In this document: positions 1 through 64,000 of the stretch, piece by piece | Position numbering within the stretch: the stretch's first letter is position 1 | Layout: each line of letters starts with the position of its first letter | Origin: Candidatus Nanoarchaeia archaeon | GTDB taxonomy: Archaea; Nanobdellota; Nanobdellia; Woesearchaeales; JANQNE01 | Length of the DNA: 64,000 nucleotides | Direction of reading: 5' to 3' | NCBI GenBank assembly: GCA_028279725.1 | Contig: JANQNE010000007.1 | Span: forward strand, 99,406 to 163,405 | Translations under genes and position numbers: made by a program | Notes under the pieces: generated by a model | Database searches by the model: none | What the model saw: only the letters and a program-made list of their open reading frames with translations | Told to the model about the DNA's origin: nothing

Positions 1-1
1 C

Positions 2-373
2 ACAGATAAGATAGGGCATAAAAAAACACTCATAATAATACTCCTCAGCTGGATAGCTATAATACTGCTATTATATTTCATAAGCAACCTGATCACCTAT
101 GTAATAGTTGGATGTGTGGGAGGAGCATTGCTCGGTGGAGTCTGGACAGTTACAAGGCCTATGCTTCTTACGCTGGTTCCAAAAGAAAAAGCTGCTGAGT
201 TTTTCGGATTCCAGGGGCTTACAGAGAAGTTTGGAGGAGCTTTAGGACCTATACTTTTTGGATATGTCGTAGTAAGAGCAGGCTACAAGCCAGCCTTGCT
301 AATCATAATTGCGCTCCTTATCATCGCTCTGTCACTTTTCAGATTTATCCCGACCAAAAAGGTGAACCTATAG
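2..373 (+). CDS. MFS-type transporter, C-terminal fragment. The frame is open from the window edge, so this is 5'-partial. It is possibly an LplT-like lysophospholipid transporter given the Aas-like gene that follows.
   Basis: The frame is open from nt 2 with no stop. The sequence is a hydrophobic TM-helix protein, LLIIIALLIIALSLF. The ORF track starts it at GTG 116. The LplT analogy rests on synteny only. Confidence 0.45.
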   Translation, partial: TDKIGHKKTLIIILLSWIAIILLLYFISNLITYVIVGCVGGALLGGVWTVTRPMLLTLVPKEKAAEFFGFQGLTEKFGGALGPILFGYVVVRAGYKPALLIIIALLIIALSLFRFIPTKKVNL

Positions 374-377
374 ACAT

Positions 378-2813
378 ATGGCATTAAAAACATTCAAAGA
401 ACTGATAGATGGATTCAAAGACTCAGATAATACAGCGGTAATAAATAGAAAAGAATACAGAAAATTCACCTATTCTTACAAACAGTTGTATATTCTTTCT
501 AAGAAATTCTCAGCCTTTCTAAACAAGAACAACATAAAAAAAGGAGATAAGATAATTGTCTGGAACTATAACAGTATAGAATATGCTTTGATCTTCTTGG
601 GAGCTTTTTTAGAAGGAGTTATTGTAGTGCCTATAGATCTTAGATCAAACATAGATCTTGTGGAAAAAATACAGAAAGAAGTGAAAGCAAAGATAATATT
701 TCAGACAAGATACAGGTCAAAGCTAAAAAAAGCAAAGACAGTATTCACAGAAGATATTCTGGACATCTTAGAACAGATAAGACCAAAAAAAAGCTCAGTA
801 AATATTAAAGAGAACGATATCGCTGAGATAATCTACACATCCGGAACAACCGGAAATCCAAAAGGTGTTATTCTCACAAACAAGAACTTCATCTCTAACG
901 TAAACGCCCTGAATAAGATAGAAAAGATACAGCCATGCTTCAGATTTCTTTCAGTCCTTCCTTTAAGCCATGTATTTGAGCAGGTTGTAGGGCTATTCAT
1001 ACCATTATCAAACAGATCTACGATTGTTTACATAAAAGCTCTAAAGACGAGAGCATTGTTCGAGGCATTTAGTGAGGAGAAGATAACAAACATGGCTACG
1101 GTTCCAAGGCTTCTTGAACTGATAAAGTCAGGGATAATGAAAAAAGTGAAAGATAATAAGAAAGAAAAACAGTTCCTCTCTGCGCTAAAGATCTCAAGCA
1201 AGCTCCCTTACATTCTAAGAAGATTCATATTCAGGAAGATACACAAAAAATTTGGAAGCCATGTAAATTATTTTATGTCAGGCGGAGCAGCTCTTGATCC
1301 AGAACTGGAAAAGTTCTATGATTCTATGGGGGTAATTCTTCTTCAGGGATACGGCCAGACAGAAACATCTCCTGTCCTTACATCCAACACACTAAAAAAT
1401 AGAAGGATAGGCTCTGTCGGAAAAAAGATTCCAGGAGTCAGCCTAGAGCTGGATAAAGAAGAAGTGCTTGCCAAAGGGCCTAATATAACACAAGGTTATT
1501 ACAAAAATCCAAAAAAGACAAAAGAACTGTTCAAAGACAGCTGGCTAAAGACCGGAGACTTAGGCTATTTTGATAAAGATGATTTTCTGTTCCTGAAAGG
1601 AAGGAAAAAAGACTTGATTGTGACAGCTGCCGGAGTAAATATCTATCCAGAAGACATAGAATCTATATTAAACAAGACTGAAGGAGTAAAAGACAGCTGC
1701 ATCATAAGTATAGACGACAAGATACATGCTTCCCTATTGCTGAAAAAAGGGACAAACTTAAAGAAAATAATTCAGCAGGCTAACTCAAAGCTAGATTCTT
1801 CGCAGAAGATACAGGATTCCAGCACCTGGCCTTATGAAGATTTCCCAAGGACAACAACTATGAAGATAAAAAAATTCGCAGTAAAAGAGACGATCCAGAA
1901 CAAGGCAAAGCCGAAGATCACAGAGAGAAAGAACAAGCTTTTCAGCATATTATCACAGTTGACAGACAAAAAGATAACAAAAGATTCGACACTCCAAAGC
2001 CTAGGTCTTTCATCAGTCGACAGAGTAGAGCTGATCTCTCTCTTAGAGCAGGAATTCAATATCGAGATAGATGAGGAAAATATATTTCCAACTACAAAAG
2101 TAAAGGATCTTGAAACAATAATAAAACAGAGAAAACAGGTAGAAGAAAATCCGATATTCAAAACATGGGCTCTATCACTGCCGATCAGAGTGATCAGGGT
2201 AATCGCACAGGCATTTATCCATTCTTTTGTAAGATTCTACAGCTGGCCTAAGGTTGAAGGAAAAGAAAATCTCAAAGGAGTTAAAGGACCTGTTATATTC
2301 ACAGCAAACCATCAGAGCCATTTTGACACCCCTACAATATTCACTAAGCTGCCCCATAGATTCTCAAAGAAGATTGCAGTTGCAGCATGGAGGGAGCACT
2401 TTTTCAAAGATAATCTTGAATTCAAGAGCAAAGGGCTAAGAAATCTATTTTACGCTCTCACGATAGTGTTTAACATCTACCCATGGCCACAAAACAAAGG
2501 ATTCAGAAAATCGTTGAAATATACAGGAAGCTTGATAGACAAAGGATGGAACATATTGATATACCCAGAAGGAGAAAGAAGCAAGACAGGAGAGTTTCTA
2601 GAATTCAAGCAGGGCATAGGTATAGTTGCTGTAGAAACAAAAATCCCAGTAATACCGATAAGAGTCCATGGAACTAGAAACTCGCTTCCAAGAGGGAAAA
2701 ACTGGCCAACTTTTGGAAGATCTAAGATAAAGATTGGAAAACCTATTATAATTAAGGAAGATTCTTATATCAAAGCAGCCAATAAGATAGAAAAGGCGAT
2801 AAAAGAACTATGA
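378..2813 (+). CDS. Tri-domain fusion protein, Aas-like. Order: AMP-dependent acyl-CoA/acyl-ACP synthetase, then an acyl carrier protein domain, then a 1-acyl-sn-glycerol-3-phosphate (lysophospholipid) acyltransferase.
   Basis: AMP-binding signature IIYTSGTTGNPKGV plus YGQTE. A central phosphopantetheine-attachment-like segment LGLSSVDRVELISLLEQEFNIEIDEE (DSL-type serine). A C-terminal PlsC-family HX4D motif NHQSHFDT plus a YPEGERSKTG (FPEGTR-like) motif. Confidence 0.75.
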   Translation: MALKTFKELIDGFKDSDNTAVINRKEYRKFTYSYKQLYILSKKFSAFLNKNNIKKGDKIIVWNYNSIEYALIFLGAFLEGVIVVPIDLRSNIDLVEKIQKEVKAKIIFQTRYRSKLKKAKTVFTEDILDILEQIRPKKSSVNIKENDIAEIIYTSGTTGNPKGVILTNKNFISNVNALNKIEKIQPCFRFLSVLPLSHVFEQVVGLFIPLSNRSTIVYIKALKTRALFEAFSEEKITNMATVPRLLELIKSGIMKKVKDNKKEKQFLSALKISSKLPYILRRFIFRKIHKKFGSHVNYFMSGGAALDPELEKFYDSMGVILLQGYGQTETSPVLTSNTLKNRRIGSVGKKIPGVSLELDKEEVLAKGPNITQGYYKNPKKTKELFKDSWLKTGDLGYFDKDDFLFLKGRKKDLIVTAAGVNIYPEDIESILNKTEGVKDSCIISIDDKIHASLLLKKGTNLKKIIQQANSKLDSSQKIQDSSTWPYEDFPRTTTMKIKKFAVKETIQNKAKPKITERKNKLFSILSQLTDKKITKDSTLQSLGLSSVDRVELISLLEQEFNIEIDEENIFPTTKVKDLETIIKQRKQVEENPIFKTWALSLPIRVIRVIAQAFIHSFVRFYSWPKVEGKENLKGVKGPVIFTANHQSHFDTPTIFTKLPHRFSKKIAVAAWREHFFKDNLEFKSKGLRNLFYALTIVFNIYPWPQNKGFRKSLKYTGSLIDKGWNILIYPEGERSKTGEFLEFKQGIGIVAVETKIPVIPIRVHGTRNSLPRGKNWPTFGRSKIKIGKPIIIKEDSYIKAANKIEKAIKEL

Positions 2814-3211
2814 TGAGATCAAAAAACTGGAAAAACACACTTGCTCGTGACACGATGGTCTTAGGTGGCCTTCCATTCTACTTTATTGTCGCAGTCAGGG
2901 CAGTAATCGGACAGTTCGCACCTTTTGTAACACAGCTTGTCATCGCACTTATTGTCATACTCATCCTATCCAGGATGATCAAAAACTCAGACCAGTATAT
3001 TGCACGTGCACTTGTCCTTGTAGTTTTCACATCAATATTCTACAAAGACTCATTCTTCACAGTCTTTGCATCTTTATTATGGTTGATGATGATCATATCT
3101 GCACTTTACTTGAAGGTCAAAAGCAGCGAAATAAGCAAAGGGATATTCATTGGGATTATCGCAGCCATAATAAGCCATTACCTAACTCCTGTAATCATAC
3201 AATTGATTTAG
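2810..3211 (+). CDS. Small integral membrane protein, hypothetical. Translationally coupled to the Aas-like gene through an ATGA overlap.
   Basis: Four predicted TM segments. The start overlaps the stop of the upstream gene. Confidence 0.4.
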   Translation: MMRSKNWKNTLARDTMVLGGLPFYFIVAVRAVIGQFAPFVTQLVIALIVILILSRMIKNSDQYIARALVLVVFTSIFYKDSFFTVFASLLWLMMIISALYLKVKSSEISKGIFIGIIAAIISHYLTPVIIQLI

Positions 3212-3214
3212 AAT

Positions 3215-3709
3215 TCAGTCAACAGTAGTTGTAAACTTATCTCCGGCTACATGAAACATCTTCTTTCCATCTTTATTATGATAAGTTAACAAGACTTGCC
3301 CGATGAATATGAAATGGTCTCCTGCTTCTATCTCTTTCTCTACCTTGCATTCAAGATAAGACAATGCATCCTTTATCCTTACTCCATCGATAGCTTCAGC
3401 ATCCTCTTTCATCAAGCCAGCATGCTTAAACTTATCAACATGTCTCCCAGAGACCTGTCCGCACAGCAATAGCTTATCTTTCATCTCGATCGGAACAAAA
3501 TTAACGACAAAACTTCCTACTGATCTTATCATCTCGACAGTGTGATGGTCATTCCTAACAGCTATGGCATAAAGCTGAGGGTTTATAGAAACAGGCATAT
3601 GCCAGTCAAGAAGAAGTATATTCTCCCTTTCATCAGTCTTACCCAAAACACTTGTCTCTGCTCTTGTAGTAACTGCAACAGTCTGTCTCGGATTTATAGA
3701 ATCAAACAT
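3215..3709 (-). CDS. Flavin reductase-like FMN-binding domain protein.
   Basis: 164 aa. The pattern is typical of the flavin reductase-like domain family, with DHHTVEMIRSVGSFVVNFV and a conserved GD pair. Confidence 0.55.
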   Translation of the reverse strand: MFDSINPRQTVAVTTRAETSVLGKTDERENILLLDWHMPVSINPQLYAIAVRNDHHTVEMIRSVGSFVVNFVPIEMKDKLLLCGQVSGRHVDKFKHAGLMKEDAEAIDGVRIKDALSYLECKVEKEIEAGDHFIFIGQVLLTYHNKDGKKMFHVAGDKFTTTVD

Positions 3710-3710
3710 C

Positions 3711-3941
3711 TTATTTCTTTTTCTTCTTCTTTTTTGGATGATCTAATGCCCATTCTGCTTCAATAGGAGCATAAGTCATCGATATTATTGATGCTACAAA
3801 CATTATTGTAAAGAATATACCGAATGTGAATCCCCAGCTCATTGATCTTGGAAAGACATATATCGCAGAGACTAAGAATCCGACCATGCTTGTTAACATA
3901 AAACTTCCTGATAAAGGAGCAACTTTGTACATACCTATCAC
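3711..3941 (-). CDS. Small membrane protein with a lysine-run N-terminus, hypothetical.
   Basis: Two TM helices. The stop/start abuts the flavin reductase gene. Confidence 0.3.
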   Translation of the reverse strand: MIGMYKVAPLSGSFMLTSMVGFLVSAIYVFPRSMSWGFTFGIFFTIMFVASIISMTYAPIEAEWALDHPKKKKKKK

Positions 3942-4057
3942 CTCATTTGATTATTATCTTTTAAAATTTATAAAGTTATTGGAATTTTCAATCGTGGCGG
4001 ACCGAGCATAGCGAGGTCCTCCATACTTTCTACCAGATCTTTAGAAAAAATCTGAAG

Positions 4058-5155
4058 TTATTGGAATTTCACGAAATTTAGCTTTGTTATATGTTTCTTT
4101 GCCTTCTCCACACCATCATTAAAATTCTTCATAAAATCATCCATCTTCTTGCATGAGATATTCTTGCACTCACCGCACAACAATTTCCCAGCTTTGCAAT
4201 TTTCATATATTTCCTGTAATTCTTTATCTTCCTCAACAAGATGCTGCTTCTGTAGTTCAAAATTCATGCATTCCTCAGGCCTTCCTCCTTTTTCTTTCTG
4301 CTCATCAACAGTATCTCTTCCTCCTGTCTTTGCTCTCTTTATCTTCTTCTTGACTTTCTCTATAGGCTCAGGCAATTCGATGCAGCTCTCTGGCTTTGAC
4401 TTTGACATCTTTAACCCTCCATCTAATGAAGGGGTATATTTATGATAAAGTCCTGAAGGCAGGAAAAACTTATACTTCTCCTTTGTCCTTCTTGCAACAT
4501 CCCTAGTCAGCCTAATGTGGGGATCCTGATCAACACCGACAGGTATTATCCCTGGCATCCTCTCTTCCATCTGAGGATACAATATATCTCCAACCTGGGT
4601 CATAGCTGCCATTATTCTGCTTGGATCGGCGCTTCCATAAACAGCCTTAAACTCATTCAGTGTGATTTTCCTCGCAAACTCATAAGCAAGATGTATCACA
4701 TCTTTATTCTCCGACTGGAAATAGAATGTGGTCTTCTTAGGGTCTAGTCCTAATGCAATATATGCTGGAATATGAAAATTCAAAGCCCTTCTCTGCGCTT
4801 CTTCTAATGTAACTCCTCTTGTGCATGCTGATTCAAGATCAGCTATTAATATGAACGCATCTCCTCCTCTCTCCTGAAAATATCTTATATTCTCTACAAC
4901 CATCTTGTTTCCAAGATGTATCTTCTCTCCAGAAGGCATTATTCCGCTCAAGACATAGAATCTTTTCTTGTTCTTTATTGCTTTTGATATGGGTTCAAGA
5001 TCTCTTCCGCTAAAAACAACCCCTCTTCTCATTATCTTGTTCGGCTTAGGAAATGTCTTAGCTCCAAAAGTCTCCAACCCAAAATCTTTTACGATCTTTT
5101 CATAATCTTCAACTAATTCGCTTCCCCATGGGTCTATAATCTTTGCCATATGCAA
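4058..5155 (-). CDS. trpS: Tryptophanyl-tRNA synthetase of the archaeal/eukaryal type, with a C-terminal four-cysteine motif that is putatively Fe-S.
   Basis: Class I HIGH-like PSGEKIHLGN. KMSKS motif. GVDQDPHIRLTRDVA is the TrpRS-type DQDP. The C-terminal C-x23-C-x6-C-x2-C resembles the [4Fe-4S] motif reported for some TrpRS enzymes. Confidence 0.75.
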   Translation of the reverse strand: MHMAKIIDPWGSELVEDYEKIVKDFGLETFGAKTFPKPNKIMRRGVVFSGRDLEPISKAIKNKKRFYVLSGIMPSGEKIHLGNKMVVENIRYFQERGGDAFILIADLESACTRGVTLEEAQRRALNFHIPAYIALGLDPKKTTFYFQSENKDVIHLAYEFARKITLNEFKAVYGSADPSRIMAAMTQVGDILYPQMEERMPGIIPVGVDQDPHIRLTRDVARRTKEKYKFFLPSGLYHKYTPSLDGGLKMSKSKPESCIELPEPIEKVKKKIKRAKTGGRDTVDEQKEKGGRPEECMNFELQKQHLVEEDKELQEIYENCKAGKLLCGECKNISCKKMDDFMKNFNDGVEKAKKHITKLNFVKFQ

Positions 5156-5244
5156 AAATTAGGCATAGCTTTATTTAAACATTTCTGTTTTTTAGTATAA
5201 ACGAAAAACATTTATATGATATGACTAAATAATTACACCAGACA

Positions 5245-6198
5245 ATGAATATCGCAATAACAGGTTCTAACGGGTATGTGGGAAATTTCCTAGTTGAATA
5301 CTTCTCTAAAAAAGGAAATAATGTGATTGGATTAGATATTGCATCCATGGACCGCCAAAAAACATACAAAAACTTCAAGTTTGTAAAGTGTGATGTAAGG
5401 AATAAAGCACTGGTTAAAAAAACATTTGAAAAAGAGAAAATAACGCATATATTCCACCTGGCATATCTTATGAGTCCGCAACACAACAGAAAATTTGAGT
5501 TTGATGTTGATGTTAATGGTTCAAAAAATGTCTTCGAAGCTGCAAATGAGGTAAAGACAGTAAAACAATTCATACATTTCAGTTCTGCTAGCATCTATGG
5601 TGGCTGGCCATACAATCCGTTATGGATAGTGGAAAAAAGTCCAAGAAACCCGAGAGATTGGGTCTATGCGCAGAATAAGAAGATTGTTGAAGACTATTAT
5701 TTCAATTTCAAAAAAAGAAAAGACCTTAAGCTTGTTAACTTTAGGATGTGTACTGCTGTCGGCCCTTCTTATTACAAAGGTGGTGGTGTCGTAAAGACGT
5801 TATCAGGCCCTATCGGGCTTCTATTAAATGGAAAAGACACACTATTACAGTTCATCCATGAAGATGATGTAAATAAGATAGTTGAACTTACAGTAAAAAA
5901 GAAGATAGAAGGAGTATTCAATCTTGCTCCTGATTCATACTCAATAACTAAAGAGCTAAATCCAAATCCAAAGAAGATCTTTATCCCGTTCCCAAAGATA
6001 CTTTTCAAACTGATAGTATCTATCCTATGGTATACAAGAATAGCTCCTATCTCACCAACTTCAGTCAATTTAGTTGCGCATGGGGTTGTTGTTTCACCAA
6101 AAAAACTAATGAAAGCATTAGATTACAGGTTCAAATATTCTACAAAAGAGGCTTTTTTTGACGCTGTTAAAAAGAGGAAGAAAAATAAGACTTTATGA
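5245..6198 (+). CDS. NAD-dependent epimerase/dehydratase family protein.
   Basis: N-terminal Rossmann motif ITGSNGYVGNFL. 317 aa. Confidence 0.65.
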   Translation: MNIAITGSNGYVGNFLVEYFSKKGNNVIGLDIASMDRQKTYKNFKFVKCDVRNKALVKKTFEKEKITHIFHLAYLMSPQHNRKFEFDVDVNGSKNVFEAANEVKTVKQFIHFSSASIYGGWPYNPLWIVEKSPRNPRDWVYAQNKKIVEDYYFNFKKRKDLKLVNFRMCTAVGPSYYKGGGVVKTLSGPIGLLLNGKDTLLQFIHEDDVNKIVELTVKKKIEGVFNLAPDSYSITKELNPNPKKIFIPFPKILFKLIVSILWYTRIAPISPTSVNLVAHGVVVSPKKLMKALDYRFKYSTKEAFFDAVKKRKKNKTL

Positions 6199-7196
6199 AA
6201 AAGAAGATAGATTTCTCAGATGGATGGCATCCTACAAAAGAGGGGTATGTTGAATGGTGGTACTTTACATTAATTTGTGAAGATGGCTGCTATATTTCAG
6301 GGGTTTTAGCTATAAAAGACAAGACACCTCACGTCTGGCTTTCTATAAATAGTGAAGCAGGTAAGCCAATATATGTTAACAATACGCATGCATTTAAGGA
6401 TTTCAAAGCTTCAAGAAGATCATGTAATGTAAAAATTAAGAACAGCTACATAAAAGAGCATGGAAAAGATATCAAGATCAAAGTAAAAGAAGGGAATATT
6501 GACCTATGTGTTGATATCAAGAGGATTGTCACCTGGAGGGATAATAAGATCAGTGGTAATGTTAACAAGAAAGAAAAAGCTATGTGGATTGTTCCCTGCC
6601 TAAAAGGAGATTTCATAGGATATCTTAAGATAGGAAACAGGAAACATAAGATGAAAGGTCTTGCATTCCATGACCATGTCTGGAACAATATCAAGACAAC
6701 AACAGGATTGGCAAACTTTAATCAGTGGTATTGGGGCATTGCTCTAAGCAGAGACTTTGCATGCCTTTTTGTCTGTGTCAGATTCAAGAGAAGGATCTTC
6801 AAATTCTTATGTTTTGAAGAAAATGGAAAAGTGATGTCTTCTAACGATGAGATCAAAGAAAAGGATTTTAAGATAGAGACTGATGGAAAATTCCCTCCGA
6901 AAAATATTGATATCTTCTTAAAAGGTGAAAAATTTGTTGAAATCAAGCTGAAAAAAGAACATAAGATCCCTTTCATAAGTAAAAATCCTCTCGCAAATAC
7001 AATCTTAGAGAATGTTGTAGGCATATCAAAAGTCCATCTTAGCGGAAATTTCAAGAACACGAAAGAGCGCGGAAGGAGTTTTGTAGAGATGCTTAGGTTC
7101 CAACTAATGCCTCGACTACCCCGAAAGCTGCCTCTTTCCTTGAAGGAAAGACTGCAATCTGTATTTTCACGTGGAAACAATTCCCGGAATCAATGA
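6195..7196 (+). CDS. Hypothetical protein, possibly CrtC/AttH-like of the carotenoid 1,2-hydratase / lipocalin-fold hydrolase family.
   Basis: N-terminal GYVEWWYFT resembles the EWWY motif of the CrtC/AttH family. This identification is weak. Confidence 0.35.
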   Translation: MKKKIDFSDGWHPTKEGYVEWWYFTLICEDGCYISGVLAIKDKTPHVWLSINSEAGKPIYVNNTHAFKDFKASRRSCNVKIKNSYIKEHGKDIKIKVKEGNIDLCVDIKRIVTWRDNKISGNVNKKEKAMWIVPCLKGDFIGYLKIGNRKHKMKGLAFHDHVWNNIKTTTGLANFNQWYWGIALSRDFACLFVCVRFKRRIFKFLCFEENGKVMSSNDEIKEKDFKIETDGKFPPKNIDIFLKGEKFVEIKLKKEHKIPFISKNPLANTILENVVGISKVHLSGNFKNTKERGRSFVEMLRFQLMPRLPRKLPLSLKERLQSVFSRGNNSRNQ

Positions 7197-7542
7197 TCCT
7201 AAACTCATCATTAAGCAGTTTCTCTTTATCTAACCTTATGAAAAAATTACAGTCATCATCAACTCTGCTTTCTTTCTGTCTTATCAACATATTCTTCTGA
7301 ACTTCATCAAATTTAGAGAAAAAACTGTCTAAAAAAGCATTAACATTTCTGTCTTTATTCAGAAGAACAGTATAGATTATTATCTCCTTTTCGTTAAAAC
7401 CCTGAGCTTTCTTCTCTTCAATCTTTATCTTTTCTTTCTCAAGGTCTAAAGGGATCAAAGACACTAACTTCTCCTTTATCCTTTCCCTGTCCTCTCCTTC
7501 ATTTGCAAAAACACTTATTTTTACAGAATGCGCTATTTTCAT
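7093..7542 (-). CDS. UPF0201-like small RNA-binding protein (COG1325-type), tentative.
   Basis: 149 aa. The length and composition resemble the archaeal UPF0201 family. It overlaps the 3' end of the convergent gene by about 100 nt. Confidence 0.4.
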   Translation of the reverse strand: MKIAHSVKISVFANEGEDRERIKEKLVSLIPLDLEKEKIKIEEKKAQGFNEKEIIIYTVLLNKDRNVNAFLDSFFSKFDEVQKNMLIRQKESRVDDDCNFFIRLDKEKLLNDEFRIIDSGNCFHVKIQIAVFPSRKEAAFGVVEALVGT

Positions 7543-7589
7543 AATAAAATGATAACAATAAATTTATATAAGCTTTACGTTTTATATTA

Positions 7590-8495
7590 TTGATGAAGCA
7601 TACATTAAAGATTACACTTATACTGATCTTATTCTTCCTGATTACACAGGTTGTAGGGCTATCTATAATAAACAGTTATATCGACCACAAAACATCAGTT
7701 GAAACAGGAAAATCAACATTCAAATCATTACCAGGTGGCCTAGAACGTCCCCAGGTTGAAGAAGAAACTTCTTATATTCCGATATTTGCTGCAATAATTG
7801 TGGGGACTCTGCTGATATTGTTGATAATCAAGATGAAAAAAGTAAGATTATGGAAATTTTGGTTCTTCTTATCTGTCTTATTGTGCCTCACAGTTGCACT
7901 TGCAGCTTTTTTCCAAAGTATATATGCTTTCATTGCAGCATTGCTCTTATCATTACTAAAAGTATTAAGGCCAAACATCTACATACATAACCTAACTGAA
8001 ATCTTCATCTATGGTGGACTTGCAGCGATCTTTGTTCCTATCATCAGCTTTAATTCGGTCATTGTCCTTCTGCTATTGATATCAATCTATGATATGTTCG
8101 CAGTTTGGCAGAGTAAACATATGGTCAAGCTTGCTAAATTCCAGACAAATTCTAGATTATTTGCAGGTCTGCTTATACCTTATTCATTACCAAAAAAAGC
8201 TAAGAAAACAGGAAAGACTAAGATGGTAAAGGTTAAAGCAAACAACGCAATCCTTGGCGGAGGAGATATAGGCTTCCCATTAATCTTCGCAGGTGTTGTC
8301 ATGAAAAACCTCATGCTTCAAGAACCAATGATGACAGCATTCCTAAAGACACTGATCATCCCATTAATAGTAAGCTTCGCACTTCTATATCTTTTAGTAA
8401 AAGCAGAAAAAGACAAGTTCTACCCGGCAATGCCCTTCCTATCTATTGGATGTCTGGCTGGATATGGCGTTTTGACATTAATTGCTTTATTATAG
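7590..8495 (+). CDS. Presenilin / signal-peptide-peptidase-like intramembrane aspartyl protease, GxGD family A22.
   Basis: Multi-TM protein. YD motif SIYDMFAVW. GxGD-type motif LGGGDIGFP. C-terminal PAL-like FYPAMPF. Confidence 0.6.
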   Translation: MMKHTLKITLILILFFLITQVVGLSIINSYIDHKTSVETGKSTFKSLPGGLERPQVEEETSYIPIFAAIIVGTLLILLIIKMKKVRLWKFWFFLSVLLCLTVALAAFFQSIYAFIAALLLSLLKVLRPNIYIHNLTEIFIYGGLAAIFVPIISFNSVIVLLLLISIYDMFAVWQSKHMVKLAKFQTNSRLFAGLLIPYSLPKKAKKTGKTKMVKVKANNAILGGGDIGFPLIFAGVVMKNLMLQEPMMTAFLKTLIIPLIVSFALLYLLVKAEKDKFYPAMPFLSIGCLAGYGVLTLIALL

Positions 8496-8498
8496 AAC

Positions 8499-9320
8499 TT
8501 ACATCCCAGTCAATTTCTTCTGAGCTGACTTTGCAGAATAGCTTCCAGGATTGATTGCCATCCCTTCTTTAGCAGATATTGTCTGTATCCCAGTTGCTGC
8601 CTGTATCTCTCTTGCTTCATAGATTGGATCAGCCTTTGCCATCTTAACACCAAAGTGTGTTATTACAGCTAGTCTTGGCTTTACTTTATCAATCATCTTG
8701 ACAGCATCATCACTTGACATTCCGCTTCTCTTATCTTCTTTAGAAGTTCCTCTTGGATGCTGCACATTCATTATCAGTATATCGCATCCTTCATAAGCTT
8801 TCACAACATCTGGTGAAAGCACAGTATCAGAAGTATACCCCATAGTAAAATCTTGTGTTATTACCTTCAGACCAATAGCTTTCGGATCAGTATGTTCTGC
8901 TGGAGTTGCAACTATCTCAACATCTTCTATTCCGACCCTCTTCCCATTTTCTAAAGTTATTACTCTTTCAACACATTTCTTATGAAATTCAGAAACAACA
9001 GGACTTTCATCTTCCAATCCTGCAATCACAGAATCAGAAGCGATCAAAACTCCTTTTTTATCAAACCCATTATGGGTCATTGCATCAATAACTGCATTGA
9101 CATCATTGCAATGGCCAAGGTGATTATGTGTAACAACAACAGCTGTTGTATCTCTAAGATTTATGTTTCCAACTCTCGCCCTATTAAGTGTTCCTGGTCC
9201 TGGATCTATATGTAGATTAACTCCATCAGATTCCACAATAATACCTCCAGAACCTAGCATCTGCTTTCCTACAGTGTAATAATCTCCTCCCGTTCCTAAG
9301 AATACAATTCTGCTTGCCAT
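8499..9320 (-). CDS. MBL-fold metallo-hydrolase.
   Basis: HNHLGHCNDV is an HxHxDH-like metal-binding motif. 273 aa. Confidence 0.55.
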   Translation of the reverse strand: MASRIVFLGTGGDYYTVGKQMLGSGGIIVESDGVNLHIDPGPGTLNRARVGNINLRDTTAVVVTHNHLGHCNDVNAVIDAMTHNGFDKKGVLIASDSVIAGLEDESPVVSEFHKKCVERVITLENGKRVGIEDVEIVATPAEHTDPKAIGLKVITQDFTMGYTSDTVLSPDVVKAYEGCDILIMNVQHPRGTSKEDKRSGMSSDDAVKMIDKVKPRLAVITHFGVKMAKADPIYEAREIQAATGIQTISAKEGMAINPGSYSAKSAQKKLTGM

Positions 9321-9389
9321 ATATTATTCCCCCAACACTATTCACGAGTAAAACCATCTTAATAAATGTTTCGCTGTTTTTTAGATACA

Positions 9390-9399
9390 TTTAAAAATA
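9390..9399 (+). promoter_or_regulatory. Archaeal TATA-box candidate for the SRP RNA gene.
   Basis: TTTAAAAATA lies about 25 nt upstream of the GGG putative 5' end. Confidence 0.3.
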
Positions 9400-9418
9400 T
9401 CCATATTCTCAAGCAAAT

Positions 9419-9665
9419 GGGCAAGCTAGACTGGACAGTTAGCTCCTGTCTGTAACCACAACCGAGCTATATGGTGGAGTCGAAGTTTGGAGAGCGCTAT
9501 AGGATTGGCTTATTGGTCTTGAGTTGGACGTTGAAGTTCTGTCCTATAGGACTGGTGCCTTTGAGAATCGGGTCAGGCTGGGAACAGAGCAGCCCTAATC
9601 ATTAGTATTGGTGCTTGTAGGGTAGCGGAATTGAGGAAAATTCAAGGTTAACCATTAGGTTTTTT
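9419..9665 (+). ncRNA. ffs: Signal recognition particle RNA (7S / SRP RNA). Boundaries are approximate.
   Basis: A GC-rich stretch with no ORF in AT-rich surroundings. GGUCAGGCUGGGAACAGAGCAGCC matches the universally conserved SRP domain IV (helix 8) motif GUCAGGUCCGGAAGGAAGCAGC with a GNRA-type loop. It ends in a T-run at 9660-9665. Confidence 0.6.
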
Positions 9666-9924
9666 CTTATATCCATCTCTTTACGTGCTTGCCCGCTTAC
9701 ATTCACCACTTTCTGAAGACTATCACCAAAAAATTTATATAAAACAAACACCTAACAGCTAATTATGAACACCACAAGTAAAATCAGTATATTGAATGTT
9801 CTGGTCTTGCTAGTGGTCGTTGTACTGTAAAGCTCTCAGGCTTCGCTTGGGACTTTGCATGACTGATTCTAAAATGTAATATTCTCAAGCTGAAAAACCA
9901 AGAGCAAATAGGAGGCAAATAGAA

Positions 9925-10209
9925 ATGAAAGGTTTAAAAGCTGAAATAGAAAACACAGAATCTGCCAGATTCATAGAAAAAGCGCAGATCAATGAATCAC
10001 ATCCTTGGGCACAGAAAATACCCATACCTACAAATGCAAGATACCTAAGGACAAAAGGAAAAGATGTAAAGTATTTTGAAAACAAAATACAGACAAAAAA
10101 GAACGGCTTCATAGAAATACCAGAAGATGCTATGTATGTATCGTTCCCATCTTACAGCATAAGAAGTGGACACACCTCACATGGAGAACCAACTTTCCAT
10201 TACAATTGA
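9925..10209 (+). CDS. Hypothetical small protein.
   Basis: There is an AGGAGG about 9 nt upstream of the ATG. No recognisable domain. Confidence 0.3.
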   Translation: MKGLKAEIENTESARFIEKAQINESHPWAQKIPIPTNARYLRTKGKDVKYFENKIQTKKNGFIEIPEDAMYVSFPSYSIRSGHTSHGEPTFHYN

Positions 10210-12903
10210 TCATTCAATCAATATCGCAGGCTTTGCAGGATAAGCATTCTTAGATTTAGCCTCTCTGCTGTCCTGCGCTTTAATTACTTCAATCTTAATG
10301 CCAAACTCCTTTTTGATATCAGCAGAAGCATCTTTAAGAGAATTAAATTCTTTTTCTTGATCTAGAACAGTTTCAGGTATCTTTGACTCATCTTTGACTA
10401 ACTTAGGAACTAGCTTGCTTATCTCTTTTCCATATTTCTTAAGTTCAGTTGCCATCAGTTTCTTCATTATCGCTCCTGCATTATGTGTTTCCTTAAGATG
10501 CTCTTTAACTTCTTTTATAAGATCATATTTCCATTGCTCTGAAATAAACAATATTATCTTCTTAGGCTTTTTAACTTTAGTCAGTTCCATTACTGCATGG
10601 ATATCAGACACAACTCCATGAACAGTCTCTTCGCTTGCCATAGCTTCTCTGTCTATCTTACTGTCATCAAACTGAGGCCATCCAGCCTGAGAAATAAATC
10701 CTTTATTCCCCATCTTTTCCCACATCTCTTCAGCAAGATGTGGTGTAAAAGGACAAAGCATCAGAGCAAGGTTAATAGTTAATTCATCATAAACATCTTT
10801 ATTGATCTCTCCTTCTTTGTACTTATAAACATCATTCACAAATTCCATTAGTATTCCTATAGCCAAACTCAATTTGAATTCTTCCATAAACTGTGTAACT
10901 TTCTGGATCGTATAGTGCATCTTTCCTACTATATGCTTATCTCTGTTTGTCAGCTTAGCCTTCTTCTTAACTGCAAACTCACCTTCAACTAGAGTATAGA
11001 CTCTGTTCAAAAACCTAAAAGCTCCGCTAACACCTTGATCATTCCATTCTAATTCTTTCTCAGGCAATGCAGTAAACAAGATAAACAATCTAGCAGTATC
11101 ACTCCCATATTTATCGATAATCTGGCTAGGATCAACAACATTCCCTAAAGACTTGCTCATCTTAGCTCCATCTTTGATTACCATTCCCTGGCATAACAAT
11201 CTCTTAAAAGGCTCATCAAAATGTATCAACTTAAGATCACGCAAAGCTTTAGTAAAAAATCTTGCATATATCAGATGCATGCAAGCATGTTCTATGCCTC
11301 CAATATATTGATCAACAGGCATCCAATATTTAGCAGCCTTCTTATCAAACACCTCATCAACCTTAGGGCTACAGTATCTTAAGAAGTACCATGAACTATC
11401 TACAAAAGTATCCATTGTATCAGTCTCCCTTCTTGCTTTCCCACTACATTTTGGACATTTACAGTTCTTATACTCTTCAGAAGTTTCTAAAGGATTTCCG
11501 CTTCCAGTAAACTTAACATCCTTAGGCAGTTTAACAGGAAGTTCTTCCTCAGGAACAGGAACTATTCCGCATTTATCACAATAAACAATAGGTATTGGTG
11601 TTCCCCAGTATCTTTGTCTTGAGATCAGCCATTCTTTCAATTTAAAATTTACAGTCCGTTCTCCCCATCCTTTTTCTTCAGCAAGATCAGCTATATCTTC
11701 CATAGCATCTCTATTGCTCATGCCGTCAAACTCTCCGCTGTTGACCATAACTCCTTCTTCAACAAAAGCTCTTGACATCTTATCTAACTTAAGATCATAA
11801 TCATGAGGATTGATAACGATCTTCAAAGGAAGATCATACTTTTTAGCAAAATCAAAATCTCTCTGGTCATGAGTAGGAACTGCCATAACTGCTCCAGTCC
11901 CATAATCATAAAGCGCATAATCTGCAACCCACAAAGGGCATTTATCTCCTGTAAATGGGTTGATAAAATACTTCCCCAAGAAAACTCCATTCTTCTCTTT
12001 TCCTTCAGCAGTCCTTTCTATAACACTAAGCTTCTTTACTTTAGCTACAAAATCCTTCACTTCCTTCTCTTTTTTTGTTCCTTTTGTCCATTCAAGAACC
12101 TTAGGATGTTCTGCAGCCAAAACTAAATATGTTATTCCATAAACCGTATCGCATCTTGTTGTATATGTTTCAATCTCATCTATCTTCTTTCCTTTCTCAT
12201 CAACAATACCGAACTTTAAAGTTACTCCAGTACTTCTTCCGATCCAGTTCTCCTGCATTATCTTGACTCTTTCAGGCCAGTGCTCTAGTTTCTTTATATC
12301 ATCCAAAAGTTCTTCAGCATAATCTGTTATCTTGAAGAACCACTGCTCAAGATTTTTCTGATCAACTTCAGCTGAACATCTCCAGCACTTTCCGTCATGA
12401 ACCTGCTCATTTGCAAGAACAGTCTCACATTTAGGACACCAGTTGACAAAAGACTTTTTCTTATACGCTAATCCTTTCTCCAAGAATTTCAAGAATATCC
12501 ATTGGTTCCATCTAAAATACTCTGGCCTGCATGTTGCAACTTCTCTGTCCCAGTCATAACTAAGGCCCACCATCTTCTGCTGAGCCTTTATTCCCTCGAT
12601 ATTCTTGTCAGTCCAATCAGCAGGATCTGCTTTCTGTTTTATAGCTGCATTCTCAGCTGGCATTCCAAAAGAATCATAACCCATTGGATACAATACATTA
12701 AACCCTTGCATCCTCTTATACCTTGCAAAAGCATCACCAATAGAATAATTTCTTACATGGCCCATATGAAGATAGCCTGAAGGATAAGGAAACATCTCAA
12801 GAACATAATATTTAGGCATCTTCGGATCTTCCTTAACCTTAAAGATTCCTTTATCTGCCCATCTCTTCTGCCATTTATCCTGTATCTTCCTAAAATCTGC
12901 CAT
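10210..12903 (-). CDS. leuS: Leucyl-tRNA synthetase, archaeal type.
   Basis: HIGH-region MGHVRNYSIGD. KMSKSLGN. 897 aa with zinc-knuckle cysteines. Confidence 0.9.
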   Translation of the reverse strand: MADFRKIQDKWQKRWADKGIFKVKEDPKMPKYYVLEMFPYPSGYLHMGHVRNYSIGDAFARYKRMQGFNVLYPMGYDSFGMPAENAAIKQKADPADWTDKNIEGIKAQQKMVGLSYDWDREVATCRPEYFRWNQWIFLKFLEKGLAYKKKSFVNWCPKCETVLANEQVHDGKCWRCSAEVDQKNLEQWFFKITDYAEELLDDIKKLEHWPERVKIMQENWIGRSTGVTLKFGIVDEKGKKIDEIETYTTRCDTVYGITYLVLAAEHPKVLEWTKGTKKEKEVKDFVAKVKKLSVIERTAEGKEKNGVFLGKYFINPFTGDKCPLWVADYALYDYGTGAVMAVPTHDQRDFDFAKKYDLPLKIVINPHDYDLKLDKMSRAFVEEGVMVNSGEFDGMSNRDAMEDIADLAEEKGWGERTVNFKLKEWLISRQRYWGTPIPIVYCDKCGIVPVPEEELPVKLPKDVKFTGSGNPLETSEEYKNCKCPKCSGKARRETDTMDTFVDSSWYFLRYCSPKVDEVFDKKAAKYWMPVDQYIGGIEHACMHLIYARFFTKALRDLKLIHFDEPFKRLLCQGMVIKDGAKMSKSLGNVVDPSQIIDKYGSDTARLFILFTALPEKELEWNDQGVSGAFRFLNRVYTLVEGEFAVKKKAKLTNRDKHIVGKMHYTIQKVTQFMEEFKLSLAIGILMEFVNDVYKYKEGEINKDVYDELTINLALMLCPFTPHLAEEMWEKMGNKGFISQAGWPQFDDSKIDREAMASEETVHGVVSDIHAVMELTKVKKPKKIILFISEQWKYDLIKEVKEHLKETHNAGAIMKKLMATELKKYGKEISKLVPKLVKDESKIPETVLDQEKEFNSLKDASADIKKEFGIKIEVIKAQDSREAKSKNAYPAKPAILIE

Positions 12904-12955
12904 TTTAAGCTAAATTATTCAGTTCTTATATTTAAATCTTTAAGAAAAAATAGAA

Positions 12956-13153
12956 TCAGAATTTTTTGAACTTTGATGCAGTATCAATCAGATCGACATG
13001 CCCTAAAAACAGAGCTCTGCAGCAGTACTTCTCTAGACCAAGTGAATCCAGAACTTTGATTCCTTCCTCTCCTTTCTCAGTCCTTTCCTTATACTCTTCC
13101 CATGCATGTGCAACCGGCTTTCCGCATGAAAAACATCTTATTGGTATTATCAT
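12956..13153 (-). CDS. rpoN: DNA-directed RNA polymerase subunit N (Rpb10 homologue).
   Basis: MIIPIRCFSCGK...CCR has the zinc-binding pattern and length (65 aa) typical of RpoN. Confidence 0.85.
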   Translation of the reverse strand: MIIPIRCFSCGKPVAHAWEEYKERTEKGEEGIKVLDSLGLEKYCCRALFLGHVDLIDTASKFKKF

Positions 13154-13157
13154 ATGA

Positions 13158-13559
13158 TCACCTGTATGACTTCTGCCTTTTAGCTCTTGCTTTTGAATCG
13201 TTAGGCTTCCCAGTCTCCTTCCTTCTTACATCTGCAACAAGCAGATGCCTGTCATAATCTAAAAACCTTCTTTTAAGCTTGTCATCTTTTGTATATTCAA
13301 CTAATGATTTTGCAATGACTAATCTTGCAGCTTCAGTCTGGCTCGCTACTCCTCCGCCGCATACATTAACATCAATATCAACCTGGCTTGATATATTGCC
13401 AGCGATCATAAGTGGCTCTTTTATCTTCAATCTCATTATTTCAGGCTGATAAACATCTAGATCAACATTATTGATCAGTATATTTCCTTTTCCTGCTTTT
13501 ATTGTAGCTCTGCTCTTCGCACTTTTTCTTTTTCCTGAAACATGAAATGATTTGCTCAT
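13158..13559 (-). CDS. rps9: 30S ribosomal protein S9 (uS9).
   Basis: Conserved GGGVASQTEAARLVIAKSL and a basic C-terminus. Position in the operon fits. Confidence 0.85.
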   Translation of the reverse strand: MSKSFHVSGKRKSAKSRATIKAGKGNILINNVDLDVYQPEIMRLKIKEPLMIAGNISSQVDIDVNVCGGGVASQTEAARLVIAKSLVEYTKDDKLKRRFLDYDRHLLVADVRRKETGKPNDSKARAKRQKSYR

Positions 13560-13972
13560 ATTTTTGCCCCCAGTACTTTGCTTATCTCTCCTACAGACAT
13601 ATATCTTAGGCTTGGAACTTTTGAGACATTAGCTTCTTTGAAAGTTTCTGCTTTCTTGTCTTTAAGCTCATCAGGAACTCCTGCATAGCACATGACATTC
13701 TTGAAAGCTTCTCTTCCTCTTTCCTGCTTATAGGGAAGCATGCCTCTTATTGTTCTTCTGACAATTCTGTCAGGTAATCTAGGAAAATAAGGTCCTTTCA
13801 GAGGGATTCCTCTGTTTTTCTTCTGCTTATATTTCTCCAAAAGATAGCTTTTCCTTCCTGTAATTATTGCTTTTTCGCAGTTTATTACATCTATCTTCTC
13901 ACCTAACAAAGAAAGCTTAGCTATCCTTGCAGCCATCCTTCCAAGTATTAGATCAGTAGCGTCGACTATCAT
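13556..13972 (-). CDS. rpl13: 50S ribosomal protein L13 (uL13).
   Basis: N-terminus MIVDATDLILGRMAARIAKLSLLGEKIDVINCEKAIITG. Confidence 0.85.
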   Translation of the reverse strand: MIVDATDLILGRMAARIAKLSLLGEKIDVINCEKAIITGRKSYLLEKYKQKKNRGIPLKGPYFPRLPDRIVRRTIRGMLPYKQERGREAFKNVMCYAGVPDELKDKKAETFKEANVSKVPSLRYMSVGEISKVLGAKI

Positions 13973-14331
13973 CCTATTATCCTCACCTTGCTTGCTTTTG
14001 GATTTTCTTTCATAAGTTCTGAGATTGTAATTGCTTTTCCTACTTTGTTTATCTTATCTATAGCACTTTCAGAAAATTGATATGCAGCAACAGTAACTTT
14101 TCTTCCAAGTTCTCCGCCACCCAATACTTTTCCAGGAACGATTATTGTTTCGTTATCCTTGACGTTCTTATTGATTCTCAATAAATTAACAACTCTTCTG
14201 ATTCTTGTAGGTTTTTCAAGATCATCAGCAACTCTTTTCCATATCTGAACCTTCTCCTGACTACTTTTTTTCTTCAACTCTTCTACCAATGACTTCAACA
14301 TTGGGTTTGTGGGTCCGGTTCTTTTTACCAT
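13969..14331 (-). CDS. rpl18e: 50S ribosomal protein L18e (eL18).
   Basis: MVKRTGPTNPMLKSLV... The archaeal rpoD-L18e-L13-S9-rpoN gene order is conserved here. Confidence 0.8.
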   Translation of the reverse strand: MVKRTGPTNPMLKSLVEELKKKSSQEKVQIWKRVADDLEKPTRIRRVVNLLRINKNVKDNETIIVPGKVLGGGELGRKVTVAAYQFSESAIDKINKVGKAITISELMKENPKASKVRIIG

Positions 14332-14333
14332 TT

Positions 14334-14666
14334 TTATGTTATTGGGATTCCTTGTTCAATTTCCTTATCTGGAGTTAGTAATACACATTCACTCTCATCT
14401 TCTTTTTCTGCACAAAGCAACATCCCTTCTGAGATTTCACCGCCAAACTTGGCTGGTTTTAAATTAATTAAGACAATTATTTTTTTATCTTTTAATTCAT
14501 CTTCGCTGTAATAAGGAACTAAGCTCGTTACTATTTGGATTGTCTTTTCTCCGATATCTACTTTTAATTTATAGAGTTTCTCAGTTTTTGGAACCCTTTC
14601 TACTCCAATTATTTTTCCAACTTTGATTTCCAATTTTTTCCAATCATCAAAATTTATTTGTTCCAT
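14334..14666 (-). CDS. tRNA-binding domain protein (Trbp111/CsaA/EMAP-like OB fold).
   Basis: 110 aa. KVGKIIGVERVPKTEKLYKLKVDIGE...ISEGMLL is the typical Myf-domain pattern. It is inserted between rpoD and L18e. Confidence 0.6.
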   Translation of the reverse strand: MEQINFDDWKKLEIKVGKIIGVERVPKTEKLYKLKVDIGEKTIQIVTSLVPYYSEDELKDKKIIVLINLKPAKFGGEISEGMLLCAEKEDESECVLLTPDKEIEQGIPIT

Positions 14667-14676
14667 TTTTCCATAA

Positions 14677-14809
14677 TGCGGGAGACGAGGTTTGAACTCG
14701 CGCAGGCACTAAGCCACAAGGCGTTTGAAGGCGCAGGCTTCGAACCTCAAAAACCGCCAGGTTTTTCGCCGCCTCAACCTTGCCCGTTTGACCACTCCGG
14801 CACTCCCGC
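14677..14809 (-). tRNA. tRNA-Leu(GAG) with an intron of about 49 nt at the canonical 37/38 position.
   Basis: Read on the minus strand. Acceptor GCGGGAG / CUCCCGC plus A73. D-arm CCGGAGUGGUCAAACGGG. Anticodon stem CAAGG / CCUUG. Loop UUGAGG|intron|G. Long variable arm UGGCUUAGUGCC (type II). T-arm GCGAG-UUCAAAC-CUCGU. The intron-exon junctions fold into bulge-helix-bulge: a 4-bp helix U32-A35 pairs with the intron 3' end and is flanked by 3-nt bulges. CCA is not encoded. Confidence 0.65.
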
Positions 14810-14823
14810 TTTACAAACAGGAA

Positions 14824-15606
14824 TTACTTGAGCTCTTTGAGTTTTTCAGCAAATTCGTCAGCTTTCTCCTTCAGTACATCAGCTGTCTTTGCTATCATAT
14901 CTTTCGGGCTAAGTTGTCCCCATGATTCAACATAGAATACAAACTCATCTTCTTTGTATTCCACTTTGACAACATCATCACAGATCCCGTCAACAGCATC
15001 TATAAGATTTGGTGTGTTGATCTGATCTTTGTTTATCTTTCCGCTCTTGTCAAATACCTGCGGAGGATATTTATCCTTAAATTCATCAAATGATTTACTG
15101 TTATTATTAACTGTAATAATTGGTTTGTATGTATAATAGACATATCCAGGGCTCCACTTTGCGTGATCTTTTCCTCTTCCAAGAACTGCAGTTGCAGTCA
15201 GCTCCACATCCTGGCCTTTTATCAGCTTTAATACAGGAGTCTTTGGATACAATGGAACAACTTTTGGATCTGTGCTCTTTATATCAGCTGCATAAACAAC
15301 TCCAGCTTTCTTTGCAGATAATGTCATCTTAAGCTGGCACTGAGCACATCCTGCTCCCTTGCATGTACATTTATCAGGAAGATTATATGATTTCAGATCA
15401 GTCTTCAAAGGGATTAATCCTAATCTATGAGCTACCATCTCATCATACATTATTGAAGAGTTCTTTGTAAATTCAACTTCTTCTATAGCCATTGTCGGGA
15501 CTTCATCCATTGTCATCCTTCTTACAGCATTTGCAAATGGTACATCAGCACCTTTCAAGGTAAATGAAAGCTTCTCTCCCTTTTTGTCAAGTACATTTAT
15601 TTCCAT
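14824..15606 (-). CDS. rpoD: DNA-directed RNA polymerase subunit D (Rpb3 homologue).
   Basis: 260 aa with a cysteine-cluster insert CTCKGAGCAQC. Position between S11 and L18e fits. Confidence 0.85.
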   Translation of the reverse strand: MEINVLDKKGEKLSFTLKGADVPFANAVRRMTMDEVPTMAIEEVEFTKNSSIMYDEMVAHRLGLIPLKTDLKSYNLPDKCTCKGAGCAQCQLKMTLSAKKAGVVYAADIKSTDPKVVPLYPKTPVLKLIKGQDVELTATAVLGRGKDHAKWSPGYVYYTYKPIITVNNNSKSFDEFKDKYPPQVFDKSGKINKDQINTPNLIDAVDGICDDVVKVEYKEDEFVFYVESWGQLSPKDMIAKTADVLKEKADEFAEKLKELK

Positions 15607-15609
15607 TTT

Positions 15610-16092
15610 TTATACTCTCCTCCCTCTTCTTCCGCCTTTCTTTCGGCATCCGTCATGAGGGATTGGTGTTACGTCTTCTATTACCCCTATTCTTAGTCCC
15701 ATTCTTGATAGTGCTCTTACTGCTGCTTGCGCTCCTGGACCTGGATTCATAGGACCGTTGTGCCCTCCAGGCGCCTTTATCTTTACATGTATAGCATTTA
15801 TTCCTTTGTCTCTTGCAACTTCAGCTGCCTTCTTAGCTGCAACCATCGCTGCAGTTGGGCTTGATTCAAGTCTGTCCTGCTTTACTACTTGCCCTCCTGA
15901 AGTTCTTGCGATTGATTCTGTCCCTGTTATATCAGTTATATGGATTATAGTATTATTATATGAAGTGAATATATGTGCGATTCCCCACCTTTGGTCAGGC
16001 CTGGGTCTTCTGTCAAACTGCCTTCTATCATTTCTTCTGTCATGAGGTCTCCTGTTGTCTGGCCTTCTGCTTGGAGGTCTTCTTTCTTCCAT
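15610..16092 (-). CDS. rps11: 30S ribosomal protein S11 (uS11) with an R/P/D-rich N-terminal extension.
   Basis: Core [23 protein letters not shown]...AAMVAA. N-terminus [36 protein letters not shown]. Confidence 0.85.
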
Positions 16093-16094
16093 TT

Positions 16095-16754
16095 TTATTC
16101 ACTTTTCTCCTCAGTTTTTTTCTCTTCCTTTTTCTCTGCTTTCTTCTCTTCCTTTGATTTCTCTTTCTTCGCTGGTTTTTTATCTTCCTTCTTGCCTTCT
16201 TTCTTCTTTGGCTTCTTCTTCTCTTCCTTTTCTTCCTTCTCGACTATCTTCCTTTCAGGGTGTTCAGGATCTGATAATGACGACGAAGGTATAAATCCTA
16301 TCATAGCCTCTTCTTCTGTTGTTATAAGATAAGATGGCTGCGTTATTATCTTTCCGTTTACTGTAACATGTCTGTGTGTTATAAACTGCCTTGCCTGATC
16401 GATTGACCTTGCCATTCCCTTGCTCAAAAGCTGTGTCTGAAGTCTCCTCTCCATAACATCTTTCAATTTCAATCCTAAAACATCAGCCAGCTGTGCTGTT
16501 GCAGGCAGTAATCCTAAAGATTGTAATTTGACAAGCATCTCCTGCTTCTCTTTATCAGCTTGCTTTGACCTTAATGCAACCAATTTCTTAGCATCATCAG
16601 CAAATCTCTTAAGGAAAGAATTCATCTTCTGGATCTCTTTCTTATTTCTGACCCCATACTCTTTCTTAATCTCTTTCTCTTCATCTATTCTCGTCTTTTG
16701 CCACGGATGTGTTGGCGTTGAGTACGTCTTCCTTCTTTTCCTTGGATCTCCCAT
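16095..16754 (-). CDS. rps4: 30S ribosomal protein S4 (uS4) with a K/E-rich C-terminal tail.
   Basis: N-terminus [20 protein letters not shown]. The tail is [22 protein letters not shown]... Confidence 0.85.
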
Positions 16755-16765
16755 TTATTGCACCT

Positions 16766-17254
16766 TTACTTTCCTGATTTTGCTCCTGGCCTTTTCTTCA
16801 CACCAGTAACATTTCCTTTATTCTTTCTGAAATTTGATTTTGTCTTCTGTCCTCTTACAGGCAATCCATCCATATGTCTTATTCCCCTGTAAGTCTTGAA
16901 CTTCTTCATCATCTTGATATCATTATCTTTGATAAACTTAAGATCCGCAGTTGTTATATGCTTATCTTCTCCAGTCTCATAATCATTCCTTCTGTTAAGC
17001 ATCCAAGCTGGAGCTCCATTGCCCAATGGGTTGTTGATCGCATCCTCTAGTTTCTTTACTTCATCATCACTTAGAGTTCCTGCTTTTTTTGTTTTGTCAA
17101 CGCCAGTTGCAGAACATACCATGTTTGCAAACATGAAACTGACACCATAGATCTTTCTAAGTGCATTAACTATAGGTTTGCTTCCGTCAAGATCAGTATT
17201 GACGACCCTTATTATATGTTTAAAATTCTCGTCTTCTCCCATTTTATCCCCCAA
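16766..17254 (-). CDS. rps13: 30S ribosomal protein S13 (uS13).
   Basis: FKHIIRVVNTDLDGSKPIVNALRKIYGV is typical of S13. It is the first gene of the S13-S4-S11-rpoD cluster. Confidence 0.85.
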   Translation of the reverse strand: MGDKMGEDENFKHIIRVVNTDLDGSKPIVNALRKIYGVSFMFANMVCSATGVDKTKKAGTLSDDEVKKLEDAINNPLGNGAPAWMLNRRNDYETGEDKHITTADLKFIKDNDIKMMKKFKTYRGIRHMDGLPVRGQKTKSNFRKNKGNVTGVKKRPGAKSGK

Positions 17255-17365
17255 TGACGCATAGAATTAAAGCATAAGATAGCCTTAAACCCTAATGCGC
17301 TCGATTTGAACTCGGGCTTTTTACCTCAAGAAACTAGAAGTTATTTATAAAGCTTTTGATAACAT

Positions 17366-17373
17366 TTATAAAC
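17366..17373 (+). promoter_or_regulatory. TATA-box candidate for tRNA-His.
   Basis: TTTATAAA lies about 26 nt upstream of the tRNA 5' end. Confidence 0.35.
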
Positions 17374-17398
17374 CATAATCCATCCCAAACATTTCATG

Positions 17399-17475
17399 GC
17401 GGCCATGGTGTAGCCTGGCTAGCATAGGGGACTGTGGATCCTCTAGGGCGGGTTCAAATCCCGCTGGCCGCCCCA
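17399..17475 (+). tRNA. tRNA-His(GUG), intronless, with G-1 and CCA encoded.
   Basis: Acceptor GCGGCCA / UGGCCGC, discriminator C, then CCA. A G immediately 5' (17398) can serve as G-1. D-loop AGCCUGGCUA. Anticodon stem-loop GGGGA-CUGUGGA-UCCUC. T-arm GCGGG-UUCAAAU-CCCGC. A T7 run follows. Confidence 0.8.
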
Positions 17476-17482
17476 TTTTTTT
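17476..17482 (+). terminator. Oligo-T archaeal terminator after tRNA-His.
   Basis: TTTTTTT immediately 3' of the CCA. Confidence 0.4.
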
Positions 17483-17532
17483 AATGTTTACAAACTAGGA
17501 GTTTGTGAACACTAGAAATTTTTCTAAATTTC

Positions 17533-18033
17533 TCATTTCTTAATTATTTTAGAAACAAAATAAGGCAGTACAAACCCAACAACATACACGATAGCTACTG
17601 GCAAGGGGTCTGTCGCAGGTATCTCTAAAAAAGCAACCTGTGAAGCAAGCACATTGGAGAATCTTACGATAATAAACACATTAACGACTGCAATTATCGG
17701 GATGAACATCCCTGCAATCAAATGATGATGTGTCTCCATATTATCTATATCTTTTATCAGTATGTTAAACAAAAAACCGAACAAAGCTGCAATCACAAAT
17801 ATTATAACAAAAAGAACAACTCCCTGCACCATAAACAAGAAAGGTATCAGAACAAAAGAGACAGCTATATTCCCTAACAATGTAATCACTAAAGCTGTCC
17901 AGTACACAAAAAGATCAAGCCCATGCTTATATTTTGTCTTCTGTATTCCAGCTTCTATTATCCTCTCTGCATGATCAATCTCATGCTCTAACCATCCCTT
18001 TTTCCTTAACTTGTGTTTTGTGTCCTCTTTCAT
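17533..18033 (-). CDS. Hypothetical integral membrane protein.
   Basis: Soluble N-terminus followed by 3-4 TM helices. The stop/start overlaps the MinD-like gene. Confidence 0.4.
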   Translation of the reverse strand: MKEDTKHKLRKKGWLEHEIDHAERIIEAGIQKTKYKHGLDLFVYWTALVITLLGNIAVSFVLIPFLFMVQGVVLFVIIFVIAALFGFLFNILIKDIDNMETHHHLIAGMFIPIIAVVNVFIIVRFSNVLASQVAFLEIPATDPLPVAIVYVVGFVLPYFVSKIIKK

Positions 18034-18803
18034 TTAGCAAAAAAATCAGAATACTCTAACTTTACCTCTTTTAATTCACCGCTTCCATCTTCATAAACTT
18101 GCCCGATTATCTTAGATGCCAGATACTTAAACTCCTTCCCTATGGCTGTATTTGGATAAGCATAAGCTACTGGCTGCTTTGTTCCTAACGATTCCAATAC
18201 TTTCTTATCATTGCTTATTGCAGCTATTATTGGTTTTTCAAGAATTGTCTCGATGTTCTGTAAGCTCAGCTCAAAACTTTCCCCTCTGACTTTGTTGATT
18301 ATGACTCCAAGCACATTAGCTCCGTTCTCCTCTGCAAAAGCTATTGACTTCAAAGCCCCTGTAACTGCATTAAGATCTGGTGTTGTAACAACAATAACAT
18401 CATTAACAGCTTTTATCACACCTCTTGCTTCCTCATTTATTCCGCCAGCACTGTCAACTAAAACGATCTCTGTCCTGTCCTTAAGCAGTTTGATATTATT
18501 CTTTAAGCTTTCAAAGTTATGGCTTCCTGCTGTCTTGTACTTTATATCAGAAGGTATGATCATTAACCCAGAAATATGCCTGTACGCAGTATTTGTTATA
18601 TCTCCTTTTCCATCAAGAACATCATTCAGGTCTATCTTAAAGCTTGGAATCCCCAAACTCAGCCCAAGATTAGGTGTTGCAAGATTCCCATCCACAGCAA
18701 CAACATGCCTTCCAAAATTTGTAAGGGTGATAGCTAGATTCAAAACACAAGTTGTCTTGCCAACACCTCCCTTACCAGATATAATCCCTATAAATCTAGT
18801 CAT
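18030..18803 (-). CDS. MinD/ParA-family P-loop ATPase.
   Basis: Deviant Walker A GIISGKGGVGKTT. The ORF track extends to 18866. The likely start is the MTRFIGIISGKGG methionine at about 18803, which leaves an 8-nt overlap with the upstream gene. Confidence 0.75.
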   Translation of the reverse strand: MTRFIGIISGKGGVGKTTCVLNLAITLTNFGRHVVAVDGNLATPNLGLSLGIPSFKIDLNDVLDGKGDITNTAYRHISGLMIIPSDIKYKTAGSHNFESLKNNIKLLKDRTEIVLVDSAGGINEEARGVIKAVNDVIVVTTPDLNAVTGALKSIAFAEENGANVLGVIINKVRGESFELSLQNIETILEKPIIAAISNDKKVLESLGTKQPVAYAYPNTAIGKEFKYLASKIIGQVYEDGSGELKEVKLEYSDFFAK

Positions 18804-19248
18804 TATACTTTTCCTCGATATACTCCACAAATGATTTGATATATTCAAAATGCTCATATACAACATCTATGTTTATTATCACTTCTTTTCCATCTACATC
18901 AGCAGTCATCTTCACGTGCCTCCTAAACTCCTGATCCTTCTCATAATTAGCTCTCATTATCTTCTTCAATGATTGTCTAAAATCTATTGCATCAACAATT
19001 TTTTTATCGTCTTTATATACATCTTTCACGATATTAAACCTCAATCCGCTCTGTGTAGGGACATCCTCTATCTTGCCTTCTTTCTTCGCTTTATCGATCA
19101 GCCCATCCATTATAAAATCGATGCAATTCATCAATCTTTCAACTACACTCCTAAGAACATCAACTGTACGGGTATACTTAAGGCTGACATAGATCAGATG
19201 ATCCATCCTTTTCAGCTCTTCCTTTGCATCATCTAAATAGTCCTTCAT
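18796..19248 (-). CDS. Hypothetical helical protein, member A of a tandem paralogue pair.
   Basis: 150 aa. KRMDHLIYVSLKYTRTVDVLRSVVERL aligns with the next gene's RKADHMISVTYPLVKDTKLLLAVMENI. A second block, EFRRHVKMTADVDGKEVII, matches EFVRNDKFVICDNDYNMKAI. Confidence 0.4.
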   Translation of the reverse strand: MKDYLDDAKEELKRMDHLIYVSLKYTRTVDVLRSVVERLMNCIDFIMDGLIDKAKKEGKIEDVPTQSGLRFNIVKDVYKDDKKIVDAIDFRQSLKKIMRANYEKDQEFRRHVKMTADVDGKEVIINIDVVYEHFEYIKSFVEYIEEKYND

Positions 19249-19714
19249 TCTTACTGGTGATGTTATGTATCTCTTCTATAAATAGCTTTGCTTTAGAGAT
19301 ATGGCTCTTTACCTCATCAACTGATATTGCCTTCATATTATAGTCGTTATCACATATCACAAACTTATCATTCCTGACAAATTCCACAGGGCTTTTCTTA
19401 TGCTGCTTTACTGTATTCTTTACTTCCTGGATAAGCTCAACATAGCTCTCATCTATCTTATGTCTCCTTGTGCATCTTGCCCTGAATATGTTGAACTTGC
19501 TGTCAAAATTATCCTGGAACCTAGGAATCTTCTTGAAAAGGAACTCATAATAAAGCAAAGAGCTCATCGTATTCGTCAACCCTAGAAATATGTTCTCCAT
19601 AACTGCTAAAAGCAGCTTTGTATCTTTGACTAAAGGATATGTTACAGAAATCATATGGTCTGCTTTCCTAATGTTAAGTTTGGCAGCCTCCCTCAACTCC
19701 TGGAATCTTTCCAT
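19229..19714 (-). CDS. Hypothetical helical protein, member B of the tandem paralogue pair.
   Basis: 161 aa. It overlaps member A by 20 nt. See the paralogy note above. Confidence 0.4.
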   Translation of the reverse strand: MERFQELREAAKLNIRKADHMISVTYPLVKDTKLLLAVMENIFLGLTNTMSSLLYYEFLFKKIPRFQDNFDSKFNIFRARCTRRHKIDESYVELIQEVKNTVKQHKKSPVEFVRNDKFVICDNDYNMKAISVDEVKSHISKAKLFIEEIHNITSKNEGLFR

Positions 19715-19759
19715 TTTAGAAGCTGTAAAGGCATTATTCTATAAATAATTTATGCAGAA

Positions 19760-20101
19760 TTATTGGCTTAATTCCATTATTGAAGCAGCAAGATCTCCTT
19801 CATTCTTTTCAAGAACTTCTTTAGCTTTTTCCTCACTCACACCTGTCTGCTCAACTACTGTCTTTATATCTTCTTCAGATATCTCAACTTTTATAGGCTC
19901 TCTTGGCAGCTCTTCAATATCTCCTGTAACTTGTAAAGTGTCCTGGCCCATCATATTCACTTTGCTTACACCAGGATTCCTGATTATAAGGTCAACTTCA
20001 GGTGTCTTTATGATAACTTCAGTTGCAGGAATATCTACCTGTGACATTCCCATCTTCTTCATCATCTGCTGCATCTTCCTTGGATTCATTCCTGGAATCA
20101 T
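19760..20101 (-). CDS. nac: Nascent polypeptide-associated complex protein (NAC alpha homologue).
   Basis: NAC domain (VIIKTPEVDLIIRNPGVSKVNMMGQDTLQVTG) plus a C-terminal UBA-like segment. Confidence 0.8.
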   Translation of the reverse strand: MIPGMNPRKMQQMMKKMGMSQVDIPATEVIIKTPEVDLIIRNPGVSKVNMMGQDTLQVTGDIEELPREPIKVEISEEDIKTVVEQTGVSEEKAKEVLEKNEGDLAASIMELSQ

Positions 20102-20102
20102 C

Positions 20103-20285
20103 TTATCCTAACATTGCACCGCCATAAGCGTGTAGAAGTATTATTATGATCATTACAACAATACACAGGACAATAACATGTCCTGGCTTTAATGTTATCT
20201 TGCTCTTATAATCTTCAAAATATCTGATCAGTCCGCCTCCGCTTGAAGGCATTGTCATCCTGTCTTTTACCATTTTCTTTCTCAC
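20103..20285 (-). CDS. secG: Preprotein translocase subunit Sec61beta (archaeal SecG).
   Basis: 60 aa. SSGGGLIRYFED motif followed by a single TM helix. Confidence 0.65.
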   Translation of the reverse strand: MRKKMVKDRMTMPSSGGGLIRYFEDYKSKITLKPGHVIVLCIVVMIIIILLHAYGGAMLG

Positions 20286-20296
20286 CTAAAATTAAA

Positions 20297-20637
20297 GTTG
20301 TAGGGTAGCTGTAAGCCACCTTCTGTCAGACCCTCATGCAACACTGGTTACGATGGTCTGCCTTAGCATTTAACTAAGCGTCATTGCCGAATCATTGTTG
20401 ATTCAACATTTTCGACTTGCACAAGCCAGGTCTCGCCGTTTCACCCATTCTCACCAAAACATCAGTTGGTTAACTCCCTTCTCTCGCGAGAAGCTTCACA
20501 ACATCATCTTATCGGTAAGTGGTCTCGTTTCTGAGCCGTTGCCGCAGGTTTCCCCGCCTTGATTCCGCAAGTGGCCACGTATAGTGGGTGGACTTTCCTC
20601 AGACATATGTCCGTCAGCTAAGCACTACCCTACAGCC
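20297..20637 (-). ncRNA. rnpB: RNase P RNA.
   Basis: The minus strand contains CR-I-like GAGGAAAGUCCACCCAC. CR-IV-like AAUGGGUGAAACGGCGAGACC. CR-V-like GACAGAAGGUGGCUUACAG. A P1 helix CUGUAGGGUAG / CUACCCUACA joins the ends. The region is GC-rich and ORF-free. Confidence 0.75.
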
Positions 20638-20656
20638 CCTAGAAACAGTATTTTCT

Positions 20657-21769
20657 TTAAAAGGTTTTCGATAAAACCACAACCTTATACTCCTGCTTTC
20701 CACTCCAGACTAATCTCTCTGATTCTATCTTAAACTTCTTCCTCAAAGCAGTTTTCTTGAAAAGCTCGATATTCTTTGAAATTGCAACCATTTTCCCTTT
20801 CAAAATAAATTCAGCATTGTGAAAAAACTCATCATAAAGTTTCTGTATAACTGTCGGTCCAGCATGCTGTGTTATTATCGGTGGATTTGTTACAATAAGA
20901 TCAACTGCCCCTTTGTCAAGTTTAGCATCCAGCCATTTTGCTTCGATCCTAGAAAAATTTATCAGCTTCTCAACACCAGCGATCTTTGCATTGTTCTTTG
21001 CAGACTTGATATATCTAAGCTGGTCGTCAAAACCATTCAGTTTAATCTCCTTGCTCTTGTCAGTTTCCTTATCAATCTTATCAAAGAATTTGTCAAAATC
21101 AAACTTCTCAAAACATTTGAATCCTAAAAAAGCAAATTTATCCTTTTGATAAAAATTAACCGGAAACTTTGACTTATGCAGAGCAGCTTCAATTATTAAA
21201 GTTCCACTTCCGCAAAAAGGATCCAATACATTTTCTCCTTCAGCCAATCTATACACGCAATAAGCGACAGTTCCCTTCAGTGCATAAGGATGCTGAAAGA
21301 TCTTATACTGCCTTTTGCTCAGATCAATTCCAGAAAAATCAACTCCAAGATATGCTTTTCCTCCTGAGATATTGACAAAAAAAGTTACATCAGGATCTTC
21401 CAGTTTTACTTTAGCTTTTTTCCTGTCTAAGATAAATCCTCCAACTCTGGATTCAACATCTTGTGTTGATTCATCTCCATCATGCATGCATCTTACACAA
21501 AAAGTTGTATCCTTCCCAAACCATTCATCAATATTTATCTTCTCAACTGATTTCTTTATATCATCAACATCAGAATAATCTACTGTATCAATCAGATAAA
21601 GAACCTTAACAACAGATTGAGCTTTATAACAAAGAAGACAAAGATCTTCCAGCTTACAGTCAAATTCAACACAGCCATCAAGAACTTTCCCCTTAGCTCC
21701 TATCAGCTCAAAAATTTCTTTAGAACAAATATCTTCAAAACCCTTATGAGTTATAGCTAATCCTTTCAT
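20657..21769 (-). CDS. THUMP-domain class I SAM-dependent RNA methyltransferase (Trm14/TrmN-like tRNA m2G methyltransferase).
   Basis: SAM-binding [15 protein letters not shown]. Catalytic DLIVTNPP. N-terminal THUMP-like region. There is a 4-nt overlap with gyrA. Confidence 0.6.
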
Positions 21770-24594
21770 CTCCTTTTCATAGCTTTCTTTCTAAGCTCGT
21801 CTATTGAAGGAACATAGTCTGGCGTTGGCTTTGGATTGAAATCCTCTTCTTTATCTTCTTCAGCAGGTTTTTCCTTTACTTCCTCTGATGATGCTTCTTG
21901 AACTGGCTCTTTCTCTTCAACTTCTTTTCGTGGTTCTTCCTCTTTTTTTTCTTCAACAGGTTCTTCTGGCTGAATCTCTTCCTGCTTTGAATCTTCAACT
22001 GGCTGCTCTTCCTTTACTTCAGGCTGCAGTTCTTCATCATGTCCATTTCCATTCTCTTCTCCAGTTTCCTCTTTTTTTATCGCTTTATTCAGTTCATCTT
22101 CACTTTCAACAACAATCTTTGCAGCTGCAGCAACCTTGTCATCTCCGCCCATCTTCATAAGCCTTACTCCTTGGGTATTTCTTCCTATCTTCGATATTCC
22201 ATCAACTCTGGTTCTGATAACAATTCCCTGCCTGCTCATAAATATAATCTCGTTATCAGGATAGACTGCTTTAACTTCAACAACCTTTCCGTTCCTTTCG
22301 CTGCACTGTATGTTGATTACACCGACCCCACCACGACCGATAACTCTGTATTCAGCCATCGATGTCTGTTTTCCATAACCATTCTCTGTAATAGTAAGCA
22401 ACCTCTTCTTATCAGTTGCAATATCCATACCAATAACTGCATCCTTTCCTTTCAGATTTATTCCTTTTACACCTTTTCCAGTCCTTCCTATTGGCCTTAC
22501 ATCTTTTTCATCAAACCTAATTGCCATTCCATTTTCTGTAGCAAGAACAATATGCCTGCTTCCATCAGTAAGCTTAGCTGTTATCAGATCATCTCCTTCA
22601 TCTAAAGTTATAGCTCTTATTCCTCCTCTTCTGGGTTTCTTAAAATTAGAAAGTGGGGTCTTCTTAATTATACCCTGTTTAGTCGCTAACATCAAGAAGT
22701 GTTCTTCATCAAATTCTTTTACAGGAATAAACGCAGTAACACTTTCTTCCTTATCTAGTTCAACTAAATTAACTATTGGTCTTCCTTTAGCCTGTCTGCT
22801 TCCCTCAGGAATATTATAGACTTTAAGCCAATGTACATTTCCTTTGTCCGTAAATACTAAGATATAACTATGGGTTGACGCAACAAATATTTCCTCTACA
22901 AAATCTTCTTCTTTTGTTCCTGTTGCTATAACACCCTTTCCTCCTCTTGCCTGTAATTTGTAAGTGTTCATAGGAACTCTCTTAACATAACCAGCATGTG
23001 TAACAGTGACGACCATCTTTTCTTCTTCAATAAGATCTTCAAAATCAATCTCAACATCTTGTCCGCCTTCCATGATCTGTGTCTTTCTTTCATCGCCATA
23101 CTTTTCTTTCATATCCTCAAGTTCTTTTTTGATTATTTCCAGTATCTTTTGCTCAGAAGCTAAGATCGCTTTTAATTCTTCAATTAATTCCAACAATCCT
23201 TTATGTTCTTCTTTGATTTTATCTTGCTCTAAGTTAGTTAACTTCTGTAATTTCATATCTAGGATAGCCATCGCCTGCTTTTCACTTAATTCATACTTGG
23301 CGATTAATCCATCTCTTGCTTCAACTGTTGATTTAGATTGTTTGATCAGCTGGATCGCATTGTCGATATCATTCAAAGCTATGATTATACCTTCAAGAAT
23401 ATGCGCTCTTTCCTCAGCCTTAACCAACTCATACTTTGTTCTCCTTCTTACAACTTCTTTTCTGTGATCTATAAAGTTCTGTATTATTTCTTTAAGGTTC
23501 AGTACTTTTGGTTCTCCATCAACCAAAGCCAACAATATCATACCTACAGTTTCCTGCATTCTTGTATGTTTATACAATTGATTAAGAACAATGTCAGGAT
23601 TTGCATCCTGCCTTAATTCAATAACTATCCTCATTCCTTCTCTGTCGCTTTCATCTCTAAGATCAGATATTCCTTGTATCTTTTTATCTCTTACAAGATC
23701 AGCAATCTGTTCTATAAGGTGGGCTTTATTCACCATAAATGGAATCTCAGAAACAATTATCCTCTGCTTATTCTTCATCTCTTCAACATTTGTCCTTGCT
23801 CTTACCAAAACTTTTCCTTTTCCTTTAGAATAAGCACTAAGGATTCCGCCAGTTCCGTAAATAATTCCTCCAGTAGGAAAATCAGGACCTTTGACATTCT
23901 CAACAAGATCCATCGCAGTTACATCAGGATTGTCAATAACTCTTATCGTTCCGTCAATAACCTCGGTCATGTTATGTGGTGGAATTGTCGTAGCCATGCC
24001 TACTGCAATACCACTGCTTCCATTAATCAAAAGATTTGGAATCTTTGAAGGAAGAACAGAAGGCTCTTTCAGGCTATTGTCAAAATTAGGGACAAAATCA
24101 ACAGTGTCCTTATCAATATCAACTAACATCTCTTCAGCAATTCTAGATAGTCTTGCCTCAGTATACCTCATTGCAGCTGCATTATCTCCATCAATTGAAC
24201 CAAAATTTCCCTGACCGTCAACTAAAGTATATCTTAAAGAAAAATCCTGAGCCATCCTGACCATGCTGTCATAGACAGCTGTATCACCATGCGGATGATA
24301 CTTTCCCAGCACCTCTCCAACAATCCTTGCAGATTTCTTAAAAGGCTTGTTATGCATCATTCCCATGCTGTGCATCGCAAAAAGAATTCTTCTGTGAACT
24401 GGTTTTAATCCATCTCTTACATCTGGCAAAGCTCTGCCAACTATTACACTCATAGAATAGTCCAGATAGCTGCTCTTCATCTCATCTTCCACTACCCTTT
24501 GGACTACTTTTTCTTCTGTATTTTGGCCTTTATTTTGCTCTGGTTGGCTATTTTCCTGGCCTTCAATTTCCTTATTTTCAGGGTTTTCAGACAT
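21766..24594 (-). CDS. gyrA: DNA gyrase subunit A with a long acidic C-terminal tail.
   Basis: [25 protein letters not shown]. The active-site Tyr region and a beta-pinwheel CTD. The last roughly 120 aa are an E/K/P-rich low-complexity tail. Confidence 0.9.
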
Positions 24595-24851
24595 CTTCTC
24601 CTCGATAGTTGTTAATGGAGGTTTATTTATAAATCTTTTGTTCGTAAAATGGCAATACAGAGTCTGTAAAGCCAGAATTATAGCATTTCAGCTATCTGAA
24701 TTTGGCCACTTCAGACCCCTCAAAATGCCCAAAAATTAGCTATTTCACTACTCTACAGAGACTACAAAACGAAAGGTTTAAATACTTGCTTTGCTTTACT
24801 TTATTTAGAGAGAGGTGACTAAGCTTCTTTCTAAAAAAAGGTGGTTAAAAA

Positions 24852-25133
24852 ATGAAAATCAAATTCGAAAGTGCAAAAGGTGGAAGAGGAATAGACGCAT
24901 GTGCTTCTACTATGACCGAAAGATACGGACTGCAATATGCATTACATAAACTAGAGATGCAAAATCCTTCATTAAGCAGCATAAGGCCTACTGATGTGGC
25001 GGACATTCTAGGCGGTGGAGATGGATATGTTCCAGCTGACAAAATAGGGACTGATTTTGAAACAAACCAACCGATATATCAATTTAGAAATTATGAATTA
25101 ATCACCAGACCTACAATAGAAAAAGGTGAATAA
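24852..25133 (+). CDS. Hypothetical protein, island gene 1.
   Basis: GGTGG RBS. No recognisable domain. Confidence 0.3.
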   Translation: MKIKFESAKGGRGIDACASTMTERYGLQYALHKLEMQNPSLSSIRPTDVADILGGGDGYVPADKIGTDFETNQPIYQFRNYELITRPTIEKGE

Positions 25134-25136
25134 AAA

Positions 25137-25733
25137 ATGATAAGAAGATTAGCGAACAACAGAATTGTCAGAGGACTTGTTACATTTCCTATCATATTCT
25201 CAAGCGGTTGTATAGATGAACTTGTAGATGAAGCTGCCAAAAGTAGAATCAAGAAAATAAAAAAAATCAGTAACAACATCAAACGAGAAGTAGATGATCT
25301 CGGTTATTTTAATGATTCTCTTGTAAACTCTGTGAAAGAAGATGCAAAAAATGCATATGGACAGATGAATTCTGTATTAAATACACTAAGGTATCAAAGA
25401 GAGTATGGCAATAATACTGGAATTCCAGTTCAGCTAAGCCCCGGAGATATAGTTAATTTAGGAAATGGAGGGGTGTTTGACCACAGATACATGAATAGAT
25501 TAAGTAGAGAATCACAAAGAGAAATACAAGTGCAATGTGATGGTTCTGTAAAGATCCTTGAAGGACTGTCTAAAGGAGTTCGTGTAAAACCTAGATGGAT
25601 CGCAAGCGCGATAAAGGGAAGAGGCAACGAACCATATGAGATTCACATTAATGGGGAAACAGCAAAATACAACGGAGAGGCATATGTCATGTCAAGAAAA
25701 AAGTTGAATAACTCAAGATTGTTAAGAAATTAA
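25137..25733 (+). CDS. Hypothetical protein, island gene 2, with a signal-peptide/lipobox-like N-terminus.
   Basis: N-terminus MIRRLANNRIVRGLVTFPIIFSSGC. Preceded by the AAAAAGGTGAATAAAAAATGATA cassette. Confidence 0.35.
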   Translation: MIRRLANNRIVRGLVTFPIIFSSGCIDELVDEAAKSRIKKIKKISNNIKREVDDLGYFNDSLVNSVKEDAKNAYGQMNSVLNTLRYQREYGNNTGIPVQLSPGDIVNLGNGGVFDHRYMNRLSRESQREIQVQCDGSVKILEGLSKGVRVKPRWIASAIKGRGNEPYEIHINGETAKYNGEAYVMSRKKLNNSRLLRN

Positions 25734-25749
25734 AAAAGGTGAATAAAAA

Positions 25750-25845
25750 ATGATACGCACAATAAAAAAGATTTTTGCTGCATTAGTAAAACTTAGTCCA
25801 ATCACAATTGAGATTGAAAGAGAAAATTATGTTTTACTGAGGTGA
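25750..25845 (+). CDS. Possible 31-aa micro-ORF (MIRTIKKIFAALVKLSPITIEIERENYVLLR).
   Basis: It is not in the ORF track, which cuts off at 60 aa. It is preceded by an exact 23-nt copy of the RBS/start cassette of island gene 2. Confidence 0.15.
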   Translation: MIRTIKKIFAALVKLSPITIEIERENYVLLR

Positions 25846-25851
25846 ATAAAA

Positions 25852-26118
25852 ATGCCAGATGATAATTTACCAAATCCAGAAGAACATTTCAAAAAACCAG
25901 AATCACCAGAAGAATACAAGCCTGGAAAATTAGGAGATGCAAAAAGATACGGAAGTCTTCCTCCAGCAAAAAGTTATAGTCAAGAAACTAATTACCAAAG
26001 CAAGCAATTCACAGATGATCTTGCTATAGCAATGAAATTGAGTGATCCGATTGAATTCATGACCAAAATGGGCATGTTCGCTCCAGAAGGTGTAGGAAAT
26101 CCAAGAAAAGGTGAGTAA
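25852..26118 (+). CDS. Hypothetical protein, island gene 3.
   Basis: GAGGTGA RBS. Pro/Glu-rich N-terminus. Confidence 0.3.
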   Translation: MPDDNLPNPEEHFKKPESPEEYKPGKLGDAKRYGSLPPAKSYSQETNYQSKQFTDDLAIAMKLSDPIEFMTKMGMFAPEGVGNPRKGE

Positions 26119-26120
26119 AG

Positions 26121-26423
26121 ATGGAAAACATACAAACAATCAAGATAGGAGATGGTTACCTGGATCTTAAAAATCCAGAATTATGTGATGTTAACTATAA
26201 CGGAAAGATATATCATGGTTGGTACAAGAAGATTGACAAGGCTGGACGTAGATGTTATTTTCTTCCAGAAGACGTCGATTCAAGAAATCCGATCTCAAGA
26301 GACAACATAATTGACATGAAAATAGAACTTAATAAAATAAAAACTGTAGAAGACGCAATAAACTCGAATCTGTTTGCAAAAAACTACAGGGCATTTATCA
26401 GCCCGGAAGATGCAGGAAAATGA
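26121..26423 (+). CDS. Hypothetical protein, island gene 4.
   Basis: GGTGA RBS. 2-nt spacing from the previous gene. Confidence 0.3.
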   Translation: MENIQTIKIGDGYLDLKNPELCDVNYNGKIYHGWYKKIDKAGRRCYFLPEDVDSRNPISRDNIIDMKIELNKIKTVEDAINSNLFAKNYRAFISPEDAGK

Positions 26424-26707
26424 TTCAACAAAATCAACAAACATATGGACACTGGTACCATGACATTGCAGAAAAGATCCCTAGCATTGACGCTGAAATT
26501 GAAGACTGTCAAAGATGTCTAGGTATGATAAGATCTGGAGACAGGCTTAGCCTCATGAAGAGTGGAAGAAGTATAGAAACAAGGGATTATCTGGTCTACA
26601 TGGATATGTTGACTAACTTAAAAATAGCTCTTACTCGATCTAAAAACTTAGTTCCAGCAATGGATGAAAACCCAACTCTAAACACAGAATATGTTTTTGA
26701 AAAATGA
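26420..26707 (+). CDS. Hypothetical protein, island gene 5.
   Basis: 4-nt overlap with the previous gene. Confidence 0.3.
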   Translation: MIQQNQQTYGHWYHDIAEKIPSIDAEIEDCQRCLGMIRSGDRLSLMKSGRSIETRDYLVYMDMLTNLKIALTRSKNLVPAMDENPTLNTEYVFEK

Positions 26708-26771
26708 TTCTCGAAATCTTAACTTAAAACAGAAACCTATTTAAAATTCTCACAAACTCCAGCTTATTAAA

Positions 26772-27398
26772 ATGAAAAATATATTATTGATTGGAGGGAT
26801 GGCATCAGGAAAGACTACACTAGTTGAAGCTCTGATGAAAGCAGATCCTTCCATAAATGACATAAATATGTCAAACTATGCTGTAAAGATTCCGATGACT
26901 TTAATCTCTAAAGATCATCCAGATCTAATGTCATACCCTAAAAATATCTATATTGATACAATCCTGAAAAATCAAACAGTTGATGAAGATTTATTCCGTT
27001 ACAAAAGAAGAGAGATGGATGAATTCTGTCAGAAAGTTAGAGATGTTTATGGAGAGACAATACTCGCAGAACTTGGTTTTTTAGCATCAGACATACACAA
27101 GCAGAATGTCATAGATAATATTGCAAAAGTTCCAAGCGTGAAATACCTTAAAGACCAAGGATTCTATGTTGTTGGTCTTGAATGCAGCTTTGAAGATCAG
27201 ATTCAAAGAAGACTGGAAAATCCAAAAAGTATTGATCATCCCAGCAGATATAAATTAGAAGAACAGATAATGAGAACAAACGCATTCTTCGAGATTAGAG
27301 ACACTACGAAACTTGCAGATAAAGTATATGATACAAGAAAGATTAGATCAGACTCCTCTCAAGTAGTCCAAGAAATATTAAGAGATGCAAGATTATAA
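26772..27398 (+). CDS. P-loop NTPase of the nucleotide/nucleoside-kinase-like fold.
   Basis: Walker A LIGGMASGKTTLVEAL at the N-terminus. 208 aa. The family cannot be assigned by eye. Candidates are dNMP kinase, CoaE-like or zeta-like. Confidence 0.45.
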   Translation: MKNILLIGGMASGKTTLVEALMKADPSINDINMSNYAVKIPMTLISKDHPDLMSYPKNIYIDTILKNQTVDEDLFRYKRREMDEFCQKVRDVYGETILAELGFLASDIHKQNVIDNIAKVPSVKYLKDQGFYVVGLECSFEDQIQRRLENPKSIDHPSRYKLEEQIMRTNAFFEIRDTTKLADKVYDTRKIRSDSSQVVQEILRDARL

Positions 27399-27535
27399 TT
27401 TCTTAACAATATTATCCCTAACCTTAAAACTTCTCCCGCAATAAACACATCTTTTGCTTTTCCCGACAATATATCCATCCATGGAATTATATTTCATATT
27501 ATTCTTGCACTTTGGACATTTTAGAAGTAGCATTC

Positions 27536-28666
27536 TTACGCAGCTCTTTGGTCTTCTTCAGTATCTTCAAAATCTTCTGGTTTTCCTTGAGCTAGATTTT
27601 CCATATCACTATGTTCTTGTTCTTCTTTAGTATAATTCTTTTCCGTAAACTCTCCTTCTTCCTCTTCTGACTTCTCTTCCCTTTCTTCATGAGTTTCTTC
27701 AGGTTCTTCCTTCGGTTCCTCTTCCTCTGCTTTTTCTTCCTTAGGTTCTTCCTGCTTTGGAGGGACATAACCTTCAGGATGGATCATCTCTTCAATCCTT
27801 TTCTCGACTTCAGGAGCAACTTCCTCAGTTTCAACTTTCGCAACGATCTCATCAGCTTTCTTCTCTTTATCTTCCTGCCTCTTATTGTCTTCTTTTCCTT
27901 CTGTGATTATCTCAGGCTGCAATTTCTCTTTTATCTCTTTAACTTCTTTATTCCTTTCCTCTTCATCTTCAGGTTTTTCTTCATAAGTTTCTAATTTAGT
28001 CTTAGCTCCAAAATCATCAACAATATCAATCTCTTTCTCCAATTGTTCAGCCTTCTCTTTCTCCTCTCTCATCTTCTGTTCCATCTCTTCTTTTTTAGCT
28101 TTGGCCTCTTCAACTTTCTCTTCTGTATCTTTTATCTCTCCTTCTCTTTTTTCTATAGCATCCCTTACCTCTTCAGGAACAGCCTGCCTGAAAGTTTCCC
28201 TTGTCTGTTCACCTTTAGGCAGATCAAAATAATCAAAGAACTTCTGGGTCAGCTTTATCGACCTTGTCCTTCCGTAGACTTCTCTTGCGATAAAACCAGC
28301 AGCCTCCAGCTCTTTCATATGCTCATAAGCTTTATTATTTCTTATCTTGATGACATCAGCCTGTAATATTGGATATTTCCAGGCAATGACTGCTAATGTT
28401 TCCATTATAGACTTATCAAGTTCAGTTTCAGAGACTATATTCTGCACAATTCCTAAATATTTCTCCCTTACAGCTAATTTCCACGTATCTCCCTCGTTGT
28501 CAAGCATCAGGGAGCTATCTTCATCGCCATATTTCTCCTTTAATTCCTCAAGGCCTTTCTTTACCTGAGAAAGTTTAAGGTTTGTCAGCTGTACGATCTC
28601 ATCCTCTCTCATCTTTCTTCCGGATGAAAACAGCAAAGATTCTACTTTATTTGATTCTTCACTCAT
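27536..28666 (-). CDS. scpB: Segregation and condensation protein B (ScpB) with a long acidic K/E-rich tail.
   Basis: N-terminus SLLFSSGRKMREDEIVQLTNL with tandem winged-helix regions. About 200 aa of E/K low complexity at the C-terminus. Confidence 0.65.
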   Translation of the reverse strand: MSEESNKVESLLFSSGRKMREDEIVQLTNLKLSQVKKGLEELKEKYGDEDSSLMLDNEGDTWKLAVREKYLGIVQNIVSETELDKSIMETLAVIAWKYPILQADVIKIRNNKAYEHMKELEAAGFIAREVYGRTRSIKLTQKFFDYFDLPKGEQTRETFRQAVPEEVRDAIEKREGEIKDTEEKVEEAKAKKEEMEQKMREEKEKAEQLEKEIDIVDDFGAKTKLETYEEKPEDEEERNKEVKEIKEKLQPEIITEGKEDNKRQEDKEKKADEIVAKVETEEVAPEVEKRIEEMIHPEGYVPPKQEEPKEEKAEEEEPKEEPEETHEEREEKSEEEEGEFTEKNYTKEEQEHSDMENLAQGKPEDFEDTEEDQRAA

Positions 28667-29240
28667 TTTTTAAAGAATATGTCCCCTTTTCTTCTTGTAT
28701 TATTCCTAATTTAACAACTGTAGCTAAGAACTTCTTCATCTCTCCCTCAACTACTCCAGTTATCTTAGACAATTTCTCCAGATCTTTCGGTCCGTTATGC
28801 AGGGCAACAGTAACAAGATTCCTAAGCAGTGTATTTGTATTCTTCCTCAGGAACTGGTTCTCATTCCTTGCCTGCTTTATAGCCATATCAACATTATGCA
28901 GCTTAGCCTGCAGATCATTGAAGAAATTTGAAAGGTCATTATACTTTATCTTAAGTTCCTCTGGCTCGATAACTTCAATTGAAGAAGGCATATAATCAAA
29001 ACTGAACCCCATCAGAGCAGGCATCCCTTTAGCCAAGAACTCAAGTTCAACAAAAGCAGCCCACATATTATCCTGTTCTTTTGCATCTGCAAACTTCTCA
29101 TTAGTAATCTCAAAATCTTTATCTTCTTTTATCTTATCAACATACTCCTTCAGTGTCTTCTCAACATGCTCTTTCGGCTTTCCAAGTATTTCTATTATCA
29201 CTCTTGCTTTTATCTTCTCAGGTCCCTCTTCATCTGCCAT
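28659..29240 (-). CDS. Hypothetical protein with a C-terminal winged-helix, possibly a short ScpA/kleisin-like partner.
   Basis: It overlaps the scpB start by 8 nt. The C-terminal LEKLSKITGVVEGEMKKFLATVVKLGII is wHTH-like. The assignment is by synteny only. Confidence 0.3.
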   Translation of the reverse strand: MADEEGPEKIKARVIIEILGKPKEHVEKTLKEYVDKIKEDKDFEITNEKFADAKEQDNMWAAFVELEFLAKGMPALMGFSFDYMPSSIEVIEPEELKIKYNDLSNFFNDLQAKLHNVDMAIKQARNENQFLRKNTNTLLRNLVTVALHNGPKDLEKLSKITGVVEGEMKKFLATVVKLGIIQEEKGTYSLKNE

Positions 29241-29278
29241 AGTATAAAATGAGTACTCTCAAGTTTATATAGTTTTCG

Positions 29279-31366
29279 TCAAATATCCTTCCTATGCACC
29301 AGATATATCAAAAGAATAACAAGCAAAAAAACAATCCCTCCTAAAACTAGCTCCTTAGCTTTATAAGAAGTAGATTGGTATATTACTCTCGGACCATCGC
29401 CAGTCGCTAAAACGATTCTGCCAGTCATGCCACTTACATCTTTTCTCAGGCTGTTTTTTTCAAAAAAATCCCCATCCAGATACTCATTTTCTCCAACATC
29501 AACAAAGCCAGTCTCATCAACTGATATTTCTTTCTTTTCAAAATCAAGAACACCATTATTCTCTAATCTTATAAAGAACACGTTCCTTTCAGAAGCAGCA
29601 TCAAAATTAAAACTCAACTGTTTTTCCTCATCTTCCTTCAGATCAACATCCAGATTCTTACTTTCAAAAAAAGTATCTACAAAAACATCCAGTCCCCTTA
29701 TCTCCTTACCATAATTTTTGATCCTTGGATAAAGTCTCAACTGCCCTTCGCTAAAATTAACACCAACATCTTCTATTTTACAGCTTATTCCTTGTTCAGC
29801 CTCAACAATTATATCTCTGGTTATCTCTTTCAAGGTCTTCTGATTATCTTTTCTTATCTTAACCTTAAACTTATACAGGCCCGGATCAGCACTTTCAATT
29901 TTATTTGATAATTTAACAACTAAAGAATCCCCTTCCCTGATAAAATCCTCTTTCTTATTCTCTTCTCTGTCCCCACTATACACTTTACTTCCTCTATAAA
30001 CATAGCTCCAAAACTCAACCTTAACTCCTGAATCATCATTATTCATCATCTCAACTCTGCTTTCAAACTTCTCTCCAACCCTTACTTTTTCAGGTAAAAA
30101 CAACAGACTATAATCAAATTTTCTTTTGTTTGCTTTATCTTCCTCACTAAGATAAACCTCCTCACACATCTCATCAGTTATATCTTCAACCATGAGATCA
30201 AAACTGTCTTCTCTATCAAGGCCCTCAATAAATAGCGTATAATTTCCATCCTTATAATCATAATCACAGTTAGGTTTTAGCTGAACAGGTATTGTCAAAG
30301 TATAATCAGTAAAATCTGTATAAACGTTTGTCTTAGACTCCTTGCTTATCCTATCACCTTTATCATTTTCAACCCAGAGCGCAATGGAATTTTTGGTAGA
30401 AACTCCTTTGTAAACAATAACATTAACTCTTAAAGTCTGGCCAAACTTAGCCTTATTATCGGTTCCAAGATCATATATCTTCTCTATCTTGAGATAAGAT
30501 TCATTGCTTTTCTCTTCTTCTTTTACTATTATAACTTTTGAATCCATATCATTGCTTGAATCAGTATCATTACATCCAGGAAATATCACAGTATTTATCA
30601 CATAACTTCCTTCATCAAGATTTGGGGAATAACCATATGTCTTGTGATTTGTGATCTCATTCGTCAGATTTGCATAGCTTTTAACCAGTTCTCCGGAACT
30701 GCTTCTTATCTCTTTAAACAAAGTGACATTGCTCTTATTCCCATGCTTTCTTTTAATATAGATGTCAAAATCAAAATTATTTCCATCATCAAAAAAAGAT
30801 TGATTGGTAATTACACTAACACTAAAATCGCATCCTGTCTTTTCAGCTTCATAGCTTCCGTCATTGCTATAGCCGCAAGTCACATTCCCTTTATCCCAGG
30901 AATCGTTGAGCAAAAACCAGCTATTTCCTTCATCAGTCTCATTATAAGAAAAAGAATCAATTAAACTCCCCTCAGAATCATATAGGTACAAAGTATCTCC
31001 ACTATTGCTCAATCCATTTCCTATTGAGCTATCATCAACATATAATCTCAAAACATTATTAGCACAGTCAAAATTATCATATGTTCTTGTAGAGTCATCA
31101 GTTATCAATGCGTATGCTCCTGCACCCAATATAGTTCCACTCCCAAAATATAATCCACCTTCAATTGTATCATTATCATTAGAATCTCCAATTATCCATC
31201 CGCTCAGATTAACACCTGAACTTCCGCCATTATACAGCTCAACCCATTCATTCAGATTTTCATCTGCAATAGGGTCTGCCATAATCTCATTTATCAAAAT
31301 GTCTGCTCTAACTACTGAAACTAGAAATAATACAAAAAATCCAAAAATTGCGATTTTTTTGTACAT
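29279..31366 (-). CDS. Secreted surface protein with an N-terminal lamin-tail-domain (LTD)-like module and a C-terminal TM anchor.
   Basis: Signal peptide MYKKIAIFGFFVLFLVSVVRA. LTD-like ILINEIMADP...NEWVELYN...VNLSGW. C-terminal hydrophobic LVLGGIVFLLVILLIYLV followed by HRKDI. Confidence 0.5.
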   Translation of the reverse strand: MYKKIAIFGFFVLFLVSVVRADILINEIMADPIADENLNEWVELYNGGSSGVNLSGWIIGDSNDNDTIEGGLYFGSGTILGAGAYALITDDSTRTYDNFDCANNVLRLYVDDSSIGNGLSNSGDTLYLYDSEGSLIDSFSYNETDEGNSWFLLNDSWDKGNVTCGYSNDGSYEAEKTGCDFSVSVITNQSFFDDGNNFDFDIYIKRKHGNKSNVTLFKEIRSSSGELVKSYANLTNEITNHKTYGYSPNLDEGSYVINTVIFPGCNDTDSSNDMDSKVIIVKEEEKSNESYLKIEKIYDLGTDNKAKFGQTLRVNVIVYKGVSTKNSIALWVENDKGDRISKESKTNVYTDFTDYTLTIPVQLKPNCDYDYKDGNYTLFIEGLDREDSFDLMVEDITDEMCEEVYLSEEDKANKRKFDYSLLFLPEKVRVGEKFESRVEMMNNDDSGVKVEFWSYVYRGSKVYSGDREENKKEDFIREGDSLVVKLSNKIESADPGLYKFKVKIRKDNQKTLKEITRDIIVEAEQGISCKIEDVGVNFSEGQLRLYPRIKNYGKEIRGLDVFVDTFFESKNLDVDLKEDEEKQLSFNFDAASERNVFFIRLENNGVLDFEKKEISVDETGFVDVGENEYLDGDFFEKNSLRKDVSGMTGRIVLATGDGPRVIYQSTSYKAKELVLGGIVFLLVILLIYLVHRKDI

Positions 31367-31507
31367 CTAGTCCTTATTTCAACCAACCCAACTATATTAT
31401 TCTTCCCTATTTATTTCGTCCCATGGTTGTGACAAAACCGAAAGCTTTATAAATAGAAACCAAACATTTATAAATAAAATTCCCTATACTACTTTTTAGT
31501 AAGAACG

Positions 31508-31948
31508 TTGGGGAATGGGATGAGAAACGATAATACTTCAGGAAGAAGATGTACTGTAATTCTAAAAAAAGGTCATGTTACTAAATTCTATGAGACAAAT
31601 AGTCTTCAGGAGCAAGTCAGAGAGTATAGGATGAGCTTTGGACCAGAACTTACGATATCAGGAACAGTAATAAAAGAAAATAACGGCTACTTATCAGTCT
31701 TATCAGATATAGATGGGATCGGATCCGAACATCCTTTATGTGTTGAAGAATCACTTAACTGCAACCCAGTAGAAAAACAAGACGGACTTGAACATAGTGT
31801 TGCAAACATCTTTCATAACTTACACAACTGTACAAGGCCTGATTTCAAACCAGATCAGGGAGTTGAAACAAGACCTTCTGAACTTTCTCCAGTAGATACT
31901 CAATACAAAGTAGAAATCTATCAGAGAGATATTCTTATGAAACTTTAA
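31508..31948 (+). CDS. Hypothetical protein.
   Basis: 146 aa with several cysteines. No recognisable domain. Confidence 0.3.
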   Translation: MGNGMRNDNTSGRRCTVILKKGHVTKFYETNSLQEQVREYRMSFGPELTISGTVIKENNGYLSVLSDIDGIGSEHPLCVEESLNCNPVEKQDGLEHSVANIFHNLHNCTRPDFKPDQGVETRPSELSPVDTQYKVEIYQRDILMKL

Positions 31949-33372
31949 GCTGCTTGCTTTATTCTTTTGGCTAAAACAGTTGCCAGATAATTAGAAGTGC
32001 CTGTAACTTGCACAACATCAAACATGACACCAATATAATCTATCTTATATTTAGATTCAATAAACTCATAATTAACTCCTGATTTTGCTGTTGTAAAATG
32101 ATCATGATTGTTTCCATAAGTCAAAAAAGAGAAATAAGCTATCAGGTTCTTGAAATTGTTGTTGCTTAAATTAAAAGAATCAGTTAATATTCCGTTTTTC
32201 TTCGCAATCCCCCTCAAAACTTTTCTCCCATAGATATCAGTATTGTTCTTTGCTTCAACATGCTCTATCCTGGAGATAAAAGCACCATACTCCTGCCTTA
32301 TTTTATTCTCTAATAAAGAAACTATCTTGGAAGCAACCTCTCTTGCATTGCCTGATGTATAAGATTCTGCAAATTGCCTAAATTGCTTTTTCTCTTCTAC
32401 CCTATCTTGCGTAAATTTTGAAGGTATTTCAGGAACAAAAAGCCTTACTCTTTGTATATTACTTAATGCATCTTCAATCTCTTTCCTAAGCTCATCAGCT
32501 ATCACTAGTATTGACTTTGTAAGGTTTGCTTTCTTCTGCTCTCTGACGATTATCCTATCCAGTGTATTCTTTTGCTGTGATAATGTATTGTCCATCAGTG
32601 AGATCATTTTTTGTTTTTGTTCTTGTATCCTTCTGAAAACACCATAATCAATCCTGCTTGATCCAAACAACTGCCTTATCTGCAGCGTGTATATGCTTTT
32701 CACAGAATTATACCAGCTTTTTATCTGTTCGATCTGCTCTTCCAATGATTCTCTTAAGACCTTAACTTCTTCTGACAACTTTTCATCGATCTCTTTCATC
32801 TCCAAAAGTTCAGAAAATAAGGTGCCGACCATATCTCTTCTCTTATGTAATTTTCCGACTATTGAATTAAAAACTGATTCGAGATCTTTAGTATTTTTTA
32901 TATCATTCATGATACTGATCAGCTGCATAACATATTCAGAATCTTTTTTGATCAGCTTCTCTGTTATTTTTTCTTCCCTGTATTCTTCTTTTTCCTCTTC
33001 AATCAGACTTTCTATCTTAGAAAAAAATAACTTATCTAGTCTTGTTAAAGCATACTTCTCAAAAAAAGCTTGTTTTTCCGCCTTACTCTGAATCTTAGCA
33101 AGATGACTGACAATTTTTGGCTCTCTTCGTAAAGATGAGATAAAATTCTTAGCATTATTAAGCTCCTTGACTATAGAAACAGCTATCTCTCTTTTATTAT
33201 CTAACTTCTGCCTAAGAGACTTAGCATGTCCCACTATCTCTGCTTCTATCTTCTCATCAATTCTCTCTCTTTTTAGAAAATCTCTCAATCCTCTCAGAAC
33301 TTTCCTCTTTATTTCAGCAGGATCAGCAGTAGAATTTGCTGAACCCCTTATCAGGTTTCTCAAAAATTCCAT
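31945..33372 (-). CDS. Hypothetical coiled-coil protein.
   Basis: 475 aa. Largely helical and K/E-rich. Confidence 0.35.
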   Translation of the reverse strand: MEFLRNLIRGSANSTADPAEIKRKVLRGLRDFLKRERIDEKIEAEIVGHAKSLRQKLDNKREIAVSIVKELNNAKNFISSLRREPKIVSHLAKIQSKAEKQAFFEKYALTRLDKLFFSKIESLIEEEKEEYREEKITEKLIKKDSEYVMQLISIMNDIKNTKDLESVFNSIVGKLHKRRDMVGTLFSELLEMKEIDEKLSEEVKVLRESLEEQIEQIKSWYNSVKSIYTLQIRQLFGSSRIDYGVFRRIQEQKQKMISLMDNTLSQQKNTLDRIIVREQKKANLTKSILVIADELRKEIEDALSNIQRVRLFVPEIPSKFTQDRVEEKKQFRQFAESYTSGNAREVASKIVSLLENKIRQEYGAFISRIEHVEAKNNTDIYGRKVLRGIAKKNGILTDSFNLSNNNFKNLIAYFSFLTYGNNHDHFTTAKSGVNYEFIESKYKIDYIGVMFDVVQVTGTSNYLATVLAKRIKQAA

Positions 33373-33405
33373 AATAGAAATCTAAAACTTACTCCTTTAT
33401 AACTT

Positions 33406-34404
33406 TTACTCCAAAAAACCAGCTATCTTCTCTCCACAGCTGCATTTTCCCTTCTCAACATCATTCTTCAATATATTATACCCTTTTCTCTCGATTGCAA
33501 TCTTTCCAGATTCAGGACAATATGTATTCTCACCTTCTTCAGTAAGCAGGTTCCCGATATAAACATAATTCAATCCAACTTTCATTGCAATCTCCCTTGC
33601 TTTCAGCAAAACATCTTCTGATGTTGGAGATATCTCACTCATCTGATAATATGGAAAAAATCTTGAAAAATGAAGAGGAATATTCTTCCCAACATTCTCA
33701 AATATCCATCCACACATCTCTCTAATCTTATCAAGATCATCATTCTTTGTTGGGATTATCAAATTAGTAATTTCCATCCATGTTTTCATCTTACTTATTC
33801 TTTTTATCGTATCCAACACAGGCTGAAGATGAGCCCCAGTGACAGAAGTATAGAATTCTTCAGTAAATCCTTTAAGATCAACATTGACTCCATCAATATA
33901 CCTATATAACTCTTTTAATGGCTTTTCATTGATATATCCATTTGTAACCATAACATTCTTCAGTCCTTTCTTATTGGCTAACTTAGCAGTATCATATACA
34001 TACTCAAAAAATATGCTTGGCTCATTATACGTATAGGCGATAGATGAACAATTATTTTCTAAAGCCTGCTCAACAACTTCTTCAGGCATCAACTTCTCTC
34101 CCATTATCTCTCTTTCCTGGGATATCTGCCAATTCTGGCAGTGCTTACACTTAAGATTACAGCCAACAGTTCCGATTGAAAACACATCTGTTCCAGGCAA
34201 AAAATGAAATAAAGGCTTTTTCTCTATAGGATCGATAGAAATTGAAACAGGCTTTCCATAAACTAAAGCAACTAACTTACCTTTCTGATTCTCTCTGACA
34301 CCACAAACACCTCTTTCGCCGTCAGCGATAACACACTTCCAAGGGCATAACTCACACTGCACAACATCATTTTCTTTCTTAACATAATGCATTGCCTCTT
34401 TCAT
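33406..34404 (-). CDS. Radical SAM enzyme, AmmeMemoRadiSam-type / PflA-like activase.
   Basis: CNLKCKHCQNW is a CxxxCxxC cluster. An N-terminal extra cysteine cluster is CELCPWKCVIADGERGVCGVR. Confidence 0.6.
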   Translation of the reverse strand: MKEAMHYVKKENDVVQCELCPWKCVIADGERGVCGVRENQKGKLVALVYGKPVSISIDPIEKKPLFHFLPGTDVFSIGTVGCNLKCKHCQNWQISQEREIMGEKLMPEEVVEQALENNCSSIAYTYNEPSIFFEYVYDTAKLANKKGLKNVMVTNGYINEKPLKELYRYIDGVNVDLKGFTEEFYTSVTGAHLQPVLDTIKRISKMKTWMEITNLIIPTKNDDLDKIREMCGWIFENVGKNIPLHFSRFFPYYQMSEISPTSEDVLLKAREIAMKVGLNYVYIGNLLTEEGENTYCPESGKIAIERKGYNILKNDVEKGKCSCGEKIAGFLE

Positions 34405-34465
34405 AAGCCATCACAATTAAAATCAACTATTAAAACTTTGTTGTCTCGTCTATAAAAAAGTATCC

Positions 34466-34502
34466 ATTTTAGAATAGTTAAAACATGTTAGTATTCTAAA
34501 AT
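34466..34502. promoter_or_regulatory. Imperfect palindrome, a candidate transcription-factor site between divergent genes.
   Basis: 11-nt perfect inverted arms ATTTTAGAATA ... TATTCTAAAAT separated by 15 nt that contain AACATGTT. It lies just upstream of a TATAAAAA box. Confidence 0.3.
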
Positions 34503-34566
34503 ACTTAGAAAAACTTTAATAAGGAGAAGCAATTTATAAACAGAATATTAGGTGGAGGTGTATTAG

Positions 34567-35025
34567 ATGGGGTTATTAAATATGTTTGGAAAGTCTAAAG
34601 AGAAGAAAGAAGGCTTTGAATTCCCTGAAAAAGAAGACTTAGACATCCCTCCAGCTCCTCCTTCTGTCACTGAAGAACCAACAGAACTTCCTAGCTTCCC
34701 GGTAAAAGAAGAGAAAGTAGAAGTTCCAGAAATTTCTCCTGTTGATGAAGCTGAGGACGAGGCTGTTCAGATCGTAAAAGAAGGTCTTGAAGAAAGGGAA
34801 TCTTTAGAATTAGCAAAGCCGCTGTACATAAAATATAAGATGTACAAAGCTATGTTAGATGAGGTTAGTCAGATTAAGATTATTCTGAAAGAATCAGAAG
34901 ATACCTTGACAAGACTTGCTGATTTTAAAGACGACGAAGACAAGGAATTTGCAAAGTGGCGCAGGGAACTGGATGACATTCAAAGAAAGCTTATCTATGC
35001 TGATAAAGTTTTATTTGGCAAATAA
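34567..35025 (+). CDS. Hypothetical small helical protein, paralogue 1 of a triplet, with an acidic P/E-rich N-terminus.
   Basis: The C-terminal 70 aa, KPLYIKYKMYKAMLDEVSQIKIILKESEDTLTRLADFKDDEDKEFAKWRRELDDIQRKLIYADKVLF, align position-by-position with the next gene. Confidence 0.4.
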   Translation: MGLLNMFGKSKEKKEGFEFPEKEDLDIPPAPPSVTEEPTELPSFPVKEEKVEVPEISPVDEAEDEAVQIVKEGLEERESLELAKPLYIKYKMYKAMLDEVSQIKIILKESEDTLTRLADFKDDEDKEFAKWRRELDDIQRKLIYADKVLFGK

Positions 35026-35046
35026 AAATTAAAAGGTGGTACTAAA

Positions 35047-35289
35047 ATGGAAGAACTTCAAGGAGAAACTATGCCGGTCTTTGTTAGGGTCGATGAATAC
35101 AAAGACGTGCTAGATGTTATGAATCTTATCAAAAGCAAGATTGGTGAAGCTAGAGAAACACTGGCTAAGCTGAACGATCTAAAGAATGAAGAAGACGCAG
35201 AACTAGAGCTTTGGCACACTAGCTTGGAAGAAATCGAAAGAAAAGTAGATTTTGTTGACAAGACACTGTTCGAACCATCTGCTCTTTAG
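35047..35289 (+). CDS. Hypothetical small helical protein, paralogue 2.
   Basis: MPVFVRVDEYKDVLDVMNLIKSKIGEARETLAKLNDLKNEEDAELELWHTSLEEIERKVDFVDKTLF. Shared motif P-x-F/Y-(I/V)-(K/R)...YK..LD...IK...E...TL..L.D.K.EED.E...W...L..I.RK....DK.LF. Confidence 0.4.
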   Translation: MEELQGETMPVFVRVDEYKDVLDVMNLIKSKIGEARETLAKLNDLKNEEDAELELWHTSLEEIERKVDFVDKTLFEPSAL

Positions 35290-35733
35290 GTGAACAATAT
35301 GGCTGAGAAAAAAGAAACAGATGTTTTCTTTGTTGGTATTAAGGACCCTATAGAGATCAGAAGAAGTATTCTTGAATCACTAAAAGGAACTGTTGAAGAT
35401 CTTCAGAGATTCGAGAGATTCAAAGCAGTAAGGGAAGAAAAAGCCAACACAGCTGCTGCATTAAAAGGTCAGGTTAAAGAGATCCAGAAGCTTATCAATA
35501 AGCTGAAATCAGAGCTTCCAAAAGGAGACTTAAGGATCAAGCTTGGACTTGAACACGCAGCTGTTGAAGAAGAAAAAGCTAAGAAAGAAGCTGCTAAAAA
35601 AGACAAGAAGAAAAAGAAAGCAAAAAAAGTAGTTAAGAAAGAAGTAAAAGTAAAGCCAAAGGAGCTTTCTGAGCTTGAAAAGCTAGAATCTGAACTTAGC
35701 AACATAGAATCTGCCCTAGGCAAGATTTCTTAA
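35290..35733 (+). CDS. Hypothetical small helical protein, a divergent paralogue 3 with a lysine-rich C-terminus.
   Basis: DVFFVGIKDPIEIRRSILESLKGTVEDLQRFERFKAV follows the same pattern. A KKEAAKKDKKKKKAKK tail. Confidence 0.35.
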   Translation: MNNMAEKKETDVFFVGIKDPIEIRRSILESLKGTVEDLQRFERFKAVREEKANTAAALKGQVKEIQKLINKLKSELPKGDLRIKLGLEHAAVEEEKAKKEAAKKDKKKKKAKKVVKKEVKVKPKELSELEKLESELSNIESALGKIS

Positions 35734-35800
35734 TTTTTTTATTTTATTTCTGGTTTTTTAGTAAGTTTTTTATAATACTCTCTAGTTCTTAGACCTTGAT

Positions 35801-36000
35801 GCGGAGGTGCCGGAGATTGTCGAGTTCATGAGACTCGCGACTGGAATGGTCAAACGGGATGGACTCAAGGCATTTGAGTGTTGAGTGCTCGTAAAGAGTG
35901 CGATGAAAATATCAATGTAAGTCATCCATTGGCTTAGTGCCTACGAGGGTTCGAAAGGTTGACGATGTAATCGGCAACAACGAAAGACCCTTCCTCCGCA
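35801..36000 (+). tRNA. tRNA-Leu(CAA) gene interrupted by three introns: D-loop about 31 nt, anticodon loop 37/38 about 54 nt, T-loop 59/60 about 31 nt.
   Basis: Acceptor GCGGAGG / CCUCCGC plus A73. After removing the three intervening segments the D-arm is CCGGAG|UGGUCAAACGGG, identical to the tRNA-Leu(GAG) at 14.7 kb. Anticodon stem AUGGA / UCCAU with loop CUCAAG|A. Variable arm UGGCUUAGUGCC identical to the other Leu. T-arm GAGGG-UUCGAA|A-CCCUU. Each junction can be drawn as bulge-helix-bulge. The T-loop junction shows a 4-bp UUCG/CGAA helix flanked by 3-nt bulges. The D-loop junction shows CCGG/CUGG. The mature length is about 84 nt. A T-run follows. Confidence 0.55.
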
Positions 36001-36011
36001 TTTTTTATTTT
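36001..36011 (+). terminator. Oligo-T terminator after the multi-intron tRNA.
   Basis: TTTTTTATTTT immediately 3' of the acceptor end. The RNase J ATG is 16 nt downstream. Confidence 0.35.
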
Positions 36012-36016
36012 GAAAA

Positions 36017-37348
36017 ATGGTAGAAATATACGCAATAGGTGGATACAACGAAGTTGGCAAGAACATGACTGCCATCAGAGTAGACAACGAGATCATAATT
36101 CTAGATATGGGTCTCCATCTTCCGAACTATATCAACTTCACAAAAGATGAAGATGTATTTGCAGCAGATCCTGCTGACCTTATAGAAGCTAAAGCGATTC
36201 CAGATGATTCAGTCTTACACCAATGGAAAGATCAAGTCAAAGCAATAATTCCAACACATGCTCATCTAGATCATGTTGGTGCAATCCCTTATCTTGCAAA
36301 AAACTATGACTGTCCTGTAATCTGCACACCATTCACAGCTGAAGTTATAAAAGCGATAACAAGAGATGAAAAGATAAAACTAAAAAATCAGATTAAGATC
36401 CTTAACTCAAACTCGATAATATCAATAACAAAAAATATCAAGATAGAATTCATATATGCAACACACTCCACCCCTCAGACAGTTATGGTTGCTATACACA
36501 CAAAAGAAGGGATAATTCTTTACTGCAATGATTTCAAATTTGATAACTTCCCGACAATAGGTTCTAAACCCAACTACAAGAGGCTAAAAGAGCTTGGAAA
36601 GCAAAACGTAATAGCTATGATCGTAGATTCATTATACTGCACCGAAAAAAGAAAGATGCCTGGGGAAAACATAGCTAGAGAGATGTTAAAAGATGTTATG
36701 ATCGAGACAGACTCTGAAGGAAAAGCAGTCATAATAACTACATTCTCATCACACCTTGCAAGATTAAAAAGTATTATGGAATATGGAAAAAAGATGAACA
36801 GGAAGATTGTATTCCTGGGAAGAAGTCTTTCAAAATATATCCAGGCTGGAGAAAGTGTAGGATTGATTGACTTCTCCAAAGATGCTGAAATTGTAAAGTT
36901 CGGTGGAGAGATCAAAAGAAAGCTGAAAAAGATAGAAAAAGATGGTGTAGAAAAATACTTATTGATAATAACAGGTCATCAGGGAGAGCCAAAAGCAACA
37001 CTATCAAAGATGGTTGATGGGGAACTTCCATTCAAGTTCAAGAAAGGCGATCATGTTATATTCTCATGTAATGTTATCCCAACCCCCACAAATATCGAAT
37101 TAAGAAAGATATTGGAAGGAAAGCTGCAGAAATTTGGAGTCAGGATGTTCAAAGGAGTACATGTAAGCGGTCATGCTGCAAAAGAAGATATAAGGGACCT
37201 TATTGAATTTGTAAAACCAAAACATATCATTCCTGGTCATTGTGAAAAAGAGGAAAGTGAAGCTCTTTTATTCCTCACAGAAGAGATGGGTTATAAAAAA
37301 GACAAGGACGTCCACCTTATAAAAAACGGCAAAATTCTCAATATTTAA
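36017..37348 (+). CDS. rnj: Ribonuclease J, an archaeal beta-CASP MBL-fold RNase.
   Basis: HAHLDHVGAIPYL (HxHxDH), beta-CASP motifs, and 443 aa, which is typical of archaeal RNase J. Confidence 0.7.
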   Translation: MVEIYAIGGYNEVGKNMTAIRVDNEIIILDMGLHLPNYINFTKDEDVFAADPADLIEAKAIPDDSVLHQWKDQVKAIIPTHAHLDHVGAIPYLAKNYDCPVICTPFTAEVIKAITRDEKIKLKNQIKILNSNSIISITKNIKIEFIYATHSTPQTVMVAIHTKEGIILYCNDFKFDNFPTIGSKPNYKRLKELGKQNVIAMIVDSLYCTEKRKMPGENIAREMLKDVMIETDSEGKAVIITTFSSHLARLKSIMEYGKKMNRKIVFLGRSLSKYIQAGESVGLIDFSKDAEIVKFGGEIKRKLKKIEKDGVEKYLLIITGHQGEPKATLSKMVDGELPFKFKKGDHVIFSCNVIPTPTNIELRKILEGKLQKFGVRMFKGVHVSGHAAKEDIRDLIEFVKPKHIIPGHCEKEESEALLFLTEEMGYKKDKDVHLIKNGKILNI

Positions 37349-37394
37349 CAGAAACGTTTATATATTGGCTTAAGCTTTCTATTGCCCAGGGGGG

Positions 37395-38147
37395 ATGTAT
37401 ATGAAACTTACTTTAGCAGAACCAAACTATCTAAAAGACAGTATTTCGATAATCTCAGAGCTAGTTAACGAAGCTTCTTTCAAGATCACATCTAACGCAG
37501 TTGAGATGGTAGCGATGGACCCTGCAAACGTTGCAATGGTCGTTTTCAAGCTTCTTTCATCATGCTTTGCAGAATATGATGTAAAAGAAGACACAAGTAT
37601 CGCGATTAATCTTAATAATCTTAAACAGATCCTGAAAAGAGCAGGCTCAAGTGATGTTTTAACATTAGAGTTAGACAAAGAAAACAAGCTTAAGATACAG
37701 ATCAAAGGTAATACTACAAGAACTTTCTCATTGCCTATAATAGAATTAGAAGAAAAAGAACAGAAGGTTCCTGACCTAAGCTTTGCTGCATCAATAAAGA
37801 CTTCAACAACACTTTTCAATGAAGCTATTGAAGACGCTGATATTGTAGCTGAATCTGTTGTTTTTGAGGCTGAGCCTAAAAAACTGACACTTATGGCTGA
37901 AGGAGATCTTTCAAAAGCTAAGATCGACATAAATGATGGAGACTCAACTAAGATAATCACAGAAGGTGAAGATAAGGTAAAAGCAAAATACTCCATAGAA
38001 TATCTGAAGAAGATGACTGGAGGATCAAAGCTTTCTAACGAAGTCAGCATCCAGCTAAACAAGGATTATCCATTGAAACTGGAATACAAAAGCGTCGACA
38101 AGGTTATGCTTTCATTCATACTCGCCCCTAGGGTAGAGAATGAATAA
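37395..38147 (+). CDS. pcn: DNA polymerase sliding clamp PCNA.
   Basis: 250 aa. The two-domain PCNA pattern. N-terminus LAEPNYLKDSISIISELVNEASFKI. Confidence 0.8.
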   Translation: MYMKLTLAEPNYLKDSISIISELVNEASFKITSNAVEMVAMDPANVAMVVFKLLSSCFAEYDVKEDTSIAINLNNLKQILKRAGSSDVLTLELDKENKLKIQIKGNTTRTFSLPIIELEEKEQKVPDLSFAASIKTSTTLFNEAIEDADIVAESVVFEAEPKKLTLMAEGDLSKAKIDINDGDSTKIITEGEDKVKAKYSIEYLKKMTGGSKLSNEVSIQLNKDYPLKLEYKSVDKVMLSFILAPRVENE

Positions 38148-38171
38148 TTTATTTTTTCTTTTTAGAATTGA

Positions 38172-38621
38172 TTATTTCTTATTGCCAAAATAGAAAACAT
38201 CATTGATGTCAACATCACCTGGCTCAAAATCACCGCTTCTTGGTTTCGCCTCTTCAACTTTCTTCCCTTCCTTAACTTCAGCCTTAAGTGTCTGCTGTTC
38301 AGGTTTAGGAGCAGGTCTGCTTGCAAGATCTTTCACCATATCTCTCAAAGCCTTAAGCTCTCCAGCCATATTGCCAACTTCTGCCCTTAGCTTATCTGTC
38401 TCTTCTTTAAGTCTCTTCTCACTAAGTTCAGAAAGATATTGCATCTTTCTGTTAATCATATTCAGAATTTCCTGGCTTACCTCTTCTTTCTGCATCCCGT
38501 TCAGCGCCTCTTTACTGATAACCCTCGTCGCTTCTTTTATAGCTTCTTCTTCTGTCGCTATTCCGTGCTTCTTAAATTCATTAACAAGCTGATTTATCTT
38601 TACTGTTTGTTTGACATCCAT
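38172..38621 (-). CDS. Hypothetical coiled-coil protein.
   Basis: 149 aa and helical. No recognisable domain. Confidence 0.3.
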   Translation of the reverse strand: MDVKQTVKINQLVNEFKKHGIATEEEAIKEATRVISKEALNGMQKEEVSQEILNMINRKMQYLSELSEKRLKEETDKLRAEVGNMAGELKALRDMVKDLASRPAPKPEQQTLKAEVKEGKKVEEAKPRSGDFEPGDVDINDVFYFGNKK

Positions 38622-38651
38622 GATTTTCAGAAATTATAGAAGATATTTAAA

Positions 38652-39767
38652 TTATTCTTTTTTGTTTAAATACCTTGTAAGAAACTCCTGCCTGTACTCT
38701 TCAAAACTTCCTTTCTCTATCTCTTTCCTTGCCTCTTTTATCATATTCTGCAAAAAATAAAGATTATGTATCGTCGCCAATCTCAAACCGAAATTTTCCC
38801 TGGAATTCAGCATAAAATTAACATAAGCTTTTGAAAAATTCTTGCATGTATAACATTTACACCCTTCTTCTATAGGTGCATTTTCATCAATAAACTTTCC
38901 CCTGTCAAGCCTTATCTGTCCATCTCCCGTAAACAAGCTCCCTCTTCTTGCATTCTGCGCAGGAAATATTGAATCAAATATGTCTGCACCCATTGATATT
39001 GAATTCAGTATCTCTTCAGGAGTGCCCATACCCATTACATACTTTGGCTTCTCCTTATCGATATTCTTCATCCCAGCTTTTATCATCTCATAAGTCTTCT
39101 TCCTGTCCTCTCCGATGCATAACCCTCCAAAAGCAACACCATCAAAATTCAATCCATCAATAAATTTAGCGCTCTCAGAACGCAGATCCTCGAATATTCC
39201 GCCCTGTATTATCCCAAACATCATCTGCTTGTCATTCTTATGAGCTTTCAGACATCTCCCAGCCCAGTCATGCGTCCTATTCATAGAAGCCTTAACATCT
39301 GATTTTTTATCATCATGATGCGGAACATGATCAAATGCCATCGCAACATCACTCCCAAGTTGATTCTGTACTTTTACAGAATCTTCCGGCCTAAACCACC
39401 CGCTCTTTCCGTTGATAGGATCTTTGAACTTCACGCCTTCATCAGAGTATTTGACGAAAAAATCATCAAGCAGCACTTGAAATCCGCCGGAATCAGTAAA
39501 TATCCCTCTATCCCAGTTCATAAACTTATGGATGCCTCCAAATTCCTCGATCAATTTAGAGCCAGGCTTTAAAGAAAGGATAAAAGCATTTGATATCAGG
39601 CATTCAGTGCCCATCTCTTTAAGCTCTTCAGGACTTATATTCTTAACATTTGCCTTCGTCCCAACTGGCATAAAAAACGGAGTCTTCAACCTCCCATGCG
39701 CTGTATTTAGATATCCAGTCCTTGCTTCATTGTCTTCTTTTTTTATCTTGAACATATCAGGAAACAA
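38652..39767 (-). CDS. tgt: Queuine/preQ1 tRNA-guanine transglycosylase, bacterial-type short form.
   Basis: GRLKTPFFMPVGT, DSGGFQV, FGIIQGG, the LFTGDG region, and the zinc motif CKCYTCKNFSKAYVNFM. 371 aa. It lacks the long archaeosine-TGT C-terminal PUA region. Confidence 0.8.
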   Translation of the reverse strand: MFPDMFKIKKEDNEARTGYLNTAHGRLKTPFFMPVGTKANVKNISPEELKEMGTECLISNAFILSLKPGSKLIEEFGGIHKFMNWDRGIFTDSGGFQVLLDDFFVKYSDEGVKFKDPINGKSGWFRPEDSVKVQNQLGSDVAMAFDHVPHHDDKKSDVKASMNRTHDWAGRCLKAHKNDKQMMFGIIQGGIFEDLRSESAKFIDGLNFDGVAFGGLCIGEDRKKTYEMIKAGMKNIDKEKPKYVMGMGTPEEILNSISMGADIFDSIFPAQNARRGSLFTGDGQIRLDRGKFIDENAPIEEGCKCYTCKNFSKAYVNFMLNSRENFGLRLATIHNLYFLQNMIKEARKEIEKGSFEEYRQEFLTRYLNKKE

Positions 39768-39843
39768 GCCACAGATACTTTATAAATATTTTCAATCAGA
39801 AAATTTTATAAAGCTAAATCTCATTTATCTTTAAAGGTGATAG

Positions 39844-40329
39844 GTGTTGGATAACGTAATCCCTTTTTTAAGTGAATGGATGTTCAATTACATAAAGAAC
39901 AGAGATCTGATCACTAAAAAGATCGAGAAGATTGAAGAATATATGAATAAAAGCTATATCTTCGTAAAATACAAAGATAAAAAACAAATATTCTTCATAG
40001 AACCAGAAATAACAAATATTGACGAGACATTAGAAAATATCAATTCCGCAAAAAAAGAGACTGATTCTGAATGGTCCAGCCTGATTGTATTGAATTCTTT
40101 AAACAATCTAAAAGCTATGCAGGATAACTGGAAAACGCTTTCAAAAGATACGAAGTTCAGCATCATGATGATCAATCCTTTCTCTGTCCTGGACAAAAAA
40201 TGGATAATCTCACCTTATGTTCATTCCAAGATCACTGAGCCAAAAACGCTAAAACAGGGCTTAAAAGCCATGTTTGACAGCGTAGAGCGCCTCTCCTTGG
40301 ATGACTTAAAAAGGAAGATCAAGCAATAA
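39844..40329 (+). CDS. Hypothetical protein.
   Basis: 161 aa. No recognisable domain. Confidence 0.3.
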   Translation: MLDNVIPFLSEWMFNYIKNRDLITKKIEKIEEYMNKSYIFVKYKDKKQIFFIEPEITNIDETLENINSAKKETDSEWSSLIVLNSLNNLKAMQDNWKTLSKDTKFSIMMINPFSVLDKKWIISPYVHSKITEPKTLKQGLKAMFDSVERLSLDDLKRKIKQ

Positions 40330-40455
40330 CTTTATAAAGTTCTCATCAAATCAAGCTTTCGTGCACTTGGGACGCAAAGGGTGCCTAATCTAAAAAAAGG
40401 ACTGTGTCCAATCAAATTAAGTTACCTTATTTGGTCCCTTGTGCACAACCTAAAA

Positions 40456-41025
40456 ATGATTTCTAAAGAAAAGAAGAAGGTGTTGCTCCATGTCTGCTGC
40501 GCTCCATGCGCAACTCATGTAATTAACAGACTAAAACTAGCCTATAATCTGACTTTTTTTTTCTACAATCCAAACATCTATCCAGAATATGAGTACAAAA
40601 AAAGACTAGAGAATGCAAAAAAAATAGCTGAAAAACTCAGAGTTCCATTAGTTGAAGGAAAATATGATCCAGACAATTGGCTAAAAGCAGTAAAAGGATA
40701 TGAAGAAGATAAAGAAGGTGGAGAAAGATGCAGCATATGCTTCAACTTTAGGTTAGAAAAAGCAGCAAAATATGCAAAAGAGAACAACTTCAACTTATTC
40801 ACGACAACCCTTACAATAAGCCCATACAAAAATTCAAAAATTATCAACCTTATCGGAAAAGATCTAGAACAAAAGTACAATATTCCTTTCTTTGAATCTG
40901 ATTTCAAAAAAGAAGATGGTTACAAAAAGAGCATAGAACTTAGCAAAAGATTTGACCTGTACAGACAACACTACTGCGGCTGTGTTTTCTCCTTAAACAG
41001 CAGCATTGCATCACCAAAACTATAG
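40456..41025 (+). CDS. queH: Epoxyqueuosine reductase QueH (DUF208).
   Basis: KVLLHVCCAPCATHV is the signature HxCCAPC. The ORF track starts at 40381. The start chosen here is the MISKEKKK methionine. Confidence 0.7.
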   Translation: MISKEKKKVLLHVCCAPCATHVINRLKLAYNLTFFFYNPNIYPEYEYKKRLENAKKIAEKLRVPLVEGKYDPDNWLKAVKGYEEDKEGGERCSICFNFRLEKAAKYAKENNFNLFTTTLTISPYKNSKIINLIGKDLEQKYNIPFFESDFKKEDGYKKSIELSKRFDLYRQHYCGCVFSLNSSIASPKL

Positions 41026-41984
41026 AATCTATATTTATTCTCTATGGCTTCCTTATAAGCTTCAAATATCCTTTCTCTTCCTGCAAAACCGCAAACCAAC
41101 AAAAGCAAAGTTGATTTTGGAAGATGAAAATTAGTTATCAGCACATCAATTCCAGCTTTAAATTCATGTTCTGGAGTGATAAAAAGATTAGACCATCCTT
41201 TCATTACCTTAACTCCATTTCCGTCGACAGAAGCTGACTCTAAAGTCTTCAATGTTGTAGTTCCGACAGCAAACAATCTGCCAGTTCGATTATTGATCGC
41301 ATCAGCACTCTCTTCACTAACTTCAAAATACTCTTCTTCCATCTTATGATCAAGCACATTCTCACTCCTTACAGGAATAAAAGTTCCAAATCCAACATGG
41401 AGAACAACCTTAACAACCTTTACACCTTTCCTCTCGATCTTGTCCAATAGCTCAGAAGTAAAATGAAATCCTGCTGTCGGCGCAGCTACAGATCCTTCCT
41501 CCTTAGCATACGCTGTCTGATAATCTTCATTCTTATCAAGCTCTTTTTTTACATAAGGTGGAGTCGGAAGCTTCCCATATTTTTTCAAATAATCTTCAAC
41601 ATCATCAATATTAAACTTGACGTAAAAAACATCCTTATTCTGTATTATAATAGTGGCTTTCAACCCATCCTCAAATTCCAGCTCATTCCCTTCCCTAGGA
41701 TTATTCGCAGTTATCCTGACCTTATACAGATCATCTTCCTTTCCTGTGATGATCATCTCAGCTTTAGCCCCTGTACTTTTCTTTCCTATCAGCTTAGCTG
41801 GAATCACTTTAGTCTCATTCAAAACTAAAACATCTCCTTCTTCAAAATAATCAAAAATATCTTCGAAATGTTTATGCTCTAATTTATCCTTGACAACTAG
41901 CATCTTAGAGCTGCTCCTTGGAAAAACAGGCTTTTGTGCTATAAGCTCCTCAGGCAATTCATAATCATAATCTTTAAGTTTCAT
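40971..41984 (-). CDS. queA: S-adenosylmethionine:tRNA ribosyltransferase-isomerase QueA.
   Basis: N-terminus MKLKDYDYELPEELIAQKPVFPRSSSKMLVV is the characteristic QueA start. 337 aa. Confidence 0.85.
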   Translation of the reverse strand: MKLKDYDYELPEELIAQKPVFPRSSSKMLVVKDKLEHKHFEDIFDYFEEGDVLVLNETKVIPAKLIGKKSTGAKAEMIITGKEDDLYKVRITANNPREGNELEFEDGLKATIIIQNKDVFYVKFNIDDVEDYLKKYGKLPTPPYVKKELDKNEDYQTAYAKEEGSVAAPTAGFHFTSELLDKIERKGVKVVKVVLHVGFGTFIPVRSENVLDHKMEEEYFEVSEESADAINNRTGRLFAVGTTTLKTLESASVDGNGVKVMKGWSNLFITPEHEFKAGIDVLITNFHLPKSTLLLLVCGFAGRERIFEAYKEAIENKYRFYSFGDAMLLFKEKTQPQ

Positions 41985-42715
41985 TTGAACTTCTCCAGAA
42001 ACTTCATGTCTTTATTTAACTTTATCGCTTCATCCCTATATTTCTTTCCTTCTCTATTCTTTCCGATCTCAAAACAGTGTATTGCCATCTCTGCAAAAGA
42101 ATGTGCTGTCGGAAATTCTTTTATCTTCTTTTCCAATAACTTATAATAAAACTCCCCTTTGCTTTTTCCAAAATGATGCATAGGAATCTCAGAGTTGACA
42201 ACTTTTCCTTTTATATTATTAAAAACAGTCTCATGTATTGGATATTCAAACTTAACTCCTTTTTTATTTCTAAATAATCTTATTATCCCTCTAAATTGCC
42301 AGCCTAAAAACTTCTTGCTCTCTTCATAACTATCTCCTTCGCTAGATCTCCATTTTATTGGTTTCTCCTCATTATAATAGTTCCTCTGTACAAATTTATA
42401 ACCATTGACACTTTCATCCTTAACAAGATCCTCAATCTTCTTCAGATCTATCAGAGAAATCCTTTCATCAGCATCTAAAACTAAAATCCAATCTCCGTTG
42501 GCTTTTGAAATAGAAAAATTCCTTGCAGCAGAAAAATCATCACACCATTCAAAATCAAAAACTTTTGCTCCGAAACTCCCAGCAATATCTTTTGTCCTGT
42601 CAGAACTTCCAGTATCGACAACTATGATCTCATCAACAAAATCCCTTACAGATTCTAGACAAGCGCTAATATTCTTCTCCTCATCCTTAACAATCATACA
42701 CAAAGAAATGGTCAT
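41981..42715 (-). CDS. Family 2 glycosyltransferase.
   Basis: ISLCMIVKDEEKNI...VVDTGSSD is the GT2 DxD region. There is a 4-nt overlap with queA. Confidence 0.65.
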   Translation of the reverse strand: MTISLCMIVKDEEKNISACLESVRDFVDEIIVVDTGSSDRTKDIAGSFGAKVFDFEWCDDFSAARNFSISKANGDWILVLDADERISLIDLKKIEDLVKDESVNGYKFVQRNYYNEEKPIKWRSSEGDSYEESKKFLGWQFRGIIRLFRNKKGVKFEYPIHETVFNNIKGKVVNSEIPMHHFGKSKGEFYYKLLEKKIKEFPTAHSFAEMAIHCFEIGKNREGKKYRDEAIKLNKDMKFLEKFK

Positions 42716-43242
42716 TTTCTCTCTTCTAGATACTTCTTCCTCACACCAACTAAAAAATCTCTTACCAATCTTGTCCTGTAATCAGGAAAAGTATGCCTTG
42801 AATCCTCATAGTCTCCTTTCCTATATTCTAAAACAACATCCCCAAACATCCCTCTGCCAATAGACACTTTATGAGGCATTTCCTTAGCACTTGCCAAAAC
42901 AACATTATGCTCAGTCATATAGCCAGGATCAAGATTTATTTTTCTCTTCCCATCTTCAGAAAGATTATCTTCTATTTTGTTTGTAAAATGCTTTATCTCA
43001 GCCAATTCATCTCTATCAACTAGTTCCTCAAACACGATAATCCTCTTCTTAAGATCCTTTCCACTCTCATCTTCATAATAATCTGTAAAATCAAAAGCAT
43101 AATCATCACTCTGACAACATATTTCCCCAAATCTTTCAGAAAGGGTTCCAACAACCCCATCAAAAACTTCCTTATCTCTGTACATGATTCCAACTATAAG
43201 TTTAACCTTTGATATTTGCTTTATACTGGCCATAATAAGCAA
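42712..43242 (-). CDS. Hypothetical protein, first gene of the operon with GT2 and queA.
   Basis: 176 aa. 4-nt overlap with GT2. Confidence 0.35.
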   Translation of the reverse strand: MLIMASIKQISKVKLIVGIMYRDKEVFDGVVGTLSERFGEICCQSDDYAFDFTDYYEDESGKDLKKRIIVFEELVDRDELAEIKHFTNKIEDNLSEDGKRKINLDPGYMTEHNVVLASAKEMPHKVSIGRGMFGDVVLEYRKGDYEDSRHTFPDYRTRLVRDFLVGVRKKYLEERK

Positions 43243-43422
43243 AGAATAAGGATTAATATAAAAAATTTAAGAATTAATTAGGTGCATTGGTCATAAGGGG
43301 CACAGTAGGGTCTTCACTAATCTGCTCAAAACTCCTTATATCAACTTGATTATATCTAAGCATAATATAATTAGTTTTAGCTAGATCTGTCAATATCCTT
43401 GTATTTTTAGATTTGTACAAGT

Positions 43423-43698
43423 TTATTCTGCCTCTTCTTCTTCAGGGTTATAAGATGGAACTGCAGCCTTAGAGATCACCATTATATCTCCTATAGCTTT
43501 GACAAGCTGATGAGGTACAATGACTCCTTTTGCACTTCCCAGAACTTTTGTTAAAAATGAGTTTCTTGTTGCCTTTACTTTCCAGCCAAAAATCTTGTTT
43601 GTTGTCAGTATTGTCTCTTCAATATCTCCAAAATAATCTCCAGTATCAGTGAAAACCTTCATATCGTAAGTTTCAGAAATTTTCTTCATCTTTAGCAT
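43423..43698 (-). CDS. PRC-barrel-like small protein, tentative.
   Basis: 91 aa. The pattern is typical of archaeal PRC-barrel proteins. Confidence 0.35.
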   Translation of the reverse strand: MLKMKKISETYDMKVFTDTGDYFGDIEETILTTNKIFGWKVKATRNSFLTKVLGSAKGVIVPHQLVKAIGDIMVISKAAVPSYNPEEEEAE

Positions 43699-43816
43699 AT
43701 TTTCTCACCCTCTTATCTTTAGATTGATTATCTTTATTCTAGAGTACTAATACTTTATATACTTTTCTATTCCTTCCGTAAACCTTTTAAAAGCACAGAA
43801 TAAAGCCCATTTAACT

Positions 43817-44527
43817 ATGAAAAATCTCACAATTATAGGAACATCTCATATTGCAAAACAGAGCTTAGATGAAGTTACAAGCACCATAGAAAGAGAAAAG
43901 CCAGACATCATAGCCATAGAACTAGACAGAAGAAGGCTTTTCGCTTTAAAAACAAACAAGAAAAGAAAACTGACTTTCAGGGATATCAGAAGCATAGGAA
44001 TCAAAGGATTCCTGTTTAATGTGATCGGAGCTTACATAGAAAAAAAGCTTGGAAAGATTGTTGGTGTTAAGCCAGGCTCTGAGATGATCTCAGCGATAAA
44101 ACTCGCAGAAAAAAACAAGATAAAGCTTGCATTAATCGATCAAGACATCGCAATAACACTGAAAAGATTCTCGAAAACTTTCACATGGAAAGAAAAATTC
44201 AACTTAGCAAGAGATCTCTTCCGAGCAGTATTTTTCAGAAAAAGAGAGCTAAAAAGGCTTGGAATAACTGATCTAGACCTATCAAAAGTTCCTTCAAAAA
44301 AACTGATAAAAAAACTTTTAGAAAGGGTAAAGACAGACTATCCAAATATCTACAAAGTTCTCATTGAAGAAAGAAATCACGTCATGGCAAACAATCTTAG
44401 AAAATTAATATCACAACACCCAGATAAAAGGATACTTGCAATTATTGGAGCTGGCCATAAAGAAGGCATAGAAGAGCTCCTAAATAATCCTGATGAACAA
44501 ATTACATACTCATTCTCTGTGGGTTGA
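43817..44527 (+). CDS. TraB/PrgY/GumN family protein.
   Basis: N-terminus IIGTSHIAKQSLDEVTSTIEREKPDIIAIELDRRR is the family signature GTSH...ELD. Confidence 0.65.
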   Translation: MKNLTIIGTSHIAKQSLDEVTSTIEREKPDIIAIELDRRRLFALKTNKKRKLTFRDIRSIGIKGFLFNVIGAYIEKKLGKIVGVKPGSEMISAIKLAEKNKIKLALIDQDIAITLKRFSKTFTWKEKFNLARDLFRAVFFRKRELKRLGITDLDLSKVPSKKLIKKLLERVKTDYPNIYKVLIEERNHVMANNLRKLISQHPDKRILAIIGAGHKEGIEELLNNPDEQITYSFSVG

Positions 44528-44669
44528 TGCATAGCACCAGGCGAAGTATTTGGTAAAACATCAATAATACTTAAATCTGCATCACATCATTAAAATAAAC
44601 GATACGAAGCGTGCTATGCATAGTTAAGGAAAACATTTATAAACACCAAACCCCATTTAAATAATAAAA

Positions 44670-45422
44670 ATGAGGAACTTGATAGATAAGATTAAACGAT
44701 ACTTTGGCTTTAACAGGGCTGAAGTTCAGGCACTGATAATCACGATATTGATTCTTGGTTTTGTTGTTGGATTTAATGATGGAAGCAAGAAGTTTAGCGC
44801 AGCTTCTTGGTTGTTCAATCTGTTCAATTCGATATTGCTTGTTGCATTAGCTCTTTTAGTGCAGCAGTCTTTATTGAGAATAGCCTGTCTTAATTCAGGC
44901 TACAGGCCAGAATACAAGATGTTCTTTTATGGATTATTATTCTGCTTGATCCTTGCACTGGTCTCAAGAGGCAAACTTATCTTCCTTTTGCCAGGATTCT
45001 ATGTAGTAAGGATGCTTGAAGGTCATAGGCTTGGAAAATTTAGGTATGGTATAAAGCAGGAGACTATGGGTTGGATCGCCCTCTTGGGCCCGATATCAAA
45101 TATGTTGCTTGCACTATTCTTCAAAGCTTTGACATATATTCCTGCATTGTCAGCTAACCCTATAATCCAGAAAGCTATTACAGTCAACATGTTATTTGCC
45201 ATATATACTATGCTTCCTATTCCAAACTCAGTTGGCTTATATGTTTTCGCATGGTCAAGGTTAGGATTGGTCTATGTTTTCTCTGCATTTGTGGGATTAT
45301 CACTTATGATCTATTTAGACTTGAACTTATTCATAATAATTTTAGTTGCAGCACTTATAGGTGTAGTTGGATGGGGCATCTACTACATACTTTTTGAACA
45401 GGGAGCGTGGGAGTACATATGA
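44670..45422 (+). CDS. Hypothetical multi-TM membrane protein.
   Basis: About six hydrophobic segments. Confidence 0.4.
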   Translation: MRNLIDKIKRYFGFNRAEVQALIITILILGFVVGFNDGSKKFSAASWLFNLFNSILLVALALLVQQSLLRIACLNSGYRPEYKMFFYGLLFCLILALVSRGKLIFLLPGFYVVRMLEGHRLGKFRYGIKQETMGWIALLGPISNMLLALFFKALTYIPALSANPIIQKAITVNMLFAIYTMLPIPNSVGLYVFAWSRLGLVYVFSAFVGLSLMIYLDLNLFIIILVAALIGVVGWGIYYILFEQGAWEYI

Positions 45423-45805
45423 TAAAAATATTCAGATCAAAAAAAGCAGCAGCACTTGACTACTGGAACAAATGGGCTGAATTCTATACAATCTTATTGT
45501 TAGTTATTGGATTCCTGATTGGAATAACTGTCAGAAGCGTTGCTCTCAACTATGTGATCATCTTCATAGCAGGACTTATGGGTGGAAGACTCCTTCACAG
45601 CAGAAAAAACAAGCATAAGTTCTCTTATTATCTGATTATAATAGGGTTTCTTCTGGGGTATATGCTAGGTTCTGTTGTCTACAACAAGAAGATCATAGCT
45701 TTCCTGTTCCTTTCTGCATTTCTGATTAGTTATTACTTACACGAAAAAGGTATCGTTGAAAAAGCGCTGCCTTTGAAAGACCCTCATAAAGAGCTGTGGA
45801 AATAA
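45407..45805 (+). CDS. Hypothetical membrane protein.
   Basis: Three TM segments. Overlaps the upstream gene. Confidence 0.35.
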   Translation: MGVHMIKIFRSKKAAALDYWNKWAEFYTILLLVIGFLIGITVRSVALNYVIIFIAGLMGGRLLHSRKNKHKFSYYLIIIGFLLGYMLGSVVYNKKIIAFLFLSAFLISYYLHEKGIVEKALPLKDPHKELWK

Positions 45806-45869
45806 TCTTCTTTCAGAAGATTAGACCAAAAAAGAAACCTATAAAAAGAAGGAAGTTTCTTTTTTACGT

Positions 45870-46427
45870 ATGATAGAGAAGATATCTAACTCTGTAAGAA
45901 AGTTTATTGGAAACTCTAACATCTATGTGATCTTACTGGACAAACCAATAGTCATAGACGCTGGAAACAGGGCAGACAAGCAGCTTGTAGAAAAGTTCCT
46001 AGGTAAATTGATAGACTTAAATCAAGTAGAAAAAGTAATATTCACACATCTTCATTACGATCATATCGGAAATTTTGACCTGTTCCCAAATGCAAAATTC
46101 TACGCTTCAAAAGCTGAGATAGAATCTTTCAAAAAAGATCCGATGGGAACTGTTCTTGATGAAGACACAATAGAAAAATTCAATGTAGAACTTCACCCAA
46201 TAACTTCTGATGAAACTTTAGAGGTTATAGAAACACCAGGACACACTGCAGGTTCTATTTGCTTATGGTTTGATAAAGAAAAAGTTCTCTTCTCCGGAGA
46301 TACACTGTTAAAAGGAGGAACTGGAAGAACTGATCTTCCATCATCACAGCCAGAAGAGATGCAGAAAAGTATCCTAAAACTAATAAAATACACTTACAAA
46401 TATCTGGCAACAGGGCATGAGTATTAA
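45870..46427 (+). CDS. MBL-fold metallo-hydrolase, glyoxalase II-like.
   Basis: FTHLHYDHIGN is an HxHxDH motif. 185 aa. Confidence 0.6.
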   Translation: MIEKISNSVRKFIGNSNIYVILLDKPIVIDAGNRADKQLVEKFLGKLIDLNQVEKVIFTHLHYDHIGNFDLFPNAKFYASKAEIESFKKDPMGTVLDEDTIEKFNVELHPITSDETLEVIETPGHTAGSICLWFDKEKVLFSGDTLLKGGTGRTDLPSSQPEEMQKSILKLIKYTYKYLATGHEY

Positions 46428-47001
46428 AATGAAAAAACAAAACTCAAAGATAAATCCAGAATTGATCTTAAAATATACATTTCTTTTTCTGCTCGCATGT
46501 GTGATAGGCAGGATCTATGAGCTTGATCTGATAATAAGTGCAGGCACATTAAACTACTTAAAATTTTTCCCGACTGCTATCTACACTTTCATCTTTGCAT
46601 TGCCTTATGGGGTTGCAGGATTAGTTCTTTACAAGATTGCAAATGTTTTGAACAGATATGACTTCACAAAAAATAAGACAGTCCTGAAGATAATAATATG
46701 TGTTACGGTGATTAATCTGATAGAACTGATAACTGGTCTGATAGCACTGAAATTTTTAGGGGTTATGCCCTGGGACTACTCTCATCATTTTCTAAATTTC
46801 ATGGGATTGATCTCAGTTCCGATTACTGTAAGATGGCTTATTTTTGTGATAGTTCTGGGATTATTCGCTTACAAGCCAGCTAAAAGATTCATAGAAAGGC
46901 CGCTCCCAAAGAAGATTAAGAAACTGACGATCGCCACACTTGTTGTTTATGGGATTTATTTGATTGCAATAATGACATTAAAAGTTCTTGGGATTATCTA
47001 A
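46417..47001 (+). CDS. Hypothetical membrane protein.
   Basis: Five TM segments. Overlaps the MBL gene by 11 nt. Confidence 0.4.
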   Translation: MSIKMKKQNSKINPELILKYTFLFLLACVIGRIYELDLIISAGTLNYLKFFPTAIYTFIFALPYGVAGLVLYKIANVLNRYDFTKNKTVLKIIICVTVINLIELITGLIALKFLGVMPWDYSHHFLNFMGLISVPITVRWLIFVIVLGLFAYKPAKRFIERPLPKKIKKLTIATLVVYGIYLIAIMTLKVLGII

Positions 47002-47024
47002 GCTGTACAGTCTATTAAAAAAGG

Positions 47025-47537
47025 TTAATCCTTTGCCTCAACATCCTTGATTCTTTTGACAGCATCTATCTTCTTAAGATATCCAGAAACAGATTCAGGG
47101 ACCAGCTCTTCCCACTCCCTTTCATTAAGCAGCTCTTCCCTTACTTTTGTCGCAGAAACATCGATATCCTTAGACACTTCTCTAACTTCATAACCTTTAT
47201 TCTTCTCAAAAAGCATCTTTGTTATCGGAGATCCTGTATACACTATCTCAAACTTAGGACACAATATCTCTACATGACTTACCCACATACCATACTTTTC
47301 TATATCTCTTATATGGATAATCAGATATCTGTCAGTACTTATTCCTTCTCCTTCAAGAGCAGAAGTAATCATCTCAACCCGTTCTCCAGCAGTAAAAGGA
47401 TTATCTCTGGTGTAACATTTCTCAGGACTTCCAATCCCTATTATCAATTTATCAACTTCTTTAAGTGCATTCTTTATTGCAGACATATGCCCGTTATGCA
47501 GCGGCTGGAATCTTCCGATATAAAATCCTGTTTTCAT
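47025..47537 (-). CDS. nadM: Nicotinamide-nucleotide adenylyltransferase, archaeal NadM type.
   Basis: GFYIGRFQPLHNGHMSAIKNAL is the (H/T)xGH nucleotidyltransferase motif in archaeal NMNAT context. 170 aa. Confidence 0.8.
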   Translation of the reverse strand: MKTGFYIGRFQPLHNGHMSAIKNALKEVDKLIIGIGSPEKCYTRDNPFTAGERVEMITSALEGEGISTDRYLIIHIRDIEKYGMWVSHVEILCPKFEIVYTGSPITKMLFEKNKGYEVREVSKDIDVSATKVREELLNEREWEELVPESVSGYLKKIDAVKRIKDVEAKD

Positions 47538-48238
47538 TTTATTTTTATCTTTGGTATTGCATCTGTTTTATGTTTGTTGTTTTTAACCCTTTCCATTATC
47601 TTAGCAGATCTCTTCTTTCCTTCCAGTACTTTATCAATTTCTTCATAAACCATCCCTAGCTCTTTCTCATCAGTATGCCCGTGATAAAGCTCTGCACTCG
47701 GCTCTTTATTGATTATCTCATCAGGCAATCCTAGATATCTGGCAAGCTCAAAAACTTCAGTCTTATAGAGTCCAGCAATGACTTCAACATCAACAGCACC
47801 ATCCCCATATTTTGTAAAATATCCAAGCATAAGCTCAGTTTTATTTGAAGTTCCAACAACCAAAGCATCATGAGTATTTGCATAGTTATACAAAATATTC
47901 GCCCTTATCCTCGCTTTTGTATTTATTACAGCTGATTTATTCTCTCTCCAGCCGACTTTTCTGAAAGGCTTCAGAAAATCATTGATAGGGATTATTTTAT
48001 ACTTAACACCAGCTATCTTTGCGATCTCAATACCATGCTCAACTCCAGCTCTAGATGAAACTCCTTTCTCAGGCAATATCAAGCCAAAAAGATTCTCAGG
48101 ACCAATCGCTTTAGCAACTAAAAAAGCAGAAAGAGAAGAATCTATACCTCCACTTAATCCTATCACAGCTTTCTTGAATCCTGCCTTTTTGAAATAACTC
48201 CTTATATTCTTTACAAGTGCCTTATAGATTTTTTCCAA
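47534..48238 (-). CDS. nadE: NH3-dependent NAD+ synthetase.
   Basis: PP-loop GLSGGIDSS. 234 aa. 4-nt overlap with nadM. Confidence 0.8.
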   Translation of the reverse strand: MEKIYKALVKNIRSYFKKAGFKKAVIGLSGGIDSSLSAFLVAKAIGPENLFGLILPEKGVSSRAGVEHGIEIAKIAGVKYKIIPINDFLKPFRKVGWRENKSAVINTKARIRANILYNYANTHDALVVGTSNKTELMLGYFTKYGDGAVDVEVIAGLYKTEVFELARYLGLPDEIINKEPSAELYHGHTDEKELGMVYEEIDKVLEGKKRSAKIMERVKNNKHKTDAIPKIKIK

Positions 48239-48352
48239 CTTAATCCCCCAACAAAGGTGTTATCTCCCTCAAACTTATAAATCTTTGCCAGAGCACTGGA
48301 CACTGGACATACACGCCCAAACTTTATAAATGAATTTTGACAATAATAGAAT

Positions 48353-50563
48353 ATGATCAATAACTTCAAGCCAAGGCTTTACCAGGAAACTATCCTTTCT
48401 ACAGCAGTTAACTATAACACCTTGGTTGTTCTTCCTACAGGTATGGGTAAGACAGCAGTCTCCCTTATGCTTTCAGTAAAACAATTATCATTGTATCCAG
48501 ACTCAAAAATTGTCATCCTAGCTCCCACAAGACCTCTTATAGACCAACATATGAGAACATTCAAATCATTTTTGAATATTGAAGAGGATAAACTAGCTGT
48601 CTTCACTGGATTTGTAAAACCTACAGTAAGACAAGAGCTATGGAAAACAGCTCAGCTGATCTTCTCAACACCGCAAGGGCTGGAAAATGATATTATCTCA
48701 AACAGGATAAGCTTAGAAGATGTCAGCCTACTTGTCTTTGATGAAGCCCATAGGGCTGTAAAAGATTATTCTTATGTTTGGATTGCAAAACAGTATAATA
48801 AGCTTGCAAAACATCCAAAAATACTTGCACTTACAGCATCCCCTGGTTCTGATATGGAATCTATAACAGAAGTCTGCAAAAATCTGCATATTGATGAGAT
48901 TGAACTAAGGACTGATGAAGATCCTGATGTCAAACCATACATACAGGAGATGGAGATTAAGTGGGCAAAAGTTGATCTTCCTGAAGAGTTTAAAGAAGTA
49001 AAAAGATTTCTAGAACAATGCTATAGGTCAAAGCTTGAAGAGGCAAAGAACTATGGCTATATCTCATCCCCACAGCTGCAGTACGCTTCAAAAGTAGATT
49101 TGTTGAAAATGCAGTCAAGACTTCATGCAGAGATAGCAAAAGGAGATAAAAACTTTGAGATACTAAAATCAGTATCTTTGATTGCAGAAGCTATGAAAGT
49201 TCAGCATGCCATGGAGCTTATAGAAACACAAGACCCATTAGCGCTTCAGATGTACTTTGAAAAACTACAATCACAAGCTGTAACTTCTAAAGTCCAGGCT
49301 GTAAAAAATTTAGTGAGAGATCTAAATTTTAAATCTGCATTCATAAAAAATAATAATCTTGTTGAAAATAACATAGAACATCCTAAGCTTACAAAGCTAA
49401 AAGAGATATTAAGGGAAGAGATAAAAAAAGACAGAGACGTAAAGATAATAATTTTCTCCCAATACCGTGATGTTGGATCTAAGATAAATGATGAGGTTAA
49501 CAAAATAGAAGGAATCTCATCAAAAGTCTTCATAGGTCAGGCAAAAAAGAACGGAAACGGCATGAGCCAGAAAAAACAGATCGAAGTTCTGGATGAATTC
49601 AGAGAAAATAAGTTCAACACTATCTGTATGACTTCTGTCGGAGAAGAAGGATTAGACATACCTTCTGTAGACTTAGTCATATTCTATGAGCCAATACCTT
49701 CGGCTATAAGGACTATCCAAAGAAGAGGCAGGACTGGAAGAAACGAAAAAGGAAGGGTTACTATTCTTATGACAAAAAACACAAGGGATGAAGGATACAA
49801 ATGGTCTGCTCATCATAAAGAAAAAAGGATGTATAGAAATCTGAATACATTAAAGAAAAATTTCAGATCAAACAAAGTAAAACAGCAGCCTGCTATCTCA
49901 GATTATGTTCTAAAAGAAAAAAAGCTAAAAGTATTCGCAGACTTCAGGGAAAAAGGATCTGGTATAATAAAAGAGCTAATAGACTTAGGAGCAAACATAC
50001 AATTAGAAAAACTAGATTCCGCAGATTATCTTTTATCGCAGAGGGTTGCGGTCGAACATAAGACAACCCATGATCTTGTTGAATCAATAATAGATGGAAG
50101 ATTACTACAGCAGATGAAAGAATTGAAAAGAAACTTCGAAAGGCCAATAATCATCGTAGAAGGTGAAGAAGATATCTATTCCTTAAGAAATATACATCCT
50201 AACGCAATAAGAGGTATGCTTGCAACTATCTCAGTAAGCTATGGTGTTCCTCTGATCTATTCAAGAAACTTCAAAGATTCCGCTGCAATCCTGAACATAA
50301 TCGCAAAAAGAGAACAGGAAGAGTCATCATCAGAATACAGCTTACATGGAGATAAAAAACCATTAGCATCAAAAGAGCAGCAGGAATATATAATCTCATC
50401 TCTCCCAGGAGTTGGTCCTTCTCTAGCAAAAGAACTGCTCAAAAACTTCAGGACAGTAAAAAATATAGTCAATTCAAATCATGAATCACTTAAAGAAGTT
50501 GATAAGGTCGGAGATAAGATCGCAAATAATATAAGAAATATAATAGAAAAAGAATATGTTTAA
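48353..50563 (+). CDS. hef: Hef-like helicase-nuclease: superfamily 2 DEAH helicase, then ERCC4/XPF nuclease-like domain, then HhH2.
   Basis: Walker A VVLPTGMGKTAV. DEAH box VFDEAH. C-terminal ERCC4-like VAVEHKTTHDL and helix-hairpin-helix LPGVGPSLAKELL. 736 aa. Confidence 0.65.
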   Translation: MINNFKPRLYQETILSTAVNYNTLVVLPTGMGKTAVSLMLSVKQLSLYPDSKIVILAPTRPLIDQHMRTFKSFLNIEEDKLAVFTGFVKPTVRQELWKTAQLIFSTPQGLENDIISNRISLEDVSLLVFDEAHRAVKDYSYVWIAKQYNKLAKHPKILALTASPGSDMESITEVCKNLHIDEIELRTDEDPDVKPYIQEMEIKWAKVDLPEEFKEVKRFLEQCYRSKLEEAKNYGYISSPQLQYASKVDLLKMQSRLHAEIAKGDKNFEILKSVSLIAEAMKVQHAMELIETQDPLALQMYFEKLQSQAVTSKVQAVKNLVRDLNFKSAFIKNNNLVENNIEHPKLTKLKEILREEIKKDRDVKIIIFSQYRDVGSKINDEVNKIEGISSKVFIGQAKKNGNGMSQKKQIEVLDEFRENKFNTICMTSVGEEGLDIPSVDLVIFYEPIPSAIRTIQRRGRTGRNEKGRVTILMTKNTRDEGYKWSAHHKEKRMYRNLNTLKKNFRSNKVKQQPAISDYVLKEKKLKVFADFREKGSGIIKELIDLGANIQLEKLDSADYLLSQRVAVEHKTTHDLVESIIDGRLLQQMKELKRNFERPIIIVEGEEDIYSLRNIHPNAIRGMLATISVSYGVPLIYSRNFKDSAAILNIIAKREQEESSSEYSLHGDKKPLASKEQQEYIISSLPGVGPSLAKELLKNFRTVKNIVNSNHESLKEVDKVGDKIANNIRNIIEKEYV

Positions 50564-51072
50564 GGTACATCACTCACGACTAAAGTTTCTGTTCCCTCGA
50601 CATCCTCTATCTGTCTTATGTTCTTCTGGAGAAAATCCTCCAACTCTCTGTTTGTCTTTGTCTTAACTTTAGCGATTATATCAAATTGCCCGTAAAGCTC
50701 ATGCACTCTCTCTACTTCATCTCTTTTTGCTAATTTCTCAGAAACTTCTCTTGTCTTCCCATATTTCACTGTAAATAATATGTATGCTACAGAATCGTTC
50801 AGCCCTGTTGACTCATTTCCCCCTTCTTTTATCGTCTCAGAAACAACTAAAGTCTCTGACCTTGTAACCCCAGGAATATGTCTTATCTTTGTCTCCATAA
50901 ACTCTTCTGCATTAACTCTGTTGTCTGCAACAACCTTGACCAATACATCATACTGTCCGTAAAGCTCATGTATATTCTCTATCTCTTTGTATTCAAGAAG
51001 TTTCTCTGAAACTTTCTTTATCTGTGCTACATCTGTGTTTATCAGGATGAATACTTTGAATTTTTCGCTCAT
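50560..51072 (-). CDS. Tandem RAM-domain (Lrp/AsnC ligand-binding domain) protein with no HTH.
   Basis: Two repeats of the pattern ...VEKVHELYGQYDVLVKV... The ORF track extends to 51177. The start chosen here is the MSEKFKVFIL methionine, which avoids a 109-nt overlap with htpX. Confidence 0.5.
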   Translation of the reverse strand: MSEKFKVFILINTDVAQIKKVSEKLLEYKEIENIHELYGQYDVLVKVVADNRVNAEEFMETKIRHIPGVTRSETLVVSETIKEGGNESTGLNDSVAYILFTVKYGKTREVSEKLAKRDEVERVHELYGQFDIIAKVKTKTNRELEDFLQKNIRQIEDVEGTETLVVSDVP

Positions 51073-51980
51073 AATTTCAACTCCTTTAGTTTTTTTATTC
51101 TTTCCTTCATCGGAGGATGTGTACTGAATAAGTTTAATACACCAACTCCTCTGAAAGGATTTGCTATAAACAAGCATGATGTTGCTTTGCTCCCAAAATT
51201 CATCGGATTCATCTTAACTCCTTGCTCTAATTTATGCAAAGCACTTGCAAGATGGTTCGGATCATTTATTATCCTTGCTCCAGTCTCATCTGCTAAATAT
51301 TCCCTAGATCTTGATATTGCAAGCTGTATTATTGTAGCTATCAAAGGAGTTAATATCGCCAAAGCCAGAAGCTCAAACGCATTCCCACTATCTCTGTCTC
51401 TTCCTCCTCCAAATATAGCTGCAAATCGTGCCATAAATGCAACATATGATATCACGCCTGCTATTGTTGCAGCAACAGTCTGCACTAATATGTCTCTGTT
51501 CTTCACATGAGCTATCTCATGTGCGATAACACCTTTTAGTTCATCCTTTGAAAGCAGCTGCATTATACCGACAGTCGCAGCAACAGCTGCATTCTTTGGA
51601 TTTCTCCCTGTCGCAAAAGCATTTGGATTATGCGTCGGTATTATATAGACTTTAGGCATAGGCACTTTAGCCATATGTGCAACTTCTTTGACGATCTCAT
51701 ACAGTTCAGGAGCCTCTTTTGCTGTAACTTTCTTGGCTTTATACATCGCCAAGACAATCTTATCAGAAAACCAATAAGAGCCAAAATTCATAAGCAGAGC
51801 TAAAACCAGTCCAGCAGCCAACCCTGTTCTTCCGCCGACCAACTGTCCTACTCCTAAAAGTACTCCAGTCAGTAATCCCAATAATATTATAGTTTTTATC
51901 TGATTTTTTATCATCTTACCCCCAATTGCTCCAAAGCCTTTTTGATTTAAAAATCTATCGCTTTTCTTTGATCCTTTCAA
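51069..51980 (-). CDS. htpX: HtpX-like M48 zinc metalloprotease.
   Basis: HEIAHVKNRD (HExxH) and the TM topology typical of HtpX. The start may be the internal MIKNQIKT methionine at about 51914. Confidence 0.75.
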   Translation of the reverse strand: MKGSKKSDRFLNQKGFGAIGGKMIKNQIKTIILLGLLTGVLLGVGQLVGGRTGLAAGLVLALLMNFGSYWFSDKIVLAMYKAKKVTAKEAPELYEIVKEVAHMAKVPMPKVYIIPTHNPNAFATGRNPKNAAVAATVGIMQLLSKDELKGVIAHEIAHVKNRDILVQTVAATIAGVISYVAFMARFAAIFGGGRDRDSGNAFELLALAILTPLIATIIQLAISRSREYLADETGARIINDPNHLASALHKLEQGVKMNPMNFGSKATSCLFIANPFRGVGVLNLFSTHPPMKERIKKLKELKL

Positions 51981-52320
51981 AGTAATTCGCTATCCCTTCT
52001 ATCTGCCTTAGCTTTGTTTTCTTAAAAAGAAAATTTCTGAATCTCTTGTCAACCCTCACTCCTCTCTCGCTAAGCCCTGAATTTATCTTTCCAAATAGCT
52101 TTTTCCCCTCTTTATCAAGGTCCATCAGAACAACACAATCCTTGTATCTGTCTGATATAAACTCAACAACCTTATAAATCGCTCTCCTCCCAAGGGTTAT
52201 CACTTTATCAACATCAAGCTCAGCCAAAGCCCGCTTATCTTTAATACCTTCAACCAATATAACTTTACCAGAATCTCTTAATTTCTCAAGTTCTTCGCAG
52301 AATTCATCATATTCCCTCAT
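51955..52320 (-). CDS. Small Toprim-domain protein, tentative.
   Basis: VILVEGIKDKRAL with a conserved E, plus LMDLDKEG as a DxD. Confidence 0.35.
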   Translation of the reverse strand: MREYDEFCEELEKLRDSGKVILVEGIKDKRALAELDVDKVITLGRRAIYKVVEFISDRYKDCVVLMDLDKEGKKLFGKINSGLSERGVRVDKRFRNFLFKKTKLRQIEGIANYFERIKEKR

Positions 52321-52379
52321 AAACTCATTAAAACAAAAAGTATTATATATTTTTATTGTATCTTTCAGTCTGAGGGGGT

Positions 52380-53993
52380 ATGTTAGACTTAAGCACTACT
52401 TTATTGTATTACAAGAGAAAAGATATCCAGGACGCTCTTGTTGATTATGGAAAGAACAGAGAAGTAGTCGGCAGCTTCAAAGGTCAGGGCTTTGCAAAAA
52501 GACCTGACACAATACAATACCCGAGAGATGTTATAGAACTTGTTAAGCAGGGCATAACCTCATTCCACGTCTCTGAAGAAGTTTGGCACAATCCGCTACA
52601 ATTAGACTCAAGCATGAACAGAAGAGATCTTGACGAGCTTAGGATGGGTTGGGATTTAGTATTAGATATTGACTGTCCGTTCTGGCAGCTTTCAAAAACA
52701 ACCGCATGGCTGATAATAAAAGCATTAAAAGAGCATGGTGTAAAATCTATCTCATGTAAGTTCTCAGGAAATAAAGGATTCCATCTTGGAGTTCCTTTTG
52801 AAGCATTCCCTGAAAAGATTTCAGGCAACGACACAAAAGATGTATTTCCAGAAGGCCCGAGAAAGATAGCAGAATATTTAGTAAATTACATGAGTTCAAA
52901 ACATACAAAAGTCGACGGAGATAGTGTTATCTTTGGAGATTCTGTATCTCTCCCCCTAAAAAAGATAGAAGAAGACACAAAAAAGACAAGAGATGAAATA
53001 ACAACAAAATCATGCAGCTCCTGCGGTAAAAAGATAAAAGACAAAGGAACATCTGAATCAAAGTCAACTTTCTACTGTAATTCGTGCGGATTTGAAGAAG
53101 AAGCAAAAACAGATGAACTGTTCAAAAAATGCACTAAGTGCGGTTATCCTGTTGAGGCTGCAGAGACAAAAAAAGCTTTGTGCGACTGTGGCTCAAGTAA
53201 ATATGAGCTTAAGTTCAATCCTTTATCAGTTATTGAAGTTGATACTATTTTAATAGCATCAAGACACCTATACAGGATGCCTTACTCTCTTCACGAGAAA
53301 TCTTCTCTTGCATCTGTCCCAATAGACCCAGAAAAAATCCTTGACTTTGAAAAAGATATGGCAAAGCCAGAAAATGTTAAGATCAATGAATTCAAATTCT
53401 TAAACTTAGAAGAAGGTGTAGTTGGAGAATGCAACGAACTCTTTAGAGAAGCTTTTGATTTCAATCCTGATGTAGATGAAGAAGAAAGCGATGATACAAT
53501 AAAAAAAGATTTTGAATCCTTACAGGAAGCTGCTCCAAGGGATCTTTTCCCTCCTTGCATAAAAAATATCCTCAAGGGATTAAAAGATGGGAAAAAACGT
53601 TCACTATTCATACTTACTAATTTTCTAACATGCTGCGGATGGCAGTATGATGATATTGAAAAGATCCTGAAAGAATGGAATCAGAATAATGAAGAACAGT
53701 TAAGAGAAGTCCTAATCACAGGACAGCTTAGATACCATAAGCAAAACAAGAAAAAGGTCCTGCCTCCAAACTGTCCTCCACACAACACATACTTAAAAGA
53801 CATTGGAGTCTGCGTCCCAGATAATATCTGCAGCAGAATAAAAAACCCAGTTTCCTACACAAAAAGAAAAGCCTTCGCAATCAGCAAACAAGCTGAGCCT
53901 GGCAAAGCAGGCAGAACTAGGCTTACAGAAGAGCAGAAGGAGATGCGTAGAAAACACAGGAAAAAGTTGAAAAAAGAGAAGGAAGAAAATTAA
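52380..53993 (+). CDS. priS: Fused DNA primase: PriS catalytic domain with a zinc ribbon, joined to a PriL-CTD-like Fe-S domain.
   Basis: LVLDIDCP is the catalytic DxD. SGNKGFHL. Zn ribbon CSSCGKK...CNSCG...CTKCG...CDCG. C-terminal cysteines CIKN...CCGW...CPPHN...CVPDNIC resemble the PriL C-terminal 4Fe-4S domain. 537 aa. Confidence 0.6.
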   Translation: MLDLSTTLLYYKRKDIQDALVDYGKNREVVGSFKGQGFAKRPDTIQYPRDVIELVKQGITSFHVSEEVWHNPLQLDSSMNRRDLDELRMGWDLVLDIDCPFWQLSKTTAWLIIKALKEHGVKSISCKFSGNKGFHLGVPFEAFPEKISGNDTKDVFPEGPRKIAEYLVNYMSSKHTKVDGDSVIFGDSVSLPLKKIEEDTKKTRDEITTKSCSSCGKKIKDKGTSESKSTFYCNSCGFEEEAKTDELFKKCTKCGYPVEAAETKKALCDCGSSKYELKFNPLSVIEVDTILIASRHLYRMPYSLHEKSSLASVPIDPEKILDFEKDMAKPENVKINEFKFLNLEEGVVGECNELFREAFDFNPDVDEEESDDTIKKDFESLQEAAPRDLFPPCIKNILKGLKDGKKRSLFILTNFLTCCGWQYDDIEKILKEWNQNNEEQLREVLITGQLRYHKQNKKKVLPPNCPPHNTYLKDIGVCVPDNICSRIKNPVSYTKRKAFAISKQAEPGKAGRTRLTEEQKEMRRKHRKKLKKEKEEN

Positions 53994-54302
53994 TTAATCT
54001 AATAAATATTCTAACTCGTGCATCAATCTTTCAGAAATATGCTCTTTACTCTTGTTTAATTCATTAATTTTTGCTTCAAGTATTCCTAATGCTTTTGCAT
54101 TAATATTAAAATAAGGTATGAGGATACTTAGATCTGGATTCTGTCTAATTTCTTCATTTACTTTTGCTATGTGCTCATCTTCAGAACCAAAAGTAGTCAT
54201 CAATGAGAATCTATCTGTCACTAGGTCATTTTTGATGAATTCGAGATACATAAGATTACTTTGAATATCTCCTTTATATTCCTCGTTATATTCCCCGACC
54301 AT
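53994..54302 (-). CDS. Hypothetical protein.
   Basis: 102 aa. No recognisable domain. Confidence 0.3.
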   Translation of the reverse strand: MVGEYNEEYKGDIQSNLMYLEFIKNDLVTDRFSLMTTFGSEDEHIAKVNEEIRQNPDLSILIPYFNINAKALGILEAKINELNKSKEHISERLMHELEYLLD

Positions 54303-54614
54303 TTTCTAATACCAAAGATTACCTAGAATGCCCCTTTAATGCTTATAAGCCTCCAATCTATATAAATGTTATTTATACATTAAACCAACCATAAGCTTTA
54401 TAAATCAACTCATATTCTCTCAGACAAATCAAATACAGTATTTAAATCAGCTAAAACATGTTTAAATACATTATTACACATGAAACGAGCCTGAAAAGAA
54501 GCTTTTTCAGTACAGTTTCGCTATAAATAGCGCTGTTTCTAAAAAAGGGCTTCATTAAAAGGCTTTTTCCAACCTTTGAGAGAGGACAATTAGACTGAAT
54601 TGTCTCGTTAAAAA

Positions 54615-55595
54615 ATGCCTAAAGCACATAACCCAAGACACGGAAGCATGCAGTTTTGGCCTAGAAAGAGGGCTAAAAGACCTTATGCTAGAGTTAGATC
54701 TTGGTCCAATGGCAAAGAAGCAAAACTTCAAGGATTTGCTGGTTACAAGGCTGGGATGACTCATCTGTTGATTACAGACAACAGAAAAACATCTTTAACA
54801 AAAAATGAGGACATCATTTGCCCGGTAACAGTCATCGAATGTCCTCCATTAAAAATTTCTTCTGCTCGTTTCTACAAAAAAACAATAAAAGGTCTTGTTC
54901 TTCAAGGTGAAATTCTTGCTGAAAAACTTGATAAAGAATTAGCAAGAAAAATCACACTACCAAAAAAAGTCAAGAAGAACTTCGACGATATGAAAGAGTT
55001 TGATGATATAAGAGTATCAGTATTTACTCAGCCAAAACTAACATCAATCGGAAAGAAAAAACCTGAGATTTTTGAAGTTGGTCTAGGAGGATCAAAAGAA
55101 GACAAATTAAACTATGTTAAAGAAAATCTAGGAAAAGAAGTTGACATTGCAGATGTTCTTCAGGAAGGAGAACAGATTGATATTCACGCTGTAACAAAAG
55201 GAAAAGGATACCAGGGCCCTGTAAAAAGGTTTGGTGTTAAGATCAGATTCCATAAAGGAGAAAAAACATTAAGAGGTCCTGGATCATTAGGCGGATGGAA
55301 AGGTCAAGGGCATTTCATGTATAGGATTGCTCATGCAGGTAAGATGGGTTATCACACAAGAACAGAATATAATAAATGGCTTATAAAAATAGGAGAAAAA
55401 CCAGAAGATATCAATCCAAAGGGTGGGTTCATAAACTATGGTCTTGTAAAAAACAAGTATCTGATAGTAAAGGGATCCATTGCAGGTAACAAAAATACAA
55501 TCATAAGATTCAATAAAGCGATAAGAACTAATAGAAAGATACCAACTCAGGCTCCAGAGATACAATACACAAGCTTAGAGTCAAAACAAAGGTAA
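54615..55595 (+). CDS. rpl3: 50S ribosomal protein L3 (uL3).
   Basis: MPKAHNPRHGSMQFWPRKRAKR... Confidence 0.9.
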   Translation: MPKAHNPRHGSMQFWPRKRAKRPYARVRSWSNGKEAKLQGFAGYKAGMTHLLITDNRKTSLTKNEDIICPVTVIECPPLKISSARFYKKTIKGLVLQGEILAEKLDKELARKITLPKKVKKNFDDMKEFDDIRVSVFTQPKLTSIGKKKPEIFEVGLGGSKEDKLNYVKENLGKEVDIADVLQEGEQIDIHAVTKGKGYQGPVKRFGVKIRFHKGEKTLRGPGSLGGWKGQGHFMYRIAHAGKMGYHTRTEYNKWLIKIGEKPEDINPKGGFINYGLVKNKYLIVKGSIAGNKNTIIRFNKAIRTNRKIPTQAPEIQYTSLESKQR

Positions 55596-55597
55596 AA

Positions 55598-56398
55598 ATG
55601 AAAGTATTAGACACTCAAGGAAAAGAAGTAGGAGACAAGAAACTTCCAGCTCAGTTTAAGGAAGAAGTAAATCCAGATATTATAAAGAGAGCTGTCCTTG
55701 CTATACAATCACACAACAAACAGCCATATGGTGCTGATCCGGAAGCTGGAAAGAAATCATCAGCTGAACTTTCAAGAAGAAGGAGAAAGTACAGAGGATC
55801 ATATGGAGTTGGAATATCAAGAGTTCCTAGAAAAGTTATGAGTAGAAGAGGAACTAGGCTTAACTGGGTAGGTGCATTTGCTCCAGGAACTGTAGGAGGA
55901 AGAAGAGCTCATCCGCCAAAAGCAGATAAGATCATAGATCAAAAAATAAATATCAAAGAGAAGAGAAAAGCTATAAGATCTGCTCTTGCAGCAGCTATGG
56001 AAAAAGAAATTGTAAAAGAAAGAGGCCATGAAACACCTGATAATTATCCATTCATCATAGGAAATGATTTTGAATCACTAAAAAAGACAAAAGAAGTTAT
56101 CGCTTCCCTTACAAAACTTGGTTTAGACAAAGAATTGAGCAGATCAGAAAAAAAGACAATAAGATCTGGAAAAGGAAAGACAAGGGGAAGAAAATACAAA
56201 AAAACTAAAGGTCCGCTATTAGTAGTAGCAGACAACTGCACACTTTCAAAAGCTGCTAAAAACATAGCAGGTATAGATATTGTAGAGATAAAAAAGATCA
56301 ACTCAGAACTTCTTGCTCCAGGAGCAGAAGCTGGGAGACTTACATTGTTTACAGAAAACTCAATAACTAAATTAGAAAAAGAAAAACTATTCATGTGA
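55598..56398 (+). CDS. rpl4: 50S ribosomal protein L4 (uL4).
   Basis: Gene order and sequence pattern. Confidence 0.9.
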   Translation: MKVLDTQGKEVGDKKLPAQFKEEVNPDIIKRAVLAIQSHNKQPYGADPEAGKKSSAELSRRRRKYRGSYGVGISRVPRKVMSRRGTRLNWVGAFAPGTVGGRRAHPPKADKIIDQKINIKEKRKAIRSALAAAMEKEIVKERGHETPDNYPFIIGNDFESLKKTKEVIASLTKLGLDKELSRSEKKTIRSGKGKTRGRKYKKTKGPLLVVADNCTLSKAAKNIAGIDIVEIKKINSELLAPGAEAGRLTLFTENSITKLEKEKLFM

Positions 56399-56664
56399 TT
56401 AAGATGGATCCATACAAAATAATAAAACACCCGTTGTCAACAGAAAAATCAATTAGATTGATGGATTCAGAGAACAAACTTATATTCGCAGTATTCGACG
56501 ATTCAACAAAAAAAGATATCAAAGAAGCGATCGAGACAATATTTAAGGTAAAAGTAGTGAAAGTAAACACATTCAAGCACCCTTCAGGACAGAAGAGAGC
56601 CTATGTAAAGCTTTCACCAGACACTCCTGCAATTGATATTGCAACTGAAATAGGTATGATATAA
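56395..56664 (+). CDS. rpl23: 50S ribosomal protein L23 (uL23).
   Basis: MIKMDPYKIIKHPLSTEKSIRLM... Confidence 0.9.
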   Translation: MIKMDPYKIIKHPLSTEKSIRLMDSENKLIFAVFDDSTKKDIKEAIETIFKVKVVKVNTFKHPSGQKRAYVKLSPDTPAIDIATEIGMI

Positions 56665-56665
56665 G

Positions 56666-57382
56666 ATGGGAAAGAGACTAATCCAACAGGCAAGAGGAAA
56701 AGGTTCACCTACTTACAAGTCCCCTAGCTTCAGGTTCAAAGGAGAAGTAAAGCATTATAAGATTACAGACAAAGCAGTTAGTGGAAAAGTTGAAGATCTT
56801 ATCCACTGTGCTGGACATTCAAGCCCGTTGATGATTGTTAACTATGAAGATAATCAGATAATCACAGTCGCTCCAGAAGGTATAAGAGTTGGAGAAGAGA
56901 TTGCATGTGGATCAGGAACAGAATTGAAACCAGGAAATGTTCTTCCTCTAAAAGACATTCCTGAAGGAACACTTATTCATAATATAGAATCAAGACCTGG
57001 AGATGGTGGAAGATTTGTAAGAGCAAGCGGCGGTTACGCTAGAGTTGCAAGCAGGCTTAAGAACAAGGTTCTTGTATCACTTCCTTCAAAAAAGCAGAAA
57101 GAATTTGCTCTGAACTGCAGAGCTAGTGTCGGAGTTATTGCTGGAAGTGGAAGGACAGAAAAACCATTCATAAAAGCAGGAACAAGATTCTATAAGATGA
57201 AAGCTAAGAACAAGCTTTATCCGAAGATCAGCGGAGTATCACAGAATGCAGTTGATCATCCATTCGGTAACGCAAGATCACAGAGAAAATCAAAAGCAAA
57301 GCCTATTCCTAGAAACGCTCCTCCTGGAAGGAAGGTTGGAATGGTAGCTGCTAGAAGAACTGGCAGAAAGAAAGGAAGGTGA
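56666..57382 (+). CDS. rpl2: 50S ribosomal protein L2 (uL2).
   Basis: MGKRLIQQARGKGSPTYKSPSFRFKGE... Confidence 0.9.
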   Translation: MGKRLIQQARGKGSPTYKSPSFRFKGEVKHYKITDKAVSGKVEDLIHCAGHSSPLMIVNYEDNQIITVAPEGIRVGEEIACGSGTELKPGNVLPLKDIPEGTLIHNIESRPGDGGRFVRASGGYARVASRLKNKVLVSLPSKKQKEFALNCRASVGVIAGSGRTEKPFIKAGTRFYKMKAKNKLYPKISGVSQNAVDHPFGNARSQRKSKAKPIPRNAPPGRKVGMVAARRTGRKKGR

Positions 57383-57388
57383 TTATAA

Positions 57389-57772
57389 ATGGCTAAGAAA
57401 GAATTTATTTTCAAAGGAAAGAAAGTAGAAGAGCTAAAGCAGCTAAGCATAGAAGAGTTCAGCCAGCTGGTCACCTCAAGACAGAGAAGATCATTGAAAA
57501 GAGGATTCACAGAAGCGCAAAAAAGCCTTATGAAAAAAATACAGAAGAACGCTAAAAATATAGAGACTCATTGCAGAGACATGGTCATCATACCTGAGAT
57601 GCTTGGTATGACTATTAAGGTTCACAGCGGAAAAGAATTTGTCCCTATCCTCATTCAGCCGGAGATGCTTGGTCATTTCCTTGGAGAATTTGTAATGACA
57701 AGAAAAAGGGTTGCACACTCATCACCAGGAGTAGGTGCTACAAGATCAAGTTCAGCAATATCAGTGAAATAA
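57389..57772 (+). CDS. rps19: 30S ribosomal protein S19 (uS19).
   Basis: PEMLGMTIKVHSGKEFVPI. Confidence 0.9.
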   Translation: MAKKEFIFKGKKVEELKQLSIEEFSQLVTSRQRRSLKRGFTEAQKSLMKKIQKNAKNIETHCRDMVIIPEMLGMTIKVHSGKEFVPILIQPEMLGHFLGEFVMTRKRVAHSSPGVGATRSSSAISVK

Positions 57773-57773
57773 G

Positions 57774-58328
57774 ATGGCTCAATACAACTATTCAACAAAG
57801 CTAGTAGAGAAGGAAAACACTGCTAAGGCAGTCGGTAGAGACCTGGCTATCTCTACAAAACAGACTATTGAAGTATGTAACTTAGTCAGAAAGATGAATG
57901 TTGAAAAAGCAAAGAAACTGCTTTCAGAAGTCATCTCAAAAAAACAGGCAGTTCCTTTCAAAAGATTCAACGGAGATATGGGTCACAAGAGAAAGATTGG
58001 TCCCGGAAGGTATCCTGTAAACACATGTACTGAAATATTAAGATTGTTGGAAAGCGCTTCAACAAATGCACAGTTCAAAGGACTTAATGCCACAAGCCTA
58101 ATTATCGCTCACATAAACGCTCAGGGCGGAGCAAGAAGATGGCATTATGGAAGAAAAAGAAGGAGACAGATGAAGAGAACTAACGTTGAGATCGTACTTG
58201 AAGAGATTGAAGCTAAAAAAGAAGAAAAAAAGGTTGAGAAAAAAGAAAAACCTGTAGAAAAGAAAGAAGCTCCTAAAAAAGAAACACCAGCTGTCAAGAA
58301 AGAAGAACAGAAAGAGGATAAAAAATGA
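57774..58328 (+). CDS. rpl22: 50S ribosomal protein L22 (uL22) with a K/E-rich C-terminal tail.
   Basis: Gene order and the L22 core. The tail is EEKKVEKKEKPVEKKEAPKKE... Confidence 0.85.
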   Translation: MAQYNYSTKLVEKENTAKAVGRDLAISTKQTIEVCNLVRKMNVEKAKKLLSEVISKKQAVPFKRFNGDMGHKRKIGPGRYPVNTCTEILRLLESASTNAQFKGLNATSLIIAHINAQGGARRWHYGRKRRRQMKRTNVEIVLEEIEAKKEEKKVEKKEKPVEKKEAPKKETPAVKKEEQKEDKK

Positions 58329-59041
58329 TTGAGAGACAATTCGTAGCACAAAACGTAAAAGAATATCTGATCCAGGAATATGTAGCTGCTAATGTGAGCA
58401 AAGGCGGCCACTCTCACACAAAGATGCAGAGAACACCTCTTGGTGAAAAGATCATAGTTTATGCTTCAAGACCTGGACTTATCGTTGGAAGGAAAGGAGC
58501 TAACATTAAGAAACTTACAAAAGATTTGAAGAAAAAGTTCAACCTTGAAAATCCTCAGATAGAGATCAGCGAAGTAGAAAATATTTTCATGGATGCTCAG
58601 ATAGTAGCTGAGATGATCGCATCATCATTAGAAAGATTTGGAACTAATAGATTCAAAGGTGTCGGTCACAAGATGATGAGTGATGTTATGAATGCTGGAG
58701 CTATCGGAATAGAGATATTGATCTCAGGAAAGATTCCAGGAGCAAGAGCTAAGAGATGGAGATTTTATGAAGGTTATCTGAAAAAATGCGGAGATGTTGC
58801 ATTGACTGATGTTAAGACAGCATTTTCAAGTGCTATGCTTAAGACTGGCGCAATAGGTATAAGAGTTAAGATAATGCCGCCGGAAGCTAAGGAAAAGAAT
58901 GATATAAAGATCAAAAGCGAAGAGACAGTAGAAGAAGAGGCAAAAGAGAAAAAAGAGCCTGAGAAAAAAGAAGTAAAGAAAAAGACAAGAAAGAAAAAAG
59001 CTAAGAAAGTAGAGGAAAAGAAGGATGCCGATAAAAAATAA
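58325..59041 (+). CDS. rps3: 30S ribosomal protein S3 (uS3) with a K/E-rich tail.
   Basis: KH domain GEKIIVYASRPGLIVGRKGANIKKL. Confidence 0.9.
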   Translation: MIERQFVAQNVKEYLIQEYVAANVSKGGHSHTKMQRTPLGEKIIVYASRPGLIVGRKGANIKKLTKDLKKKFNLENPQIEISEVENIFMDAQIVAEMIASSLERFGTNRFKGVGHKMMSDVMNAGAIGIEILISGKIPGARAKRWRFYEGYLKKCGDVALTDVKTAFSSAMLKTGAIGIRVKIMPPEAKEKNDIKIKSEETVEEEAKEKKEPEKKEVKKKTRKKKAKKVEEKKDADKK

Positions 59042-59231
59042 AGAGTTAAGATCAACTGCTATAGAAGAATTGAAGAGTAAGATGTCAGAACTAAAAAAAC
59101 AATTGATGAAAGATTACACTCAAGTGTCAACTGGGACAACTCCTAAAAGTCCTGGTCAGATTAAAGCAGCGAGAAAGACTATCGCTAAGATAAAGACAAT
59201 ATTGAAGGAGAAAAAGGAAGAGGAGGCGTAA
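59025..59231 (+). CDS. rpl29: 50S ribosomal protein L29 (uL29).
   Basis: 68 aa. The helical ELR...EL..L pattern and gene order. Confidence 0.8.
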   Translation: MPIKNKELRSTAIEELKSKMSELKKQLMKDYTQVSTGTTPKSPGQIKAARKTIAKIKTILKEKKEEEA

Positions 59232-59558
59232 ATGACTGAAGTTTGTCCAAATTGTGGCTTGCCAAAAGAACTTTGTGTTTGTGAAACAATCGCTAAAGAA
59301 AGTCAGACGATAAAAGTTAAGATCGAAAAGAAAAAATTCGGCAAAGAATACACGACAATAGAAGGGATTGATGACAAGGACATAAACATGAAAGATTTGT
59401 GCAAGAAACTCAAAGCAAAATTTGCTTGTGGAGGAACAATAAAAGAAGGAAGGGTTGAACTGCAGGGAAATCATATAAAATCAGACAACGCAAAATCAAT
59501 ATTCAAAAAGACGCTTACAGAACTGGGATTCGCCCCAGAGACTATCGAGATGAAATAA
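59232..59558 (+). CDS. sui1: Translation initiation factor SUI1 (aIF1) with an N-terminal zinc ribbon.
   Basis: [14 protein letters not shown], then the SUI1 core [19 protein letters not shown]. Confidence 0.8.
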
Positions 59559-59564
59559 AAAACG

Positions 59565-59813
59565 ATGGATGTAAAAAAGATAACAAGACATGAACTGATC
59601 GGCCTGAAAGCGAAGATAACAGATGCAAAAAACAAGGCAAACATCGGCATCCAGGGAAAGATCATTGACGAGACAAAAAACACGATCAGTATCGAAGGAA
59701 AAAAGATATTAAAAAAGAATGTGGAGATCGAATTCACGATAAACAACAAAAAAATCAAGATTGATGGAGAAAAATTACAAAAAAATCCGATTGACAGAAC
59801 AAAATCAAGGTGA
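59565..59813 (+). CDS. rnp1: RNase P protein component 1 (Rpp29/Pop4).
   Basis: 82 aa. HELIGLKAKITDAKNKANIGIQGKIIDETKNTISIEG is the Rpp29 pattern. Position between SUI1 and S17 fits. Confidence 0.75.
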   Translation: MDVKKITRHELIGLKAKITDAKNKANIGIQGKIIDETKNTISIEGKKILKKNVEIEFTINNKKIKIDGEKLQKNPIDRTKSR

Positions 59814-59816
59814 ACA

Positions 59817-60254
59817 TTGATGGCTAAACAAAGCACAAAAAATATTGGAATGGATGTAGCATCTCCAAAGGAAGCATGTGAAGATATAAACTGTCCTTTC
59901 CACGGATCACTTAAGGTTAGAGGGAGAACTTTTACAGGAGTTGTACTTTCCAGTAAGATGCATAAGACATGTATTGTAGAATGGGAAAGATCATACTTCC
60001 TTCAAAAATATGAAAGAAGTGAGAAAAGAAAAAGTAAGGTTAAGGCTCATAATCCTCCTTGCATCAATGCTGAAGAAGGAGATCTTGTTAAGATCGCTGA
60101 ATGTAGGCCATTGAGCAAGACTAAAAACTTTGTCATTATAGAGAAAGTAGGAAGAGAAAAGCTTTTCACAGAAAAGATGGAAGCAAGACAGGAAAGCAAG
60201 GTAAAAGACAAGGAAAAAGTTGAAGAGAAGGAAGAACATCCTAAAGAGGAATAA
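59817..60254 (+). CDS. rps17: 30S ribosomal protein S17 (uS17) with a K/E-rich tail.
   Basis: GRTFTGVVLSSKMHKTCIVEW... Confidence 0.85.
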   Translation: MMAKQSTKNIGMDVASPKEACEDINCPFHGSLKVRGRTFTGVVLSSKMHKTCIVEWERSYFLQKYERSEKRKSKVKAHNPPCINAEEGDLVKIAECRPLSKTKNFVIIEKVGREKLFTEKMEARQESKVKDKEKVEEKEEHPKEE

Positions 60255-60256
60255 TC

Positions 60257-60658
60257 ATGCAAGCTATAAAATCAAGAGCAACAAGAGGATTGAATGTAGG
60301 ATCTAAGATCCCTACCTGTGATAACTCAGGAGCTAAGATGCTTAAGTTGTTCACTGTTAATGGTCTTAAGACTGTAAAAAGAAGGTCACCTTCAGCTGCT
60401 ATCGGAGACTTAGTGATGGCATCTGTAATAAAAGGAAGGCCAGATATGAGAAAACAGGTTGTTTTCGCTGTTATAGTCAGGCAGAAGAAAGAATACAGAA
60501 GAGCTGACGGTACAAGAATCAAATTTGAAGATAATGCAGCTGTAGTATTGAAAGATGATAAAGGAAATCCAAAAGGAACTATGTTCAAAGGCCCTATAGC
60601 TAAAGAAGTTACAGAAAGATGGCCAGGCATAGCAAAAGTAGCAAGCATAATTATATAG
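60257..60658 (+). CDS. rpl14: 50S ribosomal protein L14 (uL14).
   Basis: MQAIKSRATRGLNVGSKIPTCDNSGAK. Confidence 0.9.
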   Translation: MQAIKSRATRGLNVGSKIPTCDNSGAKMLKLFTVNGLKTVKRRSPSAAIGDLVMASVIKGRPDMRKQVVFAVIVRQKKEYRRADGTRIKFEDNAAVVLKDDKGNPKGTMFKGPIAKEVTERWPGIAKVASIII

Positions 60659-60665
60659 GTAAAAA

Positions 60666-61070
60666 ATGAAAAATAAATTTTCAAAAACATGGGAAAGTAG
60701 CAAACAGCCAAGAAAACAGAAGAAATTCTTAGCTAACGCTCCTCTTCATACAAAAAGCAGGCTTTTAGGAGTTAATCTTTCCAAAGAACTAAGGACAAAA
60801 TATGGAAGAAGAAACATAACTATAAGAAAAGGAGACAAAGTAAAAGTATTAAGAGGAAAAACAAAAGGAAAAGTAGGAAAGATCGACAGAGTAAGCATCA
60901 AAAAATCAAGAGTTTATGTAGAAGGAATAGATGTTGTTAAGAAAGATGGAACAAAAAGACTTGTTCCTATACATCCTTCAAACTTATCGATACTTGAACT
61001 AAGATTAGATGATAAAAAAAGAGTACAATCACTAGAAAAAAAGAAAGAAGGAGAGAAGAAAGATGGTTAA
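60666..61070 (+). CDS. rpl24: 50S ribosomal protein L24 (uL24).
   Basis: KOW motif IRKGDKVKVLRGKTKGKVGKI. Confidence 0.85.
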   Translation: MKNKFSKTWESSKQPRKQKKFLANAPLHTKSRLLGVNLSKELRTKYGRRNITIRKGDKVKVLRGKTKGKVGKIDRVSIKKSRVYVEGIDVVKKDGTKRLVPIHPSNLSILELRLDDKKRVQSLEKKKEGEKKDG

Positions 61071-61755
61071 GAATCACTTGAAAAGGCTGAACATGCCAAG
61101 TTCATGGCAGATCAAGAGAAAGATAATCAGATGGGTCACTAGACCTAATCCTGGAGCACATGCTCTTGAGTTCGGATTATCAATAAACACATTCCTAAAA
61201 GAGATTACCGGCTTAGCTTCCTCAACAAGAGAAGTGAGAAATATCTTATATAATAAAGAGATATTTGTTGATGGAAAGATAAGAGATGAGCGTAAGTTTA
61301 TAGTTGGTCTTATGGATGTTGTCTCTGTTCCAAAGATGAATAAGCATTACAGGATCGCATTCAATAGCAAAGGAAAGCTTACAGCTGTTCCTATAAAAGA
61401 AGAAGAGAGCAAGATAAAGCTTTCAAAGATAAAGAACAAATCCCTTGTTAAGGGAAAGACGCAGCTTAACCTATCAGACGGGAGAAACATCCTTGTTGAC
61501 AAAGATGATTTCAAAGTGGGAGATAGTGTAGTCATTGAACTTCCTTCCCAAAAGATAAAACAATCCGTAAAGCTGGAAAAGGGGGCACTGATCTACCTTA
61601 CTGGTGGAAAACACACAAGTGACATCGGAAAAGTAGAAGACATATCATCAAGAAAGATCACATTCAAATCAAATACAGGAGAGACTTATCAGACACTGAA
61701 AAAATATGCTTTTGTTGTCGGAAAAGATAAGCCTTTAGTTTCATTGAGTGAATAA
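61063..61755 (+). CDS. rps4e: 30S ribosomal protein S4e (eS4).
   Basis: 230 aa. Gene order and the S4e pattern. Confidence 0.85.
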   Translation: MVKNHLKRLNMPSSWQIKRKIIRWVTRPNPGAHALEFGLSINTFLKEITGLASSTREVRNILYNKEIFVDGKIRDERKFIVGLMDVVSVPKMNKHYRIAFNSKGKLTAVPIKEEESKIKLSKIKNKSLVKGKTQLNLSDGRNILVDKDDFKVGDSVVIELPSQKIKQSVKLEKGALIYLTGGKHTSDIGKVEDISSRKITFKSNTGETYQTLKKYAFVVGKDKPLVSLSE

Positions 61756-61757
61756 AA

Positions 61758-62276
61758 ATGAGTAATCCTATGCAACAGATAAGGGTAGAGAAAGTGACGC
61801 TTAATATAGGCGCAGGTAAAGACCAAGGTAAGCTGGAGAATGGCATCAAGCTGCTGAAGAATATCACTGGCATCAATCCTGTAAAGACATTCACTCAAAA
61901 AAGGATTCCAAGCTGGGGTCTTCGTCCAGGTCTTCCTATTGGATGCAAGATAACACTGAGGAATAAGCAGGCTGCTGAGATGGTAAAAAAATTGTTAGAA
62001 GCAAAAGATAATATACTTACAGAAAATCAGTTTGATGATTATGGAAACATCGCTTTTGGAATTGCAGAATATATTGATATTCCTGCTGTAAAATACGACC
62101 CAAAGATCGGAATAATCGGTCTTGAGGTCTGCATTACACTTCAGAGGCCTGGTTTCAGGATAAAAAGAAGAAGGATAAAGAAAAGAAAGGTTCCGAAAAA
62201 ACATGGGATCCCTAAGGAAGAATCCATAGATTTCATGCAAAAGAACTTTAATGTTAAAACAGGTGAAGATGAATGA
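61758..62276 (+). CDS. rpl5: 50S ribosomal protein L5 (uL5).
   Basis: Gene order and the L5 core. Confidence 0.9.
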
Positions 62277-62329
62277 CTTATAGCTCCTTTGATAAACCAC
62301 TAAAACAGTTGAAAGTAAAGCCTGCAAAG

Positions 62330-62503
62330 ATGGGTAAATACATCAAACATAACTCTCCAAAAGAGAGAAAGATGGGAAGATCAACAAAAAGATGTGTTAG
62401 ATGTGGAAGGATCAGAGGTCTTATAGCATCATATGATATAAAATTATGCAGACAATGTTTCAGAGAAGTTGCCACAAAGATTGGCTTCAAAAAATTCAGT
62501 TGA
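62330..62503 (+). CDS. rps14: 30S ribosomal protein S14 (uS14), zinc-binding type Z.
   Basis: [11 protein letters not shown]...CRQCFRE. The ORF track starts at 62273. The likely start is the [14 protein letters not shown] methionine. Confidence 0.85.
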
Positions 62504-62513
62504 GGTAATAAAA

Positions 62514-62906
62514 ATGTCCATGAACGATCCGATAGCAAACGCATTATCACACATACTTAATTGTGAAAGGACTGCTAAATCCTCATGTATTGTACAGAAC
62601 AGTTCCAAAGTTATCAAAAAGATTCTGGAGATAATGAAGGACAACCAATATGTGGGATCCTTTGAAGAGATAGACGACGGAAAAGGTGGAATACTAAAAG
62701 TAAACCTGCTTGGAAAGATAAACAATTGCGGAGTCATAAAGCCTAATTTTCCTGTAAAAAAAGATGGGGTTGAAAAATTTGAGAAAAGATATCTTTTGGC
62801 TAAAGGATTTGGTATCATCTTAATCTCAACACCGCTTGGGATAATGACACATAAGGAATCACGGGAAAAGAACGTAGGAGGAAAACTACTGGCTTATTGT
62901 TATTAA
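62514..62906 (+). CDS. rps8: 30S ribosomal protein S8 (uS8).
   Basis: MSMNDPIANALSHILNCE. GAGGT RBS 8 nt upstream. The ORF track starts upstream at 62469. Confidence 0.85.
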   Translation: MSMNDPIANALSHILNCERTAKSSCIVQNSSKVIKKILEIMKDNQYVGSFEEIDDGKGGILKVNLLGKINNCGVIKPNFPVKKDGVEKFEKRYLLAKGFGIILISTPLGIMTHKESREKNVGGKLLAYCY

Positions 62907-62913
62907 GATCAAA

Positions 62914-63459
62914 ATGGGAACAAAGAACATAACAGCAGAGATTGAAATTCCAGAAAAGACTAATCTTGATATTGGTAAGGATATTGTTATCAAAGGTGAA
63001 AAAGGAGAGATTAAGAGAAGATTAGTCAGCCCTAAAGTAACTATAGAAAAAAAGGATAATAAAGTGGTCCTATCTGCAAAAAATGCAACCAAAAGAGAAA
63101 AGATTACCATAGGAACATTCAAATCACACATAAAAAATATGATCAAAGGAGCAAACGAGGGCCATTCATACAGGCTAAAGATATGTTCAGGCCACTTTCC
63201 TATGACTGTTGCTGTATCAGGCAACGAGCTTACAGTAAAGAACTTCCTTGGAGAGAGTATCCCAAGGGTGCTTAAGCTGAAAGAAGGTGTTGACGTAAAG
63301 GTTGATGGGGAGAATGTTGTAGTAGAAAGCATCAACAAAGAGCTTGCTGGACAGACAGCTGCTGATATTGAACAGCTTACAAGAATCACAAATAGGGATA
63401 AAAGAATATTTCAGGATGGTATCTGGATCATAGAAAAAGATGGGAAACAGGTAGAATAA
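62914..63459 (+). CDS. rpl6: 50S ribosomal protein L6 (uL6).
   Basis: Two-domain L6 pattern and gene order. Confidence 0.85.
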   Translation: MGTKNITAEIEIPEKTNLDIGKDIVIKGEKGEIKRRLVSPKVTIEKKDNKVVLSAKNATKREKITIGTFKSHIKNMIKGANEGHSYRLKICSGHFPMTVAVSGNELTVKNFLGESIPRVLKLKEGVDVKVDGENVVVESINKELAGQTAADIEQLTRITNRDKRIFQDGIWIIEKDGKQVE

Positions 63460-63460
63460 G

Positions 63461-64000
63461 ATGGAAAAACTGCTGGAATTAAGGAAGAAGATCAAAGGCA
63501 AGAAGCCTAAGTTCGTAAGGACTGATATCCATAAGAAGAAAAAGCTAGCTGTTAAATGGAGAAAGCCAAAAGGAAGGCAGAACAAGATGAGACTGAAACT
63601 TAGAGGATACAGGAGAGTAGTTAAGGTTGGATGGGGTTCACCTGTGGCTGTAAAAGATACATTAAAATCAGGATTAAAAGGAGTGATCGTAAAGTCACTG
63701 AAAGATATGAAAGATCTTGACCCTAAGAAGGAGGAGATAATCATATCAAAGACTGTGGGTCTGAAGAAAAAGATAGATATTATAAAAAAATCAAAAGAAT
63801 TAGGATTGAAGATAGCCAACATAAAGAATGCTGATCTTTTCATAAAAGAGATTGAAGAAAAACTAAGCGCTAAAAAAGCTTCAAAAGAGAAGATAACTAA
63901 AGAGAAAGAAGAGAAGAAAAAAGAAAGAGAAGCTAAAGCTAAGGAAAAAGAAGCAAAAGAAAAACAAGAGAAGGAAAAAGGCACTGAAGATGACCTCGCA
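63461..64000 (+). CDS. rpl32e: 50S ribosomal protein L32e (eL32). There is no stop before the window end, so this is 3'-partial or carries a long K/E tail.
   Basis: KFVRTDIHKKKKLAVKWRKPKGRQNKMRLKLRGY...VGWGSP is the L32e core. The frame stays open to position 64000. Confidence 0.75.
   Translation, partial: MEKLLELRKKIKGKKPKFVRTDIHKKKKLAVKWRKPKGRQNKMRLKLRGYRRVVKVGWGSPVAVKDTLKSGLKGVIVKSLKDMKDLDPKKEEIIISKTVGLKKKIDIIKKSKELGLKIANIKNADLFIKEIEEKLSAKKASKEKITKEKEEKKKEREAKAKEKEAKEKQEKEKGTEDDLA

Follow-up and report, generated by a model that had tools for sequence, protein, structure and literature searches.

A lineage-specific accessory islet of small genes between scpB and gyrA in an archaeal chromosome

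What are seven small plus-strand ORFs doing between gyrA and scpB, two genes that are both encoded on the opposite strand? The question was raised by a sequence-only reading of a 64,000-nucleotide stretch of an archaeal contig (hereafter, the window), which proposed that these ORFs might form an accessory or virus-derived cassette, or else an uncharacterized defence or host-interaction system. In this report, we compared the locus with its relatives and examined its junctions and its proteins. Our main finding is that the islet is real, lineage-specific and accessory, with no sign of a virus, a defence system or a new mechanism. We consider it probable that it consists of two units set in a rearrangement-prone site between a zinc-ribbon gene and an element upstream of gyrA; its carriers are probably one subclade of Woesearchaeota-like DPANN archaea.

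The run of ORFs, packed at 24852-27398, was reproduced with the same coordinates, strands and tight spacing. The genes of the locus are as follows:

21766-24594, minus strand: gyrA, flank
24852-25133, plus strand: ORF1, 93 aa, acidic and soluble, orphan
25137-25733, plus strand: ORF2, 198 aa, basic, orphan
25750-25845, plus strand: ORF3, 31 aa
25852-26118, plus strand: ORF4, 88 aa, acidic and hydrophilic, founds a two-member family
26121-26423, plus strand: ORF5, 100 aa, of a family common to all four known islets
26420-26707, plus strand: ORF6, 95 aa, orphan
26772-27398, plus strand: ORF7, 208 aa, P-loop nucleotide-kinase-like
27393-27533, minus strand: zinc-ribbon gene, 46 aa, between ORF7 and scpB, conserved ScpB-side flank of the insertion site
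27536-28666, minus strand: ScpB gene (Pfam SMC_ScpB, 4e-32)

From ORF1 to ORF7, successive genes are separated by 3, 16, 6 and 2 nt, a 4-nt overlap and 64 nt. The zinc-ribbon gene, which the sequence-only reading did not mention, overlaps the ORF7 stop by 6 nt; in about 35 related loci, a tblastn match to it immediately follows ScpB.

Comparison across relatives shows how unusual this arrangement is. About 45 related metagenome loci keep ScpB, the zinc-ribbon gene (not always present) and gyrA in the same direction, and in 12 loci the gap between zinc-ribbon gene and gyrA is 12-140 nt. The gap reaches 2.9 kb in the window, and 1.8 kb, 1.6 kb and 2.1 kb, respectively, in the close relatives L002, L009 and L007, the only other loci with an opposite-strand islet at this place. 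Most relatives that retain the ScpB, zinc-ribbon, gyrA synteny are devoid of the islet, which agrees with the earlier suggestion of a discrete accessory unit, for which such a presence/absence survey had been advised. With four islet-bearing loci and six ORF7-kinase loci known, presence/absence and context statistics are thin. The sole gene common to the four islets is a member of the ORF5 family (motif ..IS.DD..N.KIELN..), with relatives in L009 (two paralogues), L007 and L002 (blastp E 1e-10 to 1e-5); matches to the ORF5-family HMM are confined to the four islets when 80 ScpB-anchored related loci, L001-L006 and the window are searched. ORF4 recurs only in L002, where an 86-aa protein at the same locus is 44% identical to it; the ORF4 and ORF5 families follow each other in opposite order in L002 and in the window. 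Apart from the families noted here, the cargo of the four islets is unrelated.

The gyrA side of the insertion site and the starts of the islet genes carry the following features:

24596-24733, minus strand: conserved non-coding element that immediately precedes the gyrA TATA box and marks where the insertion site ends on the gyrA side
24766-24784, plus strand: putative archaeal BRE/TATA promoter for ORF1-ORF6, AAAACGAAAGGTTTAAATA
24835-24857, plus strand: ORF1 leader Shine-Dalgarno/start cassette, AAAAAGGTGGTTAAAAAATGAAA, matching the cassettes of ORF2 and ORF3 at 20/23 positions
25120-25142, plus strand: cassette copy A, comprising the final ORF1 codons with the TAA stop, a GGTGA Shine-Dalgarno, a 7-nt A spacer and the ATG-ATA of ORF2
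25733-25755, plus strand: cassette copy B, same letters as copy A, preceding ORF3
26738-26747, plus strand: TATA-like box, 24 nt before the ATG of ORF7, which lacks a Shine-Dalgarno

An nhmmer profile of the non-coding element finds it upstream of gyrA with or without an islet (L002, L009, L007, L010, L013, L019, L057, L025 and L017/18), and matches weakly upstream of gyrB in L001. The element has no Rfam match, and RNAalifold gives it no consensus structure. Among known RNAs, archaeal RNase P and SRP RNAs were found, which identify the host as an archaeon, probably a Woesearchaeota-like one. The position of the putative ORF1 promoter is conserved in alignments with L002, L009 and L007, and sequence reading indicates that L013 and L025 also carry it, facing unrelated cargo that in L025 includes an FHA-domain protein. 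The pattern AAAACGAAAGGTTTAWATA, composed from the ORF1 promoter and the corresponding sites of relatives, has its sole exact match in the window at the ORF1 promoter. Similar boxes precede other genes. DNA homology between the window and L002 extends from gyrA through the promoter, the Shine-Dalgarno and the ORF1 cassette to the ATG, and is lost at 24854. Islet carriers have diverged to saturation at synonymous sites, and because promoter and leader are conserved over such distances, we conclude that the islet is old and has been passed on vertically within the subclade.

In the reading that we favor, ORF1 to ORF6 would form one operon, transcribed from this consensus promoter divergently from gyrA, with cistrons that we infer to be translationally coupled. 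ORF7 would be a separate unit, and its TATA-like box suggests a separate, probably leaderless transcript. The orientation of this box is ambiguous, since it also fits the BRE/TATA pattern on the minus strand with one mismatch, and it is not conserved in L002.

The 23-nt string AAAAAGGTGAATAAAAAATGATA, reported earlier as an exact repeat with a near copy at 25838, is indeed identical at 25120-25142 and 25733-25755. A third copy, with 3 mismatches, lies at 24835 before ORF1, and related cassettes occur at 25838 (ORF4) and 26106 (ORF5). The three matches to the string compare with 0.01 expected from shuffles. Moreover, when the start contexts of 75 window genes were compared (2775 pairs), the top three pairs were ORF2/ORF3 (23/23) and ORF1/ORF2 and ORF1/ORF3 (20/23 each), the next-best pair in the window reaching 17/23; the likeness is therefore greater than what shared function gives elsewhere in the genome. 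A strong Shine-Dalgarno precedes 5/7 islet genes versus 6/68 other window genes (Fisher p = 5e-4). At the junctions, the upstream stop lies inside or adjoins the GGTGA Shine-Dalgarno, which is followed by 6-7 A-rich nt and the ATG. The stop of ORF3 is itself the TGA of the next GGTGA, and the ORF5/ORF6 junction differs in that stop and start overlap as ATGA. Same-strand genes, abutting or overlapping stops and starts, and a Shine-Dalgarno inside the upstream gene, all present in the islet, are what is found in translationally coupled operons, and the cassettes appear to be coupling junctions of this kind.

How did these cassettes become so similar? Past the cassette, ORF2 and ORF3 have no detectable similarity (protein p = 0.49, DNA p = 0.86), and the cassette edges are sharp. 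The likeness suggests that sequence was copied or recombined locally at the junctions: the first three cassettes would have become near-identical through recent copying, conversion or recombination there, rather than through gene duplication, and the short junctions would probably be the places where genes are gained, lost and reordered. Alternatively, selection for an optimal initiation region could maintain the 23-nt identity, with no recombination involved. It is also conceivable, if rather unlikely, that the 20-25-nt cassettes are the recombination joints of a 'plug-in' expression platform, in which unrelated small genes are continually acquired, duplicated and swapped beside a conserved gyrase-side promoter and leader. 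Such a platform is hinted at because cassette identity is an outlier with sharp edges, homology with L002 breaks at the first ATG, the ORF4/ORF5 order is reversed, and L007 has its own triple cassette (TGAGGTGAATGAARATGAAC, present three times), independent of that of the window.

ORF7, described earlier as a P-loop kinase-like gene, deserves this description. Its Walker A motif, GGMASGKTT (residues 8-16, within LIGGMASGKTT), is invariant in all four homologues. The protein aligns with Pfam AAA_18 over residues 4-167 (E 3.5e-6) at 27.9 bits, below the 29.4 cut-off. The best PDB matches of an ORF7-family profile are the UPF0200 SSO1041 structures 3LW7 (E 4.2e-4) and 3H0K (E 4.8e-4), and the alignment of ORF7 residues 69-203 with residues 37-173 of the SSO1041 chain, plus the P-loop, spans most of the fold; the invariant R146 falls in the part of ORF7 that aligns with the R-rich segment of SSO1041. 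NCBIfam PRK08356 matches part of the protein (E 0.006). A low-confidence AF2 model (pLDDT 51.7, pTM 0.54) gave weak Foldseek matches (E at least 0.012, TM about 0.35), all to nucleotide or shikimate kinases, 3H0K included. ORF7 would then be a divergent P-loop nucleotide-kinase-like protein, nearest to UPF0200/SSO1041 and more weakly related to AAA_18, with a predicted kinase activity. A literature search found no established function for UPF0200. The narrower assignments proposed earlier, to CoaE or to the dNMP kinases, gained no support. Pfam CoaE (E 0.007) matches residues 6-30 only and PDB CoaE chains residues 4-30 only, that is, the P-loop, and a dephospho-CoA kinase was rejected; phrog_139, a phage dNMP kinase, aligns over residues 1-185 at just E 0.001 (19.5 bits). 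ORF7 shares with UPF0200/SSO1041 and AAA_18 an N-terminal Walker A and a length of about 200 residues, but differs from them in its sub-threshold AAA_18 score, its own invariant motifs (IPMTL, DNI and GLECSFE), its rarity (one MAG fragment and, counting that of the window, 4 of 5.8e9 clusters, with pairwise identities of 50-54%) and its fast evolution. Indeed, dN is 0.35 for ORF7 and 0.49 for ORF4, versus 0.08 for gyrA and the zinc-ribbon gene. For both islet genes pN is well below pS (0.36 versus 0.79 for ORF4 against its L002 homologue), and ORF7 appears to be under purifying but relaxed selection.

The surroundings of ORF7 raise the possibility that the unit is tied to gyrase, either through proteins that modulate gyrase or chromosome condensation, or through divergent transcription itself, which would couple by supercoiling to the gyrA or gyrB promoter and leave the cargo largely free to turn over. 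We find this quite improbable. ORF7-family genes, of which five are known besides that of the window, are divergent from gyrA in the window and L002 and from gyrB in L001, the three contexts that are resolved, a similar upstream element precedes gyrA and, weakly, the L001 gyrB, and both flanks, ScpB and gyrA, are chromosome-maintenance genes; moreover, the consensus divergent promoter by the gyrA element is kept in six lineages with unrelated cargo, that of L025 included. However, independent gyrase contexts number only two, ORF7 adjoining an unrelated gene in L006 and a 41-aa fragment in L004, and the divergent unit is missing upstream of gyrA in most relatives. The similarity of the consensus promoters may also be convergence, and searches of Pfam and NCBIfam revealed no resemblance to the gyrase modulators YacG, pentapeptide-repeat proteins or CcdB/ParE. 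Nor is the cargo irrelevant, because ORF4, ORF5 and ORF7 are under purifying selection.

We give little credence to the virus-derived origin suggested earlier, according to which the islet would be what is left of a virus, plasmid or other mobile element that integrated and then decayed, and its small genes leftover viral or plasmid orphans. The style of the genes is virus-like (short, packed, Shine-Dalgarno-coupled orphans on the strand opposite to the core flanks), most relatives are without them, and ORF7 has its weak likeness to phrog_139, its best PHROG match. Nevertheless, the islet and the surrounding 10.8-kb contig showed no integrase or transposase, att repeats, tRNA target or viral hallmark genes, ORF1 to ORF6 have no PHROG match, and IMG/VR holds no relatives of ORF1, 2, 4, 5, 6 or 7. 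The comparison of composition that had been recommended gave a GC content of 34-35% versus about 36% for the window, which is not deviant, and a native codon usage; the only compositional change is a flip of nucleotide skews, because the strand switches. The age and vertical inheritance of the islet also argue against a mobile remnant.

Are all seven ORFs genes at all? ORF1, 2, 3 and 6 could be non-functional, either young proto-genes or fragments of decaying pseudogenes left open by chance in an AT-rich region, in a locus that turns over quickly, but this has little chance of being right. The coding signal, which remained to be checked after the sequence-only reading, marks all seven ORFs as native coding sequence: in each, the annotated frame outscores the other five, by 0.08-0.14 per nt (log-likelihood ratio), on a scale where genuine gene chunks average 0.113 and spurious ORFs -0.16. 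The margins over the best other frame are 0.089, 0.081, 0.093 and 0.115 for ORF1, ORF2, ORF3 and ORF6, respectively, levels typical of real genes, although ORF6 scores about zero (-0.006) against background and ORF3 has just 31 aa. In addition, a strong Shine-Dalgarno or a coupled ATGA start precedes each of the four, and the 1.9 kb is free of gaps and frame disruptions. What favors the proto-gene view is that none of the databases searched yielded a homologue of ORF1, ORF2, ORF3 or ORF6, ORF3 being too short for homology tests. As noted before, ORF1 to ORF6 belong to no recognizable family, with no match in Pfam, NCBIfam or PHROG. Among 5.8e9 clusters, ORF1 matches only itself, ORF5 and ORF6 have no match and ORF4 has one, in a word-indexed search that would miss even the known ORF4 homologue unless it was already in the query alignment, which limits these negative results. 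Exhaustive HMMER comparison of ORF2 with 1.84e9 representatives retrieved only itself.

In our preferred reading, an accessory islet, ORF1 to ORF6 would most likely be small soluble accessory proteins that are dispensable to the organism, and ORF3 may be a micro-protein or a remnant. ORF2 may be exported: its N-terminus, MIRRLANNRIVRGLVTFPIIFSSGC, has basic residues and SSGC, the latter in the motif FPIIFSSGC, as in a weak signal or lipobox-like segment with a poorly hydrophobic core (Kyte-Doolittle score of at most 1.18 over 19 residues), followed by a predicted helical hairpin and a beta-rich C-terminal half; its AF2 model (pLDDT 43) was unusable.

Finally, DPANN archaea depend on hosts, which favors a host-interaction role, and defence and related systems typically sit where core genes are separated by a variable islet of small orphans; the proteins of this islet evolve fast, and ORF2 may be exported. 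Still, it is highly unlikely that the seven genes work together in an undescribed system for defence, toxin-antitoxin action or host interaction, with the P-loop protein as effector or toxin and the small proteins as partners, and neither the defence role nor the single system proposed earlier gains support: PADLOC returns nothing for ORF1 to ORF6 and a weak, P-loop-only match to mad8 for ORF7 (E 0.004), Pfam finds no Zeta-toxin, AbiE or other toxin family, ORF7 occurs in L001, L004 and L006 without relatives of ORF1 to ORF6 while the L009 and L007 islets are without ORF7, and recurrence is limited to ORF4 (one locus) and ORF5 (three loci).

The locus is a small, clean example of how reduced DPANN genomes still retain a slot where orphan genes turn over fast, next to essential genes of chromosome maintenance. 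Three families of undescribed proteins emerge from it (ORF4-like, ORF5-like, and that of a rare UPF0200-like kinase recurring next to gyrase genes), and it raises the testable idea that short translation-initiation cassettes serve as gene-shuffling joints. Its value lies mainly in providing a lead for the comparative genomics of Woesearchaeota, and it answers no long-standing question.

Several known systems resemble the islet in part. With translationally coupled operons it shares stops inside or adjoining GGTGA, 6-7 nt spacers and the ATGA overlap; unlike ordinary coupled junctions, three successive ones are 20-23/23 identical, versus at most 17/23 for other Shine-Dalgarno-led starts of the genome. 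Like integron arrays, it has one (putative) upstream promoter followed by small genes that are unrelated, lack promoters of their own and all point the same way. An integron was rejected, however, as no recombinase or integrase was found in the islet or its 10.8-kb surroundings and no attC-like repeats were seen: spacers of 2-16 nt are too short for attC sites between most islet genes, and the 64-nt spacer has no attC-like inverted core sites. Strain-variable islets at chromosomal hotspots have the same conserved core flanks, variable content and absence from most relatives, but the present islet differs from typical ones in being 2.5 kb long, free of mobility genes, native in composition and old. 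T4-type PeSL cassettes and the start-associated sequences of Cluster K mycobacteriophages are repeated start-proximal regulatory cassettes of phage hyperplastic regions. The islet differs from these in lying in an archaeal chromosome and in its cassettes of 20-25 nt, which have no promoter or stem-loop and for which exchange would be deduced from sequence. As in the phages, near-identical short sequences directly precede the starts of unrelated small orphans in a fast-changing region, and homology with a relative (L002) breaks at such a junction; by analogy, a plug-in platform could be an archaeal, recombinase-free counterpart of T4 PeSL shuffling or of integron arrays.

Seven small plus-strand genes (ORF1 to ORF7, together the islet) separate gyrA from scpB, with positions and spacing exactly as the sequence-only reading had given them. 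Its placing of the run between two minus-strand genes stands as well, except that it overlooked a 46-aa zinc-ribbon gene between ORF7 and scpB. The window has a GC content of about 36% and carries both the archaeal RNase P RNA and the archaeal SRP RNA.

Genes and putative promoter in and around the islet (window coordinates)
20657-21769, gene for a 370-aa protein, downstream of gyrA
21766-24594, minus strand, gyrA
24766-24784, putative BRE/TATA promoter AAAACGAAAGGTTTAAATA, perfect archaeal consensus
24852-25133, plus strand, ORF1
25137-25733, plus strand, ORF2
25750-25845, plus strand, ORF3
25852-26118, plus strand, ORF4
26121-26423, plus strand, ORF5
26420-26707, plus strand, ORF6
26772-27398, plus strand, ORF7
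27393-27533, minus strand, 46-aa zinc-ribbon gene (CxxC...CxxC)
27536-28666, minus strand, ScpB

The zinc-ribbon protein is encoded immediately after ScpB in about 35 related loci, at 50-80% identity. It has no above-threshold match in Pfam, and its exact sequence is absent from the protein collection, so the gene has probably been missed, or given another start, by gene callers. A 21-nt inverted repeat (90% complementary, core ATTGTTAAGAAATTA) has one arm at the 3' end of ORF2 (25715-25735) and the other where ORF7 and the zinc-ribbon gene end convergently (27393-27413); it may record an earlier inversion or recombination event, or be due to chance.

To place the islet among relatives, 80 metagenome loci encoding a ScpB N-terminal domain were fetched and searched with the window proteins by tblastn. 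A co-directional string is widely conserved among them: LTD protein, MJ0538-like protein, ScpB, (zinc ribbon), gyrA and the 370-aa protein. Twelve loci have only 12-140 nt between gyrA and the zinc-ribbon gene, with no islet. Among the fetched loci, a gap of more than 1.5 kb with small genes on the opposite strand is found only in the window (2.9 kb) and in three others, L002, L009 (whose ScpB is 83% identical to that of the window) and L007. At the same site, downstream of the zinc-ribbon gene, other lineages carry an FHA-domain gene (L025), a 185-aa orphan (L013), ACT and UPF0210-like genes (L023) or other content (L032, L008). Because these insertions differ, and long gaps with opposite-strand small genes occur in only four loci, the site is a hotspot of rearrangement in general, and the islet is confined to a single subclade. 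The earlier suggestion of an accessory cassette thus gains support, as most loci with ScpB-gyrA synteny are devoid of it. A literature search on variable islets in Woesearchaeota returned nothing relevant. In L007 the gyrA homologue (4196-4576, 5876-7969) has an interruption of about 1.3 kb following the position of residue 145 of the window protein, which by position and size fits an intein or other insertion.

The other border of the islet is formed by a conserved element, non-coding and about 90-130 nt long (24596-24733, minus strand, in gyrA sense), directly upstream of the TATA box of gyrA. Within it lie a palindrome-like GCyNNAATTyNNGC and a block, CTGTATTGCCATTTTA, and the element is kept with or without the islet (L002 3474-3611, L009 12591-12732, L010 10921-11035, L013 1676-1793, L019, L057, L025 and L017/18); a weak counterpart (E 1e-3) lies upstream of gyrB in L001 (9390-9492). 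A structured RNA is unsupported here: nothing in Rfam matches, no consensus RNA structure emerges, and the element is therefore probably a DNA-level regulatory region common to gyrase genes. Beside it stands the putative promoter at 24766-24784, whose position is kept in L002, L009 and L007 by alignment; in L013 and L025 a counterpart was read from the sequence, and boxes like it also stand before other genes of the window. Homology with L002 takes in the leader, the Shine-Dalgarno sequence and the first gene's ATG, and ends at 24854.

A tie between the islet and gyrase is suggested by this conserved element and by the neighbours of ORF7 homologues. L002, closely related to the window with 79% DNA identity across gyrA, has the homologue divergent from gyrA, and L001 has it divergent from gyrB. 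These are, however, only two independent contexts; in L006 the homologue adjoins an unrelated gene, and in L004 a 41-aa gene fragment.

ORF7 itself carries the Walker A motif that had been read from the sequence (GGMASGKTT), but the suggested likeness to a CoaE or dNMP kinase is not supported. A profile of the four-member ORF7 family matches CoaE and shikimate kinases at the P-loop only, and matches the Sulfolobus UPF0200 protein SSO1041 (structures 3H0K and 3LW7) over most of the chain, with an E value of 4e-4. The Pfam family AAA_18 aligns with residues 4-167 at 27.9 bits, just below its cut-off of 29.4. An AlphaFold model built from four sequences had a pLDDT of 51.7, too poor for reliable fold assignment; Foldseek matches to it were weak, and all were nucleotide or shikimate kinases, 3H0K included. 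We conclude that ORF7 is a predicted divergent P-loop kinase of UPF0200/AAA_18-like type, and not CoaE; nothing relevant was found in the literature on UPF0200/SSO1041. The family is rare: it forms four clusters in 5.8 billion, that of the window counted, and once a truncated MAG copy is included its known relatives come from five loci, L001, L002, L004/L005 and L006. This truncated copy, in a Candidatus Woesearchaeota MAG, is the only relative that a scan of species-representative genomes recovered, which makes the host of the window probably a Woesearchaeota-like DPANN archaeon; a metagenome scan with the kinase family gave no match. Pairwise identities within the family are all 50-54%, independently of host relatedness, because the unconstrained half of the protein is saturated.

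All seven ORFs have coding signal. In a three-periodic Markov model trained on 46 long ORFs located elsewhere in the window, the annotated frame ranked first of six in 7/7 cases, with a margin of 0.08-0.14 per nt (genuine gene chunks held out of training: mean 0.113, 5th percentile 0.05; spurious intragenic ORFs: mean -0.16). Since a model drawn from the rest of the window favours the annotated frame throughout, the codon usage of the islet is native, and its GC content (34-35%) is not deviant. For two genes, comparison with L002 indicates purifying selection, as pN is below pS (0.36 against 0.79 for ORF4, 0.28 against 0.76 for ORF7). Because the window and L002 are saturated with respect to each other at synonymous sites, rates are given as pN, pS and dN rather than as dN/dS; dN is 0.49 for ORF4 and 0.35 for ORF7, and four- to six-fold lower, at 0.08 each, for gyrA and the zinc-ribbon gene. 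ORF1, ORF2, ORF3 and ORF6 may conceivably be non-functional proto-genes.

ORF1 to ORF6 are indeed of no recognisable family, as first noted: they have no match in Pfam, NCBIfam, PHROGs or PADLOC, and all six proteins are singleton 90% clusters from a single contig. An exhaustive HMMER search of 1.84 billion representatives with ORF2 returned ORF2 itself only, and its single-sequence AlphaFold model (pLDDT 43.3) was too poor for reliable fold assignment. When ORF1, ORF4, ORF5, ORF6 and the L002 homologue of ORF4 were searched as one alignment, by a word-indexed method that is weak for such fast-evolving proteins, only the L002 protein was matched besides their own entries, which served as positive controls; the entry of ORF3 was not recovered. 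No paralogues of the islet proteins were found elsewhere in the 64-kb window, and an ORF5-family profile gave chance-level matches only against the PDB.

The four islets were then compared all-against-all, and all stop-to-stop segments of the fetched loci were searched by HMM. An ORF5-family gene occurs in 4/4 islets and nowhere else among these loci; it is duplicated in L009 (two paralogues) and is the first islet gene in L002. ORF4 recurs in L002 only, as does ORF7 among the four islets, and the order of the ORF4- and ORF5-family genes is inverted between the window and L002. The remaining cargo is unrelated across the four islets, and the proteins of the relatives' islets match no Pfam family apart from the FHA domain in L025. 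In L009, a 178-aa orphan without Pfam match (11166-11702, minus strand of the locus) adjoins the zinc-ribbon gene where the window has ORF7. Nothing indicates that the seven genes act as one system. A defence system, as had been proposed, or a toxin-antitoxin system is not supported, since PADLOC and toxin families lend no support and co-occurrence fails. Nor is a remnant of a virus or mobile element: integrase, att site and tRNA target are lacking, ORF1-6 match no PHROG, IMG/VR holds no relative of ORF1, 2, 4, 5, 6 or the ORF7 family, and composition is native.

What the islet genes do have in common, and the only sequences they share, are the cassettes at their starts. A strong (A)GGTGA/AGGTGG Shine-Dalgarno sequence at 6-8 nt precedes five of the seven, against 6/68 other genes of the window (p = 5e-4), and the stop codon of the preceding gene falls inside or next to it at every junction: the stop of ORF3 is the TGA of GGTGA, ORF5 and ORF6 overlap by ATGA, and ORF1 and ORF4 both end in ..KGE and a stop because AAAGGTGARTAA is read in frame. 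From this arrangement we infer classic translational coupling. ORF7 has no Shine-Dalgarno sequence, and 24 nt separate its ATG from the end of a TATA-like box, suggesting that it is transcribed separately and without a leader; this box can, however, be read on the opposite strand too and is not kept in L002.

The repetition described in the sequence-only reading is real. The 23-nt string of Shine-Dalgarno, spacer and start codon occurs exactly twice (25120-25142 and 25733-25755) and with three mismatches before ORF1, that is, 3 occurrences against 0.01 expected; related cassettes precede ORF4 (the near copy near 25838) and ORF5. When start contexts of 23 nt are compared in 2775 pairs, the top three are the pairs of ORF1, ORF2 and ORF3 (23, 20 and 20 identities; the next has 17), and common function by itself does not explain this identity. 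ORF3 as a decayed duplicate of the 5' end of ORF2 was rejected: similarity is confined to the cassette, and gene duplication followed by decay is unlikely because the two are dissimilar beyond the 23 nt (protein p = 0.49, DNA p = 0.86). An independent occurrence of a repeated start cassette is seen in L007 (2836-3524, minus strand of the locus), where three consecutive, otherwise unrelated small genes, with proteins starting M(K)MNNP or MNGP, are each led by a sharply bounded TGAGGTGAATGAARATGAAC(AATCC); L009 has two similar junctions.

The most economical reading of this likeness would be local copying, gene conversion or recombination at the junctions, which would then act as joints where genes are gained, lost and reordered. 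This role is plausible but unproven. Between the two exact 23-nt repeats lies ORF2, for which no homologue was found. The start of ORF4 (AAAATGCCAGATGATA, 25838-25862) and that of the first islet gene of L002 (AAAATGCCAGAGATA, 3711-3740) share 11 identical bases, which run from the end of the spacer through the ATG to the fourth base after it, with identical Met-Pro codons; the L002 gene is an ORF5-family member despite its ORF4-like start, a weak hint that gene bodies were exchanged behind a retained start. Compared with known systems, the islet, a small and variable set of orphan genes at a hotspot of the chromosome, and its rare kinase family are of a familiar kind, and the one mildly unusual feature is its homogenised translation-initiation cassettes.

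Follow-up and report, generated by a model that had tools for sequence, protein, structure and literature searches.

In the present study, we describe an operon of three small genes, P1, P2 and P3, whose products are predicted to be heptad coiled-coil proteins that, judged by sequence, match no described protein family. A conserved operator-like site, apparently specific to this operon, lies upstream of P1. Our reading, which is tentative and possible rather than probable, is that the three proteins are subunits of a heteromeric coiled-coil complex on the inner membrane face of Woesearchaeota-type DPANN archaea. DPANN archaea are abundant; hardly any of them have been cultured, and very little is known of how their cells work. 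The triad occurs in every Woesearchaeota-type genome sampled and, together with a constraint on P2 like that on PCNA and a rigid operon-specific promoter element, this points to a core machine that is unnamed in the databases. The analysis yields a defined protein family and a testable three-subunit assembly model.

Gene order and build of the three proteins

In the window, by which we mean the whole 64-kb stretch of DNA that was analysed, P1, P2 and P3 are three tightly packed open reading frames on the plus strand, and their coordinates agree with the three consecutive genes of 152, 80 and 147 aa given in the preliminary description. The features of the locus are as follows.

33406-34404, divergent from P1: radical SAM gene (AmmeMemoRadiSam), with the palindrome between it and P1
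34461-34480, no strand assigned: distal box TATCCATTTTAGAATAGTTA, holding the left arm (34466-34476); PWM score 17.2 bits
34488-34507, no strand assigned: proximal box TTAGTATTCTAAAATACTTA, holding the right arm (34492-34502) and abutting the BRE/TATA block; PWM score 20.1 bits
34508-34522, plus strand: putative BRE (GAAAAAC) and TATA box (TTTAATAA), which we take, from general knowledge of archaeal promoters, to be the promoter of the P1-P2-P3 operon
34551-34560, plus strand: Shine-Dalgarno-like site GGTGGAGGTG preceding the P1 start codon, read from the sequence
34567-35025, plus strand: P1, 152 aa
P1 residues 1-14: hydrophobic-polybasic N-terminal motif MGLLNMFGKSKEKK
P1 residues ~15-82: acidic linker rich in proline and glutamate, with an IPPAPP motif
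P1 residues 83-152 (34813-35022): C-terminal core, homologous to P2
35047-35289, plus strand: P2, 80 aa, core only
35290-35733, plus strand: P3, 147 aa if started at GTG, 144 aa if started at the ATG at 35299
P3 residues ~125-147 (35662-35730): conserved, near-invariant C-terminal zipper helix
35734-35762, plus strand: T-rich tract TTTTTTTATTTTATTTCTGGTTTTTT, probable end of the operon transcript, read from the sequence

Oligo-T tracts terminate archaeal transcription. Public databases hold P3 in the 144-aa form, and the GGAGGTG of the Shine-Dalgarno-like site is kept in two close relatives (L081 and L082). The order P1-P2-P3 was found in 80 of 80 Woesearchaeota/Nanoarchaeia genome loci, with the genes near-abutting or overlapping and P3 directly 3' of P2 in every one, and the same order is present in loci L081-L085. 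The three genes form one operon. An ScpB operon upstream and the RNase J and PCNA genes downstream accompany it in 30-48 of 81 loci, which may reflect common ancestry inside one order and not common function. A functional tie to the adjacent AmmeMemoRadiSam gene was rejected, this gene being a neighbour in only 24 of the 81 loci.

The cores of P1 and P2 align by BLASTP over ~66 aa with 38% identity (E 2e-15), and their family profiles match with 99.3% probability (E 1e-20); by these sequence measures we consider the two to be true paralogues. Both carry the pattern P-[VIL]-[FY]-[VI]-x-[VI]..Y…L[KD].E[ED]…W…RK…DK.LF over a core of ~70 aa. At E<=1e-3 the P1/P2 family numbers 3077 cluster representatives; only two architectures were found among the 150 representatives listed. 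P2, with a net charge of about -8, has a near-invariant LKNEEDAELELW within its central polar gap. Its median identity to orthologues is 59%, as against 66% for PCNA and 53-56% for RNase J; P2 is thus roughly as conserved as PCNA, and its sequence is under strong constraint. Direct-coupling analysis of the core (mean-field DCA, 408 sequences), run to tell a hairpin from one extended helix, gave noisy contacts with inconsistent long-range pairs.

The true start of P1 was fixed by the distance from promoter to ATG in 57 metagenome loci. Among 80 orthologues the N-terminus follows the consensus MG[FWL][LF]..KKKK, in which glycine stands at position 2 in 45, F, W or L at position 3 in 63, L or F at position 4 in 65, and lysine at position 8 in 54 and at position 9 in 50. 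The first 14 residues have a median net charge of +3 in this set. The linker that follows, with 16% proline, is 52-218 residues long over the same orthologues and acidic in 78% of them. Long forms of P1 add low-complexity linker only, and a Pfam scan of ten such forms gave no fused domain.

P3, with a net charge of about +10, consists of a hydrophobic segment and a heptad helix of ~56 residues, a lysine-rich variable linker and the C-terminal zipper helix; its AF2 helices span residues 17-72, 78-107 and 125-143. Where the linker could be delimited (53 orthologues), it is basic in 74%, and the basic tract (14-101 residues) varies between species in both sequence and length. In the P3 of the window, a proline (KVKPKE) separates this tract, modelled as disordered, from the zipper.

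In all three proteins the strongest hydrophobic periodicity is 3.5 residues. Furthermore, each has a hydrophobic N-terminal strand-like segment, a heptad run of ~30 residues and, beyond an equivalently placed polar gap of 7-10 residues, another heptad run, the whole heptad helix measuring ~60 residues. AF2 models gave single long helices of matching length for P2 (residues 15-75, the only helix; mean pLDDT 85) and P3 (17-72); these are monomer models, which for coiled coils can miss hairpins and cannot show a complex. Taken together, P1, P2 and P3 are all predicted to be heptad coiled-coil formers.

The homology of P3 to the other two was not demonstrable. BLASTP of P3 against P1 and P2 returned no alignment, profile-profile comparison (hhalign) gave 5-19% probability, and a construct joining the N-terminal part of P3 to its C-terminal helix reached 39% locally and 9% globally. 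In jackhmmer searches there was one marginal cross-match in each direction. The W, RK and DK.LF residues of the core pattern are missing in P3, and P3 as a paralogue of P1 and P2 is unproven, since the probability never rose above 39%. The preliminary description had presented three tandem paralogous coiled-coil proteins with one conserved core; for P1 and P2 the paralogy and the core stand, and the heptad pattern extends to all three, whereas P3 falls outside the paralogous set. The acidic P/E-rich extension of P1 and the lysine-rich extension of P3, also noted there, were recovered as the linkers described above.

A possible scaffold at the membrane

A hetero-oligomeric scaffold would be the most plausible reading of the three proteins. 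A heteromeric complex is proposed because the gene order is invariant, P1 and P2 are paralogues, the three share a common build, the charges of P2 (-8) and P3 (+10) are complementary, and P2 is constrained. It is suggested that P1 serves as the anchor, its extreme N-terminus inserting into or binding an acidic membrane; for so short a motif, affinity to the membrane is proposed only by likeness to the N-termini of SepF, MinE and ESCRT-III proteins. The disordered, proline-rich acidic linker would connect this anchor to the C-terminal coiled-coil core, and the core would pair with its very acidic and highly conserved paralogue P2, as well as with the basic helix of P3, which has a similar build. 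The polybasic linker of P3 could bind membrane or nucleic acid, and its C-terminal leucine-zipper helix may cross-link complexes or recruit a partner. Expression would be under tight control by a dimeric regulator at the dedicated quasi-palindromic operator, which lies directly upstream of the BRE/TATA block. Membrane binding, hetero-oligomerisation and the cellular process are all things that we infer. By analogy, the role is most likely structural and tied to the cell cycle or the envelope, for example as a division-site, chromosome-membrane or envelope scaffold, comparable to the small coiled-coil tethers that serve division by FtsZ. If the complex does organise division or chromosome attachment, it would represent a new class of component for FtsZ-based archaeal division. 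That the operon encodes a DPANN-specific membrane cytoskeletal or remodelling module, in which three subunits assemble together and bring a membrane anchor and a C-terminal helix for recruitment, we consider improbable. Such a module would have an essential cell-cycle task, for instance organising the division site or attaching the chromosome to the membrane, in a lineage reported to be without ESCRT-III, and would be switched by a dedicated regulator at the conserved operator.

It could be argued that there is no joint complex, and that P1 and P2 are a duplicated pair with P3 as an unrelated neighbour, all acting as separate adaptors or chaperones and co-transcribed for convenience. The undemonstrable homology of P3 agrees with this, as does the fact that no natural fusion among the three proteins was seen in the genome loci and the listed family architectures. 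However, the order and tight packing are retained in 80 of 80 loci despite 30-60% divergence, the helix lengths and polar-gap positions match, and the charges are complementary, which is hard to explain without physical partnership; we therefore regard separate action as unlikely.

It is also doubtful that the operon encodes a nucleic-acid module with autoregulation, in which the basic P3, with its polybasic tract and C-terminal zipper loosely recalling a bZIP, would bind DNA or RNA, the acidic P2 would modulate or chaperone it, and one of the operon's products would repress its own promoter at the box. The charges of P3 and P2 (+10 and -8) fit such a division of labour, ScpB and PCNA, encoded in the conserved neighbourhood, have DNA-related roles, and an operator that appears dedicated to one operon (57 of 57 matches), with other matches at chance rate, is a pattern typical of autoregulation. 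Nevertheless, the basic tract of P3 is variable in length, disordered and split from the zipper by proline, unlike a sequence-reading basic region, and no HTH, RHH or bZIP family match was found. Moreover, this module leaves the N-terminal motif and the long linker of P1 unexplained.

Comparison with known families

Searches of Pfam and NCBIfam with P1-P3 of the window gave no significant match. A per-member Pfam scan of 132 proteins (76 P1/P2 and 56 P3) returned scattered coiled-coil noise only (Med9, MtrG, Laminin_II, NPV_P10); PDB sequence-profile searches and Foldseek searches of the PDB with both AF2 models (P2 and P3) gave nothing significant, and in literature searches the family was not found described. 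The likeness to ESCRT-III, prefoldin or SepF assemblies that the preliminary description had offered as examples gained no support from sequence or fold, there being no consistent Pfam match and nothing significant from PDB sequences or Foldseek.

P1 carries, across 80 orthologues, what resembles a SepF-type N-terminal membrane-targeting sequence followed by a flexible linker. SepF is laid out in three parts: a short motif at the N-terminus that targets the membrane, a linker that is flexible, and a small core at the C-terminus that oligomerises (bioRxiv 10.1101/2020.10.06.327809). P1 appears to share all three parts at the level of sequence. The core of SepF is an alpha/beta domain, whereas that of P1 is a heptad helix, predicted to be all-helical and without Pfam or NCBIfam match to the SepF C-terminal core (DUF552). 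Woesearchaeota possess their own SepF (bioRxiv 10.1101/2020.10.06.327809), and hence an FtsZ tether is not obviously missing in them.

The bacterial division proteins DivIVA/GpsB and ZapA/ZapB are likewise coiled-coil proteins of small size and high abundance, and their assembly takes place at the membrane or the division site. A long helix preceded by a short N-terminal segment, as seen here, recalls the N-terminal domain of GpsB/DivIVA. The Foldseek match to the S. aureus GpsB N-domain was, however, insignificant (E 8.7, TM 0.40, probability 0.08). DivIVA and ZapA were not among the recurrent Pfam matches of the 76 P1/P2 members. The system here has three distinct subunits and is not a homo-oligomer. 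We infer that the scaffold would act like SepF, DivIVA or Zap proteins and be a member of none of those families. Prefoldin (PF02996) was matched by 2 of the 76 members with a best E of 0.017, and its helix, beta-hairpin, helix topology differs from the P1/P2 core, in which a single helix follows a strand-like segment.

A cryptic split ESCRT-III/PspA-like remodelling system is very unlikely. In such a system the N-terminus of P1 would correspond to alpha-0, the coiled coils would polymerise on the membrane, and the C-terminal helix of P3 (…ELxxIExRLxxL) would be a MIM1 motif for a disassembly ATPase. P1 orthologues open with MGLFGKKK or MGWLFGKKK, starts that resemble, at motif level only, those of CHMP3, CHMP6 and Vipp1, and the C-terminus of P3, which follows a disordered linker, fits four of the six positions of the MIM1 consensus. 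ESCRT-III, PspA and Vipp1 thus share with the triad an MG(L/F)F-type N-terminus with basic residues, coiled-coil segments and a disordered linker that leads to an amphipathic helix at the C-terminus. Here, in contrast, these features are split over P1, P2 and P3, and the AF2 monomers, which can miss hairpins, are single continuous helices and not the helical-hairpin, five-helix core (alpha1-alpha2 hairpin and alpha3-alpha5) of ESCRT-III. Snf7 (PF03357) and PspA_IM30 (PF04012) showed no profile similarity and were absent from the recurrent Pfam matches of the 132 members. Furthermore, no MIT-domain ATPase was identified in the 64 kb of the genome, and ESCRT-III homologues, with Vps4, are reported absent from DPANN (review, PMC7619361).

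The operator upstream of P1

The perfect 11-nt inverted arms of the preliminary description, ATTTTAGAATA (34466-34476) and TATTCTAAAAT (34492-34502), stand 15 nt apart beside the TATA box, in the spacer that separates P1 from the divergent radical SAM gene. Taken as a bare inverted repeat, this palindrome is not remarkable: the window contains two perfect 11-nt inverted repeats with a spacer of up to 30, where 1.15 would be expected (P 0.32); when only the 162-nt intergenic spacer is counted, however, P is 0.006. The half-site is not enriched within the window, and perfect inverted repeats are absent at other loci. The element is judged to be real because a box is conserved across species. This box was found by aligning promoters on the start codon, and a search for perfect hairpins misses it.

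The palindrome consists of two copies of a quasi-palindromic box of ~20 bp, each arm being the core of a separate box. The consensus from 65 loci is TTACTATT-N4-AATACTAA; in the BRE/TATA block that follows the box, AA stands at positions 23-24 in 65 of 65 and TT at positions 28-29 in 64 of 65. At a threshold of at least 11 bits, for which the chance rate is about 1.5 per 64 kb, 61-64 of the 80 species-level loci other than the window carry the box ahead of P1. It lies upstream of the TATA box, in most loci at a distance of 6 nt, and the BRE/TATA block is invariant across the window and the close relatives L081 and L082. In most species the box occurs once; a second copy, 27 bp from the proximal one, is present also in L081 and L082 and, in weaker form, in L001 and L004. 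All 57 matches to the exact composite of box, BRE and TATA in metagenomes lie ahead of a P1 gene, and the operator therefore appears to be dedicated to the P1-P2-P3 operon. As a palindromic operator-like site the element thus stands in its box form, conserved before orthologues in about 64 of 80 loci, while the 37-nt symmetry does not, the complementarity of the arms falling to 8 of 11 in L081 and L082 with each box still recognisable. These features, dyad symmetry, a fixed position relative to BRE/TATA, conservation before orthologues and rarity elsewhere, are those of a promoter-proximal archaeal operator, and it is suggested that a conserved, operon-specific operator site is present upstream of P1.

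It is extremely unlikely that the 37-nt repeat works by folding into a nucleic-acid hairpin, such as an RNA stem-loop, a terminator or an attenuator, instead of being bound by a protein. Its arms are perfect 11-nt complements, but the flanking genes are divergent and the repeat is upstream of both promoters, the complementarity decays in L081 and L082, most species have a single box and hence no hairpin, and the constant distance of 6 nt from the TATA box speaks for recognition at the DNA level.

A wider regulon, for which a scan of other promoters had been proposed, was not borne out, the remaining 19 box matches in 817 kb corresponding to the chance rate. PCNA was rejected as a second target, its sites being present in 5 related loci, upstream of the gene and downstream of the PCNA TATA box, at chance rate; so was the PRC-barrel gene in the window, whose site is also at chance rate and not conserved in the other loci with the same arrangement. 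Since the extra box-like sites occur at this rate, they give no regulon evidence for any particular process.

Palindromic operators beside BRE/TATA are familiar in archaea, for example the boxes of the small cell-cycle regulators aCcr1 and CdrS. The P1 box resembles such operators of archaeal transcription factors in being a quasi-palindromic site of ~20 bp whose distance to the core promoter is fixed and which is conserved across species. Unlike the aCcr1/CdrS type, TTACTATT-N4-AATACTAA was matched to no described box and appears to serve one operon and no regulon. The 20-bp box could be used as a DNA bait for what would be the first characterised transcription regulator of the lineage. As a mere guess, the putative regulator of the box could be a wHTH-containing neighbour (MJ0538-like, 28659-29240).

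Layout and kinship of the three proteins

The window comes from a DPANN archaeon of low GC (36%); archaeal RNase P RNA and SRP RNA are encoded in it, and the nearest database proteins to its own are all in Candidatus Woesearchaeota or Nanoarchaeia assemblies. Three plus-strand ORFs of 152, 80 and 147 aa, here called P1, P2 and P3 (the triad), were found where the preliminary description had placed them:

34567-35025, + strand: P1, ORF of 152 aa
35047-35289, + strand: P2, ORF of 80 aa
35290-35733, + strand: P3, 147 aa from GTG; 144 aa from ATG 35299 in public records

The P1-P2 gap of 21 nt contains a GGTGG ribosome-binding site, the P2 stop is directly abutted by the P3 start, and a T-rich tract lies 3' of P3. 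The divergent gene upstream of P1 encodes an AmmeMemoRadiSam-type radical SAM enzyme.

The three had been described as tandem paralogues with a shared core, which held for P1 and P2 but not for P3. P1 and P2 are paralogues by sequence comparison, with 38% identity over 66 residues (BLASTP, E 2e-15) and a profile match, from 81 orthologues each, of 99.3% probability (E 1e-20). P3 gave no BLASTP match to either and a probability of just 5-19% in profile comparisons; even a deliberately favourable construct, its N-terminal part joined to the C-terminal helix, reached 39% local and 9% global probability. At the sequence level, a relation of P3 to the pair is not demonstrable, and the proposed consensus therefore fits two proteins, not three. 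All three families have a hydrophobic pattern peaking at a 3.5-residue period, which indicates a heptad coiled coil. Each begins with a hydrophobic strand-like segment (PLYIKY in P1, PVFVRV in P2, VFFVGI in P3), followed by about 30 heptad residues, a polar gap of 7-10 residues at an equivalent position (KNEEDAE in P2) and a second heptad run that ends the unit. The AlphaFold2 monomer models, predicting a single helix at 15-75 in P2 (mean pLDDT 85) and helices at 17-72, 78-107 (lower confidence) and 125-143 in P3, agree with this build. The triad is a paralogue pair plus a third protein of similar build.

The triad belongs to no known family. Pfam and NCBIfam gave no match to the window's P1-P3, per-member Pfam scans of the families gave nothing consistent, and PDB sequence-profile searches gave nothing significant. 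A known fold, for which a Foldseek check had been proposed, was not found in the PDB (best E 3-4, none significant), and a literature search found no published description of the family.

Conservation and anatomy

A pattern-seeded scan with one genome per species gave 80 loci. In iterative searches on ORFs, one gene each of P1, P2 and P3 type was found in 80/80, always in the order P1-P2-P3, on a single strand and nearly abutting. P2 orthologues had a median identity of 59% to the window protein, P3 orthologues one of 42%, and the P1 core one of 33-39%; as yardsticks from the same loci, PCNA gave 66% and RNase J 53-56%. With E<=1e-3 as the cut-off, an exhaustive profile search returned 3077 cluster representatives. 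Among the 150 best-scoring there are only two architectures, a short P2-like form and a longer one with a C-terminal core, whose sole addition is a low-complexity linker. Many triad-bearing records (L001, L003, L004, L009 and others) are TPA metagenome-assembled genomes titled 'uncultured Methanosarcinales archaeon'; several share the triad's neighbouring genes, and the titles look like mislabelling.

The N-terminal consensus of P1 orthologues is M-G-(F/W/L)-(L/F)-x-x-(K/F/L)-K-K-K, with G2 in 45/80, F/W/L at position 3 in 63/80, L/F at position 4 in 65/80, and K at positions 8 and 9 in 54/80 and 50/80; the first 14 residues have a median net charge of +3. One large clade has a constant spacing from promoter to ATG, which indicates a leaderless mRNA and pins the P1 start codon, confirming the hydrophobic-polybasic motif as the true N-terminus. 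The P1 linker (52-218 residues, 16% proline, acidic in 78% of species) contains short proline motifs, (I/L/V)PxAPP or VPKVPFP. Net charge is about -8 for P2 and about +10 for P3, in which a lysine-rich linker of variable length accompanies a near-invariant C-terminal helix, sELEKLEsELxxIExKLxxL, with a heptad pattern at a/d.

Operator-like boxes upstream of P1

The 11-nt inverted arms reported as a palindromic operator-like site are exact: ATTTTAGAATA (34466-34476) and TATTCTAAAAT (34492-34502). Chance was suggested by the repeat counts (2 perfect 11-nt repeats in the window against 1.15 expected), by no half-site enrichment within the window and by no perfect repeats upstream of P1 orthologues, arm complementarity being just 8/11 in the two closest relatives. 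This was overturned when promoters were aligned on the P1 start codon, which gave a quasi-palindromic box of about 20 bp, consensus TTACTATT-N4-AATACTAA, directly 5' of a BRE-like nnAAAG and the TATA box TTTTWAAA, with 6-nt spacing in most loci. The window carries two boxes, 27 bp apart, whose cores are the reported arms:

34461-34480: distal box, 17.2 bits
34488-34507: proximal box, 20.1 bits

Each box is nearly self-complementary, so that the tandem was read as one long inverted repeat; the two-box layout is common to the window and its closest relatives, L081 and L082.

A symmetrised matrix from 18 sites (threshold >=11 bits) was scanned over 817 kb. Of 84 matches, 62 lay within 160 nt upstream of P1, covering 61/80 loci, and 3 more lay a little way into P1 ORFs that had been called too long; the other 19 equal chance expectation. 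Other promoters in these loci gave no evidence of a regulon. In a metagenome collection the exact composite pattern occurred in 57 stretches, all 57 followed by a P1-type ORF within 10-45 nt. By this sequence evidence, the box is a real operator-like site dedicated to the triad operon, and its position against the BRE suggests a putative dimeric regulator helping or blocking TFB/TBP binding. Overall, the original observation is real and better supported than the bare reading suggested, with two corrections: P3 is not demonstrably a paralogue, and the palindrome is two boxes.

A third operator-like box, TCTTTATTCTAGAGTACTAA (43731-43750, 14.8 bits; 0.23 such matches expected per 64 kb), sits in the divergent spacer between a PRC-barrel gene (91 aa, 43423-43698, - strand) and a TraB/PrgY-family gene (43817-44527), and is not conserved in the 8-9 other loci with this arrangement. 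The archaeal division proteins CdpB1/2 belong to the PRC-barrel family. In mutually related loci (L008, L011, L013, L014) a box-like sequence directly follows the PCNA TATA box (AATATAAATAAG), near where transcription should begin, at a chance-level count and in a position opposite to that in the triad promoter. Apart from the arms upstream of P1, the window has just one perfect short-spacer inverted repeat of 11 nt (AAAAAAGAAAC / GTTTCTTTTTT, 45828-45865, spacer 16 nt); it lies in the gap between plus-strand genes 45407-45805 and 45870-46427 and may be a terminator-like hairpin.

Possible working of the triad and its surroundings

A heteromeric coiled coil, formed jointly by P1 (through its core), P2 and the helix of P3, would fit the invariant gene order, the helices of matching length with polar gaps at matching positions, and the complementary charges; set beside this, three independent proteins forming no complex are an unlikely reading. 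The P1 N-terminus resembles the motifs that target SepF, MinE and ESCRT-III/Vipp1 to membranes, and together with the tether-like linker this suggests that the complex is probably peripheral to the membrane. The P3 C-terminal zipper might cross-link complexes or recruit partners. The P3 polybasic tract may make extra contacts with membrane or nucleic acid. It is rather improbable that the triad is a nucleic-acid-associated, autoregulated module. A membrane-tethered complex is our tentative reading, and any specific cellular process is far more doubtful. Among known systems, small membrane-tethered coiled-coil scaffolds most resemble this proposed working. A cryptic ESCRT-III-like system, for which motif resemblance and nothing else speaks, is very improbable. 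According to reviews (PMC7617429, PMC7619361), DPANN archaea use FtsZ for division, and no ESCRT-III homologues have come to light in them. A published SepF phylogeny (bioRxiv 10.1101/2020.10.06.327809) includes a sequence labelled Candidatus Woesearchaeota. That the inverted repeat acts as a nucleic-acid hairpin deserves next to no weight. The triad would be a universally conserved, tightly regulated, unnamed putative machine in an uncultured lineage.

Neighbours kept in 30-48/81 loci are a divergent operon upstream (signal-peptide LTD protein, wHTH protein, ScpB) and RNase J and PCNA downstream. They hint at a cell-cycle context and may reflect mere shared ancestry.

27536-31366, - strand: LTD/MJ0538-like/ScpB apparent operon, divergent upstream of the triad in 42-48/81 loci

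This apparent operon oddly pairs a predicted surface protein, the 695-aa LTD protein (signal-peptide-like N-terminus, lamin-tail domain, C-terminal hydrophobic TM-like stretch), with the condensin subunit ScpB; the 193-aa MJ0538-like protein between them has an L082 orthologue with a weak winged-helix match. Between this operon and the radical SAM gene lies an apparently coiled-coil-rich protein of 475 aa (31945-33372, - strand), also present in L082, with no significant Pfam/NCBIfam match and weak Pfam matches to coiled-coil families only. At 17533-19714 (- strand), a MinD/ParA-type ATPase (18030-18866) is surrounded by three small proteins (150-166 aa) that matched no family; the group may be a further uncharacterised cluster for partition or positioning.

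A tRNA-Leu(CAA) gene at 35801-36001 (+ strand) is interrupted by three putative introns:

35816-35846, + strand: D-loop
35870-35923, + strand: after position 37
35956-35987, + strand: T-loop

ARAGORN and Rfam missed it in the genomic sequence; once the three segments are taken out in silico, ARAGORN recognises a tRNA-Leu(CAA). A TATA-like TTTTTTATAATA of its own stands some 25-35 nt 5' of the gene, and an oligo-T tract lies 3' of it. By eye, locus L048 seems to carry a relative, a tRNA of Leu type that has a single insertion in its D-loop.

Follow-up and report, generated by a model that had tools for sequence, protein, structure and literature searches.

A tRNA-Leu(CAA) gene with three predicted bulge-helix-bulge introns, two of them in the D- and T-loops, from a woesearchaeal (DPANN) genome

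Upstream of an archaeal RNase J gene, the 64-kb window analysed here (the whole stretch of DNA, in whose coordinates all positions are given) carries a 200-nt tRNA-Leu(CAA) gene with three short introns, which was identified by in-silico splicing and by comparison with related genes (Table 1). It is very probably a functional gene of a Woesearchaeota (DPANN) archaeon, the introns of which would be spliced out through bulge-helix-bulge (BHB) motifs. The preliminary description of this DNA had proposed the same tRNA with three introns, two of them at non-canonical sites in the D- and T-loops, and this proposal was upheld by the splicing, by the geometry of the BHB motifs and by 37 genomic plus 120 metagenomic related genes. 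As for the host, the window is archaeal, since the RNase P RNA and the SRP RNA that it carries are both archaeal-type. The nearest relatives of the RNase J, with 50-65% identity, all come from Woesearchaeota or Nanoarchaeota MAGs, and judging from the sequences an assignment of the host to the Woesearchaeota is right.

For the in-silico splicing, we joined 35801-35815, 35847-35869, 35924-35956 and 35988-36000, i.e. we removed the segments 35816-35846 (31 nt), 35870-35923 (54 nt) and 35957-35987 (31 nt). ARAGORN called the 84-nt product as a class II tRNA-Leu(CAA), with a 7-bp acceptor stem, a 3-bp D-stem, a D-loop with GG, the anticodon loop CUCAAGA, a long variable arm, the T-loop UUCGAAA and A73. 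The stems of the spliced exons contain no mismatch, and all 84 exon positions fit the cloverleaf. When only introns 1 and 3 were removed, ARAGORN detected the 54-nt anticodon-loop intron unaided. The preliminary description had thus been right in expecting a cloverleaf once the three segments are taken out, as well as in the acceptor stem, the discriminator, the oligo-T tract and the 16-nt spacer to the RNase J start codon (ATG at 36017), all of which are present. The D-arm CCGGAGTGGTCAAACGGG and the variable arm TGGCTTAGTGCC are, as it had also stated, identical to those of the tRNA-Leu(GAG) gene located on the other strand of the window. The CCA end is not encoded at the 3' end of exon 4. 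A split or permuted tRNA gene was excluded, the four exons being collinear within the same 200 nt. We also looked for ribozyme introns: the three introns measure only 31, 54 and 31 nt, and the Rfam intron families gave no match at E ≤ 5.

Table 1. Positions, in window coordinates, of the tRNA-Leu(CAA) gene, its parts and its surroundings.
Feature	Position	Strand	Description
tRNA-Leu(GAG) gene	14677-14809	-	D-arm and variable arm shared with tRNA-Leu(CAA)
TATA-like box TTTATAAT	35769-35776	+	about 28 nt before the mature 5' end; read from sequence; putative archaeal promoter
tRNA-Leu(CAA) gene	35801-36000	+	200 nt
Acceptor stem	35801-35807 / 35993-35999		GCGGAGG / CCTCCGC, perfect pairing; discriminator A36000
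Exon 1	35801-35815	+	tRNA positions 1-15: acceptor 5' strand, U8, G9, D-stem CCGG, A14, G15
Intron 1	35816-35846	+	31 nt; position 15/16 (D-loop); relaxed BHB, HBh' type
BHB of intron 1	35810-35813 / 35841-35844		central helix CCGG / CTGG; bulges 35814-35816 and 35845-35847; inner helix 35817-35826 / 35832-35840
Exon 2	35847-35869	+	positions 16-37: rest of D-arm, G26, AUGGA stem strand, loop CUCAAG
Anticodon CAA	35866-35868	+	within exon 2
Intron 2	35870-35923	+	54 nt; canonical position 37/38; hBHBh' with mismatch
BHB of intron 2	35864-35867 / 35918-35921		central helix CUCA / UAAG; outer helix (anticodon stem) 35859-35863 / 35925-35929; inner helix 35871-35874 / 35914-35917
Conserved element of intron 2	35874-35906	+	guide, D-like box, covarying stem, bulge, GA
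Candidate guide UUGAGUG	35874-35880	+	complementary to A31-A36
Box D-like UUGA	35881-35884	+	
Covarying stem	35885-35890 / 35896-35901	+	
3-nt bulge GAU, then GA	35902-35904, 35905-35906	+	
Exon 3	35924-35955	+	positions 38-59: A38, anticodon stem 3' strand, variable arm UGGCUUAGUGCC, GAGGG, UUCGAA
Intron 3	35956-35986	+	31 nt; position 59/60 (T-loop); relaxed hBH, inner helix offset
BHB of intron 3	35950-35953 / 35981-35984		central helix UUCG / CGAA; outer helix (T-stem) 35945-35949 / 35988-35992; 3' bulge AGA 35985-35987; inner hairpin 35958-35966 / 35970-35978
Exon 4	35987-36000	+	positions 60-73: A60, T-stem CCCUU, acceptor CCUCCGC, A73
Oligo-T tract TTTTTTATTTT	36001-36011	+	T6-A-T4; read from sequence; likely archaeal terminator or 3' trailer
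RNase J gene, archaeal	36017-37348	+	Pfam RNase_J_b_CASP, Lactamase_B, RMMBL; synteny anchor

The unspliced gene received no call from ARAGORN, in default or intron mode, nor from the Rfam tRNA model at gathering or permissive settings. A check with ARAGORN, suggested in the preliminary description, therefore fails on the gene as it stands and succeeds on its spliced product. This miss by default finders is uninformative, because two of the introns lie outside the anticodon loop. In the window, default ARAGORN and Rfam detected a tRNA-His only, to which the intron mode of ARAGORN added tRNA-Leu(GAG); the intron of the latter was placed by the program at 38/39, a placement that we dropped for 37/38 on BHB grounds. 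No other hidden tRNA gene was found in the window by T-arm and GC-island scans. Since default finders miss such genes, DPANN genomes seem to lack tRNAs and their completeness estimates fall.

All junctions were scored with the BHB rule that Marck and Grosjean reportedly gave in 2003: a 4-bp central helix (H) lies between two 3-nt bulges, the cut falling after the second bulge nucleotide; h and h' denote the outer and the inner helix. Intron 1 scored H=4, h=0 and h'=4, its 4-bp inner helix being lengthened by a hairpin and its outer helix being absent. For intron 2 the scores were H=3/4, h=6 and h'=4, with one C.A mismatch in the central helix; the same TAAG variant occurs in the orthologues L002, L006 and L055, while most other scored orthologues have 4/4 pairs. 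Intron 3 gave H=4 and h=5 at position 59/60, with a 4x2 internal loop on the 5' side. Placing it at 60/61 (35957-35987) left H=1 only, and this alternative was rejected; the two placements give the same mature sequence because an A is repeated at the junction, exon 3 thus ending at 35955 or 35956 with an unchanged product. Every one of the three BHBs therefore deviates from the strict motif. The preliminary description had drawn a BHB-like motif at each junction, which holds for all three with the reservation of the C.A mismatch in intron 2 and of the missing outer helix in intron 1; of the T-loop motif that it described, the 4-bp UUCG/CGAA helix and the 3' bulge stand, whereas the 5' bulge turned out to be the internal loop.

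Among arbitrary site pairs in the precursor, H=4 was obtained in 2.2% of cases, and H=4 together with a flanking helix of at least 4 bp in 0.13%. Introns 1 and 3 reach this 0.13% standard at exactly the site pair demanded by the cloverleaf. A simple BHB scan of the region nevertheless returned dozens of chance motifs. BHB geometry alone is therefore weak evidence, and for this reason comparative data were brought in. Introns 1 and 3 are identical at 19 of 31 positions, and at this level a recent duplication of one intron into the two sites is unsupported.

Of the 80 loci that were fetched, 37 have a tRNA-Leu gene related to the spliced window tRNA upstream of RNase J. We counted the introns of these 37 genes by splice-aware alignment to the spliced window tRNA: 18 genomes, including L055, have one intron (37/38 only), 13 have two, five have three (L022, L024, L036, L041 and L054) and one has four (L034). 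Multi-intron orthologues, i.e. those with at least two introns, thus represent 19 of the 37. The preliminary description had regarded such a gene as unusual in a DPANN-like host; the DPANN affiliation is borne out by the woesearchaeal relatives, but the gene is not unusual there, in view of these 19 orthologues and of Kaneta 2018. The exons of the window gene are identical to those of the single-intron orthologue L055 at 82 of 84 positions, and its product matches L046, L049, L050 and L162 at 79 of 84.

The insertion sites recur among the 37 genes, with 37/38 occupied in all of them and a site near 31/32 in many; exon 1 joins exon 2 uninterrupted in 30. An intron at 15/16 was found in L005, L006 and L054 and, among metagenome genes, in L090, L137 and L155. 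An intron at 59/60 with a strict hBHBh' motif (H=4, h=5, h'=4-6) is present in L022, L024, L031, L034, L036 and L037, and L041 has a 13-nt version of it. The BHB rule is satisfied at shift 0 for nearly all orthologous junctions. Moreover, exon and intron covary in the T-loop, UUCG being found with CGAA or CGAG in the intron and UUCA with UGAA. Four excisions each were needed to obtain an ARAGORN-valid tRNA-Leu(CAA) from L034 and L155; as predicted from these sequences, the four introns exceed the maximum of three stated for an archaeal tRNA gene (PMC4033280, PMC8450103).

To the genomic set, a metagenome scan by exon-2 pattern added 120 further genes with 0-4 introns: 61 have no intron, 36 have the 37/38 intron only, about 9 combine 37/38 with a T-loop intron, 2 combine 15/16 with 37/38 (L090 and L137) and 1 has four insertions (L155), the rest being truncated at a contig end or showing other patterns. 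The introns behave as dispensable insertions, those at 15/16 and 59/60 being confined to a minority of genes, with conserved exons. Intron 1 of L137 is identical to that of the window at 25 of 33 positions, and its hairpin shows compensatory changes; L162 has the acceptor stem and the T-loop intron of the window gene, without intron 1. Set against the 37 genome and 120 metagenome genes, the window gene alone shows exactly the combination 15/16, 37/38 and 59/60. In addition, an independent assembly in Logan has 100% identity to the window along 4,488 bp, introns 2 and 3 included, and run SRR20820740 in Logan has the window sequence as well.

The predicted folding of the precursor is only partly in agreement with three BHB motifs. 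Its minimum free energy (MFE) is -67 kcal/mol (z = -2.8), and the unconstrained MFE structure forms the acceptor stem, the BHB of intron 1 and a near-equivalent of the BHB of intron 3. At the latter, the inner hairpin is formed and the BHB is shifted by one pair, the T-stem being extended by U54-A35987 with UCG/CGA paired at 35951-35953 / 35981-35983. Two results count against splicing at all three sites: the MFE structure pairs the anticodon-loop ACUCAA with UUGAGU of the intron in place of the intron 2 BHB, and forcing the three BHBs together carries a penalty of about 11 kcal/mol in silico.

Three other explanations of these 200 nt were weighed. The gene might be a decaying pseudogene, in which a single-intron ancestor suffered two disabling insertions in the D- and T-loops and no longer yields a working tRNA. 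Such a view would account for the silence of ARAGORN and Rfam on the unspliced gene and for BHBs that are relaxed and not strict, and a second, intron-free copy could exist elsewhere in the genome, beyond the 64-kb window. We nevertheless judge it very unlikely: the exons are intact, with no stem mismatch and the 82/84 identity to L055, excision of both insertions in their BHB register gives back an exact cloverleaf, and the same two positions are hit in other species together with compensatory exon-intron changes. The conserved place upstream of RNase J, with the TATA-like box and the oligo-T tract, also speaks against decay.

It could also be held that the gene has been misparsed in part, the 37/38 intron alone being real and the other segments being retained loop expansions or having different boundaries. 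The boundaries of intron 3 do slide by one A, intron 1 has no outer helix, and the exon/intron parse is read from the DNA sequence. However, 31-nt inserts kept at 15/16 and 59/60 would wreck the tertiary core formed by G18G19 and the T-loop, and in the relatives that lack these segments the D- and T-arms run uninterrupted, with an unchanged sequence. As only the proposed register, among length-preserving shifts of the junctions, gives H=4 plus a flanking helix, a misparsing appears extremely improbable. Short BHB-like motifs are frequent by chance, which leaves the idea of a GC-rich intergenic region with tRNA-like pieces, or of a chimeric contig. This last reading has a negligible probability and is effectively refuted by the 84 exon positions out of 84 that form a cloverleaf, by the 82/84 match to an orthologue in another genome, by the identical sequence in an independent assembly and by an architecture common to dozens of related genes.

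Under the preferred reading of a functional three-intron gene, transcription would yield a precursor of about 200 nt, from a putative promoter in which the TATA-like box lies at about the distance expected in archaea, where the centre of this box falls some 26-27 nt ahead of the start of transcription. The splicing endonuclease EndA would recognise the BHB at each junction, cut within the two bulges held 4 bp apart and so excise the introns at 15/16, 37/38 and 59/60. The four exons would be joined by an RtcB-type ligase into an 84-nt class II tRNA, to which CCA would then be added. The sequences themselves establish where exons and introns meet, the cloverleaf, the BHB geometry, the orthology and the distribution of introns among relatives; transcription, EndA cleavage, ligation and the breadth of EndA specificity are what we infer. 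Since the three BHBs do not overlap, the order of splicing would not be forced, and in this freedom the window gene differs from relatives with adjacent introns at 31/32 and 37/38. The 5' strand of the D-stem and T-loop nucleotides 54-57 take part in the BHBs of introns 1 and 3, respectively, so that the mature D- and T-arms would fold only after excision.

A motif grep, and phmmer with the EndA of M. jannaschii as query, detected no EndA either in the 64-kb window or in the 201 loci fetched; RtcB was not found in the window, and fibrillarin and L7Ae, sought in the same way, gave no match in the window or the fetched loci. As they rest on these queries and on a small sample of DNA, the negative results for EndA, fibrillarin and L7Ae are uninformative on the genome. 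The claim of a relaxed EndA specificity consequently rests on the literature, and the relaxed-specificity endonuclease of the preliminary description is a reasonable proposal.

Multi-intron tRNAs are the main evidence for the co-evolution of archaeal splicing endonucleases and tRNA gene structure, and they have so far been studied mostly in hyperthermophilic Crenarchaeota. At the level of its sequence, the window gene shows every feature of the multi-intron BHB class, and this class is already known. It has been described in Crenarchaeota, Thaumarchaeota, N. equitans, M. kandleri, Korarchaeum and ARMAN (PMC4033280, PMC8450103), the Thermoproteales examples coming from Pyrobaculum, Caldivirga and Thermofilum (Sugahara 2007/2008; Marck & Grosjean 2003; in PMC4033280, PMC8450103). 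Like the genes of Thermoproteales and of other Crenarchaeota and Thaumarchaeota, the window gene has no more than three short introns, located at 37/38 and at non-canonical sites with strict or relaxed BHBs, and like the Thermoproteales-type genes it is missed by standard finders unless non-canonical introns are sought. In contrast to Thermoproteales, its host is a mesophile-like, AT-rich (36% GC) DPANN Woesearchaeote and not a member of TACK, and a single orthologous gene ranges from one to four introns across woesearchaeal species. The enzymes also differ: the EndA of the window host is probably, according to the literature, of the alpha4 type with an L3 loop, while crenarchaeal EndA is (alpha-beta)2 with a Crenarchaea-specific loop.

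Closer in lineage are ARMAN-1/2 (Micrarchaeota), which have non-canonical or multiple tRNA introns and an epsilon2 EndA (Fujishima 2011, PMC3239211; Hirata 2012, PMC3488258). They share with the window host the DPANN affiliation, disrupted tRNA genes and relaxed BHBs (hBH, HBh', BHL); they belong, however, to another DPANN lineage, and the EndA architecture would differ, that of the window host being deduced from the literature. Kaneta 2018 (PMC5829648) associated those alpha4 EndAs of DPANN that bear an 'L3' loop with a higher degree of tRNA gene disruption; a Woesearchaeota MAG was included in that study, which took incomplete tRNA sets as a hint of disrupted genes that had escaped detection. 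In the papers that we searched, we found neither a gene with introns at 15/16, 37/38 and 59/60 nor a series of one to four introns, and no woesearchaeal picture comparable to ours (19 of 37 orthologues multi-intron, with repeated sites). The series of one to four introns in one orthologous gene would make the dating of intron gain and loss possible, allow tests of the movement of BHB introns between sites and define the cutting range of DPANN EndA. The two genes with four introns, together with the candidate K-turn guide described below, are more novel than the three-intron gene itself.

The 37/38 intron contains a conserved element with the family layout UUGAG-U(G/A) / NUGA / G-stem-loop-C / RAU / GA. 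A strict parser recognised this layout in 34 of 38 genes, and among 83 genes with the intron about 70 have it. When 41 distinct sequences were aligned, the stem was paired in 95.6% of cells versus 31-47% in slid controls; compensatory changes affect all six pairs, and none of 500 shuffles matched the observed values. NUGA, which reads CUGA in 8 of the 35 genes parsed, corresponds to box D, and RAUGA(A/U)(G)A corresponds to box C, the window copy reading UUGA, a degenerate D-like box, and GAUGAAA. We assign the element to the K-turns because invariant GA and UGA columns flank the stem and the 3-nt bulge. A hammerhead-like reading of the CUGAUGAG-hairpin was rejected, as the 3' element is GAUGA and not GAAA and the geometry suits a K-turn.

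In 61 of the 77 genes parsed, the sequence UUGAGUN immediately precedes the D-like box. In the window, G35876, the fifth nucleotide upstream of this box, pairs with C34 (35866), which corresponds to the N+5 register of box C/D guides; the duplex of 6-7 bp is shorter than those of typical guides. No second C'/D' motif, i.e. no further RUGAUGA/CUGA pair, was found in the introns or adjacent exons, each intron having one K-turn. On these sequence features, the 37/38 intron might be a single-K-turn box C/D-like guide for the 2'-O-methylation of C34 in its own tRNA, a possibility that we put forward tentatively and hold to be somewhat less probable than even. With comparable caution, the order guide, box D, closing stem-loop and box C could be read as one half of a C/D sRNA in circularly permuted form. 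The guide would recruit L7Ae, Nop5 and fibrillarin to the wobble C34, either in the precursor or as an excised (circular) intron. If real, it would be the smallest natural box C/D-like guide architecture, and it would explain the retention of the 37/38 intron in all 37 syntenic orthologues.

In Euryarchaeota, the pre-tRNA-Trp intron encodes a box C/D guide, as in Haloferax volcanii and in Pyrococcus, where it is named sR50 (Clouet-d'Orval 2001; Singh 2004; PMC7994747, PMC11408192), and it is the sole known intron-embedded guide (PMC11408192). The candidate of the Leu(CAA) intron, if true, would be a second intron-encoded tRNA modification guide, structurally distinct from that of pre-tRNA-Trp. 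Both are 37/38 introns with K-turn signatures and an element antisense to the anticodon loop, a candidate guide in the case of Leu(CAA), in which the fifth nucleotide upstream of box D stands opposite C34, and both can fold either into the guide-target duplex or into the BHB, but not into the two at once. Unlike the pre-tRNA-Trp intron, the Leu(CAA) intron has one K-turn, no C'/D' pair and a duplex of 6-7 bp, and no second target such as U39 is evident in it. In Pyrococcus abyssi, C34 of tRNA-Leu(CAA) is methylated under the guidance of sR47, a free-standing C/D box sRNA (Nolivos 2005; PMC5558902; PMC7994747). The tRNA species, the predicted target nucleotide and the RNA-guided 2'-O-methylation would thus be the same in the two cases, but sR47 is a canonical two-motif sRNA acting in trans, whereas the candidate guide of the window sits in the intron of the tRNA itself.

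The canonical 37/38 intron of tRNA-Leu(CAA) contains a conserved K-turn, in which a stem of 6 covarying base pairs separates a D-like NUGA box from a C-like RAUGA box. Directly upstream of this K-turn lies a UUGAGUG guide complementary to the anticodon loop, whose nucleotide 5 pairs with C34, the wobble nucleotide of the anticodon. In this register, the intron element resembles a one-K-turn box C/D-like guide for the 2'-O-methylated form of this nucleotide, Cm34. Since the D-like box of the window copy is UUGA, the guide motif appears there as a tandem repeat (UUGAGUG-UUGAGUG, positions 35874-35887), as it does in five related loci (L002, L006, L074, L137, and L162). In the minimum free energy fold of the window precursor, the anticodon loop is paired with the second UUGAGUG copy, and imposing all three bulge-helix-bulge (BHB) splicing motifs carries a predicted penalty of about 11 kcal/mol. 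This cost suggests that the precursor switches conformation, with guide and target paired in one state and a fold competent for splicing in the other.

The intron of the window tRNA-Leu(GAG) contains neither the K-turn nor the guide element. ARAGORN placed this intron at 38/39, where the central, outer, and inner BHB helices reach only 2, 0, and 1 bp, vs. 4, 6, and 2 bp at the canonical 37/38 position, to which we assigned it by the BHB rule. This tRNA was not detected by Rfam with default filters and scored 40.8 bits in permissive mode (gathering threshold of 29).

Among the related loci, two (L034 and L155) gave an ARAGORN-valid 84-nt tRNA-Leu(CAA) only after four excisions. According to reviews, the maximum for an archaeal tRNA gene is three introns (PMC4033280; PMC8450103).

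Coordinates of the features in the window and in related loci (L-numbers)
Feature	Location	Strand	Details
K-turn/guide element	window 35874-35906		within intron 2; also in L002-L074 and L083-L198
tRNA-Leu(GAG)	window 14677-14809	-	49-nt intron
tRNA-Leu(CAA)	L034:3592-3818		introns: D-loop, 31/32, 37/38, 59/60
tRNA-Leu(CAA), 250 nt	L155, around pattern match 3021-3043	-	introns: 15/16, 37/38, variable arm, T-loop
TGT protein	window 38652-39755	-	367 aa; TGT domain alone (PF01702, E=1e-131)
Pfam-less ORF(s)	window 34567-35733	+	
Pfam-less ORF(s)	window 38172-38621	-	
Pfam-less ORF(s)	window 39880-40329	+	
Pfam-less ORF(s)	window 31945-33372	-	
SNORD38 match	window 25775-25845	+	C/D-box snoRNA family; weak, 25.8 bits, E=0.94

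Many of the Woesearchaeota loci retrieved preserve the gene order tRNA-Leu(CAA)-RNase J (window 35801-39755; L009-L072), and in the window and L001 RNase J is followed by PCNA, a small ORF, and TGT. The window spacer between the tRNA end and the RNase J start codon is only 16 nt long and includes an oligo-T tract; RNase J may therefore rely on transcripts that start at the tRNA promoter and read through. The window TGT is shorter than typical archaeosine tRNA-guanine transglycosylases. G15, the substrate of this enzyme, directly adjoins intron 1 on the 5' side.

The SNORD38 match falls in an intergenic gap with a score far under the gathering threshold, and could correspond to a free-standing C/D sRNA or to chance. 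Several ORFs flanking the tRNA gene, including one of 475 aa, had no Pfam match at E<=0.001. Three consecutive small ORFs of this kind (152, 80, and 144 aa) lie directly upstream of the tRNA gene, the last being rich in lysine and glutamate.
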